Source: Polyangiales bacterium
GTDB lineage: Bacteria > Myxococcota_A > Polyangia > Polyangiales > Polyangiaceae
Assembly (NCBI GenBank): GCA_038231275.1
Contig: JBBRLQ010000021.1
Location: 32,001 to 96,000, forward strand
Reading direction: 5' to 3'
DNA length: 64,000 nt
Part shown: positions 1-64,000 of the stretch, in pieces
Layout: the number at the start of each line of letters is the position of its first letter
Position numbering within the stretch: the stretch's first letter is position 1
Position numbers and translations under genes: made by a program
Notes under the pieces: model-generated
What the model was told of the DNA's origin: nothing
Databases searched by the model: none
The model's input: only the letters and a program-made list of their open reading frames with translations

Positions 1-20
1 GCGACGCGAAAGGGCGCGCG

Positions 21-905
21 TTGAGTCAGCCCCCGCCGCCCTCGGCGGGCCGTACGCGCGGCAGCTCGCCGCCGCGCCCGAGCCGGCCGCCCCTGCGCGC
101 GCGCCCGGTGCTCGGACCGAGCGAGGCGGCGCTGTTCGAGACGTTCGTAGTCCCTCGCTACATGTCGCTCTTCGGCGATCTCATGATGGAGATGGTGGCC
201 GAGGGGCCCGACGCTCAGGTCGTCCACCTCCAGTGCCGCACCGGGTATCCCGATCGTGGCATGCTCGCGAAGCTGCCGGGCGCGCATTTCTACGGCGTCG
301 ATTCGTCGGCGCCGGCGATCGAGCTCGCGCGCGCCAAGGCGCAGACGATGAGCGGCATGGTGGCGAGTTACCGGACCGGCGAGCTCCCCGTGCCGCTGAC
401 CGCCGGCGCGTTCTCGCACGGCTACTCGCTGCATCCTTTCGTCGTTCCCGACGAGCGCAAGCGTCTCTTCGCCGAGCTCGCGCGCCTCGTCGCGCCGCGC
501 GGTCAGGTGCTCGTCGCGATGCCGATGCGTGGGAGCTTCGTCGAGATCGTCGACCTCTTGCGCGAGTACGCGCTCAAGCACGAGGCCGGCGAGGTGTCGA
601 AGGCCGCCGAGGCCGCGGTGCTCCTGCGTCCGACGGTCGACGAGCTGAAGAAGGAGGTCGCGGCTGCCGGCTTCGATTTCGTCGAGGTCGAGCTCCGCGC
701 GCACACGCTGGCGTTCAAGAACGGCCGCGATTTCTTCGAGGATCCGGTGACGCGCCTCCTCTTGGTGCCAGAGCTCGCGATCAGCCTCGGTGACGCGAGC
801 GAGGCGCCGTTCGCCTACGTGCGCGACGCGATCGATCGCTACTGGAGCGACGACGATTTCACGCTCACGGTCCTCGTCGGCAGCGTCAGCGGCCGCCGCG
901 TCTAA
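21..905 (+). CDS. Class I SAM-dependent methyltransferase-like protein (degenerate motif I)
   Basis: VVHLQCRTG sits where VLDxGCGTG is expected, followed by GVDSS..AIELAR and 'LFAELARLVAPRGQVLV'. The TTG start is uncertain. Confidence 0.7.
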   Translation: MSQPPPPSAGRTRGSSPPRPSRPPLRARPVLGPSEAALFETFVVPRYMSLFGDLMMEMVAEGPDAQVVHLQCRTGYPDRGMLAKLPGAHFYGVDSSAPAIELARAKAQTMSGMVASYRTGELPVPLTAGAFSHGYSLHPFVVPDERKRLFAELARLVAPRGQVLVAMPMRGSFVEIVDLLREYALKHEAGEVSKAAEAAVLLRPTVDELKKEVAAAGFDFVEVELRAHTLAFKNGRDFFEDPVTRLLLVPELAISLGDASEAPFAYVRDAIDRYWSDDDFTLTVLVGSVSGRRV

Positions 906-931
906 CGCGAAGCGTCCGCTGCGAGACTCAA

Positions 932-957
932 GGAGCGCTTCGCTCCAGCTGCGCTTC
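932..957. terminator. Hairpin / REP-like element between convergent genes
   Basis: GGAGCG-CTT-CGCTCC at 932-946, between stops at 905 (+) and 960 (-). Confidence 0.4.
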
Positions 958-959
958 TC

Positions 960-2084
960 TCAGTGGCAGAAGCCGTCGATGCAGACGCCGGCACCCGGGC
1001 AGAGCTTGCCCTGCGTAGGATCGCACTCCGAGCCGAGGTTCGTCGCCGAGCCGCAGACGGAGTAGGTGCCCGTGCTCGTCGTTACCGCCTTGCACTGGTT
1101 GAACTTGTCGGCCGCCTTGCACGTGATGCCCGCTTCGTTGTTGCACGCGATGTAGCAGCTGTGGTGGATGCACACGCTGCCGTTGGCGCACGGCGGCCCG
1201 ACGACACCCTCTTGGGCGCACGTGAACGTCGGCTTTTGATCGGGGATGCAGCCGCCGTCGACGCAGACCTCGCCGGCAGGGCACGTGTCGCCGGGCTCAC
1301 CGCACGGCGTCACGCAATGGTCTTCGACGCACACGGTGCCGACCGCGCACGTGCCGCCGTCCGCGGTCGCGCCGCACGGGTTGGTGTTGCCGCTGCACAC
1401 GTTCGTCTTGCTGTCGCACGTGTAGCCGACCGGGCAGGGCGGGAGGCCGGGGCCGCAGCCCGGGGTGCACACGCCCTGAACGCACTGCTCGTTCGCCGGG
1501 CACTGCGTCGTGTCGAAGCACTGGTCGGCCGGCGCGACGCACGTGCCGTCGAGGCACTTCGAGCCCGCGACCTTCGCGGCGCACTCGGCGTCGTTGTGGC
1601 AGCCGGTGAAGGGCTTGCCGCCGTCCGAAGCGTCGCCGGGGCCGGCGTCGGGGAGGAACCCGAGTGGCACGCACGCGAGCGAGCCGCCGGAGAGCTTGCA
1701 CTGGTAGCCGCTCGGGCAGCCGGTGTTCGAGCAATCCCCGGGGTGACACTGGTCGTCGGCGCCGCAGTTGTAGCCCGGCGCGCAGTCGGACGGCCTTCCG
1801 CATGGGTTACCCGGCGCGGTCGCGTCGGGCTGCACGTAGCCGCCGCTCACGCACGAGCCGTACTGCCCGTTGTACTGACACGTCGTGCCGTTCGGGCAGT
1901 CGTAGTCCGAGCCGCACGAATACGCGTAGCAGTCGCTCGAGTAGTAGTCGTTCGGGCAGGAGTAACACTCTCCGCTCTGGAGGCAGACCCTGCGCCCCTG
2001 CGACTCGGGATAGATCGGGCAGCCGCCGAGGACGATTGCGCCGAGACCAACGAGGACGAACGACACCCAGGCTTTCAATTGCAT
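960..2084 (-). CDS. Cys-rich lipoprotein
   Basis: MQLKAWVSFVLVGLGAIVLGG-C lipobox, followed by many C-x4-DC-x5-C-x4-C-like repeats. The ATG at 2084 lies just downstream of a sigma54 motif. Confidence 0.85.
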   Translation of the reverse strand: MQLKAWVSFVLVGLGAIVLGGCPIYPESQGRRVCLQSGECYSCPNDYYSSDCYAYSCGSDYDCPNGTTCQYNGQYGSCVSGGYVQPDATAPGNPCGRPSDCAPGYNCGADDQCHPGDCSNTGCPSGYQCKLSGGSLACVPLGFLPDAGPGDASDGGKPFTGCHNDAECAAKVAGSKCLDGTCVAPADQCFDTTQCPANEQCVQGVCTPGCGPGLPPCPVGYTCDSKTNVCSGNTNPCGATADGGTCAVGTVCVEDHCVTPCGEPGDTCPAGEVCVDGGCIPDQKPTFTCAQEGVVGPPCANGSVCIHHSCYIACNNEAGITCKAADKFNQCKAVTTSTGTYSVCGSATNLGSECDPTQGKLCPGAGVCIDGFCH

Positions 2085-2099
2085 GGCGGTAGGAAAGGT

Positions 2100-2116
2100 A
2101 GCAACCCCCGTGCCTT
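2100..2116 (-). promoter_or_regulatory. Sigma54 (-24/-12) promoter for the Cys-rich lipoprotein
   Basis: Minus strand reads AAGGCACGGGGGTTGCT, i.e. GG-N10-GC, matching TGGCACG-N4-TTGCW. It lies 16 nt before the ATG. Confidence 0.7.
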
Positions 2117-2482
2117 GGACAACCGAAAGAAGACCGGCGCGTTCCCGGCGCAAATATGCCCCCCGCCAGGATGTGGGCGGAAAGCAGTATCCGCCCGTTC
2201 ACGCGGTCCCTGGGCGTCACAGTCAGGGCTCACGCTGCGGTTGAGCCGTCGGAAGGAGGTTCGTCCGCCCTCGGCATGGCCCTCGGAACAGGGATCGCGC
2301 GACCCGGGGCTCCCTCTGTGTCGGGATCGGCGGACCCACCCGCCGTGTCCCTCCGGGCCCCCATGACGGGCGTGGGTGGGTCGACTCGGGGCTTGTTCGA
2401 CAATGGAAGAAACGGCGTGATAGCGTTGTAGAAACCCAAGGGGCGAATCGCCGTCACGACGCGGCGGCGCATACAACGCGAG

Positions 2483-4630
2483 ATGGACGTCCAATGCGAC
2501 CGTTGCAAGACGGAGTACGAGTTCGACGACGCGCTCGTCAGCGGGCGGGGCACGACCGTCAAGTGCACCAACTGCGGGTTTCAGTTCAAGGTCCACAAGC
2601 AGGGCGGTGAGGCGGTCGACGACCGGTGGATGATCAAGACCACCGATCAGCGTGATCTGGTCTTCCACACCTTGAAGGATCTCCAGAAGGCCATCCTCGC
2701 CAAGCAGGTCGGCAAGCACGACACCCTCGCGAGGGGCAGCGCGCCGCCGCGGGCGCTCGGAGCGATCGCGGAGCTGTCTCCGTTCTTCGAGGAGCAGAGA
2801 AAACGGCAGACGAGCATCCCGCCTCCGTTGCCGGCGGGCCGCCGGCCGTCGAGCCCCGGGATCGAGCCGCGGCCGGGTACGCAGCTCGGGATGCCGACCG
2901 CGCCGCGGCAGCAGACTCCGGTCGGCCTGTACGCGCCGCAAGCCGCGCCGCCGCCCGCGCCCGTCGAACCGCGCCCGCCCCGGCCCTCCGACACGCTCCG
3001 TCCGCCCGAGAGCGGAGCCGTGCCGCCGCCCGTCGACGACGTCCCGATCCCAAAGGCCGACAAGGTCCTCCCGATGCCGGTCGTCGCCGTCGCGCCGACG
3101 CCGATGGACGAGTCGACCGTCCCGCTCCGCAACGGCGCGCGCGTCCGCGAAGAGGTCGCCGTCCTCAAGCCGCCGCCGCAGCGGCCGCGAGCTTCGTCGG
3201 CGCCCGAGGTCTCTTCGCCCCTTCCGCCGCCGCCTGTGCGGCGCGAACGTCTGCCGTCGTACGACGACGTGCTCGAGACACAACCCCCCGCGCGCGGTCG
3301 CCTGCGAAGCGAGATCGATTCGAACTTACCGAGCCAGCGTCCGGCGCGACGCGTTGGCGGGTGGGTGATCGCCGCGATACTTATCGTCAGCGTCGGGATC
3401 GGCGGCGTGATCGTCGGGCAGAAGTACATGCCAGGCGCCACTCCGACGACGGTGGGCGCGGCGCCGCTCGATCCGCGCGCGCAAGAGTTCTTACGCACCG
3501 GCGAGCGCGCGCTGGACGACGGCGATCTCGAGACCGCCAAGGAGAGCTTCGACAAGGCGAGCGTCATCGCCGAGAAGGATCCGCGCGTGCTCCTCGGCAT
3601 GGCGCGCCTGGCGACCGTGCGCGCGGACATCCCGTGGCTGAAGCAGCGCCTCTCTCCGCAAGACGCTAGCGACGAGACGAAGCGCAGCTGGTCGGAGCTC
3701 TCCGCGAAGGCGCGGACCCTCGCCGACACCGCGCTCACGGCGGCCCCCGACGACATCGGCGCCGTGCGCGTGAAGATGGACGCGCTCCGCATCGCGGGCG
3801 AGCGCGAGCAGGCGCGCGGGTACGTGACCAAGATCATCGGCAACGCGCAGCAACCCGACACCGCGTACGTGCTCGCGGCGCTGGACCTCGCCGAGCCCGA
3901 GCCGCTCTACAAGACGATCATCGAGCGCCTCCGCGTCGCCGCGCAGGCAGAAGGGAACAGCGGGCGTGCGCGCGCCGCGCTGGTCTATGCGCTGGCGCGG
4001 AGCGGCGACGGGGCAGGGGCGAAGGGCGAGCTCGATCGCCTCGGCCTCCTCACGCGGCCCCATCCGCTCTATGCGCCACTGAAGGCGTTCGTGGAGAAAG
4101 CGCCGGCGAAGGGCGACGGCGGGGTGGCGCCGGTCGCGAGCGGTCCCGTGGTCGACGTCAACAACCTCCCGCGGCAAGGCCTGGGCGGCCCGCCGACCGG
4201 CGACTCGAAATCGCTCCTCGCTCAGGGCAACGCGGCCATGCGCCGCGGCGACTACGATCGCGCGAACACGCTCTTCTCCGCCGCGCTCGACAAGAACCCC
4301 GGCGACTCCGAGGCGCAGGCCGGCCTCGGCGACGTCGCGCGCGCGCAGCACAACAACGCCGGCGCGCGCGCGTCGTACCAGCGCGCGGTGCAGATGAACG
4401 GGCACTACCTCCCCGCGCTCGTCGGTCTCGCCGACGCCGAGTGGGATCTCGGCGACAAGGCGTCCGCGCAGAAGCGCTACAAGGACCTGGTCGAGAATTT
4501 CCCGGACGGCGCGCTGCCCAACCACGTGAAGACGCGCGCGGAGGGCGGCGCTCCTGCCCCTGCGCCTGCTCCGACCAGTGCTCCGACCGTGGCACCGACG
4601 ACGGCATCGAGCGGATCCGCCGCGCCGTGA
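2483..4630 (+). CDS. Zinc-ribbon (MJ0042-type) / Pro-rich / TM / TPR protein, GltJ/AgmX-like N-terminal architecture
   Basis: N-terminal CDRC...CTNC zinc ribbon, Pro-rich linker, TM segment (WVIAAILIVSVGIGGVIVG), then TPR helices. Confidence 0.85.
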   Translation: MDVQCDRCKTEYEFDDALVSGRGTTVKCTNCGFQFKVHKQGGEAVDDRWMIKTTDQRDLVFHTLKDLQKAILAKQVGKHDTLARGSAPPRALGAIAELSPFFEEQRKRQTSIPPPLPAGRRPSSPGIEPRPGTQLGMPTAPRQQTPVGLYAPQAAPPPAPVEPRPPRPSDTLRPPESGAVPPPVDDVPIPKADKVLPMPVVAVAPTPMDESTVPLRNGARVREEVAVLKPPPQRPRASSAPEVSSPLPPPPVRRERLPSYDDVLETQPPARGRLRSEIDSNLPSQRPARRVGGWVIAAILIVSVGIGGVIVGQKYMPGATPTTVGAAPLDPRAQEFLRTGERALDDGDLETAKESFDKASVIAEKDPRVLLGMARLATVRADIPWLKQRLSPQDASDETKRSWSELSAKARTLADTALTAAPDDIGAVRVKMDALRIAGEREQARGYVTKIIGNAQQPDTAYVLAALDLAEPEPLYKTIIERLRVAAQAEGNSGRARAALVYALARSGDGAGAKGELDRLGLLTRPHPLYAPLKAFVEKAPAKGDGGVAPVASGPVVDVNNLPRQGLGGPPTGDSKSLLAQGNAAMRRGDYDRANTLFSAALDKNPGDSEAQAGLGDVARAQHNNAGARASYQRAVQMNGHYLPALVGLADAEWDLGDKASAQKRYKDLVENFPDGALPNHVKTRAEGGAPAPAPAPTSAPTVAPTTASSGSAAP

Positions 4631-6459
4631 AGAGGGTCGGCCTCGCCAGAGTCGGCCTCGCGTGCGGACTCGCAGGCGTCATGGCGCTCGGTTGCGAGGG
4701 GCGCCCGCGACCCGCGTCCGGCAAAGAGTCCGCGCCCAAGCCACGCAGCGGTCCTGCCGTCGTGGTGTTGGATTTGTCGGGCGGCGTCCCCGAAGAAGAG
4801 AAGGCGCAGCTCCTCGTCGCGCCGCGGCGACGCAGCTTCGATCACCTGGTGCAGACGATCGGCGACGCCGCGAAGGACAAGGACACGCGCGCGTTCTTCG
4901 TGCGCTTCGGCGGCGCGTCGCTCGGCATGGCACGCGCGGAGGAGATCGGCGCGCTGCTCGAGAAGGTCCGAAAGGCGGACAAGCCCGTCGTCTGCCACGC
5001 CGACGGCTTCACGAACTCGACGATGCTCGCGGCGGCGCGCGGATGCTCGAAGCTCTACGTGTCGCCAGCAGGAGAGGTCGAGACGATCGGCATCGCCGCG
5101 CAAATCGTCTACATGCGAAAGCTCCTCGCCGACGAGCTCAAGATCTCGATCGACATGCTCCAGGTCGGGAAATTCAAGGGCGCGGAGGAGCCGCTCACGC
5201 GCGACGGCCCGAGCGACGAGGCGCGCGCCTCGCTCGAGTCGACGCTCGCCGACATGCGCGGGAGCTGGCTCGACGGCATTCGACAGGGGCGAAAAGCGCT
5301 CGCGAACGCGGACGCGGTGGAGGACGGTCCGTACGCGCCGACGCGCGCCAAGGAGCTCGGGCTCGTCGACGAGGTCGGGTACGCCGACGACGCGCTCGCC
5401 GAGCTGAAGAAGGTCGCCGCCGCGCCGCGCGAGGACGTCCGCTTCGGCGCCGGAGCGCAAGACAAGCCCGACGATCTCGGCGACATCGTGCGCGCCCTCG
5501 CTGGCGGGGGCGGCGCGCCGATCGCCCTGGTGCGCGCGACCGGTAGCATCTCGATGTCCGGCGGCGGCGGCCTCTTCGGCGGGCGCAGCGGCATCACCGA
5601 GCACGATCTCTCGCGCACGCTCGCGAAGGTCGAGCGGGACCAGGACGTCAAGGTCCTCGTGCTCCGCATCGACTCACCCGGGGGCAGCGCGCTCGCCAGC
5701 GATCTGATCTGGCACGATCTGATGCGCGTCCGGAAGAAGAAGCCGATCGTCGTCAGCGTCGGCGAGATGGCGGCGAGCGGCGGCTACTACCTCGCGAGCG
5801 CAGGCTCCGTGATCTTCGCGGACGCGGGAAGCATCGTCGGGTCCATCGGCGTCGTGGGCGGGAAGCTCGCGATCGGACCCGCGCTTGAGAGGTACGGCGT
5901 CCACACCGAGACGTTCTCCGGCAAAGGGCGCGATCCCAAGGCCGCCAACCGTGCGGCGTACTTGTCCGCGCTCGTTCCGTGGGACGAGCCTACGAGGGTC
6001 CGCGTCAAGGAGACGATGACCGGAATCTACGATCTGTTTCTCGCGCGCATCGTCGAAGGCCGATCGACCGAGGGCCGGACCCTCACCGTGCAGAAGATCG
6101 CCGAGAGCGCGGAGGGGCGTATTTTCAGCGGTCGCGAGGGCAAGGCGCGCGGCCTCATCGACGAGATCGGAGGGCTCGACGACGCGCTCTCTCGCGCGCG
6201 CAAGCTCGCCAAGCTCCCCGAGGACGCGGGCGTCCAGGTGATGGGCAGCAAGGGCTCGTTCCTCGATGCGCTCGATCCGACCGGCGGCGATTCGGACGAG
6301 CGCGCCGAAGCCCTCGCCCGCGCGCGCGCCGGCGTCAGCGCCCTCGACGCGCTCGAGGAGGCGGCGCCCGACGTGGTCCCGTTCGCGACCAGCCTGCTCC
6401 CGCTCGCCGAGGGCGAACGCTCGGTCCTCGCCATTCCGTTCGCGCTCGTCGTTCGCTGA
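4627..6459 (+). CDS. sppA: Signal peptide peptidase SppA (peptidase S49, two-domain), lipoprotein
   Basis: GKFKGAEEP (Lys), LRIDSPGGSALASD, MAASGGYY (Ser), GSIGV, AEGRIFSG. GTGA overlap with the upstream stop; ALG-C lipobox. Confidence 0.9.
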   Translation: MKRVGLARVGLACGLAGVMALGCEGRPRPASGKESAPKPRSGPAVVVLDLSGGVPEEEKAQLLVAPRRRSFDHLVQTIGDAAKDKDTRAFFVRFGGASLGMARAEEIGALLEKVRKADKPVVCHADGFTNSTMLAAARGCSKLYVSPAGEVETIGIAAQIVYMRKLLADELKISIDMLQVGKFKGAEEPLTRDGPSDEARASLESTLADMRGSWLDGIRQGRKALANADAVEDGPYAPTRAKELGLVDEVGYADDALAELKKVAAAPREDVRFGAGAQDKPDDLGDIVRALAGGGGAPIALVRATGSISMSGGGGLFGGRSGITEHDLSRTLAKVERDQDVKVLVLRIDSPGGSALASDLIWHDLMRVRKKKPIVVSVGEMAASGGYYLASAGSVIFADAGSIVGSIGVVGGKLAIGPALERYGVHTETFSGKGRDPKAANRAAYLSALVPWDEPTRVRVKETMTGIYDLFLARIVEGRSTEGRTLTVQKIAESAEGRIFSGREGKARGLIDEIGGLDDALSRARKLAKLPEDAGVQVMGSKGSFLDALDPTGGDSDERAEALARARAGVSALDALEEAAPDVVPFATSLLPLAEGERSVLAIPFALVVR

Positions 6460-6480
6460 CGGTCGGCGCCTCGCGTCCGC

Positions 6481-7404
6481 TCACTTCGCCGCGACGCCGA
6501 CGACGTTGGGCAGCTCCCAAAACTCGTCGTTCGCGTCGCGGCGGAAGAACGTCGTCTCGTAGTCTCCTATCCCGCGTACGCGCGTCGGGCCAGCCTCTAC
6601 GAACAGCGACGCCTCCGGGCCACCCTCCACGTAGAACATCTGCGCGAGTCGCAGCTCGGGGGCCGCGATGACGGCAGCGAAGTCGGTCATCGCATAGGGC
6701 GCGCGCGTGTGCGCGAGGACGACGCGGCCGTCGCGGTCGATGCCGATGGCGGCGGCGCTGAAGACGCGGCTCTCTTTCCAGGGGACCGCGTGCCCGTCGC
6801 AGTCGAGGAGGCGGTAGTTCTGGAAGACGACTTTGTAGTCCGCGCGAATACGGGGAAGGTCGAAGCCTGGGCAGTCCCGGCCGAACGCCGCGGCCTCGGG
6901 GAGGCCGGCACGCGTGGGCGAGAAGGCGAAATAGCCGCCCATCTTCGAGAGATCGTGGGCCTGGTTCACCGTCGCGCCGTCGACCATGAAGCCGACGCTC
7001 TGGCCTGAGGGCTCGTACATCGACGCGTTCACGACGGCGACGAGACCGAACTCCTTCGCCCAATCGGGGGCGCGTCGCCGGCGCCCTTCGGCCTTCGCGG
7101 TGAGCAAGCGCAGCCGGAAGTGGGACGGATCGATGCGTACGAGCGTGATCGTCTTCACCGTCTCGAGCGTGATGCCTGCGGGCGCCGCAGCGTCGGGGAC
7201 GGCCGCGGCGGCCGAGGGAGTAGCGACGGGCGCGGCCGTGGTCGTCTCCGTTCCGTTGCGCCGACCTCCGTCGCACCCTGCCTCGAGAAGCGCGGCCGCC
7301 GTCAACGACGACAAAAGGAGGAGGGAGCGGCGCGCGGGCACGTCGCGGGTACTACGCGCGGCGGCGCGCGCGGCTTCCGGATTTGCGGCGGTCGGGGCGC
7401 GCAC
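6481..7404 (-). CDS. Phosphodiester glycosidase (NAGPA/DUF2233-like) family exported protein
   Basis: VVNASMY, SAAAIGIDRDGRVVL, MFYVEGGPEASL, ELPNVVGV motifs; signal peptide ending EAG-C. Confidence 0.7.
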   Translation of the reverse strand: MRAPTAANPEAARAAARSTRDVPARRSLLLLSSLTAAALLEAGCDGGRRNGTETTTAAPVATPSAAAAVPDAAAPAGITLETVKTITLVRIDPSHFRLRLLTAKAEGRRRRAPDWAKEFGLVAVVNASMYEPSGQSVGFMVDGATVNQAHDLSKMGGYFAFSPTRAGLPEAAAFGRDCPGFDLPRIRADYKVVFQNYRLLDCDGHAVPWKESRVFSAAAIGIDRDGRVVLAHTRAPYAMTDFAAVIAAPELRLAQMFYVEGGPEASLFVEAGPTRVRGIGDYETTFFRRDANDEFWELPNVVGVAAK

Positions 7405-7553
7405 GGCGGCAGTCTAGGCGCGGCATGGCGCGGCGCGAAACCATGGGATTTTTGGCGTGGATCGGCCGGCCGGCGCCCGGCGAAGCGCGCGGGCTGGGGA
7501 CAAGCCACAATCTCGCGTAGTTTCGCGCAACTGCGATAAAGTGACAGGGAACG

Positions 7554-10500
7554 ATGGACGGGCCGGTCACAGAGGGGGCGCCGGAGACGGGGGGCGACGC
7601 GCCCTCCACGAAGGTCGAGACGCTCCCGCCCCCCGAGTGGACGGGGCCGAGCGTGCAGACGCGCGGGCGTCAGTCCCACGCGCCGCCGCCCGTGCAACGG
7701 CGAACCGGCCGGCGCGCGGAGGAGGCGACCGTGCGGGCGCGCCTGGACGACGCCCGGCGCGACGGCAACCAAACGCTGGTGCGGCAGCTCGCGACCGAGC
7801 TCGCGCGCGCGCTCGCGGCACGAGAGCGCGATCTCGACGAAGCATCGACGCTCGCGCACGAGGCGCTCGGCGTCGCCGAGGACGACGGGCTGCGTCGCGA
7901 GCTGTCGGCGTGGCTCGAGTCGTTGGGCGACCCGGGCCTCGCGGCGGCGGAGCTACGAACGCTCGCGAAGCGCGCGGCGTCCGAGCCTCAGACCGCGGCG
8001 GCGCTGCTCCTGCAGGTCGGCATCCTCCGCGCCCGCGCCGGTGATGCCATCGGCGCCGACGAAGCGTTCGCGGAGGCCGCGGAGCTCGATCCGTCCGACG
8101 CGCGCGCGTGCGAGCTGGTGGGCGCCCTCTCGGCGTGGGCGCCCGAGGTTGTCCCTGCACGCGCAGCGGCGTCGGCGTACGTGGAGGCGGCGGCCCGGCG
8201 TGGCGCCGAGGGCTGGGACTCCTCGAAGGAAGCGCAGCTCGAGAATTTGCTTCGCGCGGTCGAGACCGATCCGTCGCACGAGCCCGCGGTGCGCGCGCTG
8301 TCGGTGGCGCTGGACGCGCGGGGGCGGCCGATCGCGGCCGACGAGGTCTGGCGTGCGCATGCTCACGTCATCGCGCGCGAGAGCCCGGAGCGCGCGCGGG
8401 CGATCCACGCGCAGCGGCGCCGTGCGGCGGTCGAGACCGAGGACATCGCTCGGGCGTTAGGCGCGGCGCTGGACGAGGGGCTCGACGGGGTCCATGACGG
8501 CGAGGACGCCGCGCGGTTCGACGACCTCCTCCTGCGCACCGGCCTCTTCGAGGTGCTGGCGGAGCGCCTCGCGCTCGCGGCCGAGCGCACCGGAGAGCGG
8601 ACCGGCCGGGCGCGCCGGTACGAGGAGCTCGCGCGACTCTGGGAGGGTCCGCTCGCGAGCCGTACGCGCGCGGCCCGCGCGTACGCAGACGCGGTCGCAG
8701 CGTCGCCCGGGCACGAAGGGGCGACCGCCGCGCTCGTGGAGCACGTCGCGCGCACACGCGACGCGGAGCCGCTCGTGGACGGGCTCGCCCGCGCCATCGC
8801 GCAAGACGACGGCGGCGACGAGGGAGTGAGGCGCGGTCGGCTCGTCAGCGCGCGCGCGCTCGCACGCGTCGCCGAAGACGACCTGCACGCGCCGGGCATC
8901 GCCAACTGGGCGCACGAGCAGGCGCTGGCGCTCGCGCCCGCGGGATCCGTGGAGCACGCCGAGGCGCGCGCCGGAATGCGGCGGACGCAGCCGGGGGTAA
9001 ACCAGAAGGTCGGCGATCTCGTGCGGGTCCGCGACGGCCTCTCGGCGGGCTCCGAGGCCGTGCGCGTCGATGCGCTCCGCACGATCGTCGGCATCCTCCG
9101 CGGGTTGCCCGGCGACAGCGACATCCTCGCCGAGATGCTCGACGAGCTGGCGCGGGTGCGCCCGGCCGAGCACGACGTCGCGCTCGACGCGGCGCGGGTC
9201 CACGCGGGCCGTGGCGACGTCGCGGCGGCGCGGGCTCTCGCGCAAGCGGTCGCGGACGACACGAAGGGCTCCGTCGAGGACCGCACCGCCGCCGGGCTCA
9301 TGCTCGCCAAGCTCGCGCGCGCGGCTGGAGAACCGGAGCACGCACAGCGCGCGACGAGGCAGCTGCTCGACCTCGCTCCGCGTAGCCGCGAAGTCGCGGC
9401 CGTCGCGTGGGCGAACGCATCGCTCGCCGGTGACCGGCAAACACGCGCGGTCGCGCTGCGCGAGCTCGGCGCGGCCGCGACGTCGCGCCTCTCCGCGGTG
9501 CTCTTGGCGGTCGCCGCCGAGGAGCTCGCGGCCGCGGGCCAGCTCGACGAGGCGCGCCGCGCGGCCGAGCGAGGGTGCCAAGCCGACCCACACGACGCGC
9601 GTTGCGCCAGCGCGCTGGCGTGGATCCTCTCACACGCCGAGACGCTCGATCGTGCCGGCGCGGTGGCGCTCGAGCGCGCGATCGCGACCGGCGTCGTGAC
9701 CGCAGCATCGTCGGCGTCGCTCGCCCGCGCGATGGAGGAGCTGGGCGAGAGCGACCCGGCGGTCGCGTGGACGCAGCGCCTCGTCACACTCTCGCCGGGC
9801 GACAAGGCGAAGATCCAGCTCCTCTTCGAGCGCACGCTGCGTGCCAAGGAGCCGTCGCGCGTCGCGGACGCCTTCGCGTGGTCGTTGTCGCAGCCGCTGC
9901 CGGGTCACGAGCTCGCCGAGCTCCTCGCGCCGTCCCTGATCGCGCTCTCCACGCTCGATCCGGATCGCGCCGTCGTCGCGGCGCGGAGGACCCTCGACGT
10001 CCTCGGCCCGCGTGACGCGGGGCTGCGCGCGACGCTCCGGGACGTGGCGGCCCGCGCGAACGACGCTGCGTTCGGCGCCGCGGTGGTCGAGCGCTGGTTG
10101 GCCGCGGGGGCGCAGGTCTCCGACCGGCCCGCGCTGCTCGCGGAGCTCGCGGAGCAGCGCGCCAAGGCGGGCGATCCGGATGGCGAAGCGCGCGCCCTCG
10201 CACGAGCTCTTCGCGAAGGGGCACCGGCGGCCGACCTCGCCGATCGCGTGGTCACCCTCACGGGCGAGACTCTATCTGCCGATGGCGAGCTCGCCTGGTT
10301 GGCGGCGCGCGCGGAGGTGCTGGTCGCGCGCGGCGACAACGCGGGCGCTGCGCGGGCGCTGCGCGAGCTCGGCGGTGCCGCGTGGGATCTCGCCGACGAT
10401 CGTGCCTCGGCGGTGGGCGCGTGGATCCGTGCGGCGAAGATCGCGCCGGCGCGCGGCTACATGACCCTGGGCCTCGACCTCGCGCGCTTCGCCGACGGCC

Positions 10501-13500
10501 CCTACGCGCTCGACGTGCTCGAGGACCTCGCCGCGCACGAGCCCGACGCGGTGCGTAGCGGTGTCATCGCCGCCGAGGGCGCCCGCGTCGCGCTGTCGCT
10601 CGGCGATCACGCGCGCGCGATGGATCTCGCGCGTCGCGCGCTCCAACAAAACCCGAACCTCGGCGACGCGCTGGAGATCGTCGAGCGCTGCGCTGGCGCG
10701 ACGGGAAGGCTCCTCGAGCTCAGCTCGAGCTACGACGAACTCGCGCGTCGCGCCCTCGGGAGGTTCGGCCGCCGTGCCGCGCACTACCGCGGCGCGCGCT
10801 TCTTCGAGCATCGCGGGCGCCTGGACCTCGCGCTGAAGCACGCGGCCGAAGCGTTCACGGCGGTGCCGTCCGAGGGGAGCACGCTCGCGCTCCTCTCGCG
10901 CGCGGCCGATCGCGCCGGCTCGCGGACGGTGGCGGTCCGCGCGATCGAGCAGGTCGCGGAGCTGGCGCGAGGTCCGCACGCACGCGCGGCGTGGTTGCTC
11001 CGCGCGGCCCACGTCGCAGGCGGGGGCGAGGAGGGGGCGCGCCAACGCTTCGACGTGCTTCTCCGCGCCGTCATGCTCTCGCCCGACAACGCCACGCTCG
11101 CGTACCTCGCGGAGACGGCGCGCGAGCTGCTCCAGCTCGTCCCCGACGAGCGCGAGGTCGTGCAGCTTCGCCTGTCTCGCGCGAGCACCGCGCTCGGCAA
11201 GAAGATCGACGGGCCCGAGGGCGCGCGCGTCGCCATCGCCTTCGCCGAGCTGTCGATCGACCTCTTCGGCGACGCGGAGGGCGCTCTCGAGGCGATCGAA
11301 CGCGCTCTGTCCGCCGACGGCGATCTCGAGGAGTTTGCGCGGCTCGTGCCGCGGGTCGCCATGCTGGCGCGGTCCGACGCGGCGCCCGAGTCGCTCCGGC
11401 GCGCGATGGATGCCGCGCAGAAGCCGTACGCGAACGTCGGCGTGCCGGCGCTGAAGATGCTGAGCGCGCTCGCCGGCGCCCTGGGCGACATCCCGATCCG
11501 CACCAAGGCGCTCGTGATGGCCGTCGAGAAGGACAACGACGACGAGCGCTTGGTCTACGAGGCCGACGAGGCGCTCTCTACGTGCCGCGATCCCGAGCTG
11601 CTCGCGCGCTTCGCGAAGAAGGTCCCGGACGAAAAGCGCGTCGACTCCATGCGGGCCCACGCGCGCGAAGAGTCGGCGGCCGGTCGTCACGACGCGGCGA
11701 TCTCGGCGCTCGAGCGCGCGGTCGAGCGGGCAGGGATGGCCTCGCGCCGCGAGGTCGAAGCGGAGCTGCAGCGTGAGTACGACGCCGTCGGCTTCGGACC
11801 GGACGTCGAGGGTCGGCTCCTGCGCGAGGCCAAGGACCAGAACGCGCCGATCGTGACGCGCGCCGACAAGTGGGCGGAGATCGCGCAAGGCCGCGAGGAG
11901 ATCGGCGACGTGAGCGGCGCCGCCGATGCGCTCGGCTCCGCGACGTCGCTGGATCCCGAGCCGCTCGGCAGGTGGAGCGAGCTGGAGCGGGTCGCCGAGC
12001 TCTCACACCGGCATGACCTCCGCGTCGCTGCGCTCAAGACTCTGGTCGAGCGCCTCGGGGGCGCCGAGCAGGCCGTCCCGACGTTGAAGCGCCTCGCGCG
12101 GGCCCTCGAGGCGCATGGCGATGCCACCGACGCCGAGGCGACGTGGCGACGCATCGGCGGGCTCGAGCCGCTCGACGAGGAGGTCGACTACGCCATCGAA
12201 GCGCTCGTCACCGCGCGCGGCGACTACCGCGAGCTCGCGGCGCAGCTCGAACGCCGCGCCGAGCGCCTCGGGCAGAACAGCGCAACGCGCGACGCGCTCC
12301 GGCCCGTGCGATTGAGGCGCGCCGCCATCCTGGAGCAGCGCCTCGATCGCGTCGCCGAGGCATGCGAGGAGCTGGAGCGCCTCCTCGCCGAGTGGCCGGA
12401 CAACGAGGCTGCGCTGTCGTATTTGGCGGATCTGTACGAACGCACGGAGCAACCGTCGCGGGCCGTTCCGCTGTGGCAGCGCGTCGCCAACCTCGTGCAC
12501 GATCCGGAGCATCGCGCGGAGCTCGTCTTGCGCGGCGCGCGCGCAAGCATGGCGGCCGGCGAGCTGGAGGCGGCGCTCGACCGGGTGCGCCAGGCCCTCT
12601 CCTTGCGACCGCAAGACCCCGAGGCACTCGAGCTTCGCGTCGAGCTCGCGCGTCAGATGAAGAGCTCCGGGGAGCTCGGCGACGCGCTCGACGATCTGGT
12701 GTCGGCGTCGGCCGACGACGCGAAGGTGCGCAGCGACATGCTGGTCGAGGCTGCGCAGGCCGCGGCCCGCGCGGGCGACGTGCAGGCCGCGCTGGAGCGC
12801 GCCCCGCGAGCCGCCGACGTCGCGCCGCAACGCGCCAAGACCCAGCTCTTCGCGCGTGGCCTCGAGTACCGCATGCGCGGCGCCGGCGCGCCCGACGAGG
12901 CCCGCGCGACGATCGATGCGCTCGGGAAGATCGCCGAGGGCCTCGACGTCGAGGACGCGGCGCTCCAGACCTTCCTCCTCGCCGAGGCGCTCGACGCAGT
13001 CCAGGGCGGCGGCGCGGGTCTGCGGAAGCTCAGCGAACGCTACGCCGAGCTCGGCGCGCACCCGCTCGTCGCCGTCGCGATGGCCGAGCGCCTCGTCGCG
13101 CAGTGGACTTTCGCGACCGCGGTGCCCCTGTTCGAGGCGGCGCTGAGGGGGAACCTCCTCGGACTCCGGCGGCGCGGGATCGTCGCCCTCGCGGCCGCGG
13201 ACGCTGCGGCGCGCTGCGAGCGCACGGCCGACGCGATGCGGTTCCTCGACGAGGCGGCCGCCGATCCCGAGACACGCGCCGCGGCGCTCCGGCGGATCGC
13301 GCAGCTCGCCGCGGCGGGAGGCGACATCGAGCGCTCGCGCAAGGTGCTCCTCGAGCTCGCGCGAACGGCGGAGGGGGCCGATCGCGCGCGGACCCTCGCG
13401 CAGCTCGGACGAACGCTGTTCACGTCGCCGGAGCCGCAGGATCGCCTGGACGCGGTGCAGGTCTTCGTAGAGGCGATCGGCGCCGCGGCCGACGCGCCGG

Positions 13501-14903
13501 ATCTCGTGCAGGATCTGGAGGCCGAGCTGCGCGAGCTACGGCGCCGCCAGTCGATGTCGCCGCAGGCGATGGCGTCCCTGCCGCCTCCCGAGCTCGTACG
13601 CGATTCGCAGCCGGTTCGCGTCGAAGGTGCGCCCTCTAGCCCTGCGTTGCCGGCGGCGCCGCTCTCGGTGCGCGATCTCGAGCTCGCGGTCGAGTCGGCG
13701 ACGGTGCCGTCGGAGCGCGCCGCGCGGCGTGTCGCGCTCGCCTCGGCCAAGCTCGACGAGGGGCAGCTCGACGAGGCCGAGAAGATCCTGATGCAAGCCT
13801 TCGTCGAAGGGTCCCTCGAGGCCGGCGACATGCTCGCAGGGCAGCTCGAGGCGCAAGCCGGCCGCGCGTCCGAGCTCGTGCGCGTCCGTCGCCAGCTCGT
13901 CGACATGGTGCCCGGGGATCTGCGCCGCCTCGAGGCGCTCGTCGGCGCGGCACACGCCGATCACAACGGCGTCTACGCGCGCGCGCTGGAGCACGTGCAG
14001 CGCGCCTTCGACCCGGGCGCCGGGCCGGTGCCGCCGCCGCCGCTCACCGCGCAAGCGGAGCAACCGAATATCCTGCGAATGCTGGTGCGCCACTCGTACG
14101 AGCCGGCCGGCGAGGCGCTCGCGCTCGCGTGGGAGGGCGCCGCCGCGACCTTCGCGAAGACGCCGCAGGTGTACGGCCTCACTGGCCTGGAGCGCGTCGT
14201 TCCCGGCGCGTCGTCGACGGTCGCGCGCTTGTACGAGATCGCCGTGCGCCTCCTCGACGCGCCGCGCATTCCGCTCTTCGTGCGGCGCGCGCTGAGCCCG
14301 CTGTCGCACTCGGTGGCGCTCCTCCAGCCGCCGTCGGCGATCCTCTCCGGCGACACGCGCGACGACGGTCCCGAGCTGCGCTTCGTTCTGGGTCAGGCAC
14401 TCTCGAGCGCGTTGCCGCACAACGCGCTGGTGCTCGGCCTCGGCGACCCCGAGGCACGGCGCGTATGGACGGCGCTCCATGGCGCGTTCGGTCCGCCCGA
14501 GATGGGCCGCGAGCTCGACGGCGAGAGCGGGAAAATGGCGGAGAACTTCTGGCACGTCTTGCCGCCGCGCAGCCAACGGCGGCTGAAGGAGCTGCTCGGC
14601 GGCGGTCCCAAGACGCGCTTCGAGCTCGTCGCCGAGCGCGCGCGGCAGAGCGGTCGGCGGGTCGGCCTCTACCTCACCGGTGACGTCGCGTTCGCGGCGC
14701 GCGCGCTCGTGCGGGAGCACCCCGACGTGGCGTCGGTCGAGGAGCTCTCGTCGGAGGGCGGGGTCGCCCAAGTGGCGTCGCGACTGCCGTCCCTCGCGGA
14801 CCTGTTCCGCCTCGCGGTGCGCCCCGAGTACGCGGACGCGCGGTGGCACCCCGAGACCCCCGCGTCGCGCCGGCTCGGCAGCGGAAGGGCGAAGCCCCTG
14901 TGA
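7554..14903 (+). CDS. Giant TPR-repeat protein (2449 aa) with C-terminal degenerate M48-like domain
   Basis: Uninterrupted 7.35-kb ORF with GC3-biased codons and TPR-type Ala/Leu helical repeats. C-terminal ELRFVLGQAL...RRVGLYLTGD. Confidence 0.85.
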   Translation: MDGPVTEGAPETGGDAPSTKVETLPPPEWTGPSVQTRGRQSHAPPPVQRRTGRRAEEATVRARLDDARRDGNQTLVRQLATELARALAARERDLDEASTLAHEALGVAEDDGLRRELSAWLESLGDPGLAAAELRTLAKRAASEPQTAAALLLQVGILRARAGDAIGADEAFAEAAELDPSDARACELVGALSAWAPEVVPARAAASAYVEAAARRGAEGWDSSKEAQLENLLRAVETDPSHEPAVRALSVALDARGRPIAADEVWRAHAHVIARESPERARAIHAQRRRAAVETEDIARALGAALDEGLDGVHDGEDAARFDDLLLRTGLFEVLAERLALAAERTGERTGRARRYEELARLWEGPLASRTRAARAYADAVAASPGHEGATAALVEHVARTRDAEPLVDGLARAIAQDDGGDEGVRRGRLVSARALARVAEDDLHAPGIANWAHEQALALAPAGSVEHAEARAGMRRTQPGVNQKVGDLVRVRDGLSAGSEAVRVDALRTIVGILRGLPGDSDILAEMLDELARVRPAEHDVALDAARVHAGRGDVAAARALAQAVADDTKGSVEDRTAAGLMLAKLARAAGEPEHAQRATRQLLDLAPRSREVAAVAWANASLAGDRQTRAVALRELGAAATSRLSAVLLAVAAEELAAAGQLDEARRAAERGCQADPHDARCASALAWILSHAETLDRAGAVALERAIATGVVTAASSASLARAMEELGESDPAVAWTQRLVTLSPGDKAKIQLLFERTLRAKEPSRVADAFAWSLSQPLPGHELAELLAPSLIALSTLDPDRAVVAARRTLDVLGPRDAGLRATLRDVAARANDAAFGAAVVERWLAAGAQVSDRPALLAELAEQRAKAGDPDGEARALARALREGAPAADLADRVVTLTGETLSADGELAWLAARAEVLVARGDNAGAARALRELGGAAWDLADDRASAVGAWIRAAKIAPARGYMTLGLDLARFADGPYALDVLEDLAAHEPDAVRSGVIAAEGARVALSLGDHARAMDLARRALQQNPNLGDALEIVERCAGATGRLLELSSSYDELARRALGRFGRRAAHYRGARFFEHRGRLDLALKHAAEAFTAVPSEGSTLALLSRAADRAGSRTVAVRAIEQVAELARGPHARAAWLLRAAHVAGGGEEGARQRFDVLLRAVMLSPDNATLAYLAETARELLQLVPDEREVVQLRLSRASTALGKKIDGPEGARVAIAFAELSIDLFGDAEGALEAIERALSADGDLEEFARLVPRVAMLARSDAAPESLRRAMDAAQKPYANVGVPALKMLSALAGALGDIPIRTKALVMAVEKDNDDERLVYEADEALSTCRDPELLARFAKKVPDEKRVDSMRAHAREESAAGRHDAAISALERAVERAGMASRREVEAELQREYDAVGFGPDVEGRLLREAKDQNAPIVTRADKWAEIAQGREEIGDVSGAADALGSATSLDPEPLGRWSELERVAELSHRHDLRVAALKTLVERLGGAEQAVPTLKRLARALEAHGDATDAEATWRRIGGLEPLDEEVDYAIEALVTARGDYRELAAQLERRAERLGQNSATRDALRPVRLRRAAILEQRLDRVAEACEELERLLAEWPDNEAALSYLADLYERTEQPSRAVPLWQRVANLVHDPEHRAELVLRGARASMAAGELEAALDRVRQALSLRPQDPEALELRVELARQMKSSGELGDALDDLVSASADDAKVRSDMLVEAAQAAARAGDVQAALERAPRAADVAPQRAKTQLFARGLEYRMRGAGAPDEARATIDALGKIAEGLDVEDAALQTFLLAEALDAVQGGGAGLRKLSERYAELGAHPLVAVAMAERLVAQWTFATAVPLFEAALRGNLLGLRRRGIVALAAADAAARCERTADAMRFLDEAAADPETRAAALRRIAQLAAAGGDIERSRKVLLELARTAEGADRARTLAQLGRTLFTSPEPQDRLDAVQVFVEAIGAAADAPDLVQDLEAELRELRRRQSMSPQAMASLPPPELVRDSQPVRVEGAPSSPALPAAPLSVRDLELAVESATVPSERAARRVALASAKLDEGQLDEAEKILMQAFVEGSLEAGDMLAGQLEAQAGRASELVRVRRQLVDMVPGDLRRLEALVGAAHADHNGVYARALEHVQRAFDPGAGPVPPPPLTAQAEQPNILRMLVRHSYEPAGEALALAWEGAAATFAKTPQVYGLTGLERVVPGASSTVARLYEIAVRLLDAPRIPLFVRRALSPLSHSVALLQPPSAILSGDTRDDGPELRFVLGQALSSALPHNALVLGLGDPEARRVWTALHGAFGPPEMGRELDGESGKMAENFWHVLPPRSQRRLKELLGGGPKTRFELVAERARQSGRRVGLYLTGDVAFAARALVREHPDVASVEELSSEGGVAQVASRLPSLADLFRLAVRPEYADARWHPETPASRRLGSGRAKPL

Positions 14904-15511
14904 ACGTGCGGCGCAGGCACGCAGCAGCAGCGGCCGTCGCGACGATCTGCGCGTCGCTGGCGGCCGCGTGCATCATCGCAGATCCCTCGACCGATTTCCC
15001 GCTGCCGCCCGATCGCCGCCCTACGATCATTCGCGACCACGCGGTGCCGCCGACGTCGCGCGTCCTGGGAGATCTCCCCCCGAATTTCACGTTCCTGATC
15101 GATGTCGAGGCCGACCCGACCAAGACGGTCTACTGGCACCTCTTCGTCGACTACGACGACTTCCACCAGAACGGCCCGCCGGCGGGGCTCGTCGGGCGCG
15201 ACAAATCCGATCCGCAGATCGGAGCCGACGCGGGCGTGAGGCAGATCGCGCTTCAACCCGACATTCCGTTCGCGCCCGATCCAGGGCGGTGCCACGTCAT
15301 CGAGGCGCTCGTCGCGCTCTCGTTCCAGTTCGATGTCGGCGCACAGGCGCACGCGTTCAAGCCGCCGGGCGGTGACAGCATCGTTTGGTTTTACAGCCCG
15401 ACGGGCGATCTCAGCGGGTGCCCGGTCTTCGACGCGGGCATCGATGGCGGCAGCGGCCCCGACAGCGCAGGGGCGCCCAAGGTGACCGAGGGAGGAGGAG
15501 GCTCCGGATGA
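14900..15511 (+). CDS. Hypothetical lipoprotein
   Basis: GTGA overlap with the upstream stop; LAAA-C lipobox; C-terminal FDAGIDGG tract. Confidence 0.75.
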   Translation: MNVRRRHAAAAAVATICASLAAACIIADPSTDFPLPPDRRPTIIRDHAVPPTSRVLGDLPPNFTFLIDVEADPTKTVYWHLFVDYDDFHQNGPPAGLVGRDKSDPQIGADAGVRQIALQPDIPFAPDPGRCHVIEALVALSFQFDVGAQAHAFKPPGGDSIVWFYSPTGDLSGCPVFDAGIDGGSGPDSAGAPKVTEGGGGSG

Positions 15512-17475
15512 GGCCGGGAGCGTCGCTGGCATTCGTCGCGATCGTCGCCGCGTGCGCGCCGGTCGGCACGGGGTCGAGCGCGGTCGTCGTCCGCAACACC
15601 TGCTCGGCGACCTCCGATTGCGCGGCATACAAGCAGATCAGCGGCGCGCTCAAGTGCTCCGACACCAACGTGTGCCAGGCCCGGGCGGCGTTGGATCTCA
15701 CGTTCGTCATGACCCTGCCCGACGGTGCGGTCTACGCTCCCGGTCACACGTTCGTGGCGAAGCTCGCGAGTCTCCCCAACGGCCGCGGTTGCCCGCCGGC
15801 GCCCGGCTGCGTCACGCGGGCGTTGCCGTCGCTCGGCGAGTTCGCCGGTGTCTACACGGCGACGACCGGGGTCCAGTCGACCGCCAACTTCTACCTCGGC
15901 ACGGGCGTTCGCTCGCTGCCCACGCAGCCGACATTTCGCCACGCGTGGTCCTTCGTCGACGGCGCGCTGCCAATCGACATGGATCTCCTGGGAATGACTC
16001 TTCAGCCCCTCGTCGCGGCGCACGTGTTGAACGACGAGCAGCTGTATCCGTCGCCCAGCCTCACGGACAAGAACGTCGCGGCGCCGAGCATCGGCTTCGA
16101 CATCCTGCTGCCTGCAGGACAATACGAGGAGACGCTGGCTCCGGTGTGGCCGTTCTCGGTCGCGTTTCCGCCGATCGTGTCGCAAGGCGCGACCCCGAGA
16201 CCGGGGCCTCTCGCCAAGCGCGACCCGAACGACTTCCAGAACGCCGCGCTCGGGGGCGGGTCATCGGGCCCGTCGCTCACGGCGAACGCGCACTTCGTCA
16301 CGGTGACGCGTGGCGCTGGGCTCTCGCTCGCAGGGTGGACGTTGCTGCTCCGCGACTCGCTGACCAAGCGCGCCATCTCGTCGGCGCCGCGCCTCACCAC
16401 CGCGGATCGAGTGACCCTGTTCACGGTGAACCAGCTCGCGCCGAGCGACAGCGGAAAAGGGGAGACGATCCGTGACGCCGTCGAGCTCGTGCTCTCGCCG
16501 CCGGCTGACGAGAGTCCGCGCCTCCCCGAGCTCGTCCTCCCGGCGCTCGCCAACCGCGTGCCGCCAGTCGCCCCGTATCCGCTCCTGCCGTTTCAAGCGC
16601 TCGTGGACGGCATCGTCCTCGCCGACGACGGCGGCGGTGTGCAGTCCGACGTCGTGCTCGTGTCCCAGGAGATCGCGATGCTCGACAGCGAGCTCAGCGC
16701 GAGCGACGTGAGCTTCGTCGATCACTTCTCGACGAACGCCGGAGGGCTCTTCACGCGCTCGCTTCCACCAGGAAAGTACACGGCCATCGTCTCGCCTCCG
16801 CTGGCGACGGGTCTCGGCAAGACCATTTCGGTGCTCGACGTGGGGACCCCGACCGCTCCTGGTCAGCACCAGGGGCGGAAGACGCTGCGCCTGGCGCGGC
16901 CGGATCTCCTGCGCGGCACCGTGCGCGTCGCGGACGGGCGGGTCATGCCGGACGCCGAGGTAGAAGCGCATCCGGCGGCTCTCTTGCCGTATTCCGTGGA
17001 TCTCGACGCGCGCGACCCGCGCAGGTGGCCGCGGATCGTGCGGACGCGGACGAACGGGGCAGGGGACTTCGTGCTGCCCGTCGATCCGGGCGGCACCTTC
17101 GACGTCGTCGTGCGCCCTCCGGCGGGCACGGGCTTTCCGTGGGTGGTGATCCAAACGGTGACGTCCCCGAGCGCGGACCTCGCGCTGGAGATCCCCGCGC
17201 CGGTCGTCGTCTCCGCCACGCTTCAGGATCCGAGCGGACTGCCCGCCGCGCAGGCGTTCATCCAAGCGTACGTGGGCGTGCCGTCGGCCATCCCCGGCGC
17301 GCAGTGCACGCTCGACAACGACGCCCTGCAACCCAAGCGCGATGGGACGTGTCCCGCCAATACGCCGCGATGCTTGTCGGGCCGTTGCTTCGCGGTTGTG
17401 GGACTCGAGATAGGCAGGACGCGGACCGACGATCTCGGGCGATTTACGCTGTTTGTGGACGGCACACCGCGTTGA
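15508..17475 (+). CDS. Lipoprotein with carboxypeptidase-regulatory-like beta-sandwich repeats
   Basis: ATGA overlap; VAA-C lipobox; repeated G-x-V...TxxxGxF...L.PG.Y motifs (TNAGGLF, TNGAGDF, TDDLGRF). Confidence 0.75.
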   Translation: MRPGASLAFVAIVAACAPVGTGSSAVVVRNTCSATSDCAAYKQISGALKCSDTNVCQARAALDLTFVMTLPDGAVYAPGHTFVAKLASLPNGRGCPPAPGCVTRALPSLGEFAGVYTATTGVQSTANFYLGTGVRSLPTQPTFRHAWSFVDGALPIDMDLLGMTLQPLVAAHVLNDEQLYPSPSLTDKNVAAPSIGFDILLPAGQYEETLAPVWPFSVAFPPIVSQGATPRPGPLAKRDPNDFQNAALGGGSSGPSLTANAHFVTVTRGAGLSLAGWTLLLRDSLTKRAISSAPRLTTADRVTLFTVNQLAPSDSGKGETIRDAVELVLSPPADESPRLPELVLPALANRVPPVAPYPLLPFQALVDGIVLADDGGGVQSDVVLVSQEIAMLDSELSASDVSFVDHFSTNAGGLFTRSLPPGKYTAIVSPPLATGLGKTISVLDVGTPTAPGQHQGRKTLRLARPDLLRGTVRVADGRVMPDAEVEAHPAALLPYSVDLDARDPRRWPRIVRTRTNGAGDFVLPVDPGGTFDVVVRPPAGTGFPWVVIQTVTSPSADLALEIPAPVVVSATLQDPSGLPAAQAFIQAYVGVPSAIPGAQCTLDNDALQPKRDGTCPANTPRCLSGRCFAVVGLEIGRTRTDDLGRFTLFVDGTPR

Positions 17476-17535
17476 CGCGCGCGCCCGCAATCTCAATTGC
17501 GTGGGCTCATCCTCTGATACACTCGCCGGTAGCTC

Positions 17536-18105
17536 ATGGATACGGAAGAGAAGATCAACCTCCTGGCGCGTGTGGCGGCCCGAAGCACTGCCGTCGGCGA
17601 GGGAGGCTCGCCGCCGGTGAGCATCCTCACGCTCGCGGCGGCGTCGTACGGATCACGCCCCTCCGACGAGGCGACCGTACCGACCGGCTTCGATCCGCAG
17701 GCGTGCGCGCTCTTCGAGTCGATCGTAGAAGGGGCGTTCCTCGTCGCCTCGGCCGACGGCGTCATCGACGAGCAGGAGCGAAAGACGTTCGAGAAGGTCG
17801 TGACGACGGCGTGCGGGGGAGCGGTGCCGCCCCAGGCGATCAGCGCGCTCGTGTCCGATTTGACCGATCAGCTGTCGGAGGACGGCCTCGATGCGCGGGT
17901 GAAGGCGGTCGCCGAGCATGCGCATCGGCCCGAGCACGGGCGAGAGGTGCTGCGCATCGCCGCGTTGATCGCGCAGGTGAGCGAGAGCGTGAGCGACGTG
18001 GAGCGCGCGGTGCTCGCGAAGATCGCGCAGGCGTGCGGGATGCAGGCGTCCGACGTCGAGTTGGCGTTGTCGGACGTGAGGTCGGCGCTAGCGGCGACGG
18101 GGTAG
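17536..18105 (+). CDS. TerB-family (tellurite resistance-like) protein
   Basis: AFLVASADGVIDEQE and a second IAQVSESVSDVERAVL motif. Confidence 0.8.
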   Translation: MDTEEKINLLARVAARSTAVGEGGSPPVSILTLAAASYGSRPSDEATVPTGFDPQACALFESIVEGAFLVASADGVIDEQERKTFEKVVTTACGGAVPPQAISALVSDLTDQLSEDGLDARVKAVAEHAHRPEHGREVLRIAALIAQVSESVSDVERAVLAKIAQACGMQASDVELALSDVRSALAATG

Positions 18106-18106
18106 C

Positions 18107-20401
18107 CTACAGCGCCTTCATCGCCTCTTCGAACAGCTCCGCCTCGCTCGCGCGCCCCTCTTCCCGTGCGTCCCGTGCGAGCCGCGCCAACACCTCGCGC
18201 TGCTTCGGCACCAATCGCGCGCGCCTCTCCGCCGGCGCATCCTCCAGCCGCCCGCTCAGCAGCGCGAACAGCTCCAAGCTTCTCCCAAGTCGCGACAGTC
18301 GATGCGCGAGCTCGTCGACCACGGCATCGTTCTCCGGATTCGCCTGCAGCGCGCGCGTCAGCTCCTCCACGCGCGTCTCGTCGTCCTTCGGATCGAGCTC
18401 CGCGGCGAGAGGCTCGACGACGCGCGGCGCCATCTCGGCTCCGGCCTCCACCGCCGCTGCCGGTACCTCCACGGGCGGCCTGCCGACGATGCGCAGTCCG
18501 ATCTTCCGATACGCGTCCTCGACCACGGCGTCGCGCGGTCGCAAGCGCAGCGCGCACGCGAGGTGGCGCTGGGCGGCGAGCAGATCGCCCTGCACCGTGT
18601 CTTCGAACGTCGCGCCCTCCACGAGCAACGGGACCGCGTGGGCCGCGGCCACCGCCGCGCCATCGAGCGAGCCCGCGAGCTCGCGCAGCCTCGCGAACGC
18701 GAGAGATGCGCCGGCCAGATCGCCGAGCGCCGCGCGCCATCGTCCTTCGAGGCCCCTCGCGACGAGCGCCTCCGGTGCGTGGTTGGGGATGGCGCGCACT
18801 CGAGCCACCGCGGCGGGACGGTCTCCGAGGGCATCGGCCAGCGCGCGCGCGAGATCGAGGAGCATCGCGTGGACCGGCTGCTGCGCCGCATCCGCGAGGT
18901 CCACGGCGCGCGCGAGCAGCGCAGCCCCCCGCGCGGCGCGTCCTTCGGCGACGAGCGCCGCCCCGAGCCCCGCGAGTCCCGACGGATCATCCGGCGCGTA
19001 CCGCAACGCGCGCTCGTAGAGAGGCAGCGACTCCGCCGCCACGCCCGCTGCCTGCCACGCGTCACCCGCGCGACGCCACACCGCGTACTTGTCGCGTGCG
19101 CCGGCCGCGAGAGCCTCCAAGTGCTCTACGTCCCCGAGAGCGTCCTCGAGCCGCCCCGACGAGAGCCGGCGTGCCACGCGACCCCATCGCAGCGGCGCGG
19201 CATCGGGCGCGCGTGCGATCGCGAGATCCAGCCAGATCAGGGCGTCCAAAGGATCCGTCGTCAGCTCTGCGGCGCGCGCGTACGCATTGGCCGCGAGGAG
19301 CGGCGCCTCCTCCTGCTCGCCTGCGCGCGCGAACGCCGCGATCGCGCCGCGCACGTCGCCGGACTCCGCCGACAGCTCCCCCGCGAGCACGCTCGCGCGC
19401 CCGTCTGGATCGCGCGACGCCTCGCGCAGCGTGAGCAAGGCGGCCTCGGCGCGCCCGCCCACGTGCGCGTCGATCTCGGCGATCCTGCGGCAAATCTCGG
19501 GGTGGCGCGGCGCGCGCTCTAGCGCCGCCAGATCCAGCGCCCGCGCGCGTTCGAGCTGCCCCGCGAGGCGCGCCTCGTCGGCCTCGCGCGTGATCGTCGC
19601 CGCCTCGATCGCGCGCGTCGCGTCGGCCGTCGTCGGGGCGGGGACGCCGTCGCGAAGTGCGTGCAGAATCCACGTATCGTCGTGCGCGGCGAGCGCGGTG
19701 ACGACGAGGCCGTCAGCGTCGGGCGCGCGCGCTCCGGCGTCGGGGAGGAGCGCGCGGGCCATGCGCGCGCCGAGCCCGGTCATGCGAAAGAGCGCGCCCT
19801 GACGCGCCGCGAGGCCGCCAAGGATCGCGTCCATCGCCCCGATCGCGAGCGCCGTCGCCGGTCGCGGCAGGCCTACGCCGCGCGCGTTCGTCACCGCGAG
19901 GCGGACCTCGTCGGCGCGTGCCTCCATCGCCACGTCGAACGCGACGACGCGCGGCTTCGCTTCGGCGTCCAGCACGTCGCCCACCTCGCTCACGCACACG
20001 ATCGCCCCCGCGCCACGCAGCGCGATCCACACGCGCGGCGCGTTCGGCGACAAGAGACCGCGCAGCCGCGGCGCGCACCATCCCTCGAGCGCCCTCGCGC
20101 TGACCTCGAGCGCGACGCGATCGAGCATGCCGCGCTTGTGACGGAACCGCGCGACGCCCCCCGAGACGTCGATCGGAAAGCGCGCGCTCGGCAAGCGAAC
20201 GGACAGCTCGGTCACCACCACGCATCCGAGACGCGCCGGTCGCGCGAGCTCGAGTCCCAGGCCCGTCTTCGCGATCGCGAGGCGAAGCTCGACCGCCGGC
20301 ACGTCGCGCCAGACCTCGGGCCGTGCCGCGGTGTTCACGTCGGCCGCGGCCATCGCGCGGCGATGCGCAGGCGGAGTCTTGGGGGCGTCGGAGATGCTCA
20401 C
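18107..20401 (-). CDS. TPR-repeat protein with uncharacterised N-terminal domain
   Basis: TPR motifs (LYERALRYAPDD, ALRLRPRD, ALQANPEND); TG-N-TACGAT extended -10 upstream. Confidence 0.75.
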   Translation of the reverse strand: MSISDAPKTPPAHRRAMAAADVNTAARPEVWRDVPAVELRLAIAKTGLGLELARPARLGCVVVTELSVRLPSARFPIDVSGGVARFRHKRGMLDRVALEVSARALEGWCAPRLRGLLSPNAPRVWIALRGAGAIVCVSEVGDVLDAEAKPRVVAFDVAMEARADEVRLAVTNARGVGLPRPATALAIGAMDAILGGLAARQGALFRMTGLGARMARALLPDAGARAPDADGLVVTALAAHDDTWILHALRDGVPAPTTADATRAIEAATITREADEARLAGQLERARALDLAALERAPRHPEICRRIAEIDAHVGGRAEAALLTLREASRDPDGRASVLAGELSAESGDVRGAIAAFARAGEQEEAPLLAANAYARAAELTTDPLDALIWLDLAIARAPDAAPLRWGRVARRLSSGRLEDALGDVEHLEALAAGARDKYAVWRRAGDAWQAAGVAAESLPLYERALRYAPDDPSGLAGLGAALVAEGRAARGAALLARAVDLADAAQQPVHAMLLDLARALADALGDRPAAVARVRAIPNHAPEALVARGLEGRWRAALGDLAGASLAFARLRELAGSLDGAAVAAAHAVPLLVEGATFEDTVQGDLLAAQRHLACALRLRPRDAVVEDAYRKIGLRIVGRPPVEVPAAAVEAGAEMAPRVVEPLAAELDPKDDETRVEELTRALQANPENDAVVDELAHRLSRLGRSLELFALLSGRLEDAPAERRARLVPKQREVLARLARDAREEGRASEAELFEEAMKAL

Positions 20402-20461
20402 TCCACGAAGGATCGTAGCAGGGGCCCACGAAACCCGCGATTTTCCGTGCTATGCGGAGGC

Positions 20462-22441
20462 GTGCGCGCCAAAGACGTCCTCGGCCCCGGCTCCCCGCTC
20501 GCCGGGCTCCTGTCGGCGTACGAGGACCGTCCCGCCCAGCTCGCGATGGCCGCCGCCGTCGAGGACGCGCTCCGCGCCGAGCAGCCGCTCCTGGTCGAGG
20601 CCGGCACCGGAACCGGCAAGACCCTCGCGTACTTGGTGCCAGCGATCCTGAGCGGCAAAAAGGTCGTCGTCTCGACTGCGACGCGTGCGCTGCAGGAGCA
20701 AATCATGACGCAAGATCTGCCCCTCGTCGCGCGGGCCCTCGCGCCGTTCGGGGTCGAGGTGAGCGCGGCGCTCATGAAGGGCTTACCGAATTACTTGTGC
20801 AAGCGCCGCTACGCCGAGCTGCTCACCACCGCGGGGGCGCGCGTGGCGACCGATCGGCACCTCGCGCGGATCGACACGTGGGCGCGCGAGACCGAGGTGG
20901 GCGATCGCGCCGAGCTCACTGATCTGCCCGAGGACGCCGAGGCGTGGCGCGAGGTCCAGTCCTCCACCGAGACGCGCATCGGTGCAAGGTGCACGTATTT
21001 CGACGAGTGCTTCGTCACGCGAATGCGCCGCGAGGCCGAGGACGCGCGCCTCGTCGTCGTGAACCACCACCTCTTCTTCGCCGACCTGGCGCTTCGGCGC
21101 GGGCGCGGCGGCGACTACGCCAGCGCCATTCCCAACTACGACGCCGTCATCTTCGACGAGGCCCACCAAATCGAGGACGTGGCGACCGATTTCTTCGGCG
21201 TCCGGGTATCCACCGCGCGCGTCGACGCCCTCGTCCGCGATGCGCGGCGGTCTTTGCTCTCGCTCGGGCAGCTCGAAGGCACGGGCGCGCGCCCGCTGCT
21301 CGATCTCGTCGAGGAGTCGTCGCGCGCGTTCTTCGCCACGCTCTCGCGACCCAGCGCCGAGTCGCGGCGCATCCTCACGGCCGACGACTGGACCGGCGAC
21401 GTCCTCGCCGCGTACGGCAAGCTCGATGCGTGCGTCGAAGCGCTCGCCGCGCACGCAGGAAAGTCCGCGCGTGACGAGGCGGTGCTCCTCGTCGCCCGCC
21501 GCGCGACCGAGCTGCGTGAGGATCTACGCACGATCCTCCGCGGCTCACGCGAAGCAGGCGATCGCGTCGCGTGGATCGATCTGCCCACCGGCGCACGCCG
21601 CACCGCTTCCCTGGGCGCAAGCCCCATCGAGCTCGGCCCCACGCTGCGCGAAGCCCTCTTCGATCGCGTCCCCGGCGTCATCCTGACGAGCGCGACGTTG
21701 GCCACGGCGGTCCTCGGCGCGGAGCCGAGCTTCCACTTCGCCAAGGCCCGCCTCGGCGCACCGCCCGAAGCGCGCGAGCTCGTCGTCCCTTCGCCCTTCG
21801 ACTTCGCGTCACGCGCGGCACTCTATGTCACGCGCTCGATGCCTGACCCGCAAGACCCCGGCTGGGACGCCGCGTGCGAGAGCCGCGCCGCCGATCTCAT
21901 CGCGATCACCGGCGGCGGCGCCTTCGTACTCTGCACCAGCAACCGCGCGATGCGGGCGATGCATGCGGCCCTGAAGAAGCGCCTCGACCTGCCGGTCTTC
22001 GTCCAGGGCGAGGCCCCCAAGCACCTCCTCTTGTCGAAGTTCCGCGCCGCCGGCAACGCGGTCCTCGTCGCGACGATGAGCTTCTGGGAAGGGGTGGACG
22101 TCCCCGGCCGCGCGCTTCGCCTCGTCGTGATCGACAAGATTCCGTTCGCGGTTCCCACCGATCCGGTCGTCGCGTCGCGCTCGCAGCAGATCGAGCGCGC
22201 CGGCGGCAACGCGTTCTCGCAGTACTCGGTGCCCAGCGCGGCGATCACATTGAAGCAGGGCTTTGGGCGCCTCATCCGCACGCAGACCGACGCCGGGATC
22301 GTCGCCATCCTCGACCCTCGCGTCCTCACGCGCGGCTACGGACGGATGCTCCTCGGGAGCCTGCCGCCCGCGCGCCAAATCCGCGACATCGACCAGCTCC
22401 GCGCCTTCTGGGAGCACGTCGACGAGGGCCACCCGGCCTGA
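20462..22441 (+). CDS. dinG: ATP-dependent DNA helicase, DinG/YoaA family
   Basis: EAGTGTGKT, VVNHHLFFAD, FDEAHQ, TSATL, SFWEGVDVPG, KQGFGRLIR. Confidence 0.93.
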   Translation: MRAKDVLGPGSPLAGLLSAYEDRPAQLAMAAAVEDALRAEQPLLVEAGTGTGKTLAYLVPAILSGKKVVVSTATRALQEQIMTQDLPLVARALAPFGVEVSAALMKGLPNYLCKRRYAELLTTAGARVATDRHLARIDTWARETEVGDRAELTDLPEDAEAWREVQSSTETRIGARCTYFDECFVTRMRREAEDARLVVVNHHLFFADLALRRGRGGDYASAIPNYDAVIFDEAHQIEDVATDFFGVRVSTARVDALVRDARRSLLSLGQLEGTGARPLLDLVEESSRAFFATLSRPSAESRRILTADDWTGDVLAAYGKLDACVEALAAHAGKSARDEAVLLVARRATELREDLRTILRGSREAGDRVAWIDLPTGARRTASLGASPIELGPTLREALFDRVPGVILTSATLATAVLGAEPSFHFAKARLGAPPEARELVVPSPFDFASRAALYVTRSMPDPQDPGWDAACESRAADLIAITGGGAFVLCTSNRAMRAMHAALKKRLDLPVFVQGEAPKHLLLSKFRAAGNAVLVATMSFWEGVDVPGRALRLVVIDKIPFAVPTDPVVASRSQQIERAGGNAFSQYSVPSAAITLKQGFGRLIRTQTDAGIVAILDPRVLTRGYGRMLLGSLPPARQIRDIDQLRAFWEHVDEGHPA

Positions 22442-22470
22442 GGCCTCTCCACCAGCTCCTCCTCTAGTAG

Positions 22471-23814
<1,344 letters not shown>

Positions 23815-23883
23815 CGGAATCCCCGCGGCCCATCGCGCGTAGAGACGTCACGAACTTTTCGCTTCAGGAGCCTCACGAACCCC

Positions 23884-25032
23884 ATGAAATCCAAGGTCGC
23901 CGTTCTCAAGTGCAAGCCGGAGACGATCCTCAAGGACATCGAGCGCCTCTGCGAGATGGCCGGCATGAGCCAGGCCCTCGAGAAGGGCAAGACGACGATC
24001 CTGAAGGACAACATCTCCTGGCACTACCCGTTCCCCGGCGCCAACTCGACGCCGTGGCAGATGGAGGGGACGATTCAGGCCCTCCGCAACGCGGGCTACC
24101 CCGACGTCTCGTGCGTGCAGAACAAGACCGTCGTGACGAACGCGTTCAAGGGTGAGGACCTCAACAAGTACGTCCCGCTCTTCAAGAAGTACGACATCCC
24201 CGTCCTCTACAACTTCAAAGACAGCGACATGAAGTGGGTCGAGTACCGGCCCAAGGCGAAGATGCACGTGCTCAACAAGATCTTCCCCGAGGGCATCTTC
24301 ATCCCCGACTACTTCTTCGGGAAGAACATCGTCCACCTGCCGACGGTGAAGTGTCACATCTACACGACCACGACTGGCGCCATGAAGAACGCGTTCGGCG
24401 GGCTGCTCGCGACCAAGCGTCACTACACGCACTCGTGGATCCACCGCACGCTCGTCGATCTCCTCGCGATCCAGAAGGAGATCCATTCGGGCCTCTTCGC
24501 GATCATGGACGGAACGACCGCCGGCAACGGGCCGGGCCCCCGCACGATGATCCCGGTCATCAAGGACTACATGCTCGCGAGCAGCGATCAGGTCGCCATC
24601 GACGCGGTCGCCGCCAAGATGATGGGCTTCGATCCGCTGAGCCTCGAGTTCATCAAGGTCGCTCACGACGACGGGCTAGGAGTCGGCGATCCGCGGGACA
24701 TCGAGATCGTCGGCGACGACATCTCGAAGGAGAGCTGGGGCTTTCAGGTCGGCGACAACGGCGCGAGCAAGGTCGGCGACTTCATGTGGTTCGGGCCGAT
24801 GAAGAAGTTCCAGAAGATCTTCTTCCACACGCCGCTGGTGAACGTCTTCATCTTCGGCAGCGAGGCCTACCACGACTATTACCGGTGGCCGATGAAGGAC
24901 AAGAAGACCTTCGAGAACTGGAAAGAGGAGACGTCGTGGGGCCGACTCTTCGCGGCGTACGAGCGGGGGGAGGCCGAGCGCGTCACCGGACCGTCTCCGC
25001 GCGGCGGAAGCGCGGCGCACCCTTCGGCCTGA
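23884..25032 (+). CDS. DUF362 domain protein (putative Fe-S)
   Basis: VHLPTVKCH..TTTTGAMKNAFG, DGTTAGNGPGP, DQVAIDAVAAKMMGFDP. Confidence 0.85.
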   Translation: MKSKVAVLKCKPETILKDIERLCEMAGMSQALEKGKTTILKDNISWHYPFPGANSTPWQMEGTIQALRNAGYPDVSCVQNKTVVTNAFKGEDLNKYVPLFKKYDIPVLYNFKDSDMKWVEYRPKAKMHVLNKIFPEGIFIPDYFFGKNIVHLPTVKCHIYTTTTGAMKNAFGGLLATKRHYTHSWIHRTLVDLLAIQKEIHSGLFAIMDGTTAGNGPGPRTMIPVIKDYMLASSDQVAIDAVAAKMMGFDPLSLEFIKVAHDDGLGVGDPRDIEIVGDDISKESWGFQVGDNGASKVGDFMWFGPMKKFQKIFFHTPLVNVFIFGSEAYHDYYRWPMKDKKTFENWKEETSWGRLFAAYERGEAERVTGPSPRGGSAAHPSA

Positions 25033-25134
25033 GCGATCGGTGCGGCCAAAAAGGCGCAAAAAGCGTAGGCGGTGGAAAAATCCGCCCTGGCGATTGGGAC
25101 ACGCCCGGGGCGGGTGATGTAAGATCCGCTGCGA

Positions 25135-27606
25135 GTGAAGACGATCGAAGAGCTGCTTCGCAATCTCGCGCGCCCCGAGGTGCTCGAGTTTGCCTTGGCG
25201 AGCGATCGGCTGCCTTGCGTGAAGGTCGGCGGCTCGTTTCAGCCCGTCGACGGAGCGGCGCCGACGACCGACGCGATCCTCCAGATGCTCGTCGGCGTCG
25301 GGGGTAGCCGGTACGTCGAGTCGCTCACGGCGAAGCCGACGCAGTGGACCACGCGGGTCGATGGCCTCGGCGTCATCACGATCTCCGCCATCATGCGCAA
25401 CGACGTCGTGCAGGCGCGGTTCACGCTGACGAAGCGCGAGATCCCGAGCGTGCAGGCGCGGCCGGTGCCGCCGACGATCTCGAAGGACACCGTGACGGTG
25501 ACCCCGACGGCCCCGCAACAGGTCGCGAGCGCGAAGCAGAGCTCGAGGCGCGACGCGGCCGAGCCGCCGCCGACCACCGCGCCCGCGCCACTGCCGCCCT
25601 CGCACGGCGACGACGACGACGAGCCGACGCTGATGAACCAGCCGCCCGCGTCGCCGCAGCCGGCGCAGTCGCGGCCGCGCCTCGAAGTCCCGCTCGAGAT
25701 CGAGCTCGACGACGGAGATCGATCACCGTCGCAGGCTGTCGCGACGGTGGCGCCCGTCCCCCAGGTCCCGCCGCCGAGGCCGCCGCTGCCGTCTCCGCTC
25801 GACGACGACGACGCGACCGCCGAGATCGACATCCCGACGGGCCCGGGGCCGCACCTCCCTCCCATCGTCGTCGTGAACCACCCGCCGTCCTCGCAGCGGC
25901 AGGTCGCAGCGCCGACGACGTCCCCGCGGCCGTCGTCGGAGGGTAGGGTATCGACCGCGACGCAGCCGCTCTCGACCGCGCCAGCCACGACGAAAGCTGC
26001 GCCCCCGAGCGCGATGCTGAAGGACGGGAAGGAGACGGTCCGCGGTCTCGGTCTCGGGGAGGACCGAAAGCCGGAGGTGCAGCCGATGGCTCCGCCGCCG
26101 AAGTCGTCGCCGCAGGTCGTGCCGCCGCCGCTGGCCTTCGCGCCGCCGCCCGCGCCCGCGCCGCCGCCGCCGTCCGCGCCGGGTCCTGTCACGCCGCCTC
26201 CGGTCGTAGCCAAGCCCGCGCCGTCGCCGCAGCCCGCGCAGGTCGCCGCCAAGCCTGCGCCGGTTCCTGCGCCGCCGCCGGTCGTCCCCGCCGCGCGCGC
26301 AGGGCGTGACAAGCACGGAGAAGATCCGAGCTCGCCGAGCATCAGCATCAGCATCGCGGAGACCGCGATCATCGGGCAGGGCTCGGGCAGCTCAATGCAG
26401 CCGTCGACCGGCATGGGGCTCGACGAGCTCCTCGGTCTCGCGCGCAACGCGAAGGCCAGCGATCTTCACGTCGCTGCCGGCCGCCCCGCGCTCCTGCGGA
26501 TCGCCGGGGAGCTCGTGCCGCGAACGGCGGAGTTCGAGGGGCAGGTGCTCGACAGCATCGCGCGCGAGATCGTCCCGGCGCGCGCGCGGCGAGCGCTCGA
26601 AGAGGACGGCGCGTGCGACTTCGCATTCGACCACCCGACGCACGGTCGCTTCCGCGTGAACGTGTCGCGGCAGCGCACCGGGATCAAGCTCTGCGTCCGC
26701 GTGATCCCTCGGCAAATACCGTCGATCGCGTCCCTCGGCCTGCCGGAGCTCGTCGCGCGCGGCGTCCGCCATCACCAGGGCCTCGTCCTCGTCACCGGCC
26801 CGGCCGGGCACGGAAAGACGACGACGCTTGCGGCGCTCGTCGATCGCATCAACGACGATCCGTCGCTCCACGTCGTCACGGTCGAAGATCCCATCGAGTT
26901 CCGCCACCCCAGGAAGCGCGCGCTCCTCAGCCAGCGCGAGGTCGGCACTCACACGGCTTCGTTCGCCACGGCGCTCGCCGCGGCGCTGCGCGAGGATCCG
27001 GACGTCATCGTCGTCGGTGAGCTGCGCGACGCGGAGACGGTACGCATGGCGCTCTCCGCGAGCGAGACCGGGCACCTCGTCCTAGGCACGATGAGCTCGC
27101 CCTCGGCCGCCAAGACGATCGATCGCGTGATCGATCTCTTCCCGCTGTCGGAGCAAGAGCAGGTCCGCCTGACGCTCGCCGGGGCGCTACGGCTGATCGT
27201 GAGCCAGCGCCTCGTCCCGAGCGCCGATCACTCGCGGCTGCACGTCGCGGTCGACTTGCTGCCCGGATCGATCTCCCTCTACACCCTCATCCGAGACGGC
27301 AAGACGCTCCAGATCCCCAGCCTCCAGCAGCGTGGACGTGCGAGCGGCATCGTGCGCATCGACGACTCGCTCGCCGAGCTCGTGCGCGCCGGAACCGTGG
27401 ATATCGCGATGGCGAGGAGCTTCGCCGAGGCGCCGGACGATTTCGACGCGCTCGTCGGCCGGGCGCCGCCGCCACCCGCGCAGGTCCCGTCCCCGCCGCA
27501 CGCCCAAGGCGGGATGCTCCCCCGAAAACGCGCGCCCGAAGAGGCCGCGATGGATCTCGGCGGCCTGCTCTCCAAGGCCGGCTCGCTGTTCGGGAAGAAG
27601 GGCTGA
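25135..27606 (+). CDS. pilT: PilT/PilU-family ATPase with extra N-terminal PilT-N-like domain and ~300-aa Pro-rich linker
   Basis: ASDLH, GRFRVN, GPAGHGKTT, TVEDPIE, QREVG, LREDPDVIVVGELRD, ETGHLV. Confidence 0.85.
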   Translation: MKTIEELLRNLARPEVLEFALASDRLPCVKVGGSFQPVDGAAPTTDAILQMLVGVGGSRYVESLTAKPTQWTTRVDGLGVITISAIMRNDVVQARFTLTKREIPSVQARPVPPTISKDTVTVTPTAPQQVASAKQSSRRDAAEPPPTTAPAPLPPSHGDDDDEPTLMNQPPASPQPAQSRPRLEVPLEIELDDGDRSPSQAVATVAPVPQVPPPRPPLPSPLDDDDATAEIDIPTGPGPHLPPIVVVNHPPSSQRQVAAPTTSPRPSSEGRVSTATQPLSTAPATTKAAPPSAMLKDGKETVRGLGLGEDRKPEVQPMAPPPKSSPQVVPPPLAFAPPPAPAPPPPSAPGPVTPPPVVAKPAPSPQPAQVAAKPAPVPAPPPVVPAARAGRDKHGEDPSSPSISISIAETAIIGQGSGSSMQPSTGMGLDELLGLARNAKASDLHVAAGRPALLRIAGELVPRTAEFEGQVLDSIAREIVPARARRALEEDGACDFAFDHPTHGRFRVNVSRQRTGIKLCVRVIPRQIPSIASLGLPELVARGVRHHQGLVLVTGPAGHGKTTTLAALVDRINDDPSLHVVTVEDPIEFRHPRKRALLSQREVGTHTASFATALAAALREDPDVIVVGELRDAETVRMALSASETGHLVLGTMSSPSAAKTIDRVIDLFPLSEQEQVRLTLAGALRLIVSQRLVPSADHSRLHVAVDLLPGSISLYTLIRDGKTLQIPSLQQRGRASGIVRIDDSLAELVRAGTVDIAMARSFAEAPDDFDALVGRAPPPPAQVPSPPHAQGGMLPRKRAPEEAAMDLGGLLSKAGSLFGKKG

Positions 27607-27609
27607 CAC

Positions 27610-28704
27610 GTGGCGAAGATCGATCGCCTGTTCGACGACCTCATCGCCAAAGGCGGGAGCGATCTCCACCTCGGCGTCGGCTACCCGCCGCTCGCGCGCG
27701 CGCGCGGTGAGCTAGTGCCGCTGCGCGATGCGCCAGTCGACGCGGCGGAGATGGCGTCGCTCCTCTTCGAGATCACGACGCCGGACCAGCGGAAGAAGGC
27801 GGAGGAGTCGCGCGATCTCGACTTTGGGTACGCCTTCGGCGACAAGGCGCGCTTCCGCGCGAACTACTTCTACAAGGCGACCGGGCTCGCCGCCGCGTTC
27901 CGCCTCGTCCCGAGCAAAGTCCAGTCGCTCACGGATCTCGGTTGTCCCGACGTCCTGCGCCGGCTCGCCGATCGCCGATCCGGGCTCGTCCTCGTCACCG
28001 GCCCCACCGGCAGCGGCAAGAGCACGACGCTCGCGGCGATGGTCGATCACGTCAACGACACGCGCGCGTGCCACATCCTCACGATCGAGGATCCGATCGA
28101 ATTCGTCCACGAGCCCAAGAAGGCCGCGGTGACCCATCGCGAGATCGGCGTTCACGCGTCGAGCTTCGCCGCGGCCATGCGGAGCGCCGGGCGCGAGGAT
28201 ACGCAAGTCGTCCTCATCGGCGAGCTGCGCGGCAAGGAGACGATGCTCCTCGCCCTCCAGCTCGCGAGTCAGGGCATCCTCGTCTTGTCGACGCTCCACA
28301 CGAACGGTGCTGCGTCGACGATTGATCGCGTCATCAACGCGTTCCCGGAAGGCGAGCAGTCGCAGGTGCGCGGGATGCTCGCAGAGTCCTTGATCGGCGT
28401 CGTGTCGCAGCAGCTCCTCCGCCTCAAGGAAGGGGAGGGGCGTGTCGCGGCGATGGAGATCCTCGTCGGCTCGAGCGCGCTGTCCTCGATGATCCGCGAG
28501 GGCAAGATGCACCAGATCGGGAGCGTCATGCAGGGCGGTCAGAACGCCGGAATGCAGACGATGGATATGGCGCTCGATCGGTTGCTCGCCGCCGGGAGGA
28601 TTCTGCCGGAGGACGCGCTTGGCGTCGCGAACGACAAAGAGGCCTTCGCGCGTATCGTGGCGAGGACGCGCCCCGATCTCGTCGACCCGAATCACTACGG
28701 GTAA
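27610..28704 (+). CDS. pilT: PilT-family type IV pilus retraction ATPase paralogue
   Basis: GSDLHL, RFRAN, GPTGSGKST, TIEDPIE, STLHT, GMQTMD. Confidence 0.9.
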   Translation: MAKIDRLFDDLIAKGGSDLHLGVGYPPLARARGELVPLRDAPVDAAEMASLLFEITTPDQRKKAEESRDLDFGYAFGDKARFRANYFYKATGLAAAFRLVPSKVQSLTDLGCPDVLRRLADRRSGLVLVTGPTGSGKSTTLAAMVDHVNDTRACHILTIEDPIEFVHEPKKAAVTHREIGVHASSFAAAMRSAGREDTQVVLIGELRGKETMLLALQLASQGILVLSTLHTNGAASTIDRVINAFPEGEQSQVRGMLAESLIGVVSQQLLRLKEGEGRVAAMEILVGSSALSSMIREGKMHQIGSVMQGGQNAGMQTMDMALDRLLAAGRILPEDALGVANDKEAFARIVARTRPDLVDPNHYG

Positions 28705-28725
28705 GAGAGTCCCAGACGAACGCGG

Positions 28726-30276
28726 CTACATCGCGCGGCGGGCGTATGTGGACCAGTCGGCGCGGAGGCCGCGGGCGATTTTCAGGGCCATGCTCATCAC
28801 TGGGAGCTGGGAGTTCACGCCGATGCTCGTGGGGAGGACGCTGCCGTCGGCGATGATGAGGTTGTCGCAGCTCCAGGCTTCGCCGGTGGGCTTCACGACG
28901 CCGCCGCGCGGATCGATGCTCATTTTCGCGGAGCCGAGCGGGTGGAAGGCCATGCACTCGATGCGCTTCGCGCTGGGGGGGCGTTCGGTGAGAAAGTCCA
29001 GCTCGGCTTCCGATTTGAACGTGGTCGAGCCGAAGATGGGGAGGAGCACTTCTTTTGCGCCGGCGGCGAAGGCCATTTTGCCGACGATCTGGATCCCGCG
29101 GAGGAGGCGCGCCTTGTCGCGCGGCGACATGCGGTAGAGGAGGAGCGGCTCGCGCGAGATCCAGCGGCGCACTTGGCCGCCGCCCTCGTCGTGGATCATG
29201 CCGCCGAAGAAGGCGAGGTTGGGGAGGCGCTTGGCGAGGCGGCGGTGCTCGCGGCCGACGCCGGGGAAGGCAGCGGCGAGGACGTTCACCGCGGTGTAGA
29301 CGCCGACCAGCGTGATGCCGTCGTCGTGGAAGTGATCGGAGTAGACGCTCTGGAGCGCGCCGTCCCAGCCGTGAACGGCTTCGTCGAAGAGGGCGCCGAC
29401 GCGGAAGCCGGGATGGAGGGTGACGTGGCGACCGATGTCGACGTCGTCCATGCCGCTGCGCCGGAGGAGCACCGGCGTGTGGAGCGAGCCGCACGCGACG
29501 ATGACGACCTTGGCGGCGACCTCGAACGCGATCTTGGGCTCGCCAGTGACGGGATCGAGGAGCCGGCCGCGCACGCCGGTCGCGCGTCCGCCGGCCATGT
29601 CGATCTTTTCGGCGAGGGCGTCGGAGAGAATGGTCGCGCCGTGCTGAACCGCGTCGGGGAGAAACGAGACGTCGACGCTCATCTTCGCGCCGTTGGGGCA
29701 GCCGAAGTTGCAGCGTGACGCTCCTTTGCAGCCGCTCGTGTTTCGCCGCAGGCTCTTGATGGGGATGCCCATCTTGTCGGCCCCCTCGACGAAGAGCTCC
29801 GTCGAGCGCGAGCGCATGTGATCAGGGACCGTCTCGACGTGGATGTCGCGCTCGATCTCCGAAAAATAGGGGTCGAGCGCGTCGGGGCTGACGTCGGGGA
29901 GCTTCAGATCATTCGACCAGCCGTGCAGGATGTCCTCGGGAACGCGGAAGCAGACGCCGCCGGTGAGGACGCTCGACCCGCCGACGCATTTTCCGGCGAG
30001 GGTCGCGATGAGCGGCGTGTCTCCGAGCCCGACCGCCGCCGACAGCCCGGCCTCGCGAAAGAGGCTGCGGATTGCCTCCGACGGCGGCATCGCGCCGTAT
30101 TGCTCCTTGGTGTAGTGCCCGCCTTCTTCGAGGACGAGAACGCTTCGCCCGTCCCGCGCGAGCTCCCGCGCGAGCACAGCGCCGCCCGCGCCCGATCCGA
30201 CGATGACGGCGTCGACCTTCGCGCGGAAGGGGCGCGTCATCTCTCGGCCGCGGAGGTATTCGCCGGGGGTGTTCAT
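28726..30276 (-). CDS. GMC family oxidoreductase (FAD)
   Basis: IVGSGAGG, VLEEG, GKCVGGSSV, FHPLGSAKM, ADGSVLPTSIGVN. Confidence 0.92.
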   Translation of the reverse strand: MNTPGEYLRGREMTRPFRAKVDAVIVGSGAGGAVLARELARDGRSVLVLEEGGHYTKEQYGAMPPSEAIRSLFREAGLSAAVGLGDTPLIATLAGKCVGGSSVLTGGVCFRVPEDILHGWSNDLKLPDVSPDALDPYFSEIERDIHVETVPDHMRSRSTELFVEGADKMGIPIKSLRRNTSGCKGASRCNFGCPNGAKMSVDVSFLPDAVQHGATILSDALAEKIDMAGGRATGVRGRLLDPVTGEPKIAFEVAAKVVIVACGSLHTPVLLRRSGMDDVDIGRHVTLHPGFRVGALFDEAVHGWDGALQSVYSDHFHDDGITLVGVYTAVNVLAAAFPGVGREHRRLAKRLPNLAFFGGMIHDEGGGQVRRWISREPLLLYRMSPRDKARLLRGIQIVGKMAFAAGAKEVLLPIFGSTTFKSEAELDFLTERPPSAKRIECMAFHPLGSAKMSIDPRGGVVKPTGEAWSCDNLIIADGSVLPTSIGVNSQLPVMSMALKIARGLRADWSTYARRAM

Positions 30277-30827
30277 GAGGTCGTGGTCGCGGTCGCGGTC
30301 GTGGTCGTGGTCGTGGTCGTGGTCGCGGCCGCAAGCGGGGTCGGGATCGCCGTCGGGGTCGTCAGAGGAAGCCCGCGCCGATACCGATGGCGTTCAGGCC
30401 CGGGATACCCCAGTGCGGAGAGCTCGATCGCCGATTCGAAGAACAGGATCGACATGATGGTTTTGTACGCGACGACGATCAGCGTCAGCTCCGCGATCTT
30501 CGAGCGATCCATCGCCTCGAGCATCCGCGTTTTTTCCGCGCGTGGCAGCCCCTCGAACGTCGAGAAGCGGCCCAGCACGAACAGCGGTGCCCATCGGACG
30601 ACATCGAGCATCACGAGCAGGCCCCACCGCAGCGTCTTGCTCGCCGGGCTCACGAAGCGATCGACCTCGTCGACGAACGCGTCGAGCTGCGCAGGCTCGA
30701 CCTCGCCGTCCGCGGAGAAAAACGCCTCGGCGAGCCCACGAACGACGGGCCGATGCCGCGCCCGAAATGTGGTTCGTTGGTAGGGGCGGGGAGGCGCGGG
30801 ACTCGTGAGAGGAGCGGAGGGGCTCAC
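30273..30827 (-). CDS. Small GMC partner protein (gluconate 2-dehydrogenase subunit 3-like), poly-Thr tail
   Basis: ATGA-coupled to the GMC gene; helical, with FEGLPRAEKTRML and ALGYPGP motifs. Confidence 0.65.
   Translation of the reverse strand: MSPSAPLTSPAPPRPYQRTTFRARHRPVVRGLAEAFFSADGEVEPAQLDAFVDEVDRFVSPASKTLRWGLLVMLDVVRWAPLFVLGRFSTFEGLPRAEKTRMLEAMDRSKIAELTLIVVAYKTIMSILFFESAIELSALGYPGPERHRYRRGLPLTTPTAIPTPLAAATTTTTTTTTATATTTS
30279..30326. repeat. Hexamer microsatellite (GGTCGY)x8
   Basis: Eight GGTCGT/GGTCGC units encoding the Thr/Ala tail. Confidence 0.9.
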
Positions 30828-30866
30828 CCCCTCACTTTACGGCACGCGTCCAAAAAGATTTGGAAT

Positions 30867-31259
30867 TCAGCGGCGGTGGCGAGGCGCCGCGTACGAGCTC
30901 ATAGTGCCGCCGCGGTAATGGTACCCGTACGATCCGAAGCCGCCGCGGCCCTGGTAACGGAAGGGCTCCTGCACCCAAGGCCAGTGCGGGCCGACGTGCG
31001 GCGACGGCGTGAGCGGCCCGTCCCCGATGAAGCCGAGCGAGACGCTGCGCGGACGGTCGCGCGGGACCGGCGCCGGATCGAAGACGGCAGGCACCGGCGC
31101 CATCGTGTAGGCGGCCTCCGCACTGGCTCCAGGTGTCTCGAGGTCCCAGACCTGCTCCGGCGACTTCGGCTCGAGCTCGGATTCGTGGCACCCCGCGAGG
31201 GCGGCGGCCACGAGGAGAACCAGGATGTGGCAGGCGGAGGGAGAAGGGCGGGGGCGCAT
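30867..31259 (-). CDS. Small hypothetical lipoprotein
   Basis: LLVAAALAG-C lipobox; SVSLGFIGDGPL; Gly/Tyr-rich C-terminus. Confidence 0.6.
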   Translation of the reverse strand: MRPRPSPSACHILVLLVAAALAGCHESELEPKSPEQVWDLETPGASAEAAYTMAPVPAVFDPAPVPRDRPRSVSLGFIGDGPLTPSPHVGPHWPWVQEPFRYQGRGGFGSYGYHYRGGTMSSYAAPRHRR

Positions 31260-31342
31260 CGGCTTCCCCCTTTGCAATTCGTCGACCATGGCCATCACCC
31301 CAATTTTTTCTCGGAATAGCCGGTACCGCGGGACCGCGCGCC

Positions 31343-33049
31343 CTACTTCCGCAGGTAGGCTCGGCTGTCGCCGCCCCGCTCGAGGAACTCTTCGTAGCTC
31401 CCGCCGAAGTCCGTCGCGCTCGTGAACTTAACCCCGTCCTTCTCGACCGGCGCGAGCTCGATGACGCGATTCACCAGCGACGCGACGAAGTGCCGGTCGT
31501 GGCTGACCACGACAACGGTCCCCTCGAACAGCTTCAGGCCGTCCAGGAGACCTTCGATCGACTCGATGTCGAGGTGGTTGGTCGGCTCGTCCAAGATGAG
31601 GACGTTGTGCTTCAATAGGAGCAGCTTCGACAAGAGCAGGCGCGCGCACTCGCCGCCGCTCAACGCCTCGACCGGCTTCAGCGCCGCCTCACCGGAGAAG
31701 AGGAGGCGACCGAGGATCGACCGGATCGACTCCTGCGGCGCGGCGGTGTCGAAGGCGTAGAGCCACTGGAACGCGTTGGTCCCCGCCGACGCGTGCGAGA
31801 GCGCTTCGTGGTGGTCTTGGGCGAAGTAGCCGACGGACGTGTCGTGGCCCCACTTGACCTGACCCTTGCCTCCGTCCGGCGCGAGCACGTCCTTCTTCGT
31901 GTCCGCGTCGAGCCGGTCGAAGCCGCCGACCATCAACTTGAGGAGGGTCGACTTGCCGATGCCGTTTGGGCCGATGACCGCGATCTTCTCGCCGCGGTTG
32001 ATGTTGATTGCGAGATCCCGAAAGATATTCTTGGTTTCCGTGCCATCTTTGAAGGCTTTTGAAACGCCTTCCATGCGCAGAACGTCGCGCCCGCTCGGCT
32101 TGTCGAACTCGAAGCGGATGAACGGACGGACGAGGCTCGTGCGCTTCGAGCCTTTGGTCTCGATGTCGCCCTCGAGCTTCTCGATTTGCTTGAGGCGCGA
32201 CTGCGCCTGCTTGCTCTTGCTCGCGTGCGCGCCGAAGCGCTGCACGAACTCCTGGAGCTCGGCGACCTTCTTCTTGGCCGACTGCGTTTGCTGATCGGCG
32301 CGCTGCTTGTTCTCGTACTTCTGCCCGATGAACTCGTCGTAGCCGCCGGTGTAGACGGTGACGGTCTGGTAGTCGACGTCGGCGATGTGGGTGGCCACCG
32401 AGTTCAAGAAATGGCGGTCGTGGCTGACGACGACGAGGGTGCCCTTGAACTCGTCGATCAGGAACGTCTCCAGCCAGCGGATCGAGTCGAGATCGAGGTG
32501 GTTGGTCGGCTCGTCGAGGAGGAGCACGTCCGGCTTGCCGAAGAGCACCTGGGCGAGCAGCACGCGGAGCTTGTAGCCCGCGGCCAGCGTGTTCATCTTC
32601 TCGTGGTGCCGGTCGGCGCCGATGCCGAGGCCGGCCAGGAGCTCGCCCGCTTCGCTCTCGGCAACGTAGCCGTTTTCTTCTGCGACCACGCCCTCGAGCT
32701 CGCCGAGGCGGACGCCGATCTCGTCGGTGACCTCGCCCGCGAGGAGGCGCTCTTTCTCGGCCATCGCCTCCCAGAGGGCCTTGTTGCCCATGAGAACGGC
32801 GTCGAGGATGCGCTCCTCGTCGTACTCGAAATGGTTCTGCTTCAGGACGCCGAGGCGGAGGCTGCCGGGGATGGAAATGCTGCCCGTGTCGCTCTCTTCG
32901 AAGCCCGAGAGCATCTTGAGGAGGGTGCTTTTTCCCGCTCCGTTGGCGCCGGTCAAACCGTAGCGCTTCCCGGGGTCGAACTGCATCGTGACGGCCTCGA
33001 AGAGGATCTTCGGGCCAAAGCGCTTGGTCAGGTTCTCGAGGAGGATCAC
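31343..33049 (-). CDS. ybiT: ABC-F family ATP-binding protein (YbiT-like)
   Basis: Two NBDs (GANGAGKST and GPNGIGKST, DEPTNHLD twice, LSGGE), no TM segment, inter-NBD linker SKSKQAQSR. Confidence 0.85.
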   Translation of the reverse strand: MILLENLTKRFGPKILFEAVTMQFDPGKRYGLTGANGAGKSTLLKMLSGFEESDTGSISIPGSLRLGVLKQNHFEYDEERILDAVLMGNKALWEAMAEKERLLAGEVTDEIGVRLGELEGVVAEENGYVAESEAGELLAGLGIGADRHHEKMNTLAAGYKLRVLLAQVLFGKPDVLLLDEPTNHLDLDSIRWLETFLIDEFKGTLVVVSHDRHFLNSVATHIADVDYQTVTVYTGGYDEFIGQKYENKQRADQQTQSAKKKVAELQEFVQRFGAHASKSKQAQSRLKQIEKLEGDIETKGSKRTSLVRPFIRFEFDKPSGRDVLRMEGVSKAFKDGTETKNIFRDLAININRGEKIAVIGPNGIGKSTLLKLMVGGFDRLDADTKKDVLAPDGGKGQVKWGHDTSVGYFAQDHHEALSHASAGTNAFQWLYAFDTAAPQESIRSILGRLLFSGEAALKPVEALSGGECARLLLSKLLLLKHNVLILDEPTNHLDIESIEGLLDGLKLFEGTVVVVSHDRHFVASLVNRVIELAPVEKDGVKFTSATDFGGSYEEFLERGGDSRAYLRK

Positions 33050-33138
33050 GGCGAGTTCTCGGTATCCCAAGCCCGAGGGGCGCGCAACTCCGAGAATTGG
33101 AATTGTTGGCGCAGGACCCCTACTATTTCGCGTAGTTC

Positions 33139-36100
33139 GTGCGCGATCCGTCCTTCTACGTGAGTGGGCTCCTCGACCTGGACCGGACGACGGACCCGGC
33201 CGAGCGCCGCGCCATCTGGCGGCAGTCGATGGCGACGCTCGCGCGGGCGACGTCGGAGGGGCCGGGGCCGCTCGAGGGGCTTCAGCCGGAGGCGCTCCTG
33301 AAGGGGCTGCGGCCGGCGCTGCAAGGAGGGCTCGCGGACGATCTGGACTGGCTGGCGCCGGCGGCGGCGGCAGGGGCGCTTTATGAGCTCGCGAACGCGC
33401 TGCCGGTGGGGCCGGAGCAGCGCGATCTGGGGCGGCGGGTGCTCGAGCGGCTGCTCGCGGCGAACGCCGAGGCGTTCGTGCAGATCGCGACGCGGATGGC
33501 GCGAACGAGCGGCAAGGGGCTCGGGAGCGCGCCGGTGCGGGCGCGGATCGCGCTGGCGACGGAGCTTCCGCTCGGCGTTCAGATCCCGGACGGCGCGCTG
33601 GCGCTGGCGCTGGCGGCGAAGCGCGAGCTCGCGCGCGAGTTCCTCGTGGTGCCGTCGATGCGATCGCTCCCGTCGCGTCGGCTGGCGGCCCGCCTGTTCG
33701 AGCGCGCGGCGCGGGAAGCGTCGAGGCGCGCGGCGCAAGGAGAGCAGCACGGCACGCGGCCATTCGCGCAAGACGTCTTGATGACGGCGTGGACGCGGCT
33801 CTTGTCGGATCGCGAGTCGCTGGTGTGGCGGCACATCGCGGTGGCGCGCGGTCTCCTCGCGCCGTGGATGCCGGAGCAGAAGCGCGCCGTCGAGACCGAG
33901 CTGTCAGTGTCCCTTTCGCCGACCGAGTGGCGGCGCGCAGCGACGTCGGCGGCGGCGCTTGCAGCGGTGAGCCCTGACGCGGCGGTGCGCTTGTGCACGG
34001 GCGCGCAAGCAAACGCGGTGCTCGAGAAGGATCCCGGATCGGCGGCGGCGTTCGTATGGGGGATCGCGCGCGCAGCGGAGGCGGAGCCCGACGCGGCGGC
34101 GGCGATCCTGGACCACGTCGGAGGTCGCGCGCCGCTCGAGGTGGCCGAGGCGGTCCTCGAGCTCCGCGCCGAGTATGGCGCGTCGGCGCTCGTCGATCGC
34201 GCGGCGGGGACCGTGCTGGCGGCCCTCGCGCGCGCGCCCAGCGCCAAGGCGGACGACGGCGCAGAGGCGCTCCGTCGCGAGATCGCGCGCGATCTGGAGC
34301 TCGCGCCGAGGGACGACGCGCCGCTTCGGGATCAGCTCGCGGCGGCACTCCTGAAGTTCCACACCGACGGCGCGCGCGCGGCGTACACGGCGTCGCTCGA
34401 CGTCCTCGATGCGGCGCAAGTCGAAATCGAAGCGCTCGAGGCGGTCGCGCCCGAGGAGGACGAGGCCGAAGGTCGCGGCGGCTCGCTCGCACGCAGGACG
34501 TCGCTCGCGGTGCTGCGCGACTTGGACGCGAGTCTGCTCGAGAAGAACCTCCTCGGTGACCTGCTGCGCCTTGGCGAGAAAGAGACGATCCGCGCCCACG
34601 ACGAGGCCGTCGACGGCATGCGTGAGCGGCTGAGCGAGTGGATCCTCGTCCGCGAGCGCGAGCCGCTGGTGGCGCAGCCGAAGGTCAAGGTCATCACGCC
34701 GACGCACCCGACCTTGCGCATGCGCCGCCTCCGCGCGCTGCTGCATCTCGTCGACGGGGACGTGGGAGACGCCCAGGAGGACGCGACGCGGACGACGCGC
34801 TTGCGCCTCCGTTGGCTGAAGGTGGCGGCAGCGCTGCTCCGACGCTTCGAGGCCGATCCGCCGAGCATGCTCCGCCGCACGATCGTCGCCGCCCTCGCGC
34901 GCGCGCTCGACGCGCTCGTCCGAGTGGGCGCGTGCGACGTCGCCGACGTGTTGCTCGTCGTCGCGCGCCGCGTGACCGATCCGGTGGAATTCGAGACGCT
35001 CGCCGAGGCGTCGATGGACCCCGATCTCATCCACGTGCTGACGCGGTGGGCCGTATTTTTGCGAGCGTCGACGTCGAAGATCCAGATCGTCGCCGCCGAC
35101 GAGCTGCCGCCGCAGTCGATCGCGCTGAGCGTCGCAGATCCCCGGGCGATCAAGCTGCGCGCGCTCGGCGAGCTGTCGCGCGAGCTCGCGCCGGACGCCT
35201 CGGGTCGCATCGAGTCGCTGCGCGCCGTGCTCGAGCGTCTGCACTCGGCGGTCGTCGCGGTGTCGGCGGCGACCTCGCTCCAAGCGCTGTCGACCGGCGA
35301 CGGGAGCGAGCCGGACGTGCTCGTGTCGCTCGAGTCTTGGCTCGGCTCGCTCGCTCAGCTCGGCAGCGGCGCGCTGGCGAGGCTCTCTCCAAGCGAGCGC
35401 GCGAGCATGCCGCCGCCGTCGACGATGGCTGCTCGTCCACTCTCTGTCGCCGTCGCGCGCGTCCTCTCCGGCGCCGAGGCGAAGCTCGAACCGGAGACGC
35501 TGCGCGCGTGCGTCGACGAGCTCCTCGGTGGCGCACCGGCGGGCGTCGCGCGCGTCGTGTCGGGCGTCGTGTGGGGCCTCGCCGATCTCCCGTCGGCGCG
35601 CGAGGAGGAGATGGGCGTCGCGCTCCTCGTGCAGAAGCGCTTGCCCGACTGGCTACCGCCGCGACGGACGCTGGGCGGTTTTTACGTGATCCGAGGCCTC
35701 GGCGCCGGCAACGTCGGATCGGTGTTCGTCGTGACGCGCTACGAGGACCGACACGAAACGAAGGCCGAGCGCTTCGCGCTGAAGGTCCCGGAGTATTCGG
35801 CGACAGCGGCGCGCAGCCTCTCCGAGGCGCAGTTCCTCGATCTCTTCCGCTCCGAGGCATCGGCGCTCCTCGCGATCCCGAGCCACCCGAACGTCGCGCG
35901 CTTCGTGACGTTCGACGTCGGCGCGCGTCCGAAGCCGATCCTAGTCATGGAGCTCGTGCCCGGCGTCACCCTCGAGAGGGTGATCCGGTCGCGCTCCCTC
36001 GACATGGAGCGCAGCCTTCGCCTCCTCGACGACGTGCTCGCAGGCCTCGAAGCGATGCACGGCGCCGGCGTCGGTCACCTCGATTTGAAGCCGTCCAACG

Positions 36101-36537
36101 TCGTCATTCGCGACGGCGACGAGGCAGTGCTCGTCGACTTCGGCCTCGCGGGTCGTCACATTCGCCCCGGCTGCGGCACGGGACCGTACGGCGCGCCGGA
36201 GGTGTGGGGCGCGATCCCGGACGGCGTCGTCCCCACGCCGATGGCCGCCGACGTCTACGCGTTCGGCTGCCTCGCGTACGAGGCGCTCACCGGCGAGGTC
36301 CTCTTCGACGCCGAGACCGAGGTCGCGCAGATCGCTCAGCACGTTGGGCACGACGGCATGCCGCCTAAGCTCGCGGCGCTCGGGGCGCGTGCGGGGATGG
36401 CGCCGCTGGTCGAGCTCTTGCGCACGACCCTGCGTCACGCCGCCGACAAGCGGCCGAGCGCGGCGGCGGTTCGCGCGACGTTACGGCGAGTGGCGCCGCA
36501 GCTCGCCGGCGTGGCGTGGCCCGGCCCCGCGGCGTAA
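33139..36537 (+). CDS. Ser/Thr protein kinase, C-terminal kinase domain behind an ~840-aa helical region
   Basis: LGAGNVGSVF, FALK, HLDLKPSN, DFG, GTGPYGAPE, DVYAFG; no obvious TM segment. Confidence 0.9.
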   Translation: MRDPSFYVSGLLDLDRTTDPAERRAIWRQSMATLARATSEGPGPLEGLQPEALLKGLRPALQGGLADDLDWLAPAAAAGALYELANALPVGPEQRDLGRRVLERLLAANAEAFVQIATRMARTSGKGLGSAPVRARIALATELPLGVQIPDGALALALAAKRELAREFLVVPSMRSLPSRRLAARLFERAAREASRRAAQGEQHGTRPFAQDVLMTAWTRLLSDRESLVWRHIAVARGLLAPWMPEQKRAVETELSVSLSPTEWRRAATSAAALAAVSPDAAVRLCTGAQANAVLEKDPGSAAAFVWGIARAAEAEPDAAAAILDHVGGRAPLEVAEAVLELRAEYGASALVDRAAGTVLAALARAPSAKADDGAEALRREIARDLELAPRDDAPLRDQLAAALLKFHTDGARAAYTASLDVLDAAQVEIEALEAVAPEEDEAEGRGGSLARRTSLAVLRDLDASLLEKNLLGDLLRLGEKETIRAHDEAVDGMRERLSEWILVREREPLVAQPKVKVITPTHPTLRMRRLRALLHLVDGDVGDAQEDATRTTRLRLRWLKVAAALLRRFEADPPSMLRRTIVAALARALDALVRVGACDVADVLLVVARRVTDPVEFETLAEASMDPDLIHVLTRWAVFLRASTSKIQIVAADELPPQSIALSVADPRAIKLRALGELSRELAPDASGRIESLRAVLERLHSAVVAVSAATSLQALSTGDGSEPDVLVSLESWLGSLAQLGSGALARLSPSERASMPPPSTMAARPLSVAVARVLSGAEAKLEPETLRACVDELLGGAPAGVARVVSGVVWGLADLPSAREEEMGVALLVQKRLPDWLPPRRTLGGFYVIRGLGAGNVGSVFVVTRYEDRHETKAERFALKVPEYSATAARSLSEAQFLDLFRSEASALLAIPSHPNVARFVTFDVGARPKPILVMELVPGVTLERVIRSRSLDMERSLRLLDDVLAGLEAMHGAGVGHLDLKPSNVVIRDGDEAVLVDFGLAGRHIRPGCGTGPYGAPEVWGAIPDGVVPTPMAADVYAFGCLAYEALTGEVLFDAETEVAQIAQHVGHDGMPPKLAALGARAGMAPLVELLRTTLRHAADKRPSAAAVRATLRRVAPQLAGVAWPGPAA

Positions 36538-36548
36538 CCTACGCGAAG

Positions 36549-36932
36549 ATGCCGCCCGATCCGATCGAAGGCGTCCCCGACGCGGACGGCGCCGACTGCG
36601 TGGAGTGCGGACGATGCTGCCACCACGGACCGTCGACGGTGCACCTGCTCGAGAGCGACGACGCCCGCATGGGCCCGCTGCTCCTTGCAGAATACACGGT
36701 TCTCGATCGGCGCCCGCCGGGGTGGCGCTTCCTCAAGAACACCGGCGAGCGCTGCGCGGCGCTCGAGGTGTCGGTGCCGGGGCAGTACCCATGCGCGATT
36801 TACGAGCATCGCCCCGAAGACTGCCGCATCGTGGAGCCAGGGTCGCCGGCCTGCCTCGAAGCGCGCCGGCTCGGTCATCTGGGGTCGAGCGTCGGCTTCG
36901 TTCGCGCCGCTCCGGTGGGGATCGGCGCGTGA
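36549..36932 (+). CDS. YkgJ-family CxxCxxCC cysteine-cluster protein
   Basis: CVECGRCC ... CAAL ... CAIYEHRPEDCR ... GSPACL. Confidence 0.85.
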   Translation: MPPDPIEGVPDADGADCVECGRCCHHGPSTVHLLESDDARMGPLLLAEYTVLDRRPPGWRFLKNTGERCAALEVSVPGQYPCAIYEHRPEDCRIVEPGSPACLEARRLGHLGSSVGFVRAAPVGIGA

Positions 36933-37792
36933 GACGAATCCTCCCGGGCGCCCTGGGCGTGCTCCTGCTCGTCGTCACGAGCGGCTGCGCGGCGCCGCCT
37001 TACGAAGCGCGCGGCATGTACTCGCCGGCGGAGGCGTCGCAGATCCTACGCGAGCACCCGTCGCACGCTTGGATCGTGAGCGGCAACGAACGTCGCGAGC
37101 TCGGCGTCGGCGGCCGCATCGAAGCGGACGGCGCCGGGTTCCGCGCGGTGCCCGCGAAGGGTCGCGGCGGATCGCACGTCCGCAAGCTCGAGGACGGCGA
37201 CGCCGTCATCGTGGACGAGGCTGGTCACGTCATCGGCATCCGCGCACGGAGCGGCGCCGAGACCGCCTTCGCACCGGGCAGCGCATCGCTCCCCCCGAAC
37301 AGCGACGAGGTGTTGGTCCAGGAGACCGCCGACGTCGAAGGGACACGCCTCGCCGCCGGTGACAAGATCGAGGTGCTCGCGTCCTACGCGCCCGGCGACA
37401 AGGTGCCGGGGCTGGGGCACGTCGAGGAGAGTCGAAAGCTCATCCCGCTGGTCGCCGGATCGCTGCTCTTCGCGATCACGTACGGGCCCGTCGCGTACGT
37501 GGGCTTCGCGAGCTCGCTGAAGATCGATCGAACGCTCCTGGTCCCTGGACTCGGTCCGTGGATCGATCTGCTCGCGCGTCCGAAGTGCACTCCGCCCGAC
37601 ACACCCGTCGCGCTCCCGGTCGACGCGTGCACCGGCGAGACCGCGGCAAAGGTCGGCCTGGTGACGAGCGGGCTCGGACAGGCCGTCGGAATCGTCCTCA
37701 TCGTCCTCGGCTTGCCGGCGGAGGCGGTGCTCGTGAAGGACAACGCCGCCACGTTGCGCGTCGGGCCGTTCGGCGCGCGCGGCGAGTTCTGA
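36929..37792 (+). CDS. Hypothetical lipoprotein with C-terminal hydrophobic helices
   Basis: GTGA overlap; VTSG-C lipobox; LLVPGLGPWI; ends VGPFGARGEF. Confidence 0.7.
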   Translation: MRRILPGALGVLLLVVTSGCAAPPYEARGMYSPAEASQILREHPSHAWIVSGNERRELGVGGRIEADGAGFRAVPAKGRGGSHVRKLEDGDAVIVDEAGHVIGIRARSGAETAFAPGSASLPPNSDEVLVQETADVEGTRLAAGDKIEVLASYAPGDKVPGLGHVEESRKLIPLVAGSLLFAITYGPVAYVGFASSLKIDRTLLVPGLGPWIDLLARPKCTPPDTPVALPVDACTGETAAKVGLVTSGLGQAVGIVLIVLGLPAEAVLVKDNAATLRVGPFGARGEF

Positions 37793-37799
37793 TCTCGGA

Positions 37800-38156
37800 T
37801 CAGCCGCGCGGGCGCGTGCGCGCTGCCAGCTTCTCGGTCGCCCGCGCGGCGAGGTACCCGATCACGCCGGCGCCCGCGTCGAGGAGCTCGCCGCTCGCGG
37901 GCGCGTCGACACGAACGACGCGCGGACGTGCGCTCCCGTCGTTGACCGTGACGAGGACCCGCCCCGAGCCGAGATCGACGGACAACGATCGCGCACGCAC
38001 CCCCGGCTCGCGCGCCTCCAACCACGCGAGCATGGGCGCCGCCGCCGCGAACGCTGCACGCGCCTCGGCTCCTCGCAGATCGACGCCCGCCTCGCCCGAC
38101 ACCAGCGCGATTCGCGCGTGATCCTCGAAGAACCGAAGCTTGAACGACGCGATCAC
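37800..38156 (-). CDS. Hypothetical protein
   Basis: GTG start overlaps the stop of 38153..38641; typical codon usage. Confidence 0.6.
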   Translation of the reverse strand: MIASFKLRFFEDHARIALVSGEAGVDLRGAEARAAFAAAAPMLAWLEAREPGVRARSLSVDLGSGRVLVTVNDGSARPRVVRVDAPASGELLDAGAGVIGYLAARATEKLAARTRPRG

Positions 38157-38641
38157 TCCCCGAAGACGGCCTTCACGAGCTCGCCCGAAGCGTCCATGCG
38201 CACGAGATCGGCATAGCGCCCGACCGGCCCCGGGCCTACGAAGACGACCGGCAGCTCGTCGTCCTTCACCTTCGCGGTGCGGCACACGAAATCGAGCGTG
38301 TTTTGATCGCCCGCGACGTCGAGCTTCTTGTACGCGATCTTGCGCGCGTCGAGCGTCTCGCAGATACGCCCGAGCTCGCGCGCGTTGCGATCCTTCTCGA
38401 AGTACACGGTCACCGGCGCCGGCTCGCGCGCGATCTTGGTCGTGCCGCCGGCGTTTCGCAGCGCCGCGAGCTTCGCCTGGGCGGCGCGCCGCTTCTCGAG
38501 GTCGGCGGTCGAGCAGAGCGGCTGCCCGAGCGTCGCGTTGAGGCGTCGCGCGAGATCCTTCGGCACGCGCACCGGCGCGAAGCCGTCGAGCGCGGGGGAG
38601 GTGATGGCGGTGTGGAGTCGGGTTCGGAGAAAATCGAGCAT
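38153..38641 (-). CDS. Glutaredoxin-fold protein lacking CxxC
   Basis: VTVYF...LDARKIAYKKLDV...LPVVFVG...G.Y.DL...DASGEL pattern. Confidence 0.7.
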   Translation of the reverse strand: MLDFLRTRLHTAITSPALDGFAPVRVPKDLARRLNATLGQPLCSTADLEKRRAAQAKLAALRNAGGTTKIAREPAPVTVYFEKDRNARELGRICETLDARKIAYKKLDVAGDQNTLDFVCRTAKVKDDELPVVFVGPGPVGRYADLVRMDASGELVKAVFGE

Positions 38642-38658
38642 CGTGTCCTCGTGTGCCC

Positions 38659-39972
38659 TCAGGGAGGGGTTATCTGGAAGGTGTCGCGCACGACGCCGTC
38701 CTTGTCGATGGCCTGTCCGGAGATCGTGCTGCCGGCCGTCGCCGCGGCGACGTCGACGATGAGCGCGTGGTAGTAGGGTCCGCTTGCGACGCGCTTGTCG
38801 CAGTAGCTACGGCTCGTGTTGAGATCGGGCTTCTCGATGATCCCGCCGCCGCCGCCGGTCGTGACGTACGTGATCGCGTCGAAGGTGAAGCGCTCGTAGC
38901 CGTGCATGTGGGCCTGGAGCACCAGCGGCACTTTGTACGTCTTGAAGAGCGGGCCGTAGTACTGAAACGCCGTGGGATCGTCCCCGGTGTCGCCGCACGT
39001 GACGAACGGCTTGTGAAAGTAGACGATCGAGAAGCGGTAGCCGGGCTTCTTCGACGCGTCCTCGAGGGACGACACGAGCCAGTTGCCTTGCTCGGTGCCC
39101 GGCGCCACCGACTGCTCGGTGTCGATCGAGAAGAACCACACGCCGCCCGACTGGAAGCGGTAGTACGCCGCCGTCCCGTCGAAGCCGGCGTCGTGGAAGA
39201 AGCGCAGCGTGTACTGCGCATACTCGCCGGGCTTCTCCGACTCGTGGTTGCCGATCGCGGGGAAGAACGCGCCCTGCGCGAGCAGCGGCTGCATGATCGG
39301 GAACCACCCCGACCACGTCTCGATCCCGGACGCGTAGTACTGGATGTCGCCGCCGTGGACGATGAAGTCGGGGTTCTTGGGGAGCGTCTGCGCGATGATC
39401 TTCTTCGTGTTGTCGTTGATGGTCGGGTTCGTGTCGCCGATCGCCATGAAGCGGAGCGCGTCGCCCGCAGCGCGCGCGGTGCAGAAGCGACCCGCGTAGC
39501 TCGCGTCGGCGGCGAGCGCGTAGCGGTAGCACGCGCCTTGCGTGAGCCCTGTCAGCGCGGCCTCGTGCATGTAGAAGGTGCCGGCCGGATCGGGGAACTT
39601 TGGGGCGAGCGGCGTGATCGTCTGCTCGGTCACCACCGTCGCCGCTTCGACAGCATCGACGCTCATCGGCGCGCCCCCAGCGCCGCCAACCTCGGGCGTG
39701 ATCGTCACGCGCGCGGCGGTGCCGGCGACGCACGACTCCCAGCGGATCTTTGCGTTCGTTGCGTCGACGCCGAGGACCCACGGGCCCTTCGAGAGGCCGC
39801 CGGCGCCGCACGGGAGCGCGACGGCGGCGTCGTCCGTTCCATCGCCGCCATCGTCCGCGGGGAGCGTATCGACCGACGAGTGCTTGCACGCGCTCTGGCC
39901 GAGCACGCTTGCGAGCGCGACGAGCAGCGCGAGAGGAAGACGAGCGAGACGCGGGAGACGAGCAAGACGCAT
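38659..39972 (-). CDS. Purple acid phosphatase-like metallophosphoesterase lipoprotein
   Basis: Fn3-like HEAALTGL..Y.Y, then AIGDT, HGGDIQY, AIGNHE, FHKP, AHMHGYER. Confidence 0.9.
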   Translation of the reverse strand: MRLARLPRLARLPLALLVALASVLGQSACKHSSVDTLPADDGGDGTDDAAVALPCGAGGLSKGPWVLGVDATNAKIRWESCVAGTAARVTITPEVGGAGGAPMSVDAVEAATVVTEQTITPLAPKFPDPAGTFYMHEAALTGLTQGACYRYALAADASYAGRFCTARAAGDALRFMAIGDTNPTINDNTKKIIAQTLPKNPDFIVHGGDIQYYASGIETWSGWFPIMQPLLAQGAFFPAIGNHESEKPGEYAQYTLRFFHDAGFDGTAAYYRFQSGGVWFFSIDTEQSVAPGTEQGNWLVSSLEDASKKPGYRFSIVYFHKPFVTCGDTGDDPTAFQYYGPLFKTYKVPLVLQAHMHGYERFTFDAITYVTTGGGGGIIEKPDLNTSRSYCDKRVASGPYYHALIVDVAAATAGSTISGQAIDKDGVVRDTFQITPP

Positions 39973-40049
39973 CGGGCGCGCACCATAGCGCGCGGCGACG
40001 AACGCGTGGCAGCCCCATCGTTCGTGTGGCGGGACACCTGGCGACGATA

Positions 40050-40065
40050 CTGAACACGTGTATAG
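40050..40065. promoter_or_regulatory. Putative LexA (SOS) box, Myxococcus type, overlapping a -10 element
   Basis: CTGAACACGTGTATAG; its reverse complement CTATACACGTGTTCAG fits the first 16 positions of the M. xanthus consensus CTRHAMRYBYGTTCAGS. It overlaps TATAGT at 40061-40066. Confidence 0.7.
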
Positions 40066-40072
40066 TATACGA

Positions 40073-40306
40073 ATGCCGCTTCACGCGATGCACGCGCTCC
40101 ATTTCGTCGCCGCGTGCGACGCCTGCGGCGCAAGGTCGGCGCTCGTTTGTGCCCGCGAGCTGCCGAGCGCGCGGCGTGAAGCGGTCGCGCGGCTGACGAC
40201 GCTCGGGTGGTCGCACGCGGCGCCGCCGAGCGAGCGCGCGGAGACGCGAAAGTGGGTGGAGGCCGAAGGGGCAGGGCAGTGGCGCTGTCCACTTTGCACC
40301 ATGTAA
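40073..40306 (+). CDS. Small zinc-ribbon protein (77 aa)
   Basis: CDAC ... LGW ... WRCPLC. ATG lies 6 nt after the -10; alternative ATG at 40088. Confidence 0.7.
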   Translation: MPLHAMHALHFVAACDACGARSALVCARELPSARREAVARLTTLGWSHAAPPSERAETRKWVEAEGAGQWRCPLCTM

Positions 40307-40425
40307 GCCCAGCGGAGCGAACCGCGCGTGACCTCAAGATCCCGCAAGTCCTGAGCTCGTGACCGAAAAGGACCTGACTGGCTTTTCCGGTCAGGCCTTG
40401 GCGGGGCGGGATAAGCTTCGAGGGG

Positions 40426-42498
<2,073 letters not shown>

Positions 42499-42597
42499 CT
42501 TCTTTTTGGGGTCACTCCCGCCGCTTGCCCGCTGCAAGCGAAGCGACCTCTGCTCGATTCGCTAAAGGGCTGAGGGGCGCGTGCCGTTCACCGCGGC

Positions 42598-44868
42598 GTG
42601 ACCCGTCCTCTGCGCTCCATCGCGCTGTTCGCCGCCCTCGTGGGTGGAGGGTGCGGCTCGGCGTCCGACGGTGGCGCAGCCACGACGACGAACGAGTGTG
42701 CGGCGGCGGGGACCTGCAGCGCGGGCGATGCGCCGAGCGACACGCGCCCTGCGGCCGCGATCTGCGTGACGTCGCCTGCGATCGTGCGCGGGGGGTCGTG
42801 CGCGGCGCACGCATCGCCGACCGACGCGCTCGACGACGCGCTGGGGCGAATCGGGCTCGATCGATGCACATTGGCCCACTCCGCCACCGATCTCGCCGTC
42901 GGCAAGCTCGATCCGCGCGATCCGCGCGCGATGGCGGACATGCTCCCCTCGTTCGCGCGGCCCCTCGGGATGCCGGCGTATGGCGCGGCGCTCGCGCGTG
43001 ACTGGGACGCCGCGCTCGCGTCGAAGATCCCGGTGACCTCGGCGATCCTCGCGGCGGCGGTGCGGCGTGGAGCCGCGGTGCAGGCGTGCGACGATCCCGC
43101 GTGGTACGCGTTCGCGACGGACGATCCCGCGCCGCTTGCGAAAGCCCTCGCCGACGTCGGCGCCGCGCGCGCGGACGTGAGCGGTGTTCCGCGTGACCTC
43201 CAGATCGCGCTCGCGCCGATCGTGCGTGCGCTCGCGTCGACCTCGAACGACGTGGTCGCCGCGCGCAAGGTGGGGCCCAAGACCGCCGACTCGCTCGCGT
43301 CCGTCGCGACGTGGATGCTCGGCATCCGCCACTTCGAGCTCGACGCCGACACCGTCGCCGCGATGGACCTCGTCGACGTCGACGCCATCACGGTCGCCGC
43401 CGCGCGCATCGCCGGTGTCGTCGAGCGCGCCGATCTCTCGCGCTTCGCGGGCGCGGCCGTCGCCGACGTCACGCTCGCCACGCCGTTCGGCGCGATCGTT
43501 CTTCGCGGACCCGGGGCGCACACCTACGAGGCCGGCGGACCGGCCGACGGCGCCGCGTTCGTCCTCGACACCGGCGGCGACGACGTCTACCGCGCCGCGA
43601 TCGCCGCCAGCTCCGTCGCGCGCCCCATCTCGATCGCCGTCGATCTCGCCGGAGACGACACGTACGCGTACGCGGAGACCAAGGTCGCCGCGGACGGCGT
43701 GGGCCGAAGGCTCCCAAGCGACGGCGCCGGTCGCGCGTCCGACGGCCGCACGCTCTCGCGAACGCTCCGCCAAGGCGCCGGCGTGCTCGGCGTCGGGCTC
43801 CTCTTCGACCTCGGCAAGGGCAACGACACCTACCGGTCCCTCGTCGGCGCGCAGGGCGTCGCGACCCACGGCGTGGGCGTCCTCTTCGACGAGGCCGGCG
43901 ACGACGCGTACGTCGCGGAGGGCTTCGCGCAAGGGGCGGCGGCGTGGGGCATCGGCCTCCTCCTCGACGGCGCCGGCAACGATACGCGCGCGCTCTACGT
44001 GCAAGGGCAAGGCTACGGCTTCACGCGCGGCCTCGGCGCGCTCGTCGACCTCGCGGGCAACGACGCGTACGTCGCCTACGCCGGTGACTGGAAGGGCGCG
44101 CCCACGTCGCTCGCGTCGGACGTGCTGTACCCGAGCTCGCAGCTCACGGGCGCGAAGACCTCCGGCATCGCCGCGAACATGTCGCTCGCGCAAGGCTGTG
44201 GCGCCGGTCACCGTTGGGACTGGCCGGACGCGGGCTTCCCCAGCCCCGGCGGCATCGGCGTGCTCTACGACGCGAAGGGCGATGACACCTACGGCGCCGG
44301 CGTCTTTGCGCAAGGCACCGGCTTCGTCCAGGGCCTTGGTCTCCTCCTCGACGGCGCCGGCAACGACGCCTACGACGCGCTCTACTACGCGCAAGGCGCC
44401 GGCGTGCACATGGGCCTCGCGCTCTTCGACGACGGCGGCGGCAACGACACCTACGACGCGAAGGTCCCCGTCCAGACCGCGGCCCTCGGCGTCGCGCACG
44501 ACGTGTCCGCCGCGGTCCACGTCGATCGCGGTGGCGACGACGTCTACCACGCGCCGGATCTCTCGCTCGGCGCGGCCGAGGACGACTCGATGTCCGTCTT
44601 CGTCGCGATGGGCGGGAATGACGATTTCCAGGCGGGCGGCGCATGGTCGCTCGGCGACGCGATCATGAGCCAGAGCGACGCCGCGCGGAAGAAGGTCATG
44701 ACCGTCGGCGTCTTCGTCAAGGCCGGCGGCGTCGGGCGTTACCGCGTCGGGAGCTCCTCCAAGCTCGAGCCGCGCAGCGGAAAGAGCTGGGACTCGACGC
44801 GCGAGGACGGCCCCGTGTCGGTCAAGGCCGTCGGCGTCGACCGCCCCAAGGGCACCGCGGCGCTCTAG
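42598..44868 (+). CDS. Lipoprotein with ~11 hhD-x2-G[ND]D-x-Y repeats (putative Ca-binding beta-solenoid)
   Basis: VGGG-C lipobox; VLDTGGDDVY, AVDLAGDDTY, LFDEAGDDAY, LLDGAGNDAY etc., interleaved with AQG-x-G segments. Confidence 0.8.
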   Translation: MTRPLRSIALFAALVGGGCGSASDGGAATTTNECAAAGTCSAGDAPSDTRPAAAICVTSPAIVRGGSCAAHASPTDALDDALGRIGLDRCTLAHSATDLAVGKLDPRDPRAMADMLPSFARPLGMPAYGAALARDWDAALASKIPVTSAILAAAVRRGAAVQACDDPAWYAFATDDPAPLAKALADVGAARADVSGVPRDLQIALAPIVRALASTSNDVVAARKVGPKTADSLASVATWMLGIRHFELDADTVAAMDLVDVDAITVAAARIAGVVERADLSRFAGAAVADVTLATPFGAIVLRGPGAHTYEAGGPADGAAFVLDTGGDDVYRAAIAASSVARPISIAVDLAGDDTYAYAETKVAADGVGRRLPSDGAGRASDGRTLSRTLRQGAGVLGVGLLFDLGKGNDTYRSLVGAQGVATHGVGVLFDEAGDDAYVAEGFAQGAAAWGIGLLLDGAGNDTRALYVQGQGYGFTRGLGALVDLAGNDAYVAYAGDWKGAPTSLASDVLYPSSQLTGAKTSGIAANMSLAQGCGAGHRWDWPDAGFPSPGGIGVLYDAKGDDTYGAGVFAQGTGFVQGLGLLLDGAGNDAYDALYYAQGAGVHMGLALFDDGGGNDTYDAKVPVQTAALGVAHDVSAAVHVDRGGDDVYHAPDLSLGAAEDDSMSVFVAMGGNDDFQAGGAWSLGDAIMSQSDAARKKVMTVGVFVKAGGVGRYRVGSSSKLEPRSGKSWDSTREDGPVSVKAVGVDRPKGTAAL

Positions 44869-44939
44869 GGCAATCGTCCGACGCGCAGCGCGGCCCGCGC
44901 GAGGAATACCCTTCGTTTGCCCGGTGCTACGGTGGTGAG

Positions 44940-45437
44940 ATGCGCACGAAGCTCCTCGCTGCGGCCGCCATCGCGATCGTCGCGGCGACGCTGTACTTCG
45001 TCTTTGCCGGCAAGAGTGACGAGGATCGCATCCGCGACACGCTCGGGCGGCTCGCGAAGGTCGTGGAGATCAAGGACGACGGCAGCAACCCGCTCCTCCG
45101 CATGGGGCGCGTGCGGGGCGATCTCGACGCGCTCGTCACCGACGACGTCCATGTCAGCATCCCGGAGCTTGGCGGCGCGCGCCAAGGGCGCCAGGGGATT
45201 TCGGAGGCCGTGACGACCGCGCAGCTCGTGTTCGCGTGGGCGCAGGTCGATCTGCGCGCGATCGAGATCAAGCTCGAGCCGGGCGCGCTCACGGCGCAGG
45301 CCTCCGCCGAGGCGCAGCTCAAAGGCAAGACCCGCGGAGGCGAGACGCGTCGGGACGATCGCAACGTCGACTTTCTCCTCCGCAAGGGCGACGGCACGTG
45401 GAAGGTCAAGAGCGTGACCGTCTGGGCGCCGAAATGA
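44940..45437 (+). CDS. NTF2/SnoaL-like membrane-anchored protein
   Basis: N-terminal TM, SDEDRIR, LVTDDV, and C-terminal FLLRKGDGTWKVKSV. Confidence 0.65.
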   Translation: MRTKLLAAAAIAIVAATLYFVFAGKSDEDRIRDTLGRLAKVVEIKDDGSNPLLRMGRVRGDLDALVTDDVHVSIPELGGARQGRQGISEAVTTAQLVFAWAQVDLRAIEIKLEPGALTAQASAEAQLKGKTRGGETRRDDRNVDFLLRKGDGTWKVKSVTVWAPK

Positions 45438-45471
45438 TCCTGCGGCCCCGCGCCGACGCCGACCCGCGCAG

Positions 45472-45894
45472 CTAGAGCTGAACGCCGAAGATCTCTCGAA
45501 CGCGCGCGTAGGTCTCGCGTCCCGGGTCGATGTCCGCGAAGCCGACGCGCATCGAGATCGTCCCGCCGTCGCCCCACGGCCACCAGAGCCCGAACGCGAC
45601 GAGGTTGCCGCCGAGCGCGCCCGACGTGAAAAGGTACTGTCCCTGACGAAGGCCCCCGTAGCGATCGATGTAATCGCGCAAGACCTGCGGCGCCTTGGCG
45701 ATCGACTGCGACGTGAACTCCACCGGGTAGGCCTCGGTGATCGCGGCTCGCGCGCTCGTCTCGAACTCCGTGCTGAAGGAGGAGGTGATGCAGGTCATGC
45801 GGCTGTCCCAGCTCCACCCGCGCGAAGGCCACGCCGCGCGCACGCGACGCAGGGCTCCAAAGAGCTGTTCGTGGAGGGCCGGGGCAGTCGCCAT
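45472..45894 (-). CDS. Hypothetical protein (Trp-rich)
   Basis: WPSRGWSWD, GGLRQGQ, GLWWPWGDG; -10 TACGCT 6 nt upstream. Confidence 0.7.
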   Translation of the reverse strand: MATAPALHEQLFGALRRVRAAWPSRGWSWDSRMTCITSSFSTEFETSARAAITEAYPVEFTSQSIAKAPQVLRDYIDRYGGLRQGQYLFTSGALGGNLVAFGLWWPWGDGGTISMRVGFADIDPGRETYARVREIFGVQL

Positions 45895-45944
45895 GTCTAC
45901 AGCGTACCCAAAAAAAGGCACGAGGCGGTAGTAAGCTCTCGTTC

Positions 45945-46598
45945 GTGGCCGGCTTTCCCGGGATCTCGCCTCTGATTCTCTTCGTCGCAAGGCACGGCGA
46001 GACCGATTGGAACGCCGAAGGGCGCCTCCAGGGGCACACTGACGTGCCGTTGAATGCGCGCGGTCGGGCGCAGGCGGTCGCGCTCGGCGCGGCGCTGGCG
46101 GGGGTCGGGATCGGGGCGATCGTCACGAGCGATCTGGCGCGCGCGAGGGAGACCGGCGAGATCGTCGCCCGCGCGCTCGGCGTCGGCGTTCCGTCGCTCG
46201 ATTTACGCTGGCGCGAGCGAGGGTTCGGCGCGTTCGAGGGACGCACCAAGGTCGAGATCGCCGCGTCGGATCCCGAGGCGTGGCGCCTCTGGACCGAGGA
46301 TCCTCGCGCGCGACCTCCCGGGGGCGAATCCCACGAGGATCTCGCCGCGCGTGTCCTCGCCGCGGCGACGGATGCGGCCACCCTCGCGCGACCCGGTGCC
46401 CCGGCTCTGGTCGTCTCCCACGGCGCCGCGGTCCACGCGTTCCTGCTCGCCGCCACCGGCCTCCGCGCGCCGCCGCTCGGGAACGGCGCTGTCTATCGCC
46501 TCTCCTTCGACGGCCTCGGGTTCGACGATGCCCGTCTCGTGTGGTCCGGCGACGCGGACCCGCCGATCTACGCGACGTTCCCGCGCGAGACGAAATGA
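45945..46598 (+). CDS. Histidine phosphatase (phosphoglycerate mutase-like) family protein
   Basis: RHGETDWN, TSDLARARET, PPGGES, VVSHG. Confidence 0.92.
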   Translation: MAGFPGISPLILFVARHGETDWNAEGRLQGHTDVPLNARGRAQAVALGAALAGVGIGAIVTSDLARARETGEIVARALGVGVPSLDLRWRERGFGAFEGRTKVEIAASDPEAWRLWTEDPRARPPGGESHEDLAARVLAAATDAATLARPGAPALVVSHGAAVHAFLLAATGLRAPPLGNGAVYRLSFDGLGFDDARLVWSGDADPPIYATFPRETK

Positions 46599-46626
46599 GG
46601 TAGAGGAAGCCTGCGAAGACGCAAAC

Positions 46627-46699
46627 GGGCCTATAGCTCAGTTGGTAGAGCTGCGGACTTTTAATCCGTAGGTCGTGGGTTCAAGTCCCACTGGGCCCA
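46627..46699 (+). tRNA. tRNA-Lys (anticodon UUU), 3' CCA not encoded
   Basis: Acceptor GGGCCTA/TGGGCCC, D arm GCTC..GAGC, anticodon arm GCGGA-CTTTTAA-TCCGT, T arm GTGGG-TTCAAGT-CCCAC. Followed by CAG rather than CCA. Confidence 0.97.
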
Positions 46700-46755
46700 C
46701 AGAGAGCAGATCGCTGGTGATTGCTGCGATCGACGATGGGGTCCGCCGGGCTCCG

Positions 46756-47574
46756 TCAGTGACACGCGATGTCGGTGTTCGCGCCGTTCGGGGTCCCCAA
46801 GAAGAGCCCGCCGTATTCCTGCGACGACCACCCCCAGCTCGCCCATGACGTGCGCGAAGAGGCCGGGCACGCCGCGGGAAACGCCATCGACGCTCCCGTA
46901 AGCCACGGCAAGGTCGCGTCGTACGTCAGCGTGTCGATGGTCACGCCGCCGAGTGACACCGTGATCGTGTCGCCGGAATTCTTCAGAACGTCGCTCGCGC
47001 TCCCCGCGAACTCGTACACCCGTGCGCCGAGACCATGGTTGATCAACGGATCGGCGCTGTCGGCGACCACGAACGAGCCGCCGGGCGGAAGGAGCGTGGT
47101 CGTGGTGATGTCGAGGTAGTCGGAGGTGGTGCCGCGCGGCGACTCGACGCGGAGCCCGCGGAGGTCGAGGTTGCACGCTCGGGTACTTCTCACTTCGAGC
47201 CACTCGCCACGGTCCCCGCTGCCGATCTGAGAGGCGATCATGATTTCCACGATGACGAGATCGCCCGGCCCCAGCGATCCGCAGTCGGAAGGAGCCGAGT
47301 CGACCGGCGCGTCGACTCCGCCGTCCGAACGCGGTCCGCCATCGGGAAGCGGCCCGCCATCCGGAGGCGGCGGAGGTGGAGGCAGAGGCGATCCATCGTC
47401 TGCCCGACCGCTATCGCGGTGATTGATGACCTGTCCGTCGATCCCGGGGGAGCCGCTGTCCTCCAGCGTGTCTGGCGGCGCGGTTCCCGGATGGAGATCG
47501 TCGAGATCGCTCCCCCCGAGTAGCGCCGAGCACCCTGAGAGAACGGCAACACCTGCGAGAATGAGTGCGCGCAT
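46756..47574 (-). CDS. Lamin-tail-domain (LTD) lipoprotein
   Basis: VLSG-C lipobox, DGG/Pro tether, LVIVEIM...GEWLEV...LKNSGDTI...GTPNGAN. Confidence 0.85.
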   Translation of the reverse strand: MRALILAGVAVLSGCSALLGGSDLDDLHPGTAPPDTLEDSGSPGIDGQVINHRDSGRADDGSPLPPPPPPPDGGPLPDGGPRSDGGVDAPVDSAPSDCGSLGPGDLVIVEIMIASQIGSGDRGEWLEVRSTRACNLDLRGLRVESPRGTTSDYLDITTTTLLPPGGSFVVADSADPLINHGLGARVYEFAGSASDVLKNSGDTITVSLGGVTIDTLTYDATLPWLTGASMAFPAACPASSRTSWASWGWSSQEYGGLFLGTPNGANTDIACH

Positions 47575-48575
47575 CAGAACGCCCCCGTCGCGCCGACGCC
47601 GCCACCGCCAGGCAACAGGAGGGGCCCAATCGACGCCGACTTCGGAGCCGGCTCGCTCGGTGTCGTCAGCAGAAACACACCGACGCCGACCCCAACGAGG
47701 CCCGCGCCGACGCCGAGGGTGCCCAAGAGCGACAGCGTCCGAAACTGATCCGCCGCCGCGAGCCCCTCGCCGTCGCACGCGTGCGACGCGTCGCAATGAG
47801 CGAGCGCGTCGCGTTTCTTTTGAGTGGCGAGGATTGCCGTGACGCCGCCGAAGATGAGCGCGGCGGCGCCGGTACCCAAGGTCACGAAGGCCGCCGTTTG
47901 CCGCGTCGAGGGCGGCCGCGACGAAGAGGCCGTAGACGCCGCGGTCGCGTGCGGCGGCGCAGCGGCGACCGGAGTCGCGACGGAGTCCGGCGTTGAGGGG
48001 GCAACGGGCGGAGAGACTGTCTCGAGGGGCGTCGGCGCGACTGCGATCTCCGCCGTCTCGGACTCCTTCAGTGCGATGGGGTAGGTGCGGTCCTTGCGCT
48101 CCGGCGTTCGAACGACGAGCGTGTGCTTGCCGGGGTTCACACGCGCGGTCGCTCCAAGCGAAACGGGCGCCCCGTCGAGCAGGACCTTGGTCCCCTCCGG
48201 CGAACCGGGCACGAGCGAGACGCGTAGGCGGCCCACGCGGCGCTCGAGCCGCATGGCCTGATCCAGGCCGAGCGGGGCGCGATCGTCGCCGGGCTGCAGC
48301 ATCGCCGACATCTTCTCCAGCTTCGTGAGCGCCGCGGTGAAGTCGCCGGCGTGCTCGTCGCATTGGGCGAGGTTAAGCAGTGTCCCCGCCGCCGGATCGA
48401 GGCGCATGCTCTCCGCGAACTTCGGACATCCGGTGGCGAAGTCGCCGCGCGCAACCGCTTCGCGGCCCTCGCGGAACAACGCATCGGCGGACGCTTTGCG
48501 GGCACCTTGCGCCGCCGCCGAACCGGCAATGGCGAGCGACAGCGCGACGAGGGAGGCAGAGAGGCGGTGACGCAT
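47574..48575 (-). CDS. Exported TPR + PEGA-like protein with C-terminal hydrophobic helices
   Basis: Signal peptide, ADALFREGR...CPKFAESMRLDPAAGTLLNLAQC, VLLDG...VNPGKHTL; ends GVGATGAF. TGATG-coupled to the LTD gene. Confidence 0.85.
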   Translation of the reverse strand: MRHRLSASLVALSLAIAGSAAAQGARKASADALFREGREAVARGDFATGCPKFAESMRLDPAAGTLLNLAQCDEHAGDFTAALTKLEKMSAMLQPGDDRAPLGLDQAMRLERRVGRLRVSLVPGSPEGTKVLLDGAPVSLGATARVNPGKHTLVVRTPERKDRTYPIALKESETAEIAVAPTPLETVSPPVAPSTPDSVATPVAAAPPHATAASTASSSRPPSTRQTAAFVTLGTGAAALIFGGVTAILATQKKRDALAHCDASHACDGEGLAAADQFRTLSLLGTLGVGAGLVGVGVGVFLLTTPSEPAPKSASIGPLLLPGGGGVGATGAF

Positions 48576-48579
48576 GGAT

Positions 48580-49905
48580 CTACTCACGGCGGTCATAAGG
48601 GTTGGAACGTGGTGAAGGAGGGGTCGGTCGCGTCGGTGTCGCCTTGCCGATGCCGAGCACGCGATTGGTCTTGGTGGGGGCCGGCGGCGGAGGCGGCGAA
48701 TCGGTCAGTGACGCTCCCTCCGGCTTTGGAGCGGCGTCGATGGGGACGGTAGGCGGCGCGTTCGCCGGCGGTGCCGCGTTGACGGTTGGAGGGACGGGCA
48801 CAGCAGCCGACGCCAACTCGGCGCGTCCAACGGCCTGCGCCGAGTCGGTGCGAACGGCGTCGACGAGGATGGCAAGGCCGACGACTGAACCGAGAGCGAG
48901 CACCACCGCGCCCGCCAGCACGATCGGCGAGGGGCCGGCGGTGTGGAGCGTGGGCACCGTCGGCTTCGGTGGGAGGATGAGCGTCGCGGCGAGCCTGAGG
49001 TCCACCGAGTCGATCGCGGCGGTCGTACGCATCACCGATGCGGACGTTGCGGCGCTCGCACGGGCGCGGGCGAGCGCTTCCTGCATGGCTTTCGCACCGG
49101 GCCAGCGGTCGGTTTTCTCGAACGCGACCGCGCGGTCCACGAGGTCTACGACGTCTCCGGGAAGATCGGGGCGAGTGGCCGCGAGGCTCGGGAGCGGCTC
49201 GGTCATCGCTGCGCAGAGCTCCTCGTTGACGGTCTCGCCTCGTCGAGGAGGATTGCCCGTGAGCAGCGCAAAAAGGACCGCGCCACAGGAGTAGACGTCC
49301 GATCGGGGGTCCACTTCGCCGAAGCGCCCGCGTGCGAGCTCGGGCGACATGAACGCTGGCGTCCCGAACGACGAAGCCTTGGCCGGGGCGTCGTTGTCCA
49401 TTTCGCGCTCGGCGACGAAGGCGCTTCCGAAATCGAACAGCTGGATCCGTCCGTCCCTGCGCAAGAAGACGTTCTTGGGTGCGACGTCGCGATGCTGGAT
49501 GCCTTGCGCGTGCGCCGCACCAAGCACGTCGAGCACGCAGTCGGTGATTCGAAGCGCTTCGTCGACCGCAAACGGCGAAGCGGTCCGTTCGAGCTTCTCG
49601 TTGAGCGTCTCCCCATCGAGCCTCTCCATCACGAGGTAGACGGATCCGTCTTCGGCGACATCGTCGTCGAGCACGCGCACGACCCCGTCGTGCCTGACTC
49701 CGTTGACGGCGTAGCCTTCACGCAGAAACGCCGCGCGCACGGCCCGATCCGCGGCAAACACCGGGTGGAGCATCTTGAGAGCTCCCTTGCTCCGATTTCG
49801 GTGCGTCGCGGAGTAAACCGCGGCCGTCGCGCCCACGCCGAGCAACGCATCCAGCCGCCATTTCCCGCCGATGAGCGCGCCGACGCGTGAGCTTGCGGAG
49901 GTCAT
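48580..49905 (-). CDS. Membrane Ser/Thr protein kinase
   Basis: LGVGATAAVY, ALK, HRDVAPKN, DFG, GTPAFMSPE, DVYSCG; TM; Pro-rich tail ending NPYDRRE. Confidence 0.92.
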   Translation of the reverse strand: MTSASSRVGALIGGKWRLDALLGVGATAAVYSATHRNRSKGALKMLHPVFAADRAVRAAFLREGYAVNGVRHDGVVRVLDDDVAEDGSVYLVMERLDGETLNEKLERTASPFAVDEALRITDCVLDVLGAAHAQGIQHRDVAPKNVFLRRDGRIQLFDFGSAFVAEREMDNDAPAKASSFGTPAFMSPELARGRFGEVDPRSDVYSCGAVLFALLTGNPPRRGETVNEELCAAMTEPLPSLAATRPDLPGDVVDLVDRAVAFEKTDRWPGAKAMQEALARARASAATSASVMRTTAAIDSVDLRLAATLILPPKPTVPTLHTAGPSPIVLAGAVVLALGSVVGLAILVDAVRTDSAQAVGRAELASAAVPVPPTVNAAPPANAPPTVPIDAAPKPEGASLTDSPPPPPAPTKTNRVLGIGKATPTRPTPPSPRSNPYDRRE

Positions 49906-49981
49906 CGCCCGTTGACGAGCACGGAGCATGCCGAAGGTATGGCAGCGTGTTCTTTGTACCTACACTCGGCAACGGGCGGCG

Positions 49982-50081
49982 GCGCAACCCCTGAAGCGCA
50001 ACCCGTTGCCCTCGAGGCGCACGCGCGGGGGCGGCGTTCGGCGCAAACGCGCGCACCCCATCGTGGTCCAGCCCCTGCAAC
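49982..50081 (+). promoter_or_regulatory. Enhancer + sigma54 promoter cassette, copy 1
   Basis: GCGCAACCC x2 + GTTGC at 49982-50009; TGGTCCAGCCCCTGCAA (GG-N10-GC) at 50064-50080; duplicated at 51331-51431. Confidence 0.75.
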
Positions 50082-50092
50082 CGGTGGGGCAA

Positions 50093-51298
50093 ATGATGCT
50101 TCGCAAGCTCCTGGTCTGCGCGACGTTGGTGAGCGCGTACGCGGGGGCCACGGGGTGCTCCTCTCACGCCGACAGCAGCGGCGTTGCAAGTGGAGGCGAA
50201 GCAATCAACACGAGCGACCGGCCGCCGCCCGGCGGCAAACCCCGGCCGGCCCAGCTGAGAAACCCAGACTACGGGTTCTGGGACCCCGGTCTCGTCACGG
50301 CGACTGCCCGTACCGCGTACGACGCGCAGGACATGGGGACGCGCGCGAACCCGATCGTCCCCACCGCGTGCCTTTACCCCGACACCACCGATCCGATCCT
50401 CATCAACGGGGAGGCGTGTGGGAACGTCCACACGCTGCCGCCCTTCGCGAACGCGAACGCGTGGACCAACGCGCCGTCGTGGCCGCTGAAAGACTTCTGG
50501 GTCGTGCAGATGAACGATGAGGGGGCCTTCGACGCCTGCAACAGCGGCCCTCCCGACGCGTCCGTCCAGCGTTCGAGTCCGGGCAACGGGATGATGGGGC
50601 TCACACTCCTCGACACCGGCGAATCGCTCACGCGAAGTCACCTCGTCCTCAACTACACCTTCAACGGACCGTGCGAGCAGGCCGCGCCGTTCACGCGCAT
50701 CCCGTTTCTGTCGTTTGGGGCGCACAAGAGCCGCGGCAACGGCAAGCCGATCGCCGCGATCCACCCGAGCCCCGGCGTTCCGAGCCACGTGAGCTTCACG
50801 CTCAAGCTCTGGGACATCAGCTCCAACGCCACCCCGATGGCGTCCGAGCTGTGGACGGTCTCGTCGTGGGGCGGCATCACGCGGATGATCTTCATCGCCG
50901 TCGGTCGCTCGAATCTGTCCTTCGGGCACGTGCACCGGCATTGGAACTGGCCCATCGCCCAGAGCTTCCTCGCTCCGGGAGCCGACATCGCCTACTACGA
51001 CAGCGAAGAGCTCGAGGCCCGATGCCCGGGCGCGATGACGGCGACGAGGGACGGCCGGGCGGTCTCGACGTCGCTCTTCTCCACCGACGATCACGCGACG
51101 AATCTGGGGAGAGACGTCAGCTACGATCTCGACCTCGAGGCGCTCTACGGGTGTGCGAGCGCCGATGGCTCCTTCGATGCGCCGGCCCCCTCGACCGCGG
51201 ACATCCCGGTCGACGGCGTGTTCTGGTCCAACGAGATCGCGGGTAGAGGGAGCCCTTCGTGGCTTTGGACAAGCGTTCACGGAATGGACGTGCACTGA
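50093..51298 (+). CDS. Hypothetical lipoprotein
   Basis: MMLRKLLVCATLVSAYAGATG-C; beta-rich, aromatic-rich body; no family recognised. Confidence 0.8.
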   Translation: MMLRKLLVCATLVSAYAGATGCSSHADSSGVASGGEAINTSDRPPPGGKPRPAQLRNPDYGFWDPGLVTATARTAYDAQDMGTRANPIVPTACLYPDTTDPILINGEACGNVHTLPPFANANAWTNAPSWPLKDFWVVQMNDEGAFDACNSGPPDASVQRSSPGNGMMGLTLLDTGESLTRSHLVLNYTFNGPCEQAAPFTRIPFLSFGAHKSRGNGKPIAAIHPSPGVPSHVSFTLKLWDISSNATPMASELWTVSSWGGITRMIFIAVGRSNLSFGHVHRHWNWPIAQSFLAPGADIAYYDSEELEARCPGAMTATRDGRAVSTSLFSTDDHATNLGRDVSYDLDLEALYGCASADGSFDAPAPSTADIPVDGVFWSNEIAGRGSPSWLWTSVHGMDVH

Positions 51299-51330
51299 AG
51301 TGGAGCGAAGCGCAGCGGAGCGAAACGCCC

Positions 51331-51431
51331 GCGCAACCCCCGAAGCGCAACCCCGTTGCGCTCGAGGCGCACGCGCGGAGGCGGCGCGGGTGTAGACGCC
51401 CGTACCCACATGGTGGTCCAGGCCCTGCAAC
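51331..51431 (+). promoter_or_regulatory. Enhancer + sigma54 promoter cassette, copy 2
   Basis: GCGCAACCCC x2 + GTTGC at 51331-51359; TGGTCCAGGCCCTGCAA at 51414-51430; ATG 12 nt after the GC. Confidence 0.75.
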
Positions 51432-51440
51432 GCGCTAGGC

Positions 51441-52553
51441 ATGCGCAGGACCCCGACCATCACCACGCCTTCACCGGCGTCCGGCTCTTCTTCTGTTTCT
51501 GTTTCGTCGGACACCGGACGGGCGCGCCGGGTGGTCGGGCTCCTCGCGTTCTTGGTCATGGCCGTCGCGCCGGCGGCGTGCGTCACCAACGGACCGGACG
51601 ACACGCTCGCAGGCCTGCCGCCGGGCGACGCCCTCCCCGACACGGGGGTCCCGCCCGACGGCGCGGGCGCGGCGCGCCGTTGGGGTTGGGGGCAAGCGAC
51701 TGGGAGCAGCGACGCGCACACCGACGGCGGCGACGGAGCCGCGCCGTCGGACGGCGGCGTCGCGTCGGCGTGCGGCGCCTGCGCCGCCGGCGAGGCCTGC
51801 TCGCCCGCCGGAAAATGCGCGCCATGCACCAAGGCATGCGGCGCGAACGGGGTCTGCGCGCTCTCCTGGGAGACCGGGCCGCACTGCCAGTGCGCGCCGG
51901 GCTACTACGAGACGCTCTCGGGGTGCGCGCCGGTCGCCGGCAGCCCTTGCGCCGGGATCACCTGCGGCGGCCACGGGACTTGCTACGCGGCACCTCCCTT
52001 GTTCAGCCCCGAGTGCCACTGCGAGGGGGACACCGTCAGCTACGGCCTCACCTGCTCGCCGCGCAAAACGATCCGCTGCATCGACCGAGACGGCACGCTC
52101 AAGGACAAGGGCGCGGTCCGCTGCAGCGCCGACGACACGACGTTCGAGGTCTGCCGCGACGGCGACGGCGACGGCGCCGTGGAGTGGGTCGCGAGCGGCA
52201 AGCCGAGCTGCGCCGCGGGCCCCGCCTGTTCGCAGTGCCTAGAAACCAAGTGCGACAACGGCGATGGTACCGGCGGCCAGGCGTGCCCCACCGGCACCGT
52301 CTGCATGGGGATGGTGCACGAGACCCCCGTCTACCGCTGTCAGCCGTCGTGCGACTGCACCAACTGCGGCACGTGCGATCCGGGGCAGTTCCACGGCTAC
52401 CAGCGCGCGTGCGGATCGGACGCCGACACCTTCGAGAACCCCACCATCGTTTGCAAATCCCCGTGCCCGCACGCCGGCGACGGGTGCTTGCCCTATGGCC
52501 AGTTCGCCTTCTGTTTCCCGAACGAGGGCTGCGCCAGCGCAGCCCCGCGCTGA
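51441..52553 (+). CDS. Cys-rich EGF-like repeat lipoprotein
   Basis: APAA-C lipobox; EGF-like CGANGVC...CQCAPGY and CGGHGTC...CHCEG. Confidence 0.85.
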   Translation: MRRTPTITTPSPASGSSSVSVSSDTGRARRVVGLLAFLVMAVAPAACVTNGPDDTLAGLPPGDALPDTGVPPDGAGAARRWGWGQATGSSDAHTDGGDGAAPSDGGVASACGACAAGEACSPAGKCAPCTKACGANGVCALSWETGPHCQCAPGYYETLSGCAPVAGSPCAGITCGGHGTCYAAPPLFSPECHCEGDTVSYGLTCSPRKTIRCIDRDGTLKDKGAVRCSADDTTFEVCRDGDGDGAVEWVASGKPSCAAGPACSQCLETKCDNGDGTGGQACPTGTVCMGMVHETPVYRCQPSCDCTNCGTCDPGQFHGYQRACGSDADTFENPTIVCKSPCPHAGDGCLPYGQFAFCFPNEGCASAAPR

Positions 52554-52607
52554 CGCGGATCCGCGGAATTATCGGCTGCGCCCCGCGCGCGGTAAGCTTG
52601 GACCGGG

Positions 52608-53393
52608 ATGCCGACGCGCCTACGTTTCACCTTCGCCGCGGCGGCTGCGCTGCTGGTCGCCGCCACGCCGTCGGCGGCGCGCGCGGACGAAACCGTTCGG
52701 CGGTGCATCGCGTCCTACGAGCGCGCGCAGGTCCTCTCGCACCAGGGGCAGCTCGGCGACGCGCGGCGCGCGCTCTCGCAGTGCCTCGACGAGCGCTGCC
52801 CCGCCACGCTCCGCAAAGACTGCGGCGCGTGGCTCGCCGACGTCGAGCAGCGCCAGCCGAGCATCGTGGTGCGCGTCGAGGCGGCCAAGCCTGCGGCGAT
52901 TACGTCCGTGGAGCTCGACGCCAAACCGTGGGTGCTTCCGCCCGCAGGTCGGTCCGCGGAAGTCGACCCGGGGTCGCACGTCCTCACGTTGCGTACGGCC
53001 GAAGGGTCCGCGAGCGTGCGCTTCGTCGCGACCGAAGGACAGAAGCTGCAGTCGGTCTCGGCGCGCTTCGCGCCTCCGGCCGCGCCGACCGCGCCGCCGC
53101 TACGCGCCGAGGCGCGCCCGATCTGGCCGAGCCTCCTCCTCGCGGGGGTCGGCGTCGTGTCGGTCGGCTCGTTCGCGTTTTTTGGCCTCACGGGGCGCGC
53201 CGACCAGCGCGGGCTGGACGCGTGCGACCCGCACTGCACCCACGACGACGTGAGCAGGGTGCGGACCAAGTACATCGTCGCCGACGTCTCGCTCTTGGTC
53301 GCTGCAGTCTCGTTCGTCGCGTCGGCCGTGCTCCTCGCGACGGGCGGCGGCGACGCGCCTAGAGGAGCCGTCTCGTCCGGAGCCGCGCGGTGA
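52608..53393 (+). CDS. Exported Cys-containing TPR-like + PEGA-like protein with C-terminal hydrophobic helices
   Basis: Signal peptide; CIASYERAQ...QCLDERCP...DCGAWL; VELDA...EVDPGSHVL; two hydrophobic helices around CDPHC. Confidence 0.85.
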   Translation: MPTRLRFTFAAAAALLVAATPSAARADETVRRCIASYERAQVLSHQGQLGDARRALSQCLDERCPATLRKDCGAWLADVEQRQPSIVVRVEAAKPAAITSVELDAKPWVLPPAGRSAEVDPGSHVLTLRTAEGSASVRFVATEGQKLQSVSARFAPPAAPTAPPLRAEARPIWPSLLLAGVGVVSVGSFAFFGLTGRADQRGLDACDPHCTHDDVSRVRTKYIVADVSLLVAAVSFVASAVLLATGGGDAPRGAVSSGAAR

Positions 53394-55201
53394 CCGACGA
53401 GGTCCGGCAGCTCGGGCGCTACGCGATCCACGACTCGATTGCGTCCGGCGGGATGGCGCGCGTGCACCTCGCGCGGCAGCTCGGTTCCGCCGGCTTCGCG
53501 CGCCCCGTGGCGATGAAGATCCTGCACCCCAACCTCGCCTCGGATCCGCGCTTCGTCGCGATGCTCATCGACGAGGCGCACCTCGCGGCGCGCATCCGGC
53601 ACCCGAACGTGGTCCCCATCCTCGACATCGTGACCGCCGATCGCGAGATCGCCCTCGTGATGGAGTTCGTGCACGGCGAGTCGCTGGACAAGCTCATCGC
53701 CGCCGCGCGCAAGGCCGGCGAGCCGATCGAGGCGGGCGTCATCTCGACGGTCATGGTCGGCGCGCTCGAAGGCCTGCACGCCGCGCACGAGGCCAAGGCG
53801 GAGAGCGGCGCGTCGCTCTCGATCATCCATCGCGACGTGTCGCCGCACAACGTGCTCGTCGGCGTGGACGGCGTCACGCGCGTCACCGATTTCGGCGTCG
53901 CCAAGGCCGCCTCGCGTCTCCAGAGCACCGAGACGGGGGAGCTCAAGGGGAAGTTCGCGTACATGGCCCCCGAGCAGCTCGAGGCGAAAGCGCTGACCAG
54001 GGCCGTCGACGTCTGGGCGGCGGGGCTGCTGCTCTGGGAGCTCGTGGCCCGGCACCGGCTCTTCGTCGAGGAGTCGGTCGATCTCATTCGCGCGATCCGG
54101 AGTAAATCGATCGTCGTGCCGTCGTCCTCGGGCGGGACGGACCTCTTCGACGCGATCGCGATGCGCGCGCTTTCGCGGGACCCGCGCCAGCGCTTCGCGA
54201 CGGCGCGCGAGATGGCCGAGGCGATCGACCGCCAGTGCCTCCCCGCGTCGGCGCGAGAGGTTGGCGCGTGGGTGGAGCGCCTCGCCGCCGGCGGGCTGGC
54301 CGCGCGCTCGCAAATCCTCGCGCGGATCGAGCGCGAGGCGAGCGCCCTCAAGGGGACGGGCGGCGCGTACGCGTCGGAGCTCGCCGCGCTCGGCGTCGAC
54401 GTTGCGCCCGGGCCGCCGCCGGAGCGGTCGCCGTCGCCGTCGACGCTCGATTTCCCTGCGGACGCCCCGTTGCCGACGCGGCCGGTGCTCGGGCGGCAGG
54501 CACCGCCCGCGGCCGTGACGCGTCGGTCCGGAGGTCGGCCGGCGCCCGACGACGCCCCTGGGGACGCCGGCTCGGCGACCGTCGCGGCGACGCCCAACGT
54601 CCTTGGGGCGAAGCGCGCGCCTCCGAGCGATGGAATGACGATGCTCTCCGCCGGGCATGAGCCCACGTCGTCTCCGCCGTCCACGGCCGCGCCGGTCGCC
54701 GTTCGCATCGTCCCGCCGCCGACGGCGGCCGCGGTCCAGCCTACGCCCGCGGCGGTCGAGACCCCGACGGTCACGACGGTCGCGTCGACGCGGCGGCGCC
54801 GGAGGATCCTCGTCGCGATTGCGGCGATCGCCCTTTCGCTCGTCGTGCCGACGGCGTTCGTCCTCCGCGCGCGCAGGCTTGCCGACCTTCGCCGCGCCGC
54901 GCGTGAAGAGACGCCCACCCCGATCGCGTCCGTGGTCGCCGCCGCGTCATCCGCCGCCACGTCGTCCGCCGCTGTGGCGATCACGCCTGCTCCGGTCGCG
55001 TCGAGCGCGGCGGTGGCCAGCGCGGCGCTCGCGCCCCGCGCGGGCGGGGCGAAGGGGCCGCGCCCACGCGAGCGTCCGTCCGGCCCGCGCCCGGCACCGA
55101 GCGCGGCGGGCCCGCCGCCGGACCACTGCAACCCGCCCTACTCGGTCGGGCCGCCGCCCGACTTCATCCGGCACCCCAAGCCCGAGTGCTTCGAGCGCTG
55201 A
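53390..55201 (+). CDS. Membrane Ser/Thr protein kinase
   Basis: IASGGMARVH, VAMK, HRDVSPHN, DFG, GKFAYMAPE, DVWAAG; TM; tail CNPPY...KPEC; GTGA-coupled to the upstream gene. Confidence 0.95.
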   Translation: MTDEVRQLGRYAIHDSIASGGMARVHLARQLGSAGFARPVAMKILHPNLASDPRFVAMLIDEAHLAARIRHPNVVPILDIVTADREIALVMEFVHGESLDKLIAAARKAGEPIEAGVISTVMVGALEGLHAAHEAKAESGASLSIIHRDVSPHNVLVGVDGVTRVTDFGVAKAASRLQSTETGELKGKFAYMAPEQLEAKALTRAVDVWAAGLLLWELVARHRLFVEESVDLIRAIRSKSIVVPSSSGGTDLFDAIAMRALSRDPRQRFATAREMAEAIDRQCLPASAREVGAWVERLAAGGLAARSQILARIEREASALKGTGGAYASELAALGVDVAPGPPPERSPSPSTLDFPADAPLPTRPVLGRQAPPAAVTRRSGGRPAPDDAPGDAGSATVAATPNVLGAKRAPPSDGMTMLSAGHEPTSSPPSTAAPVAVRIVPPPTAAAVQPTPAAVETPTVTTVASTRRRRRILVAIAAIALSLVVPTAFVLRARRLADLRRAAREETPTPIASVVAAASSAATSSAAVAITPAPVASSAAVASAALAPRAGGAKGPRPRERPSGPRPAPSAAGPPPDHCNPPYSVGPPPDFIRHPKPECFER

Positions 55202-55234
55202 ACCGCGCACCCCCGGATCGGCTAGTATTCGAGG

Positions 55235-56134
55235 GTGAAGGTGACGGCACATCGGGCGCTCGGCCTGTCCGCGGTCATCGCGGCGTGTTCGCTCACGCCG
55301 CTCGATCACTACGACTCGCAGAACGGATCGAGCGACATCGACGCGGGCGATGCCACGTCGGGCGAAGGGGCGGCGCCGGACGTCGCCCAGGACGCGCTTC
55401 CACTCGACGACGGCGGGGCGCCGGACGTCGACGCCGGCCCCGGCGCGCCGTGGACGCGCTACTCGCTCGACACGTCGAGCGCCGCCGGCGCGCCGTGGAC
55501 GGTGACGCCTCTCGAGCAGCTCTGGACCGGCCCGAGCGCGCCCCCTCCGCGGGGCGTCGTCGCAGCGGTGCAGCTCGTCGACTTCTCGCGCCTCCTCGTC
55601 ATCACGGGCGACGGGACGCTGTACGTTCAGCAGGACGGTGGCGTGTGGATGAGCCCGATGGCGATCACCGCCGCCTTCCCGCAGATCACCGGCCCGGTCG
55701 ACGGCATCACGCACATCCCGTACGCATTCGCCGTCACGCTGCAGCCGGACGCAGCGCTCGTGGAGTCGCTGCTCCTCCAGAAGGTCCCGCAGTACTGGTA
55801 CTACCAGTACCTGCCCAACGATCAGCGCGTCTTCGAGAGGACCGGCACGACGGTGGACGTGCCGCCCCCCGGCGCGCCGGAGGGGACCGGCAAGCTCCTC
55901 GCGAACTTCGAGATCCTGGACCTCGGCAACGCGGACGCGGCCGTCCACTTCCGCCGCTTCGACGTCTACGGCGACGGCAACGTGTACTCCTTCGACGCCG
56001 CCGCGACGTGGACCAAGACCCCGCTCGGCGCGCACCCGTTCTGGAGCGGCCGCGCCGGCGCCCCCGCGCTCGGGAGCATCCGCGCCACGTACTACGACCA
56101 GGGGAGCACGACCTTGCACGTGATCGGTCCGTGA
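55235..56134 (+). CDS. Lipoprotein, possibly a hemopexin-like beta-propeller
   Basis: IAA-C lipobox, DAG tether, then [31 protein letters not shown] segments. Confidence 0.7.
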
Positions 56135-56150
56135 GGATGTTAGCCTTCCG

Positions 56151-57515
56151 GTGGGAGGCGATCTCGACGTGACCAAAGCACGCGCCGATGACGCCACGCG
56201 GACCGTGACCGCCGCCGCCCGCCCGCGCGACGAGCGCGCGGGGCCGCGCCTCGTCGCTGTGTGGACCGACGGCTCCCTCATCCTGCCGCTCACGCCGGGC
56301 GCCGCACTGACGGTCGGACGCGGCGACGACGCGGACGTGCACATCGCCCACCCCTCGATGTCGCGTCTCCACGCCCGCCTCGAGATGGGGCCGCCGGTGC
56401 GCTGGACCGATCTCGGGAGCTTCAACGGGACCTGGGTCGACGGGCGGCGCCTCGGCCAAGGGGAGCGCGCGGAGCTCCCGCACGGCGCGGTGGCGGAGCT
56501 CGGGAGCGTCCTCGTGATCGTCGAGCCGGGCGCCTCCTCACCGACGCCGCCGCGCGCGCCGCGGGGCCGCGACGTCGTCGTCGTCGATGCCGCGACGGTC
56601 GCCGTCTATCGCCAGATCGAGCTCGTCGCGCAGAGCCACTTGAACGTGCTGCTCCTCGGGGAGTCGGGTGTCGGCAAAGAGCTCCTCGCCGCGCACGTTC
56701 ACGCAGCGTCGCGTCGCGCGGCGGGGCCGATGGTCAAGGTCAACTGCGCGGCGCTCGTCGACACGCTCCTCGAGGCCGAGCTGTTCGGGTACGAGAAGGG
56801 GGCCTTCACCGGCGCGACGCACGCGAAGATCGGGCTGCTCGAGTCGGCCAGCGGCGGCACCTTCTTCCTCGATGAGGTAGGAGATCTGCCGGCGGCGACG
56901 CAGACCAAGCTCCTGCGCGTCCTCGAGGCGAACGAGGTGCAGCCGGTGGGCGCGCTCAAGCCGAGGCCGCTCGACGTGCGCTACGTGTCGGCGACGAACC
57001 GTGACCTCCGCAAGCTCGTCGCCTCCGGCGCGTTCCGCGAAGATCTCTTCTTCCGGCTCGACGGCTTCTCGCTGCGCGTGCCCCCCCTCCGGGATCGCAT
57101 CGGGGACGTCCCGCCGCTCGTGGAAGCGTTCGTCGCCGACACCTGCGCGCGCGCCGGACGCCCGCCGCCACGCATCGCCGAAGATGCGATGGCGCGCCTC
57201 CTGTCCTACCCGTGGCCTGGGAACGTTCGGGAGCTCCGCAACGTCGTCGCGCGGAGCGTCGTGATGTCCGCGGCCGACACGCTTCACGCCGCGGATCTAC
57301 TCTTCGACGCCGAAGGGGGCTCGCCCGCCACCGCGCGCACGCTGAAGGAGGTCCCCGCCGCGGGAGGTGACGCCGCCGCGCGCGAGGCCATCCTGCGCGC
57401 GCTCGCCGAGAGCGCGGGCAACCAGAAGCGCGCCGCCGAGATCCTCGGCGTCTCCCGGAGGACGCTACAGTACCGGCTCGATGCGCTGAAGATCCCTCGC
57501 CCGCGCAAGGGCTAG
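56151..57515 (+). CDS. FHA-domain sigma54-dependent transcriptional activator (bEBP, Fis-HTH)
   Basis: FHA ([15 protein letters not shown]), [44 protein letters not shown]. Confidence 0.96.
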
Positions 57516-57586
57516 CAGCTCACGAGGGAACGATCGACATCGCGCGGCGGGCGCGCGGCGCTCCATGCCCCGAACCGGGTATCGTG

Positions 57587-58531
57587 ATGGGAGTGCTAGG
57601 CGTGAGGTCGATCTTGCCGCCCGTGCTCGCGGTGCTCCTTCTGACCCTCGCCGCTGCGGTGGCAACGGGGCCGCGTTGGCAGCGGCGCGTCGCCGTCGTG
57701 ATCGGCGGCGCGTCGATCTTCCTTCCTTGGCTCCTCCCGCCGGAGCCAGCTGTCGCTCGTGGCGTCCTCGCGCTCGTCACGAGCGTGTGGACGATGCGCG
57801 TCATCGATCTGCGCCGCGGGACTTGGTCATTGCCCGCGCGCGTCGTGCACACGTTCTCCGTCGTCGACACGCGCTTGCTCGTCCGCGGCCCCCGGCGGCT
57901 CGACGTCGCCGGCTTGTTCAATGCGCTGGGGTGGATCGCTGCGGCGGTCGCGGCGGCGTGGGGCCTCGGCGCGCTCCACGCCGCCGGCGGCGAGGCCTGG
58001 ATCACGCGATGGGCGATCGGCGTCGTGCTCGTGTACGCCGCGATCTCCACGCTCTATGGCATGATGGCAGTCGGGTATCGGGCGCTGGGCTTCCAGACGC
58101 CGCCGCTGCACGTCGCGCCGATCCTCGCGCGTTCGGTGCAGGAGCTCTGGGGCGAGCGATGGGCCAAGCCGATCAGTCGTTGGCTGGGCGAGACGTGCTT
58201 TCGTCCGTGGGCGCGCACGCGGCCGCTCGTCGGCGTGCTGGCCGCGTTCGCGGTGAGCGCGTTCTTTCACGCGTATGCGGTGTGGGTGGCGCTCGGCGTC
58301 TTCGATGGGCTCGCGCTGACGGCCGTGATGTTCGCGTACTTCGTTCTCCAAGGCGCGGTGATGAACGTCGAACGCGTGGCCGGCGTGCGGCGGTGGCCGG
58401 CATGGGCGGGGCACGCGTGGACCGTCGTCTGGATGCTCGCGTTCGCGCCCTTCTTCGTCGAGCCGGCGCTACGCGTGCTCGGGTACGCGGCGCCGGCGCG
58501 TGAGGGTGCGACGGTGTCGGCGCCGCGGTGA
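57587..58531 (+). CDS. MBOAT-family (wax-synthase-like, MBOAT_2) membrane O-acyltransferase
   Basis: Multi-TM; PILARSVQELWGERW and AFAVSAFFH (catalytic His). Confidence 0.8.
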   Translation: MGVLGVRSILPPVLAVLLLTLAAAVATGPRWQRRVAVVIGGASIFLPWLLPPEPAVARGVLALVTSVWTMRVIDLRRGTWSLPARVVHTFSVVDTRLLVRGPRRLDVAGLFNALGWIAAAVAAAWGLGALHAAGGEAWITRWAIGVVLVYAAISTLYGMMAVGYRALGFQTPPLHVAPILARSVQELWGERWAKPISRWLGETCFRPWARTRPLVGVLAAFAVSAFFHAYAVWVALGVFDGLALTAVMFAYFVLQGAVMNVERVAGVRRWPAWAGHAWTVVWMLAFAPFFVEPALRVLGYAAPAREGATVSAPR

Positions 58532-58779
58532 TCGCCGGGCTCGTCGCGGACCTGGATCACGCGGCTGGCGCGCAAGGCCAATGGATCGCCGGGCCCGAGG
58601 GGGCAGTTCGGCCCATGTCCGACGGCCACGACACTGGTGTCCGGCGGTCGGGACAGCGCACGCGGTCCTTCGCGACGACGCGCGGAGACGGAGCCTCCGA
58701 GCGCATCTCCCTCGCGACGACGCGCGCTAACGTCGCGAGTCGTCGCGAAGCGCCGACGATCCAGGCGCATCGTCGTTCG

Positions 58780-58795
58780 TGGCACGCGGAGTGCG
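58780..58795 (+). promoter_or_regulatory. Sigma54 (-24/-12) promoter
   Basis: TGGCACGCGGAGTGCG (GG-N10-GC), 13 nt before ATG 58808. Confidence 0.7.
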
Positions 58796-58807
58796 ATGCA
58801 CCCGGCC

Positions 58808-60397
58808 ATGATGACCTCGACGCGCAGCGTGTTCGCGATCGCCTCGCTCGCCCTCGCCTCCATCGCCTTGGGGTGCGGAGGCCACGACGGCGAATCCGCC
58901 TCCCAAGGTGTCTCGAGCGACGAGCTCGGCGCGGGGCGCTACGGCGTCGACTATTCGTTCGCGCGCCCTTCGCCCGCCACGCTGCGCGCCAACGGCTACA
59001 CGTTCGCCGTGCGCTACCTCAGCTACGAGCCGGCGAAGAACCTCTCGCGCGGCGAGGCGCAGGCGCTGATCGCCGCCGGCATCGACGTTGTCTCCAACTG
59101 GGAAGAAGGCGCGAGCGACGCCCTCAAAGGTTTCGCGCGCGGCGCGTCCGACGCCAGCGAGGCCGCGCGTCAGGCCGCGGAGGACGGCGCGCCCGCGTCG
59201 CGCCCGATCTACTTCAGCGTCGACTTCGACGTGCAACCGAGCCAGCTCGCCGCGGTCGAGGCGTACTTCGAGGGCGTTGCCTCGGTCATCGGCGTCGCAC
59301 GCACCGGCGTGTACGGCGGGTACTACGTCGTCAGTCAGCTCTTCGACGCCGGTCGAATCAAGTACGGCTGGCAGACATACGCGTGGTCGCGCGGCAAATG
59401 GGATCCGCGCGCGCAGGCGCGTCAGATTCAGAACAGCATCCTCGGCGGAACCTGCGACAAGGACCAAGCCATCGCCGCGGACTTCGGGCAATGGGGAAGC
59501 GGCGGCGCACCGAGCGGCGGCAAGGGCGTCGCGGAGATCGCGTTCCAGGCGAACACATCGAGCCTCTGGACGGTCGGCAACGCGGGCAACAAGGACTGGG
59601 GCCTCGGCATGATGCCCGGAACGAGCCCGAGCATCGCCGCGCTCGAAGGCGGCGGCTTCGAGGTCGCCTTCCAAGCGAACACCGGCGACCTCTGGACGGT
59701 CGGCGACGCCGGCAACACGAACTGGCACCTCGGAATGATGGCGGGCTCGAGCCCGGCGATCACCGGCCTGAAGGGCGGCGGCTTCGAGGTCGCGTTCCAG
59801 GCGAACACGACGAACCTCTGGACCGTCGGCAACGCGGGTAACAAGGACTGGGCCCTCGGCATGATGAAGGGCACGAGCCCGAGCATCACGGGGCTCGACA
59901 CGGGCGGCTTCGAGGTCGCGTTCCAGGCGAACACGACGAACCTCTGGACCGTCGGCGATGCGGGCAACCAGGACTGGCAGCTCGGAATGCACAGCGCATC
60001 GAGCCCCAGCATCACCGCGCTCGCCGGCGGCAAATTCCAAGTCGCGTTCGAGGCGAACACGACGAACCTCTGGACCGTCGGCGACGCCGGCAACAGGGAC
60101 TGGCAGCTCGGAATGTACGCGGGCACGAGCCCGAGCATCGCGGCGCTCGGCGGCGGCAGCTTCCAGGTCGCGTTCCAGGCGAACACGACGAGCCTCTGGA
60201 CCGTCGGCGACGGCGGCGACAAGGACTGGGGCCTCGGAATGATGCCCGGCTCGAGCCCGAGCATTTCGTCGCTCGGGGGTGGCGGCTTCCACGCGACGTT
60301 CGAGGCGAACACGACGAGCCTGTGGTCCGCCGGCACCGACGGAGTCACCGACATGCAGCTCGGCATGATGAAGGGAACCGGCCCGTCGGGATCCTGA
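58808..60397 (+). CDS. DUF1906 (Rv2525c/GH25-like putative peptidoglycan hydrolase) lipoprotein with 7 C-terminal 42-aa repeats
   Basis: ALG-C lipobox; GVDYS, FAVRYLS, KNLSRGE, VSNWE, PIYFSVDFD, TGVYGG, WQTYAWS. Confidence 0.88.
   Translation: MMTSTRSVFAIASLALASIALGCGGHDGESASQGVSSDELGAGRYGVDYSFARPSPATLRANGYTFAVRYLSYEPAKNLSRGEAQALIAAGIDVVSNWEEGASDALKGFARGASDASEAARQAAEDGAPASRPIYFSVDFDVQPSQLAAVEAYFEGVASVIGVARTGVYGGYYVVSQLFDAGRIKYGWQTYAWSRGKWDPRAQARQIQNSILGGTCDKDQAIAADFGQWGSGGAPSGGKGVAEIAFQANTSSLWTVGNAGNKDWGLGMMPGTSPSIAALEGGGFEVAFQANTGDLWTVGDAGNTNWHLGMMAGSSPAITGLKGGGFEVAFQANTTNLWTVGNAGNKDWALGMMKGTSPSITGLDTGGFEVAFQANTTNLWTVGDAGNQDWQLGMHSASSPSITALAGGKFQVAFEANTTNLWTVGDAGNRDWQLGMYAGTSPSIAALGGGSFQVAFQANTTSLWTVGDGGDKDWGLGMMPGSSPSISSLGGGGFHATFEANTTSLWSAGTDGVTDMQLGMMKGTGPSGS
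59534..60394 (+). repeat. Seven coding tandem repeats of 126 bp (42 aa)
   Basis: Consensus FEVAFQANTTNLWTVGDAGNKDWxLGMMxGTSPSIxxLxGGG. Confidence 0.95.
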
Positions 60398-60444
60398 CCC
60401 GCGCGCCTCGTCGGGGGAAACGGACACGACGAGACTGTCCGCAT

Positions 60445-60575
60445 GTCGTGGTCGGTCGAGAAGGACTGCGTGCGCGAGACGCGCGGACGGGTCGACGGAC
60501 GGCGGCGTCACGTGGAAGCCGATGTTCGACATGGTGTTCCGCCGTCACGCGCCGAAGGTTACGGCCGACCGCGAC
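60445..60575 (+). ncRNA. Candidate structured RNA / palindromic element (unassigned)
   Basis: 14-bp closing stem 60445-60458/60562-60575 with two G-U pairs; inner 8-bp stem 60498-60505/60539-60546. Confidence 0.3.
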
Positions 60576-60748
60576 GGAGCACGTCGGCGACACGGTGGGT
60601 AAGGCTCGTCCCTTCGATGGTTCGCCCGCTTCCCATCTGGACCTCGAGGCGTCCAGGCAAAAGGTCCAGTTTCATGCCCCTCGGCGCATGAATTCCGGCC
60701 GCTTTTAGCGCGAATTTTGGTGGATCGACAGTTGCGTGGGAGTGGGCA

Positions 60749-61870
60749 ATGCCAATCCGCCGCGTGGGTCGACGCGCCTCGCTGATTCTCCTGTTGGCGG
60801 CGGTGGCCTGCGGCAGCTCTCCGCGCGACTCGGCGCCTCCCGCCCCCGATGGCGCCGTCGCGACGACCGACTCCGGTGCTCCCGCGGACCTCGACGCTGG
60901 CAGCCCGAGCGATGCGTACGACGGGAGCGACGCGGGATTTCCGGCGATCGACGCGTCCGCGCTGACGCCGTGCCCCACGACCGGCGCGGGCGCGTTCGCG
61001 GTCACGGGCGTCACGTGCTTCAACGCGACGCCTGCTGCGATCGGCGCGACCGCCACCGGCGAGAACGCGACGGTCCCCCACTACGCGATTCGTCCATCGG
61101 CCGCGGCGCCGGCTACCTTGGTCCTCTTCCTCGTGGGCAGCGGCGGGAAGCCGTCCGGCGTCGTGAGGACCGATCCGACGGTGAACCTCTACGCCGCCGC
61201 CGCCGCCGCCGGGCGCGCCGTGCTCGGCCTCGCGTACAAGAACGACGCGTCGCTCGGCAGCCTCTGCAAGCGCGCCGACGCCTGCTACTTCCCGTCGCGC
61301 AAGAGCATCATCCTCGGCGGATCGGAGCCGGGGTCTGCCATCGACGTGACGCCGGACGAGAGCGTCGTCGACCGCACGGCGCGCGCGCTCCGCTTCTTGG
61401 CGGCCGGGGATCCCGGCGGCGGATGGGGAGACTTCCTCACGACGCGCGATCCCGGCGCCGATCCGACGGCGGCGATCGCGTGGCCCAAGATCCTCGTCGC
61501 CGGGCATTCGCAAGGAGGCGGGCACGCCGCGGCGATCGCGAAGCTCTTTCCCGTCGCGCGCGTCGTGCAGCTCTCCTCCACGTGCGACGGCACGACCGGC
61601 GGCGCCGCGGTCTCGTGGACGAACGGCGCCGCGGGGCCGTGGGCCACCGATCCGGCGCAATTTTACGGGTTCGCGGCAACATCCACGCTGGCGCCCGACG
61701 GCACGGGCGACACGACGTGCCCATACCACACGCTCAATTGGGCGAACCTGGGCATGCTGCCGTCACGCCAGAACGACGCCGCGGCGCTCTGCGGCGCGAC
61801 GGGAGACACGCACAGCGCGTCGCTCCAGTGCAAAGACAACTACCCCGCGTGGCTTCAGCTGTTTCAGTGA
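60749..61870 (+). CDS. Alpha/beta-hydrolase-fold lipoprotein
   Basis: AVA-C lipobox; LVLFLVGSGG, GLAY.N, nucleophile elbow VAGHSQGGGHA, C-terminal DTH. Confidence 0.82.
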   Translation: MPIRRVGRRASLILLLAAVACGSSPRDSAPPAPDGAVATTDSGAPADLDAGSPSDAYDGSDAGFPAIDASALTPCPTTGAGAFAVTGVTCFNATPAAIGATATGENATVPHYAIRPSAAAPATLVLFLVGSGGKPSGVVRTDPTVNLYAAAAAAGRAVLGLAYKNDASLGSLCKRADACYFPSRKSIILGGSEPGSAIDVTPDESVVDRTARALRFLAAGDPGGGWGDFLTTRDPGADPTAAIAWPKILVAGHSQGGGHAAAIAKLFPVARVVQLSSTCDGTTGGAAVSWTNGAAGPWATDPAQFYGFAATSTLAPDGTGDTTCPYHTLNWANLGMLPSRQNDAAALCGATGDTHSASLQCKDNYPAWLQLFQ

Positions 61871-61881
61871 GGTCGCGCGCA

Positions 61882-62811
61882 TCAGTCCTCTTCCGCGCGT
61901 CCGCGGTACGGGTGTCGCGTCGAGAGTCGCCCGATGCGCGGCTCGCGGTCGGAGTCGGCGTCGGAGTCGGAGTCGGAGTCGGAGTCGGGGTCGGAGTCGG
62001 AGTCGGAGTCGGCGTCGGCGTCGGCGTCGGAGTCGGCGTCGGACCACGGGTCGCGCTTCGGCGACGGATCAAACTCGTTGGGGACGTCGATCGCCCCGCC
62101 GGTGTCGTCGCTCTCCTCCTCCTCGGCCGCCAAGATCGCCTCGAGCGATGGCGTCGTGCCGTCCTCCAGGTAACGCCGCCATAGCTCCGGATGCTCGCGC
62201 TCGCACAGCTTCCGGAGCGCCATGTCGCGAATCCGCACGATGGGCTTGCCGTCGGTGCTGCTGCGCGGCCGGTTCCGTAGCTCGCTCGGTGGGTAGACCG
62301 TGAGCTCGATCGGGAAGAGGTCGGCGACGTTCACGTGCGTGAAATCCTGGTTCTTGCCGTTCTTGCGGATGCTCACGCGCTGCGTCTCGTGCGTCCAGCC
62401 GAGGCCCGCGACGTGCGCCTCGACGCCCGCGGCGTCCCACGCGAACACGTGGAGATCGACGTCGCTGCCGCTGCGGACGTGGCCGGTGGCGACGGAGCCG
62501 ATCAGGCGCGGCGTGAATTTTTGGAGCGCCTCCATCGCCTCGAGCGCGCAGATGCGCATCGCGAAGAGGCGCTGCGTGCGACCCTCTCCTTCGATCTCCG
62601 TGACGAGCTCGAGGAGCGCCTGCTTGATCTCGCCGTTCGACGGCAAATCCCGCGGACGGTAGCGCATCGCCTTGGCGTCCGCCTGGCCGAGCAGCCGCTT
62701 GGCCGCGAGGCGCTTCGCGGTGAAGTACTGCTTCACCTCTTCGCCGTACATAATCTGCGCGGCGAGCTGGGCGATCGCGGCGCGGAGGCCGCCATAGCGT
62801 TCCCAGCTCAT
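61882..62811 (-). CDS. Pol-beta-superfamily (minimal) nucleotidyltransferase with N-terminal helical domain and acidic tail
   Basis: PRLIGSVATGHVRSGSDVDLHVF (GS...DxD); N-terminal YFTAKRLAA...PSNGEI; (DS/DA)n tail. Confidence 0.85.
   Translation of the reverse strand: MSWERYGGLRAAIAQLAAQIMYGEEVKQYFTAKRLAAKRLLGQADAKAMRYRPRDLPSNGEIKQALLELVTEIEGEGRTQRLFAMRICALEAMEALQKFTPRLIGSVATGHVRSGSDVDLHVFAWDAAGVEAHVAGLGWTHETQRVSIRKNGKNQDFTHVNVADLFPIELTVYPPSELRNRPRSSTDGKPIVRIRDMALRKLCEREHPELWRRYLEDGTTPSLEAILAAEEEESDDTGGAIDVPNEFDPSPKRDPWSDADSDADADADSDSDSDPDSDSDSDSDADSDREPRIGRLSTRHPYRGRAEED
61951..62040. repeat. Hexamer microsatellite (GGNGTC)x15 encoding a DS/DA tract
   Basis: 15 consecutive GGAGTC/GGCGTC/GGGGTC units. 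Confidence 0.95.
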
Positions 62812-63284
62812 CGCGCGTCGGGGTCGAAGCTCCCGTCGTCGGCGTTCAGGGTGTCGTGGGCTCCGTCGAAGAGCGCGTCGTACGCGTCGATTGCCGGGGT
62901 GACGCGCGCGCGCGGATCGCGGCCGGTGAGGTCCCACCTGCGAAGCTGTTCCAGATCGCGAAGCGCCGCGGTGCCGAGCCATCGTCGCCGCGTGCGTCGC
63001 GCGTTCTTGAGCAGATCGAGGTGATGGCGCACGAGCCAGACGGCGCGCGCCGGGAGCAGGCCCTCGAGGAGATCGGCGCCGACCTCGTCGTGGAGCGGCC
63101 CGTCGATGGCCTTGCCGACGTCGTGGAAGAGCGCGGCGGCCCAGAGCACGCGATCGTCCGTCGCGCGCCGCGCGAGCGCGAAGACTTGCAGCGAGTGGTA
63201 GAGCGCGTCCCCTTCGGGGTGCCAGCGCGGGGATTGTTCGATGCCGTCGAGACCGGAGAGGAGCGAGAACAGTTCGTCGTTCAT
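62808..63284 (-). CDS. HD-domain phosphohydrolase resembling the HD domain of CCA-adding enzymes
   Basis: EQSPRWHPEGDALYHSLQV, AALFHDVGK, HDEVGA, LVRHH, WD..GR; ATGA-coupled to the NTase gene. Confidence 0.88.
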   Translation of the reverse strand: MNDELFSLLSGLDGIEQSPRWHPEGDALYHSLQVFALARRATDDRVLWAAALFHDVGKAIDGPLHDEVGADLLEGLLPARAVWLVRHHLDLLKNARRTRRRWLGTAALRDLEQLRRWDLTGRDPRARVTPAIDAYDALFDGAHDTLNADDGSFDPDAR

Positions 63285-63656
63285 TCACCAGCGGGGCGAC
63301 TCGCCGCCGCGTGGCCGCCTCGCGATGGCGAGCGCGACCCAAGGGAGAGGATAGCGCAACCCGGGTCGGCGGCCATCGCGCGCGCAGGTACCCCGATCCG
63401 GCACCCTCCTGCGGCGATGGGATGGACGCGGCAGGCGCCATCGCAGGGAGCGGCGGCGCCGCGCACGCGGACGAAAGGAGCCAGGGGACAGCGATGACGA
63501 AACGCAGCGATCGAATGTTCATGGCGGGGCGATTTGGCAGCCCCGCACCGACGAGCAGGGCAGACCGACGCGATTTCGCGTGTCGTTCGGGCCGACGAGG
63601 CGGTCCCTCGCAAGGGACGGGCCGCGGCGTGCACCGCGCGGGTCTCGCCCGCCGCC

Positions 63657-64000
63657 TCAGGACGAGAGCAAGGGTTCGAGATCGAAGACCGGCATCCCTG
63701 CGTCCTCGAGCAGGCGCTCCAGATGTTCGGTGAGCCCTCGCCGGCGCGAGGGGATTTTGTGCTCGGCCTCGACGAGACGACGACGACCCTCGTGCAAGCG
63801 CCACGCGATCGTGCCGCGCGAGCAGCCCTGTACGACGGCGGCTTCCGCGTTGGAGAGTCCCTGCAAGGTCACGAGGACCACGGTCGTGCGCATCTCCGTC
63901 GGCAGCGCGTCGAGCGCGCGGAGGACACGCGCGTAGGTTTGGCGAAGCTCGGCGGCGCGGCGCGGATCGCCGTCGGCGTCGACTTGCACCGCGCGCTCGA
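63657..64000 (-). CDS. ECF RNA polymerase sigma factor (3' part; runs off the window)
   Basis: Region 4.2: ALDALPTEMRTTVVLVTLQGLSNAEAAVVQGCSRGTIAWRLHEGRRRL. Confidence 0.85.
   Translation of the reverse strand, partial: ERAVQVDADGDPRRAAELRQTYARVLRALDALPTEMRTTVVLVTLQGLSNAEAAVVQGCSRGTIAWRLHEGRRRLVEAEHKIPSRRRGLTEHLERLLEDAGMPVFDLEPLLSS

Follow-up and report, generated by a model that had tools for sequence, protein, structure and literature searches.

Kinase-TP modules and an FHA-sigma54 activator at a myxobacterial locus

Comparison with described signalling systems

FHA-domain sigma-54 enhancer-binding proteins (EBPs) have reportedly been described in Myxococcus xanthus (Jelsbak, Givskov & Kaiser 2005, PNAS 102:3010, cited in PMC12288465). 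The activator of the locus analyzed here resembles these M. xanthus proteins in combining an FHA domain with an AAA+ domain carrying GAFTGA and an HTH domain, with a Ser/Thr kinase as the expected input. It differs in that it shares an operon with a kinase subtype, a TP partner protein and a lipoprotein, and in that a private putative target cassette, present in two copies, adjoins the activator operon. Expanded EBP and kinase families have been described for myxobacteria in the cited account (PMC8538405).

The threonine phosphorylation pathways of T6SS, TagQRST-PpkA-Fha1 in Pseudomonas aeruginosa and RtkS-PpkA-Fha in Serratia marcescens, are similar, as summarized in PMC6082577, in that an inner-membrane Hanks kinase has its periplasmic part bound by a dedicated accessory protein of the periplasm (TagR or RtkS) and an FHA protein reads the output, with outer-membrane-associated components participating in P. 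aeruginosa. According to this source their FHA protein is a component of the secretion machine, whereas here it is a transcription activator. Unlike PpkA, the kinases of this locus lack a folded domain in the periplasm, where they have just a Pro-rich tail with a motif at its end, and, unlike TagR and RtkS, TP is membrane-anchored and occurs in dozens of family copies per genome.

In the GlnH-GlnX-PknG-GarA/OdhI pathway of Actinobacteria, as outlined in PMC6069109 and PMC9769921, a lipoprotein sensor likewise signals via a membrane protein to a kinase and an FHA effector, a TPR domain is used for coupling and a single, co-conserved operon holds the genes. In these accounts the TPR lies inside a soluble cytoplasmic kinase, the GlnX relay is polytopic and the FHA effector regulates enzymes, not sigma-54 (PMC6069109, PMC9769921), whereas in the present modules a separate periplasmic protein carries the TPR and the membrane is spanned by the kinase itself. 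As a further difference, solute-binding Pfam matches were absent from LP3, which had no Pfam match, and from the LTD lipoprotein, which matched LTD only. Finally, the three-gene MasABK operon of M. xanthus codes for three proteins that interact in two-hybrid tests, namely a lipoprotein, a membrane-associated kinase and a membrane protein that has a periplasmic domain (PMC3546991). We set it apart from the kinase-TP modules by its description, which, as excerpted, gives the order masA-masB-masK, involves no FHA-EBP, reports no homology of MasA (505 aa) to characterised proteins and leaves TPR and PEGA unmentioned (PMC3546991).

Layout of the locus, the cassette and the cargo genes

The window is a stretch of 64,000 nucleotides from an uncultured myxobacterial genome, the 9.28-Mb assembly of which was searched. 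All nine genes claimed by the first-pass annotation were recovered at their positions by ORF calls and Pfam, and the features are as follows.

46627-46700, plus strand: tRNA-Lys
46756-47574, minus strand: LTD-like lipoprotein, third gene of module 1, lipobox 'LSGC'
47574-48596, minus strand: TP1, 340 aa, signal peptide
48580-49929, minus strand: kinase STK1, 449 aa, Pkinase 122 bits
49977-50092, plus strand: cassette copy 1, upstream of cargo1
50093-51298, plus strand: cargo1, 401 aa, lipobox 'ATGC'
51326-51440, plus strand: cassette copy 2, upstream of cargo2
51441/51531-52553, plus strand: cargo2, 37 Cys
52608-53393, plus strand: TP2, 261 aa, no Pfam match
53390-55201, plus strand: kinase STK2, 603 aa, Pkinase 125 bits
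55235-56134, plus strand: LP3 lipoprotein, 299 aa, no Pfam match
56151-57515, plus strand: FHA-bEBP, 454 aa, with FHA, Sigma54_activat, AAA_lid_14 and HTH_8

The same annotation had placed one sigma-54 promoter cassette before both cargo genes. The cassette itself is real: its two copies of ~110 nt lie 1350 nt apart and share blocks of 28-35 nt that are 89-94% identical, and no further copy was found in the 9.28-Mb assembly. Both copies contain TGGTCCAG[C/G]CCCTGCA. Copy 1 has GCGCAAC half-sites at 49982-49988 and 49996-50002, GTTGCCC at 50005-50011 and the -24/-12-like element TGGTCCAGCCCCTGCA at 50064-50079, with the ATG at 50093 following 15 nt past the -12 C. Copy 2 has GCGCAAC at 51331-51337, the palindrome GCGCAAC-CCC-GTTGCGC at 51345-51361 and TGGTCCAGGCCCTGCA at 51414-51429, with the ATG at 51441 following 13 nt past the -12 C. 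As to the putative sigma-54 promoter, the GG-N10-GC spacing is correct, but the element is weak and matches only 7/10 specified consensus positions. The palindrome is perfect in copy 2 only, and palindromes with up to three mismatches occur in the window at chance frequency (17 found vs 16.4 expected). The cassette matched no Rfam family and showed no unusual RNA fold.

Genome-wide, strong sigma-54 sites were followed by an ORF start 13-16 nt downstream in 71 of 301 cases as compared to 0/542 in the reversed-sequence control, and the products at 54 of those 71 sites look like signal peptides. Sites at the 7/10 level showed no start-codon excess at 13-16 nt (548 vs 1114 and 958 in the adjacent 8-nt bins). 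The genome possesses rpoN. A distinct strong sigma-54 site, whose upstream repeats differ, lies 1.3 kb past the EBP gene.

The two cargo proteins are unrelated to each other. The cargo1 model (pLDDT 87.1, pTM 0.85) predicts a GH12/GH11-like beta-jelly-roll over residues ~60-401, with a Foldseek E of 1.3e-6 to GH12 and a structure comparison Z of 12.1 (208 residues aligned, rmsd 4.3). Its homologues number 193 at E<=0.001, the best being 67% identical; none of the 36 members checked had a Pfam match. Cargo2 is a Cys-rich exported protein with the signal sequence 'LLAFLVMAVAPAAC', measuring 370 aa if it starts at ATG 51441 and 340 aa if it starts at GTG 51531. Of its 22 homologues, most share 59-79% identity across the C-terminal 58-79% of the protein (range 44-79%), and those carrying names are all 'hypothetical'. 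They occur in 5/250 other genomes of the order and 0/64 of the family, and the PDB gave no meaningful sequence match. LP3 (lipobox 'VIAAC') matched itself alone among 5.8 billion proteins; no PDB match was found and its Atlas leads all scored <0.9.

Kinases and TP partner proteins

The kinases of the modules are of the single-pass Hanks Ser/Thr type and carry a proline-rich periplasmic tail of 56-128 residues with a short conserved end motif. STK1 (catalytic motifs HRD146 and DFG166) has a single TM helix at 336-356 and a Pro-rich tail of 93 aa with the C-terminal end ...NPYDRRE. In STK2, likewise a Hanks kinase, the juxtamembrane linker is long and T/P/S-rich, the TM helix lies at ~479-498 and the tail ends in the Cys-loop C-NPPY-...-KPEC-FER (motif B), both Cys of which are invariant in an alignment with six EBP-adjacent relatives. 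Judged from their sequences, both kinases look catalytically competent.

The partner proteins are secreted and membrane-anchored, and consist of an N-terminal domain that is either 3xTPR or Cys-helical, a beta-sandwich resembling PEGA and, after a linker, a helical hairpin rich in glycine. In TP1 (model pLDDT 84.5), the signal peptide is followed by 3xTPR at 31-121, the PEGA-like beta-sandwich at 122-186, a Pro-rich linker, a Gly-rich hairpin of helices 231-266 and 276-311 with C268-x5-C274 between them, and a C-terminal beta-hairpin whose last residue is Phe. The label 'TPR-PEGA' of the first-pass annotation finds support in family members (TPR_2 in 24/42, PEGA in 7/42) and in the TP1 model, but TP1 and TP2 themselves fall below the Pfam thresholds, the TPR_2 score of TP1 being 17 bits. 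In structure comparisons of the model, residues 31-121 form a domain of three TPRs (Z up to 15.1), and Foldseek matches included TPR structures determined in complex with C-terminal peptides (Hop/Hsc70, Sgt2/Ssa1, Tah1/Hsp90, FLU/GluTR) as well as, at rank 10 with an E of 9e-4, chain 9k1u_D from the RtkS-PpkA complex. TP2 is a homologue of the TP1 family by hhalign (probability 97.8%, E 9.6e-13), and its own genome yielded 16 tblastn matches; it consists of a signal peptide, a short helical domain with 4 Cys, a beta-sandwich and a helical hairpin with C206-x3-C210, in this order. The N-terminal domain of TP2 is this helical domain and not a TPR.

Kinase, TP and lipoprotein form a real recurrent unit, well beyond the two modules noted in the window: of the 47 TP loci in this genome, which also has 285 kinase loci, 38 lie <1.5 kb from a same-strand kinase (background ~14%). 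The kinase is the upstream gene in 37/38 pairs, the order TP2 to STK2 being unique among them. In other genomes the kinase is upstream at 22/29 TP1-type and 21/29 TP2-type loci; R is last or penultimate in 15/19 called kinase tails of the former, and a motif-B tail occurs at 19/29 of the latter. TP2 was found in 49/60 other genomes of the family, and the TP profile matches 229/301 genomes of the phylum. Often the pair is followed by a lipoprotein whose C-terminal domain varies. A clear lipoprotein is the third gene in only ~13/33 modules with a TP called, and some others precede housekeeping genes.

Within this genome the class of the tail matches the class of the partner, TP1 going with hydrophobic-x-x-R-x-COOH and TP2 with C-x-P-P-[YFW]...K-x-x-C-COOH. 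Motif B was present in 12/12 TP2-paired, 0/25 TP1-paired and 5/246 other kinases, STK2 itself being one of the five counted as other, while the loose motif A was present in 19/25 TP1-paired, 0/12 TP2-paired and 45/246 other kinases. Alignment of the TP1-paired tails on the conserved Arg revealed D at -2 in 10/19 and F/Y/L at -3 in 11/19, and unpaired kinases showed neither pattern. Moreover, kinase and TP distances correlate (Mantel r = 0.635, 31 pairs, reached by 0/2000 permutations), as they do within the TP1 type (r = 0.576, 0/2000), and no correlation was detected within the TP2 type (r = 0.147, reached by 602/2000). The class match demonstrates linkage, not contact, and may exist only because kinase and TP duplicate together. 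Together with the 3-TPR fold, the class match and the distance correlation lend indirect support to the earlier suggestion that TP addresses the kinase tail, and TP probably grips this tail in the periplasm.

A partner protein of this kind might, instead of relaying a signal, serve its kinase alone as stabiliser, assembly factor or inhibitor, with the lipoprotein as a co-transcribed passenger or substrate, which we consider unlikely. RtkS provides the precedent, since it is described as binding the PpkA periplasmic domain and being needed for kinase stability (PMC6082577), and the RtkS-PpkA chain is among the TP1 matches; the small share of modules with a clear third-gene lipoprotein points the same way. 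The post-Cys motif of such lipoproteins is likewise not confined to TP neighbours, 10/35 carriers lying <=600 nt from a TP. However, only ~1% of the genome is that close, so that motif lipoproteins are strongly enriched beside TP, and a conserved beta-sandwich plus a membrane hairpin with paired Cys are not obviously needed by a simple stabiliser.

In module 1, the LTD lipoprotein (272 aa) scores 27.8 bits for LTD, below the cut-off of 34.3, continues after its lipobox Cys with 'SALLGGSDLDD' and a D/G/P-rich linker, and gave no PDB sequence match. Contig C8 carries a paralogous STK-TP-lipoprotein triple and LTD lipoprotein paralogues of 55% and 48% identity. A sister species (G019) has STK1-TP1-LTD at ~90% identity with differing flanks; the homology ends at window position 49888, the 5' end of STK1, and neither cargo genes nor TP2, STK2, LP3 or EBP were found in the neighbourhood of the triple. 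The first-pass annotation had joined all nine genes into one trans-envelope system in which both kinases signal to the one FHA-EBP and sensing at the surface is done by the lipoproteins. We regard this as very unlikely, despite the physical adjacency of the genes, the catalytically competent look of both kinases and an STK1 start ~50-70 nt from cassette copy 1, so that the putative activator sites and the promoter region of STK1 overlap. In addition to the evidence from the sister species, cargo1 was found in 0/150 other genomes of the family, LP3 is an orphan, and TP1-paired kinases are not enriched near FHA-EBPs (1/25 within 3 kb). Kinase-TP and kinase-EBP pairs recur in the neighbourhood survey but the nine-gene unit finds no support there, and the two modules of the window do not make one conserved system. 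We infer that STK1-TP1-LTD is a separate module, which may have come to lie here by rearrangement.

The FHA-sigma54 activator and the proposed signalling route

The FHA-bEBP exceeded the Pfam cut-offs for FHA (53.7 bits), Sigma54_activat (211), HTH_8 (44.7) and AAA_lid_14; GAFTGA is located at 217, Walker A is present and the pThr-binding residues of the FHA domain (GR56-57, S71xxH74, N92GT) are intact. Its closest homologues, 45-54% identical, occupy 11 loci in 11 other genomes, 10 of which have a kinase within ~2 kb in varying gene orders. These kinases are STK2-like in 9/10 cases (41-56% identical), further evidence against a role for STK1, with motif-B tails in 6, and TP2 matches occur at 6/11 loci. 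FHA is carried by 42/80 EBPs in this genome, and the association of kinases with FHA-EBPs that had been expected was confirmed: 28/42 FHA-EBPs lie <=3 kb from a kinase vs 9/38 non-FHA EBPs. Within 3 kb of an FHA-EBP were 4/13 TP2-paired as compared to 26/244 unpaired kinases (p = 0.051, marginal; Fisher p-values are overstated because paralogues are not independent). At TP2-type loci of other genomes an EBP lies <=1.5 kb away in 2/29, with flanks too short to see past the kinase.

It could be argued that EBP, kinases and cassette are mere neighbours, the FHA-EBP answering another of the 285 kinase loci and the cassette being either a recently duplicated promoter fragment served by a different one of the 80 EBPs, or else independent of sigma-54. 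In a genome with that many loci of both types, the 7/10 match, at which start-codon spacing is uninformative, and the other strong sigma-54 site past the EBP with its different repeats are compatible with this explanation, as is the patchy or orphan occurrence of cargo1, cargo2 and LP3, which makes a conserved regulon untraceable. We nevertheless judge it quite unlikely: the cassette is unique to the locus and directly upstream of an operon ending in the EBP, kinase, TP2 and EBP occur together in shuffled orders in other genera, and kinase adjacency distinguishes FHA-EBPs from other EBPs.

The explanation that we prefer, and to which we give about an even chance, is that the window contains two independent modules of one large family with a sigma-54 output on the plus-strand copy. 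For this we infer tail-TP binding, phospho-signalling and sigma-54 dependence as follows. The N-terminal domain of TP would hold the C-terminal peptide of the kinase in the periplasm, coupling kinase activity or stability to what TP and the lipoprotein detect. TP2-STK2-LP3 would feed the activator encoded directly downstream, with STK2 autophosphorylating on Thr and the FHA domain of the activator docking there. The activator may then bind the GCGCAAC/GTTGCGC sites in the cassette and open the weak -24/-12 promoter, with the transcript starting at or beside the ATG; the output would be the GH12-like lipoprotein cargo1 and the Cys-rich exported cargo2. Read-through probably also expresses TP2-STK2-LP3-EBP, because the gaps after cargo2 are <=54 nt, and would constitute a positive feedback. 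Kinase-to-FHA signalling itself is of an already known kind; the kinase-TP module is a very common, so far undescribed envelope signalling family.

Gene content of the locus and its conservation

Genes were called from the ORF listing, third-position G+C and Pfam, and by these means all genes listed in the first-pass annotation were found to be present.

Genes of the locus with their coordinates in the window, strand and features
46627-46700, tRNA-Lys, preceding the gene set
46756-47574, minus, LTD-like lipoprotein, the first base of its start codon being the last base of the TP1 stop codon
47574-48596, minus, secreted partner protein TP1, 17-nt overlap with STK1
48580-49929, minus, Hanks kinase STK1
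50093-51298, plus, exported-protein gene cargo1
51441-52553, plus, exported-protein gene cargo2
52608-53393, plus, secreted partner protein TP2
53390-55201, plus, Hanks kinase STK2, 4-nt overlap with TP2
55235-56134, plus, lipoprotein LP3
56151-57515, plus, FHA-sigma54 activator (EBP)

The genome harboring the locus (G000) comprises 9.28 Mb in 164 contigs with about 70% G+C, and a sediment metagenome DNA run is the only run listed as containing the stretch. The GC content, considered with regard to a genomic island at the tRNA-Lys gene, was flat at 0.67-0.77. STK1 and STK2 matched Pkinase of Pfam with 122 and 125 bits, respectively, and carry HRD at residues 146/147, DFG at 166/167 and one TM helix each; the beta3 lysine lies in VAMK at residue 40 of STK2, and that of STK1 was assigned by eye in ALKML. 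Only kinase-type Pfam families were detected in the two proteins, all of them on the N-terminal kinase region. Between kinase domain and TM helix, STK2 has about 120 more T/P/S-rich residues than six relatives located next to EBP homologues. The domain names LTD, TPR and PEGA of the first-pass annotation proved to be sub-threshold for the window's own proteins: the lipoprotein encoded next to TP1 scored 27.8 bits (E 3.6e-6) against the LTD profile, which has a gathering score of 34.3, and TP1 scored 17 bits against Pfam TPR_2 (cut-off 27), a family matched by 24 of 42 TP family members. Neither TP1 nor TP2 matched PEGA or CarboxypepD_reg, which were found in 7/42 and 3/42 family members, respectively. 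PDB sequence searches returned nothing for LP3 or the LTD lipoprotein and only chance-level matches for cargo2, and the Protein Atlas scores for cargo1 and LP3, every one of them at or below 0.80, are leads only. At 57584-58531, 68 nt past EBP, lies a gene whose polytopic membrane product matches MBOAT_2 weakly (28 bits, cut-off 25); a genome of the same genus (G098) shows 79% DNA identity to this gene, and the activator cluster was not found there.

The first-pass annotation had treated the nine protein-coding genes as one trans-envelope signalling system, a view that the comparison with other genomes does not sustain. In the sister species (G019), the genes STK1-TP1-LTD (module 1) are about 90% identical, homology stops at window position 49888 at the 5' end of STK1, the triple has different neighbour genes, and the left flank of the window is found on another contig. 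Among other genomes, cargo1 was detected in none of the 150 searched within the family and cargo2 in 5 of the 250 searched within the order, and LP3 had no match besides itself in a collection of 5.8 billion proteins. With the triple placed elsewhere in the sister species and cargo1, cargo2 and LP3 patchy or orphan, the nine genes do not form one system. Co-occurrence of the gene types was upheld in part, since kinase, TP2 and FHA-EBP recur together at the loci of EBP homologues, but the nine-gene unit is not conserved. The best match of EBP elsewhere is 54% identical, and the best within the genus 49%. A kinase is encoded within about 2 kb in 10 of the 11 loci with the closest EBP homologues (11 genomes), and nine of these ten kinases are STK2-like, being 41-56% identical to STK2 as compared to 29-37% to STK1. 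Cys-loop tails were present on six of the kinases and a TP2 match in six of the loci, the genes being arranged in shuffled orders (EBP-kinase-TP2, kinase-TP2 convergent with EBP, or kinase divergent from EBP). Based on these loci and the counts of kinase types, the activator is most plausibly part of the plus-strand module, which would leave the STK1 module as a bystander.

Kinase-TP pairs and their tail classes

TP1 was shown by hhalign to be homologous to TP2 (probability 97.8%), and 47 TP loci were detected in G000 by tblastn. The TP1 profile matched 229 of 301 genomes sampled across the phylum; within the family, 49 of the 60 further genomes searched contain TP2-type proteins. The 5.8-billion protein collection contained 110 TP matches, the named ones being annotated as 'hypothetical', 'TPR repeat', 'PEGA domain-containing' and, in one case, as potassium channel; named TP1 homologues belong to Polyangiaceae, Labilithrix and Sorangium. 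The TP1 model (pLDDT 84.5) consists of a signal peptide, a 3-TPR domain (residues 31-121, pLDDT of at least 94), a beta-sandwich (122-186, pLDDT of at least 96), a disordered Pro-rich linker, a glycine-rich helical hairpin and a C-terminal beta-hairpin. Comparison of residues 31-121 with TPRs by VIA-align gave Z scores of up to 15.1, the three top-ranking chains aligning over 83-91 residues at rmsd values of 1.5-2.2; the VIA list for TP1 was filled by such TPR matches and barely covered the hairpin, and carboxypeptidase D and M appeared only low in the Foldseek list. In TP2, a short four-Cys helical domain takes the place of the TPR. Family members share two glycine-rich helices, with a C-x5-9-C at the tip of the hairpin that hardly varies. 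As in the TP1 C-terminus (window 47574-47700), nearly all of the 21 displayed members of the family alignment have a predicted beta-hairpin and then G-x-F-COOH, the others ending in Trp or Tyr. Hairpin and terminal Phe are reminiscent of glycine-zipper lipoproteins, SlyB among them, and of the OMP C-terminal signal.

In G000, 38 of the 47 TP loci lie less than 1.5 kb from a same-strand kinase, compared to a background of about 14%, and the kinase is upstream of TP in 37 of these 38 pairs, only TP2-STK2 of the window being reversed. In other genomes, the kinase is located upstream at 22 of 29 TP1-type loci, with R as last or penultimate residue in 15 of the 19 called tails, and at 21 of 29 TP2-type loci, 19 of the 29 having a Cys-loop tail. 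The combination of kinase and TP described by the first-pass annotation thus recurs in G000 and beyond. In the paired kinases, the TM helix is followed not by a folded periplasmic domain but by a Pro-rich tail, 56-128 residues long. The Cys-loop motif C-x-P-P-[YFW]-...-K-x-x-C (motif B) was found in all 12 TP2-paired kinases, none of the 25 TP1-paired kinases and 5 of 246 other kinases, STK2 of the window being counted as one of these five. TP1-paired tails end in hydrophobic-x-x-R-x-COOH, e.g., NPYDRRE, DPFDQRF and GLFDGRK, and the loose form of this pattern (motif A) occurs in 19/25 TP1-paired, 0/12 TP2-paired and 45/246 other kinases. Among the 19 TP1-paired tails, Asp is found at -2 in 10 and F/Y/L at -3 in 11, a pattern that is absent from unpaired kinases. 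We read these tails as indicating that the extreme C-terminus of the kinase is probably under selection despite the low complexity of the remainder of the tail.

Kinase-domain and TP distances are correlated over 31 pairs (Mantel r = 0.635, 0/2000 permutations); within types, this holds for TP1 (r = 0.576, 0/2000), and no correlation was found for TP2 (r = 0.147, 602/2000). In our reading, the kinase-TP pair would duplicate and diverge as a unit, and co-inheritance alone could then be behind the match between tail class and TP class. A physical contact would explain the same match: the 3-TPR fold of TP1 is similar to the domains of Hop, Sgt2, Tah1 and FLU, whose solved structures include a C-terminal peptide bound in the groove, and given this likeness to peptide-clamping TPRs the most economical mechanism would be that the N-domain of TP holds the C-terminal peptide of the kinase in the periplasm. 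A paralogous triple at G000:C8:230654-234076 has a TP 52% and a lipoprotein 55% identical to the window copies and a kinase tail ending in VNPYDRRE; its resemblance to module 1 suggests that the whole three-gene module was duplicated.

The third gene was surveyed in the 33 modules in which the crude gene caller found TP. A co-directional gene was present less than 400 nt away in 21 of them, and about 13 of these 21 genes encode a lipobox, the post-Cys motif C-x-x-[ILV]-[LVA]-[GD]-[GLVINF]..D and then a D/G/P-rich linker followed by unrelated C-terminal domains; in some modules, housekeeping genes come next. Because the third gene varies in this way, kinase and TP can be regarded as the core and the lipoprotein as a frequent, variable addition. 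Genome-wide, the post-Cys motif in the form C-x-x-[ILV]-[LVAIY]-[GD]-[GLVINF], with D and the D/G/P-rich linker usually coming next, was seen in 35 candidate lipoproteins of G000, including the N-terminus of the LTD lipoprotein (window 47520-47532), and also in other genomes. It is enriched beside TP, yet not exclusive to TP neighbours: 10 of the 35 genes lie less than 600 nt from TP, as compared to about 1% of the genome, and the motif may serve more generally in sorting or tethering.

The FHA-sigma54 activator and the putative sigma-54 promoters

EBP combines a Sigma54_activat domain (211 bits, cut-off 20.2) that has Walker A GESGVGK at residue 170 and GAFTGA at residue 217, a C-terminal DNA-binding HTH (HTH_8, 44.7 bits, cut-off 22) and an FHA domain (53.7 bits, cut-off 20.7) with the residues G56-R57, S71-x-x-H74 and N92-G-T, which we take to be the pThr-binding positions of FHA domains. 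FHA-EBPs of M. xanthus are reportedly known from work of Jelsbak in 2005. The cognate sigma factor gene rpoN is present in G000 (Sigma54_DBD, 219 bits at G000:C8:218289-218768). By local HMM, an FHA domain occurs in 42 of the 80 sigma-54 activator loci of G000, and kinase-domain loci number 285, which would amount to an unusually heavy use of a predicted kinase-to-FHA-EBP wiring. Within 3 kb of a kinase are found 28 of the 42 FHA-EBPs as compared to 9 of the 38 non-FHA EBPs. Counted from the side of the kinases, 4/13 TP2-paired, 1/25 TP1-paired and 26/244 unpaired kinases lie less than 3 kb from an FHA-EBP (p = 0.051 for TP2-paired versus unpaired). No conserved juxtamembrane pThr docking motif was evident in STK2 and the six EBP-adjacent relatives.

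The predicted outputs of the activator are two exported proteins. Cargo1 belongs to an unnamed family of 193 homologues (E of at most 0.001), with a Pfam match in 0 of 36 scanned members. Its model (pLDDT 87.1) is a GH12/GH11 beta-jelly-roll, with a Foldseek E of 1.3e-6 to Thermotoga Cel12A and, by VIA, a Z of 12.1 to P. furiosus GH12 (208 residues aligned, rmsd 4.3); in the family alignment E381 is invariant and E143 nearly so. Cargo2 is exported and has 37 Cys; identity to its metagenomic homologues is mostly 59-79%, and the named ones are all annotated as hypothetical.

Cargo1 and cargo2 share about 110 nt of upstream sequence. The two copies of this cassette, 1350 nt apart, share 28-35-nt blocks at 89-94% identity and precede unrelated coding regions. 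In each copy, the half-site GCGCAAC occurs twice in direct orientation and once inverted as GTTGC(G/C)C, the palindrome at 51345-51361 being perfect. About 60 nt past the half-sites lies TGGTCCAG(C/G)CCCTGCA, whose GG-N10-GC spacing is that of a -24/-12 promoter; the ATG is located 15 nt past the -12 C for cargo1 and 13 nt past it for cargo2. Further copies were not found in G000, and the cassette was rejected as a mobile or repeat element with only two copies in the genome. A structured RNA or riboswitch leader was rejected likewise, as the cassette had no Rfam match and its fold z-scores (+1.07 and -0.97) were no better than those of shuffled sequence. The promoter element fits the consensus at only 7 of 10 specified positions, and a search of the window for the strict sigma-54 consensus with at most one mismatch gave 4 matches versus 2.15 expected, none of them at the cassettes. 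A sigma-70 promoter and terminator scan gave 0 promoters and 7 terminator-like sites versus 4.0 expected, none informative.

The putative promoter call draws on the two-copy conservation and the geometry, together with the kind of products and the activator encoded nearby. The geometry was compared with a genome-wide scan for sigma-54 sites fitting at least 9 of 10 positions, combined with start codons of long, high-GC3 ORFs and a reversed-sequence control. Among 301 such sites, a start codon follows 13-16 nt after the -12 C in 71, 5-12 nt after it in 16 and 17-24 nt after it in 28, compared to none at 13-16 nt among the 542 sites of the control. The products of the 71 sites include 54 signal-peptide-like proteins, 32 products having a lipobox. 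Thus, predicted strong sigma-54-type promoters in this organism characteristically abut start codons of exported proteins. Cargo1 and cargo2 fit the 13-16-nt pattern; at 7/10 matches, spacing alone gives no start-codon excess in the whole-genome scan. Sites at this distance from start codons imply leaderless or nearly leaderless mRNAs, which suggests a predicted tie of sigma-54 to leaderless translation in this organism. As no intergenic gap between cargo2 and the activator gene exceeds 54 nt, the cassette before cargo2 may also drive TP2-STK2-LP3-EBP. A third -24/-12-like site was observed at window 58780-58811 (TGGCACGCGGAGTGC, 9/10 positions, ATG 14 nt past the -12 C) in front of a lipoprotein gene whose product has an Rv2525c-like glycoside-hydrolase-like domain (94 bits), site and gene together occupying 58780-60397. 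Upstream of it are different repeats, TCGCGACGACGCGCG twice, and a different activator is therefore likely.

Relation to known systems and significance

Several described pathways share parts of this design. In T6SS threonine phosphorylation, a periplasmic accessory protein binds the periplasmic part of the kinase, the output of which is read by an FHA protein (PMC6082577). The resemblance of the kinase-TP modules to this pathway is in logic only: no folded periplasmic domain of the PpkA type, as in TagQRST-PpkA-Fha1, was detected in STK1 and STK2, their periplasmic parts being Pro-rich tails. A similar logic to that of the kinase-TP-FHA modules is found for GlnH-GlnX-PknG-GarA, in which a lipoprotein acts via a membrane protein on a kinase coupled through TPR, and this in turn on an FHA protein (PMC6069109). 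MasABK is a further analogue of the kinase-TP-lipoprotein modules (PMC3546991). Moreover, a review states that EBPs and kinases are expanded in myxobacteria and that kinase genes keep their local context (PMC8538405). A search of the accessible literature returned no description of the TP family, the kinase-TP pair or the tail motifs; for sigma-54-driven leaderless mRNAs, it likewise returned none.

Of the interpretation given by the first-pass annotation, the recurrent kinase-TP(-lipoprotein) module and the co-occurrence of kinase and FHA-EBP stand, and the nine-gene unit has to be given up. Kinase-TP pairs with class-specific C-terminal tail motifs are, on the strength of genome comparison, a very large and unstudied family of predicted signalling proteins. 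The locus holds both pair classes side by side, one of them predicted to be coupled with an FHA-sigma54 activator as well as a private cassette. As a tentative overall reading, which we consider rather doubtful in its full extent, the kinase-TP pair would constitute an undescribed receptor-kinase/co-receptor of Myxococcota, in which a proline-rich tail of sufficient length to span the periplasm bears a short C-terminal 'address' peptide, the N-terminal domain of a membrane-anchored partner reads this peptide, at least two codes keep dozens of pathways apart, and subsets of them lead via FHA-sigma54 activators to leaderless lipoprotein mRNAs. The codes would be hydrophobic-x-x-R-x-COOH for TPR partners and a disulfide loop for Cys-helical partners.

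Myxobacteria have hundreds of eukaryote-like kinases, and to our knowledge inputs and wiring are known for almost none of them. A partner encoded beside about 38 kinases of one genome, together with a tail that predicts its class, could explain how a considerable part of these kinases receives its signals, and the tail classes could explain how cross-talk between them is avoided. Furthermore, the locus offers a compact and complete candidate pathway for reconstitution, which would run from partner and lipoprotein to the kinase, the FHA-sigma54 activator, the two-copy cassette and, finally, two exported proteins.
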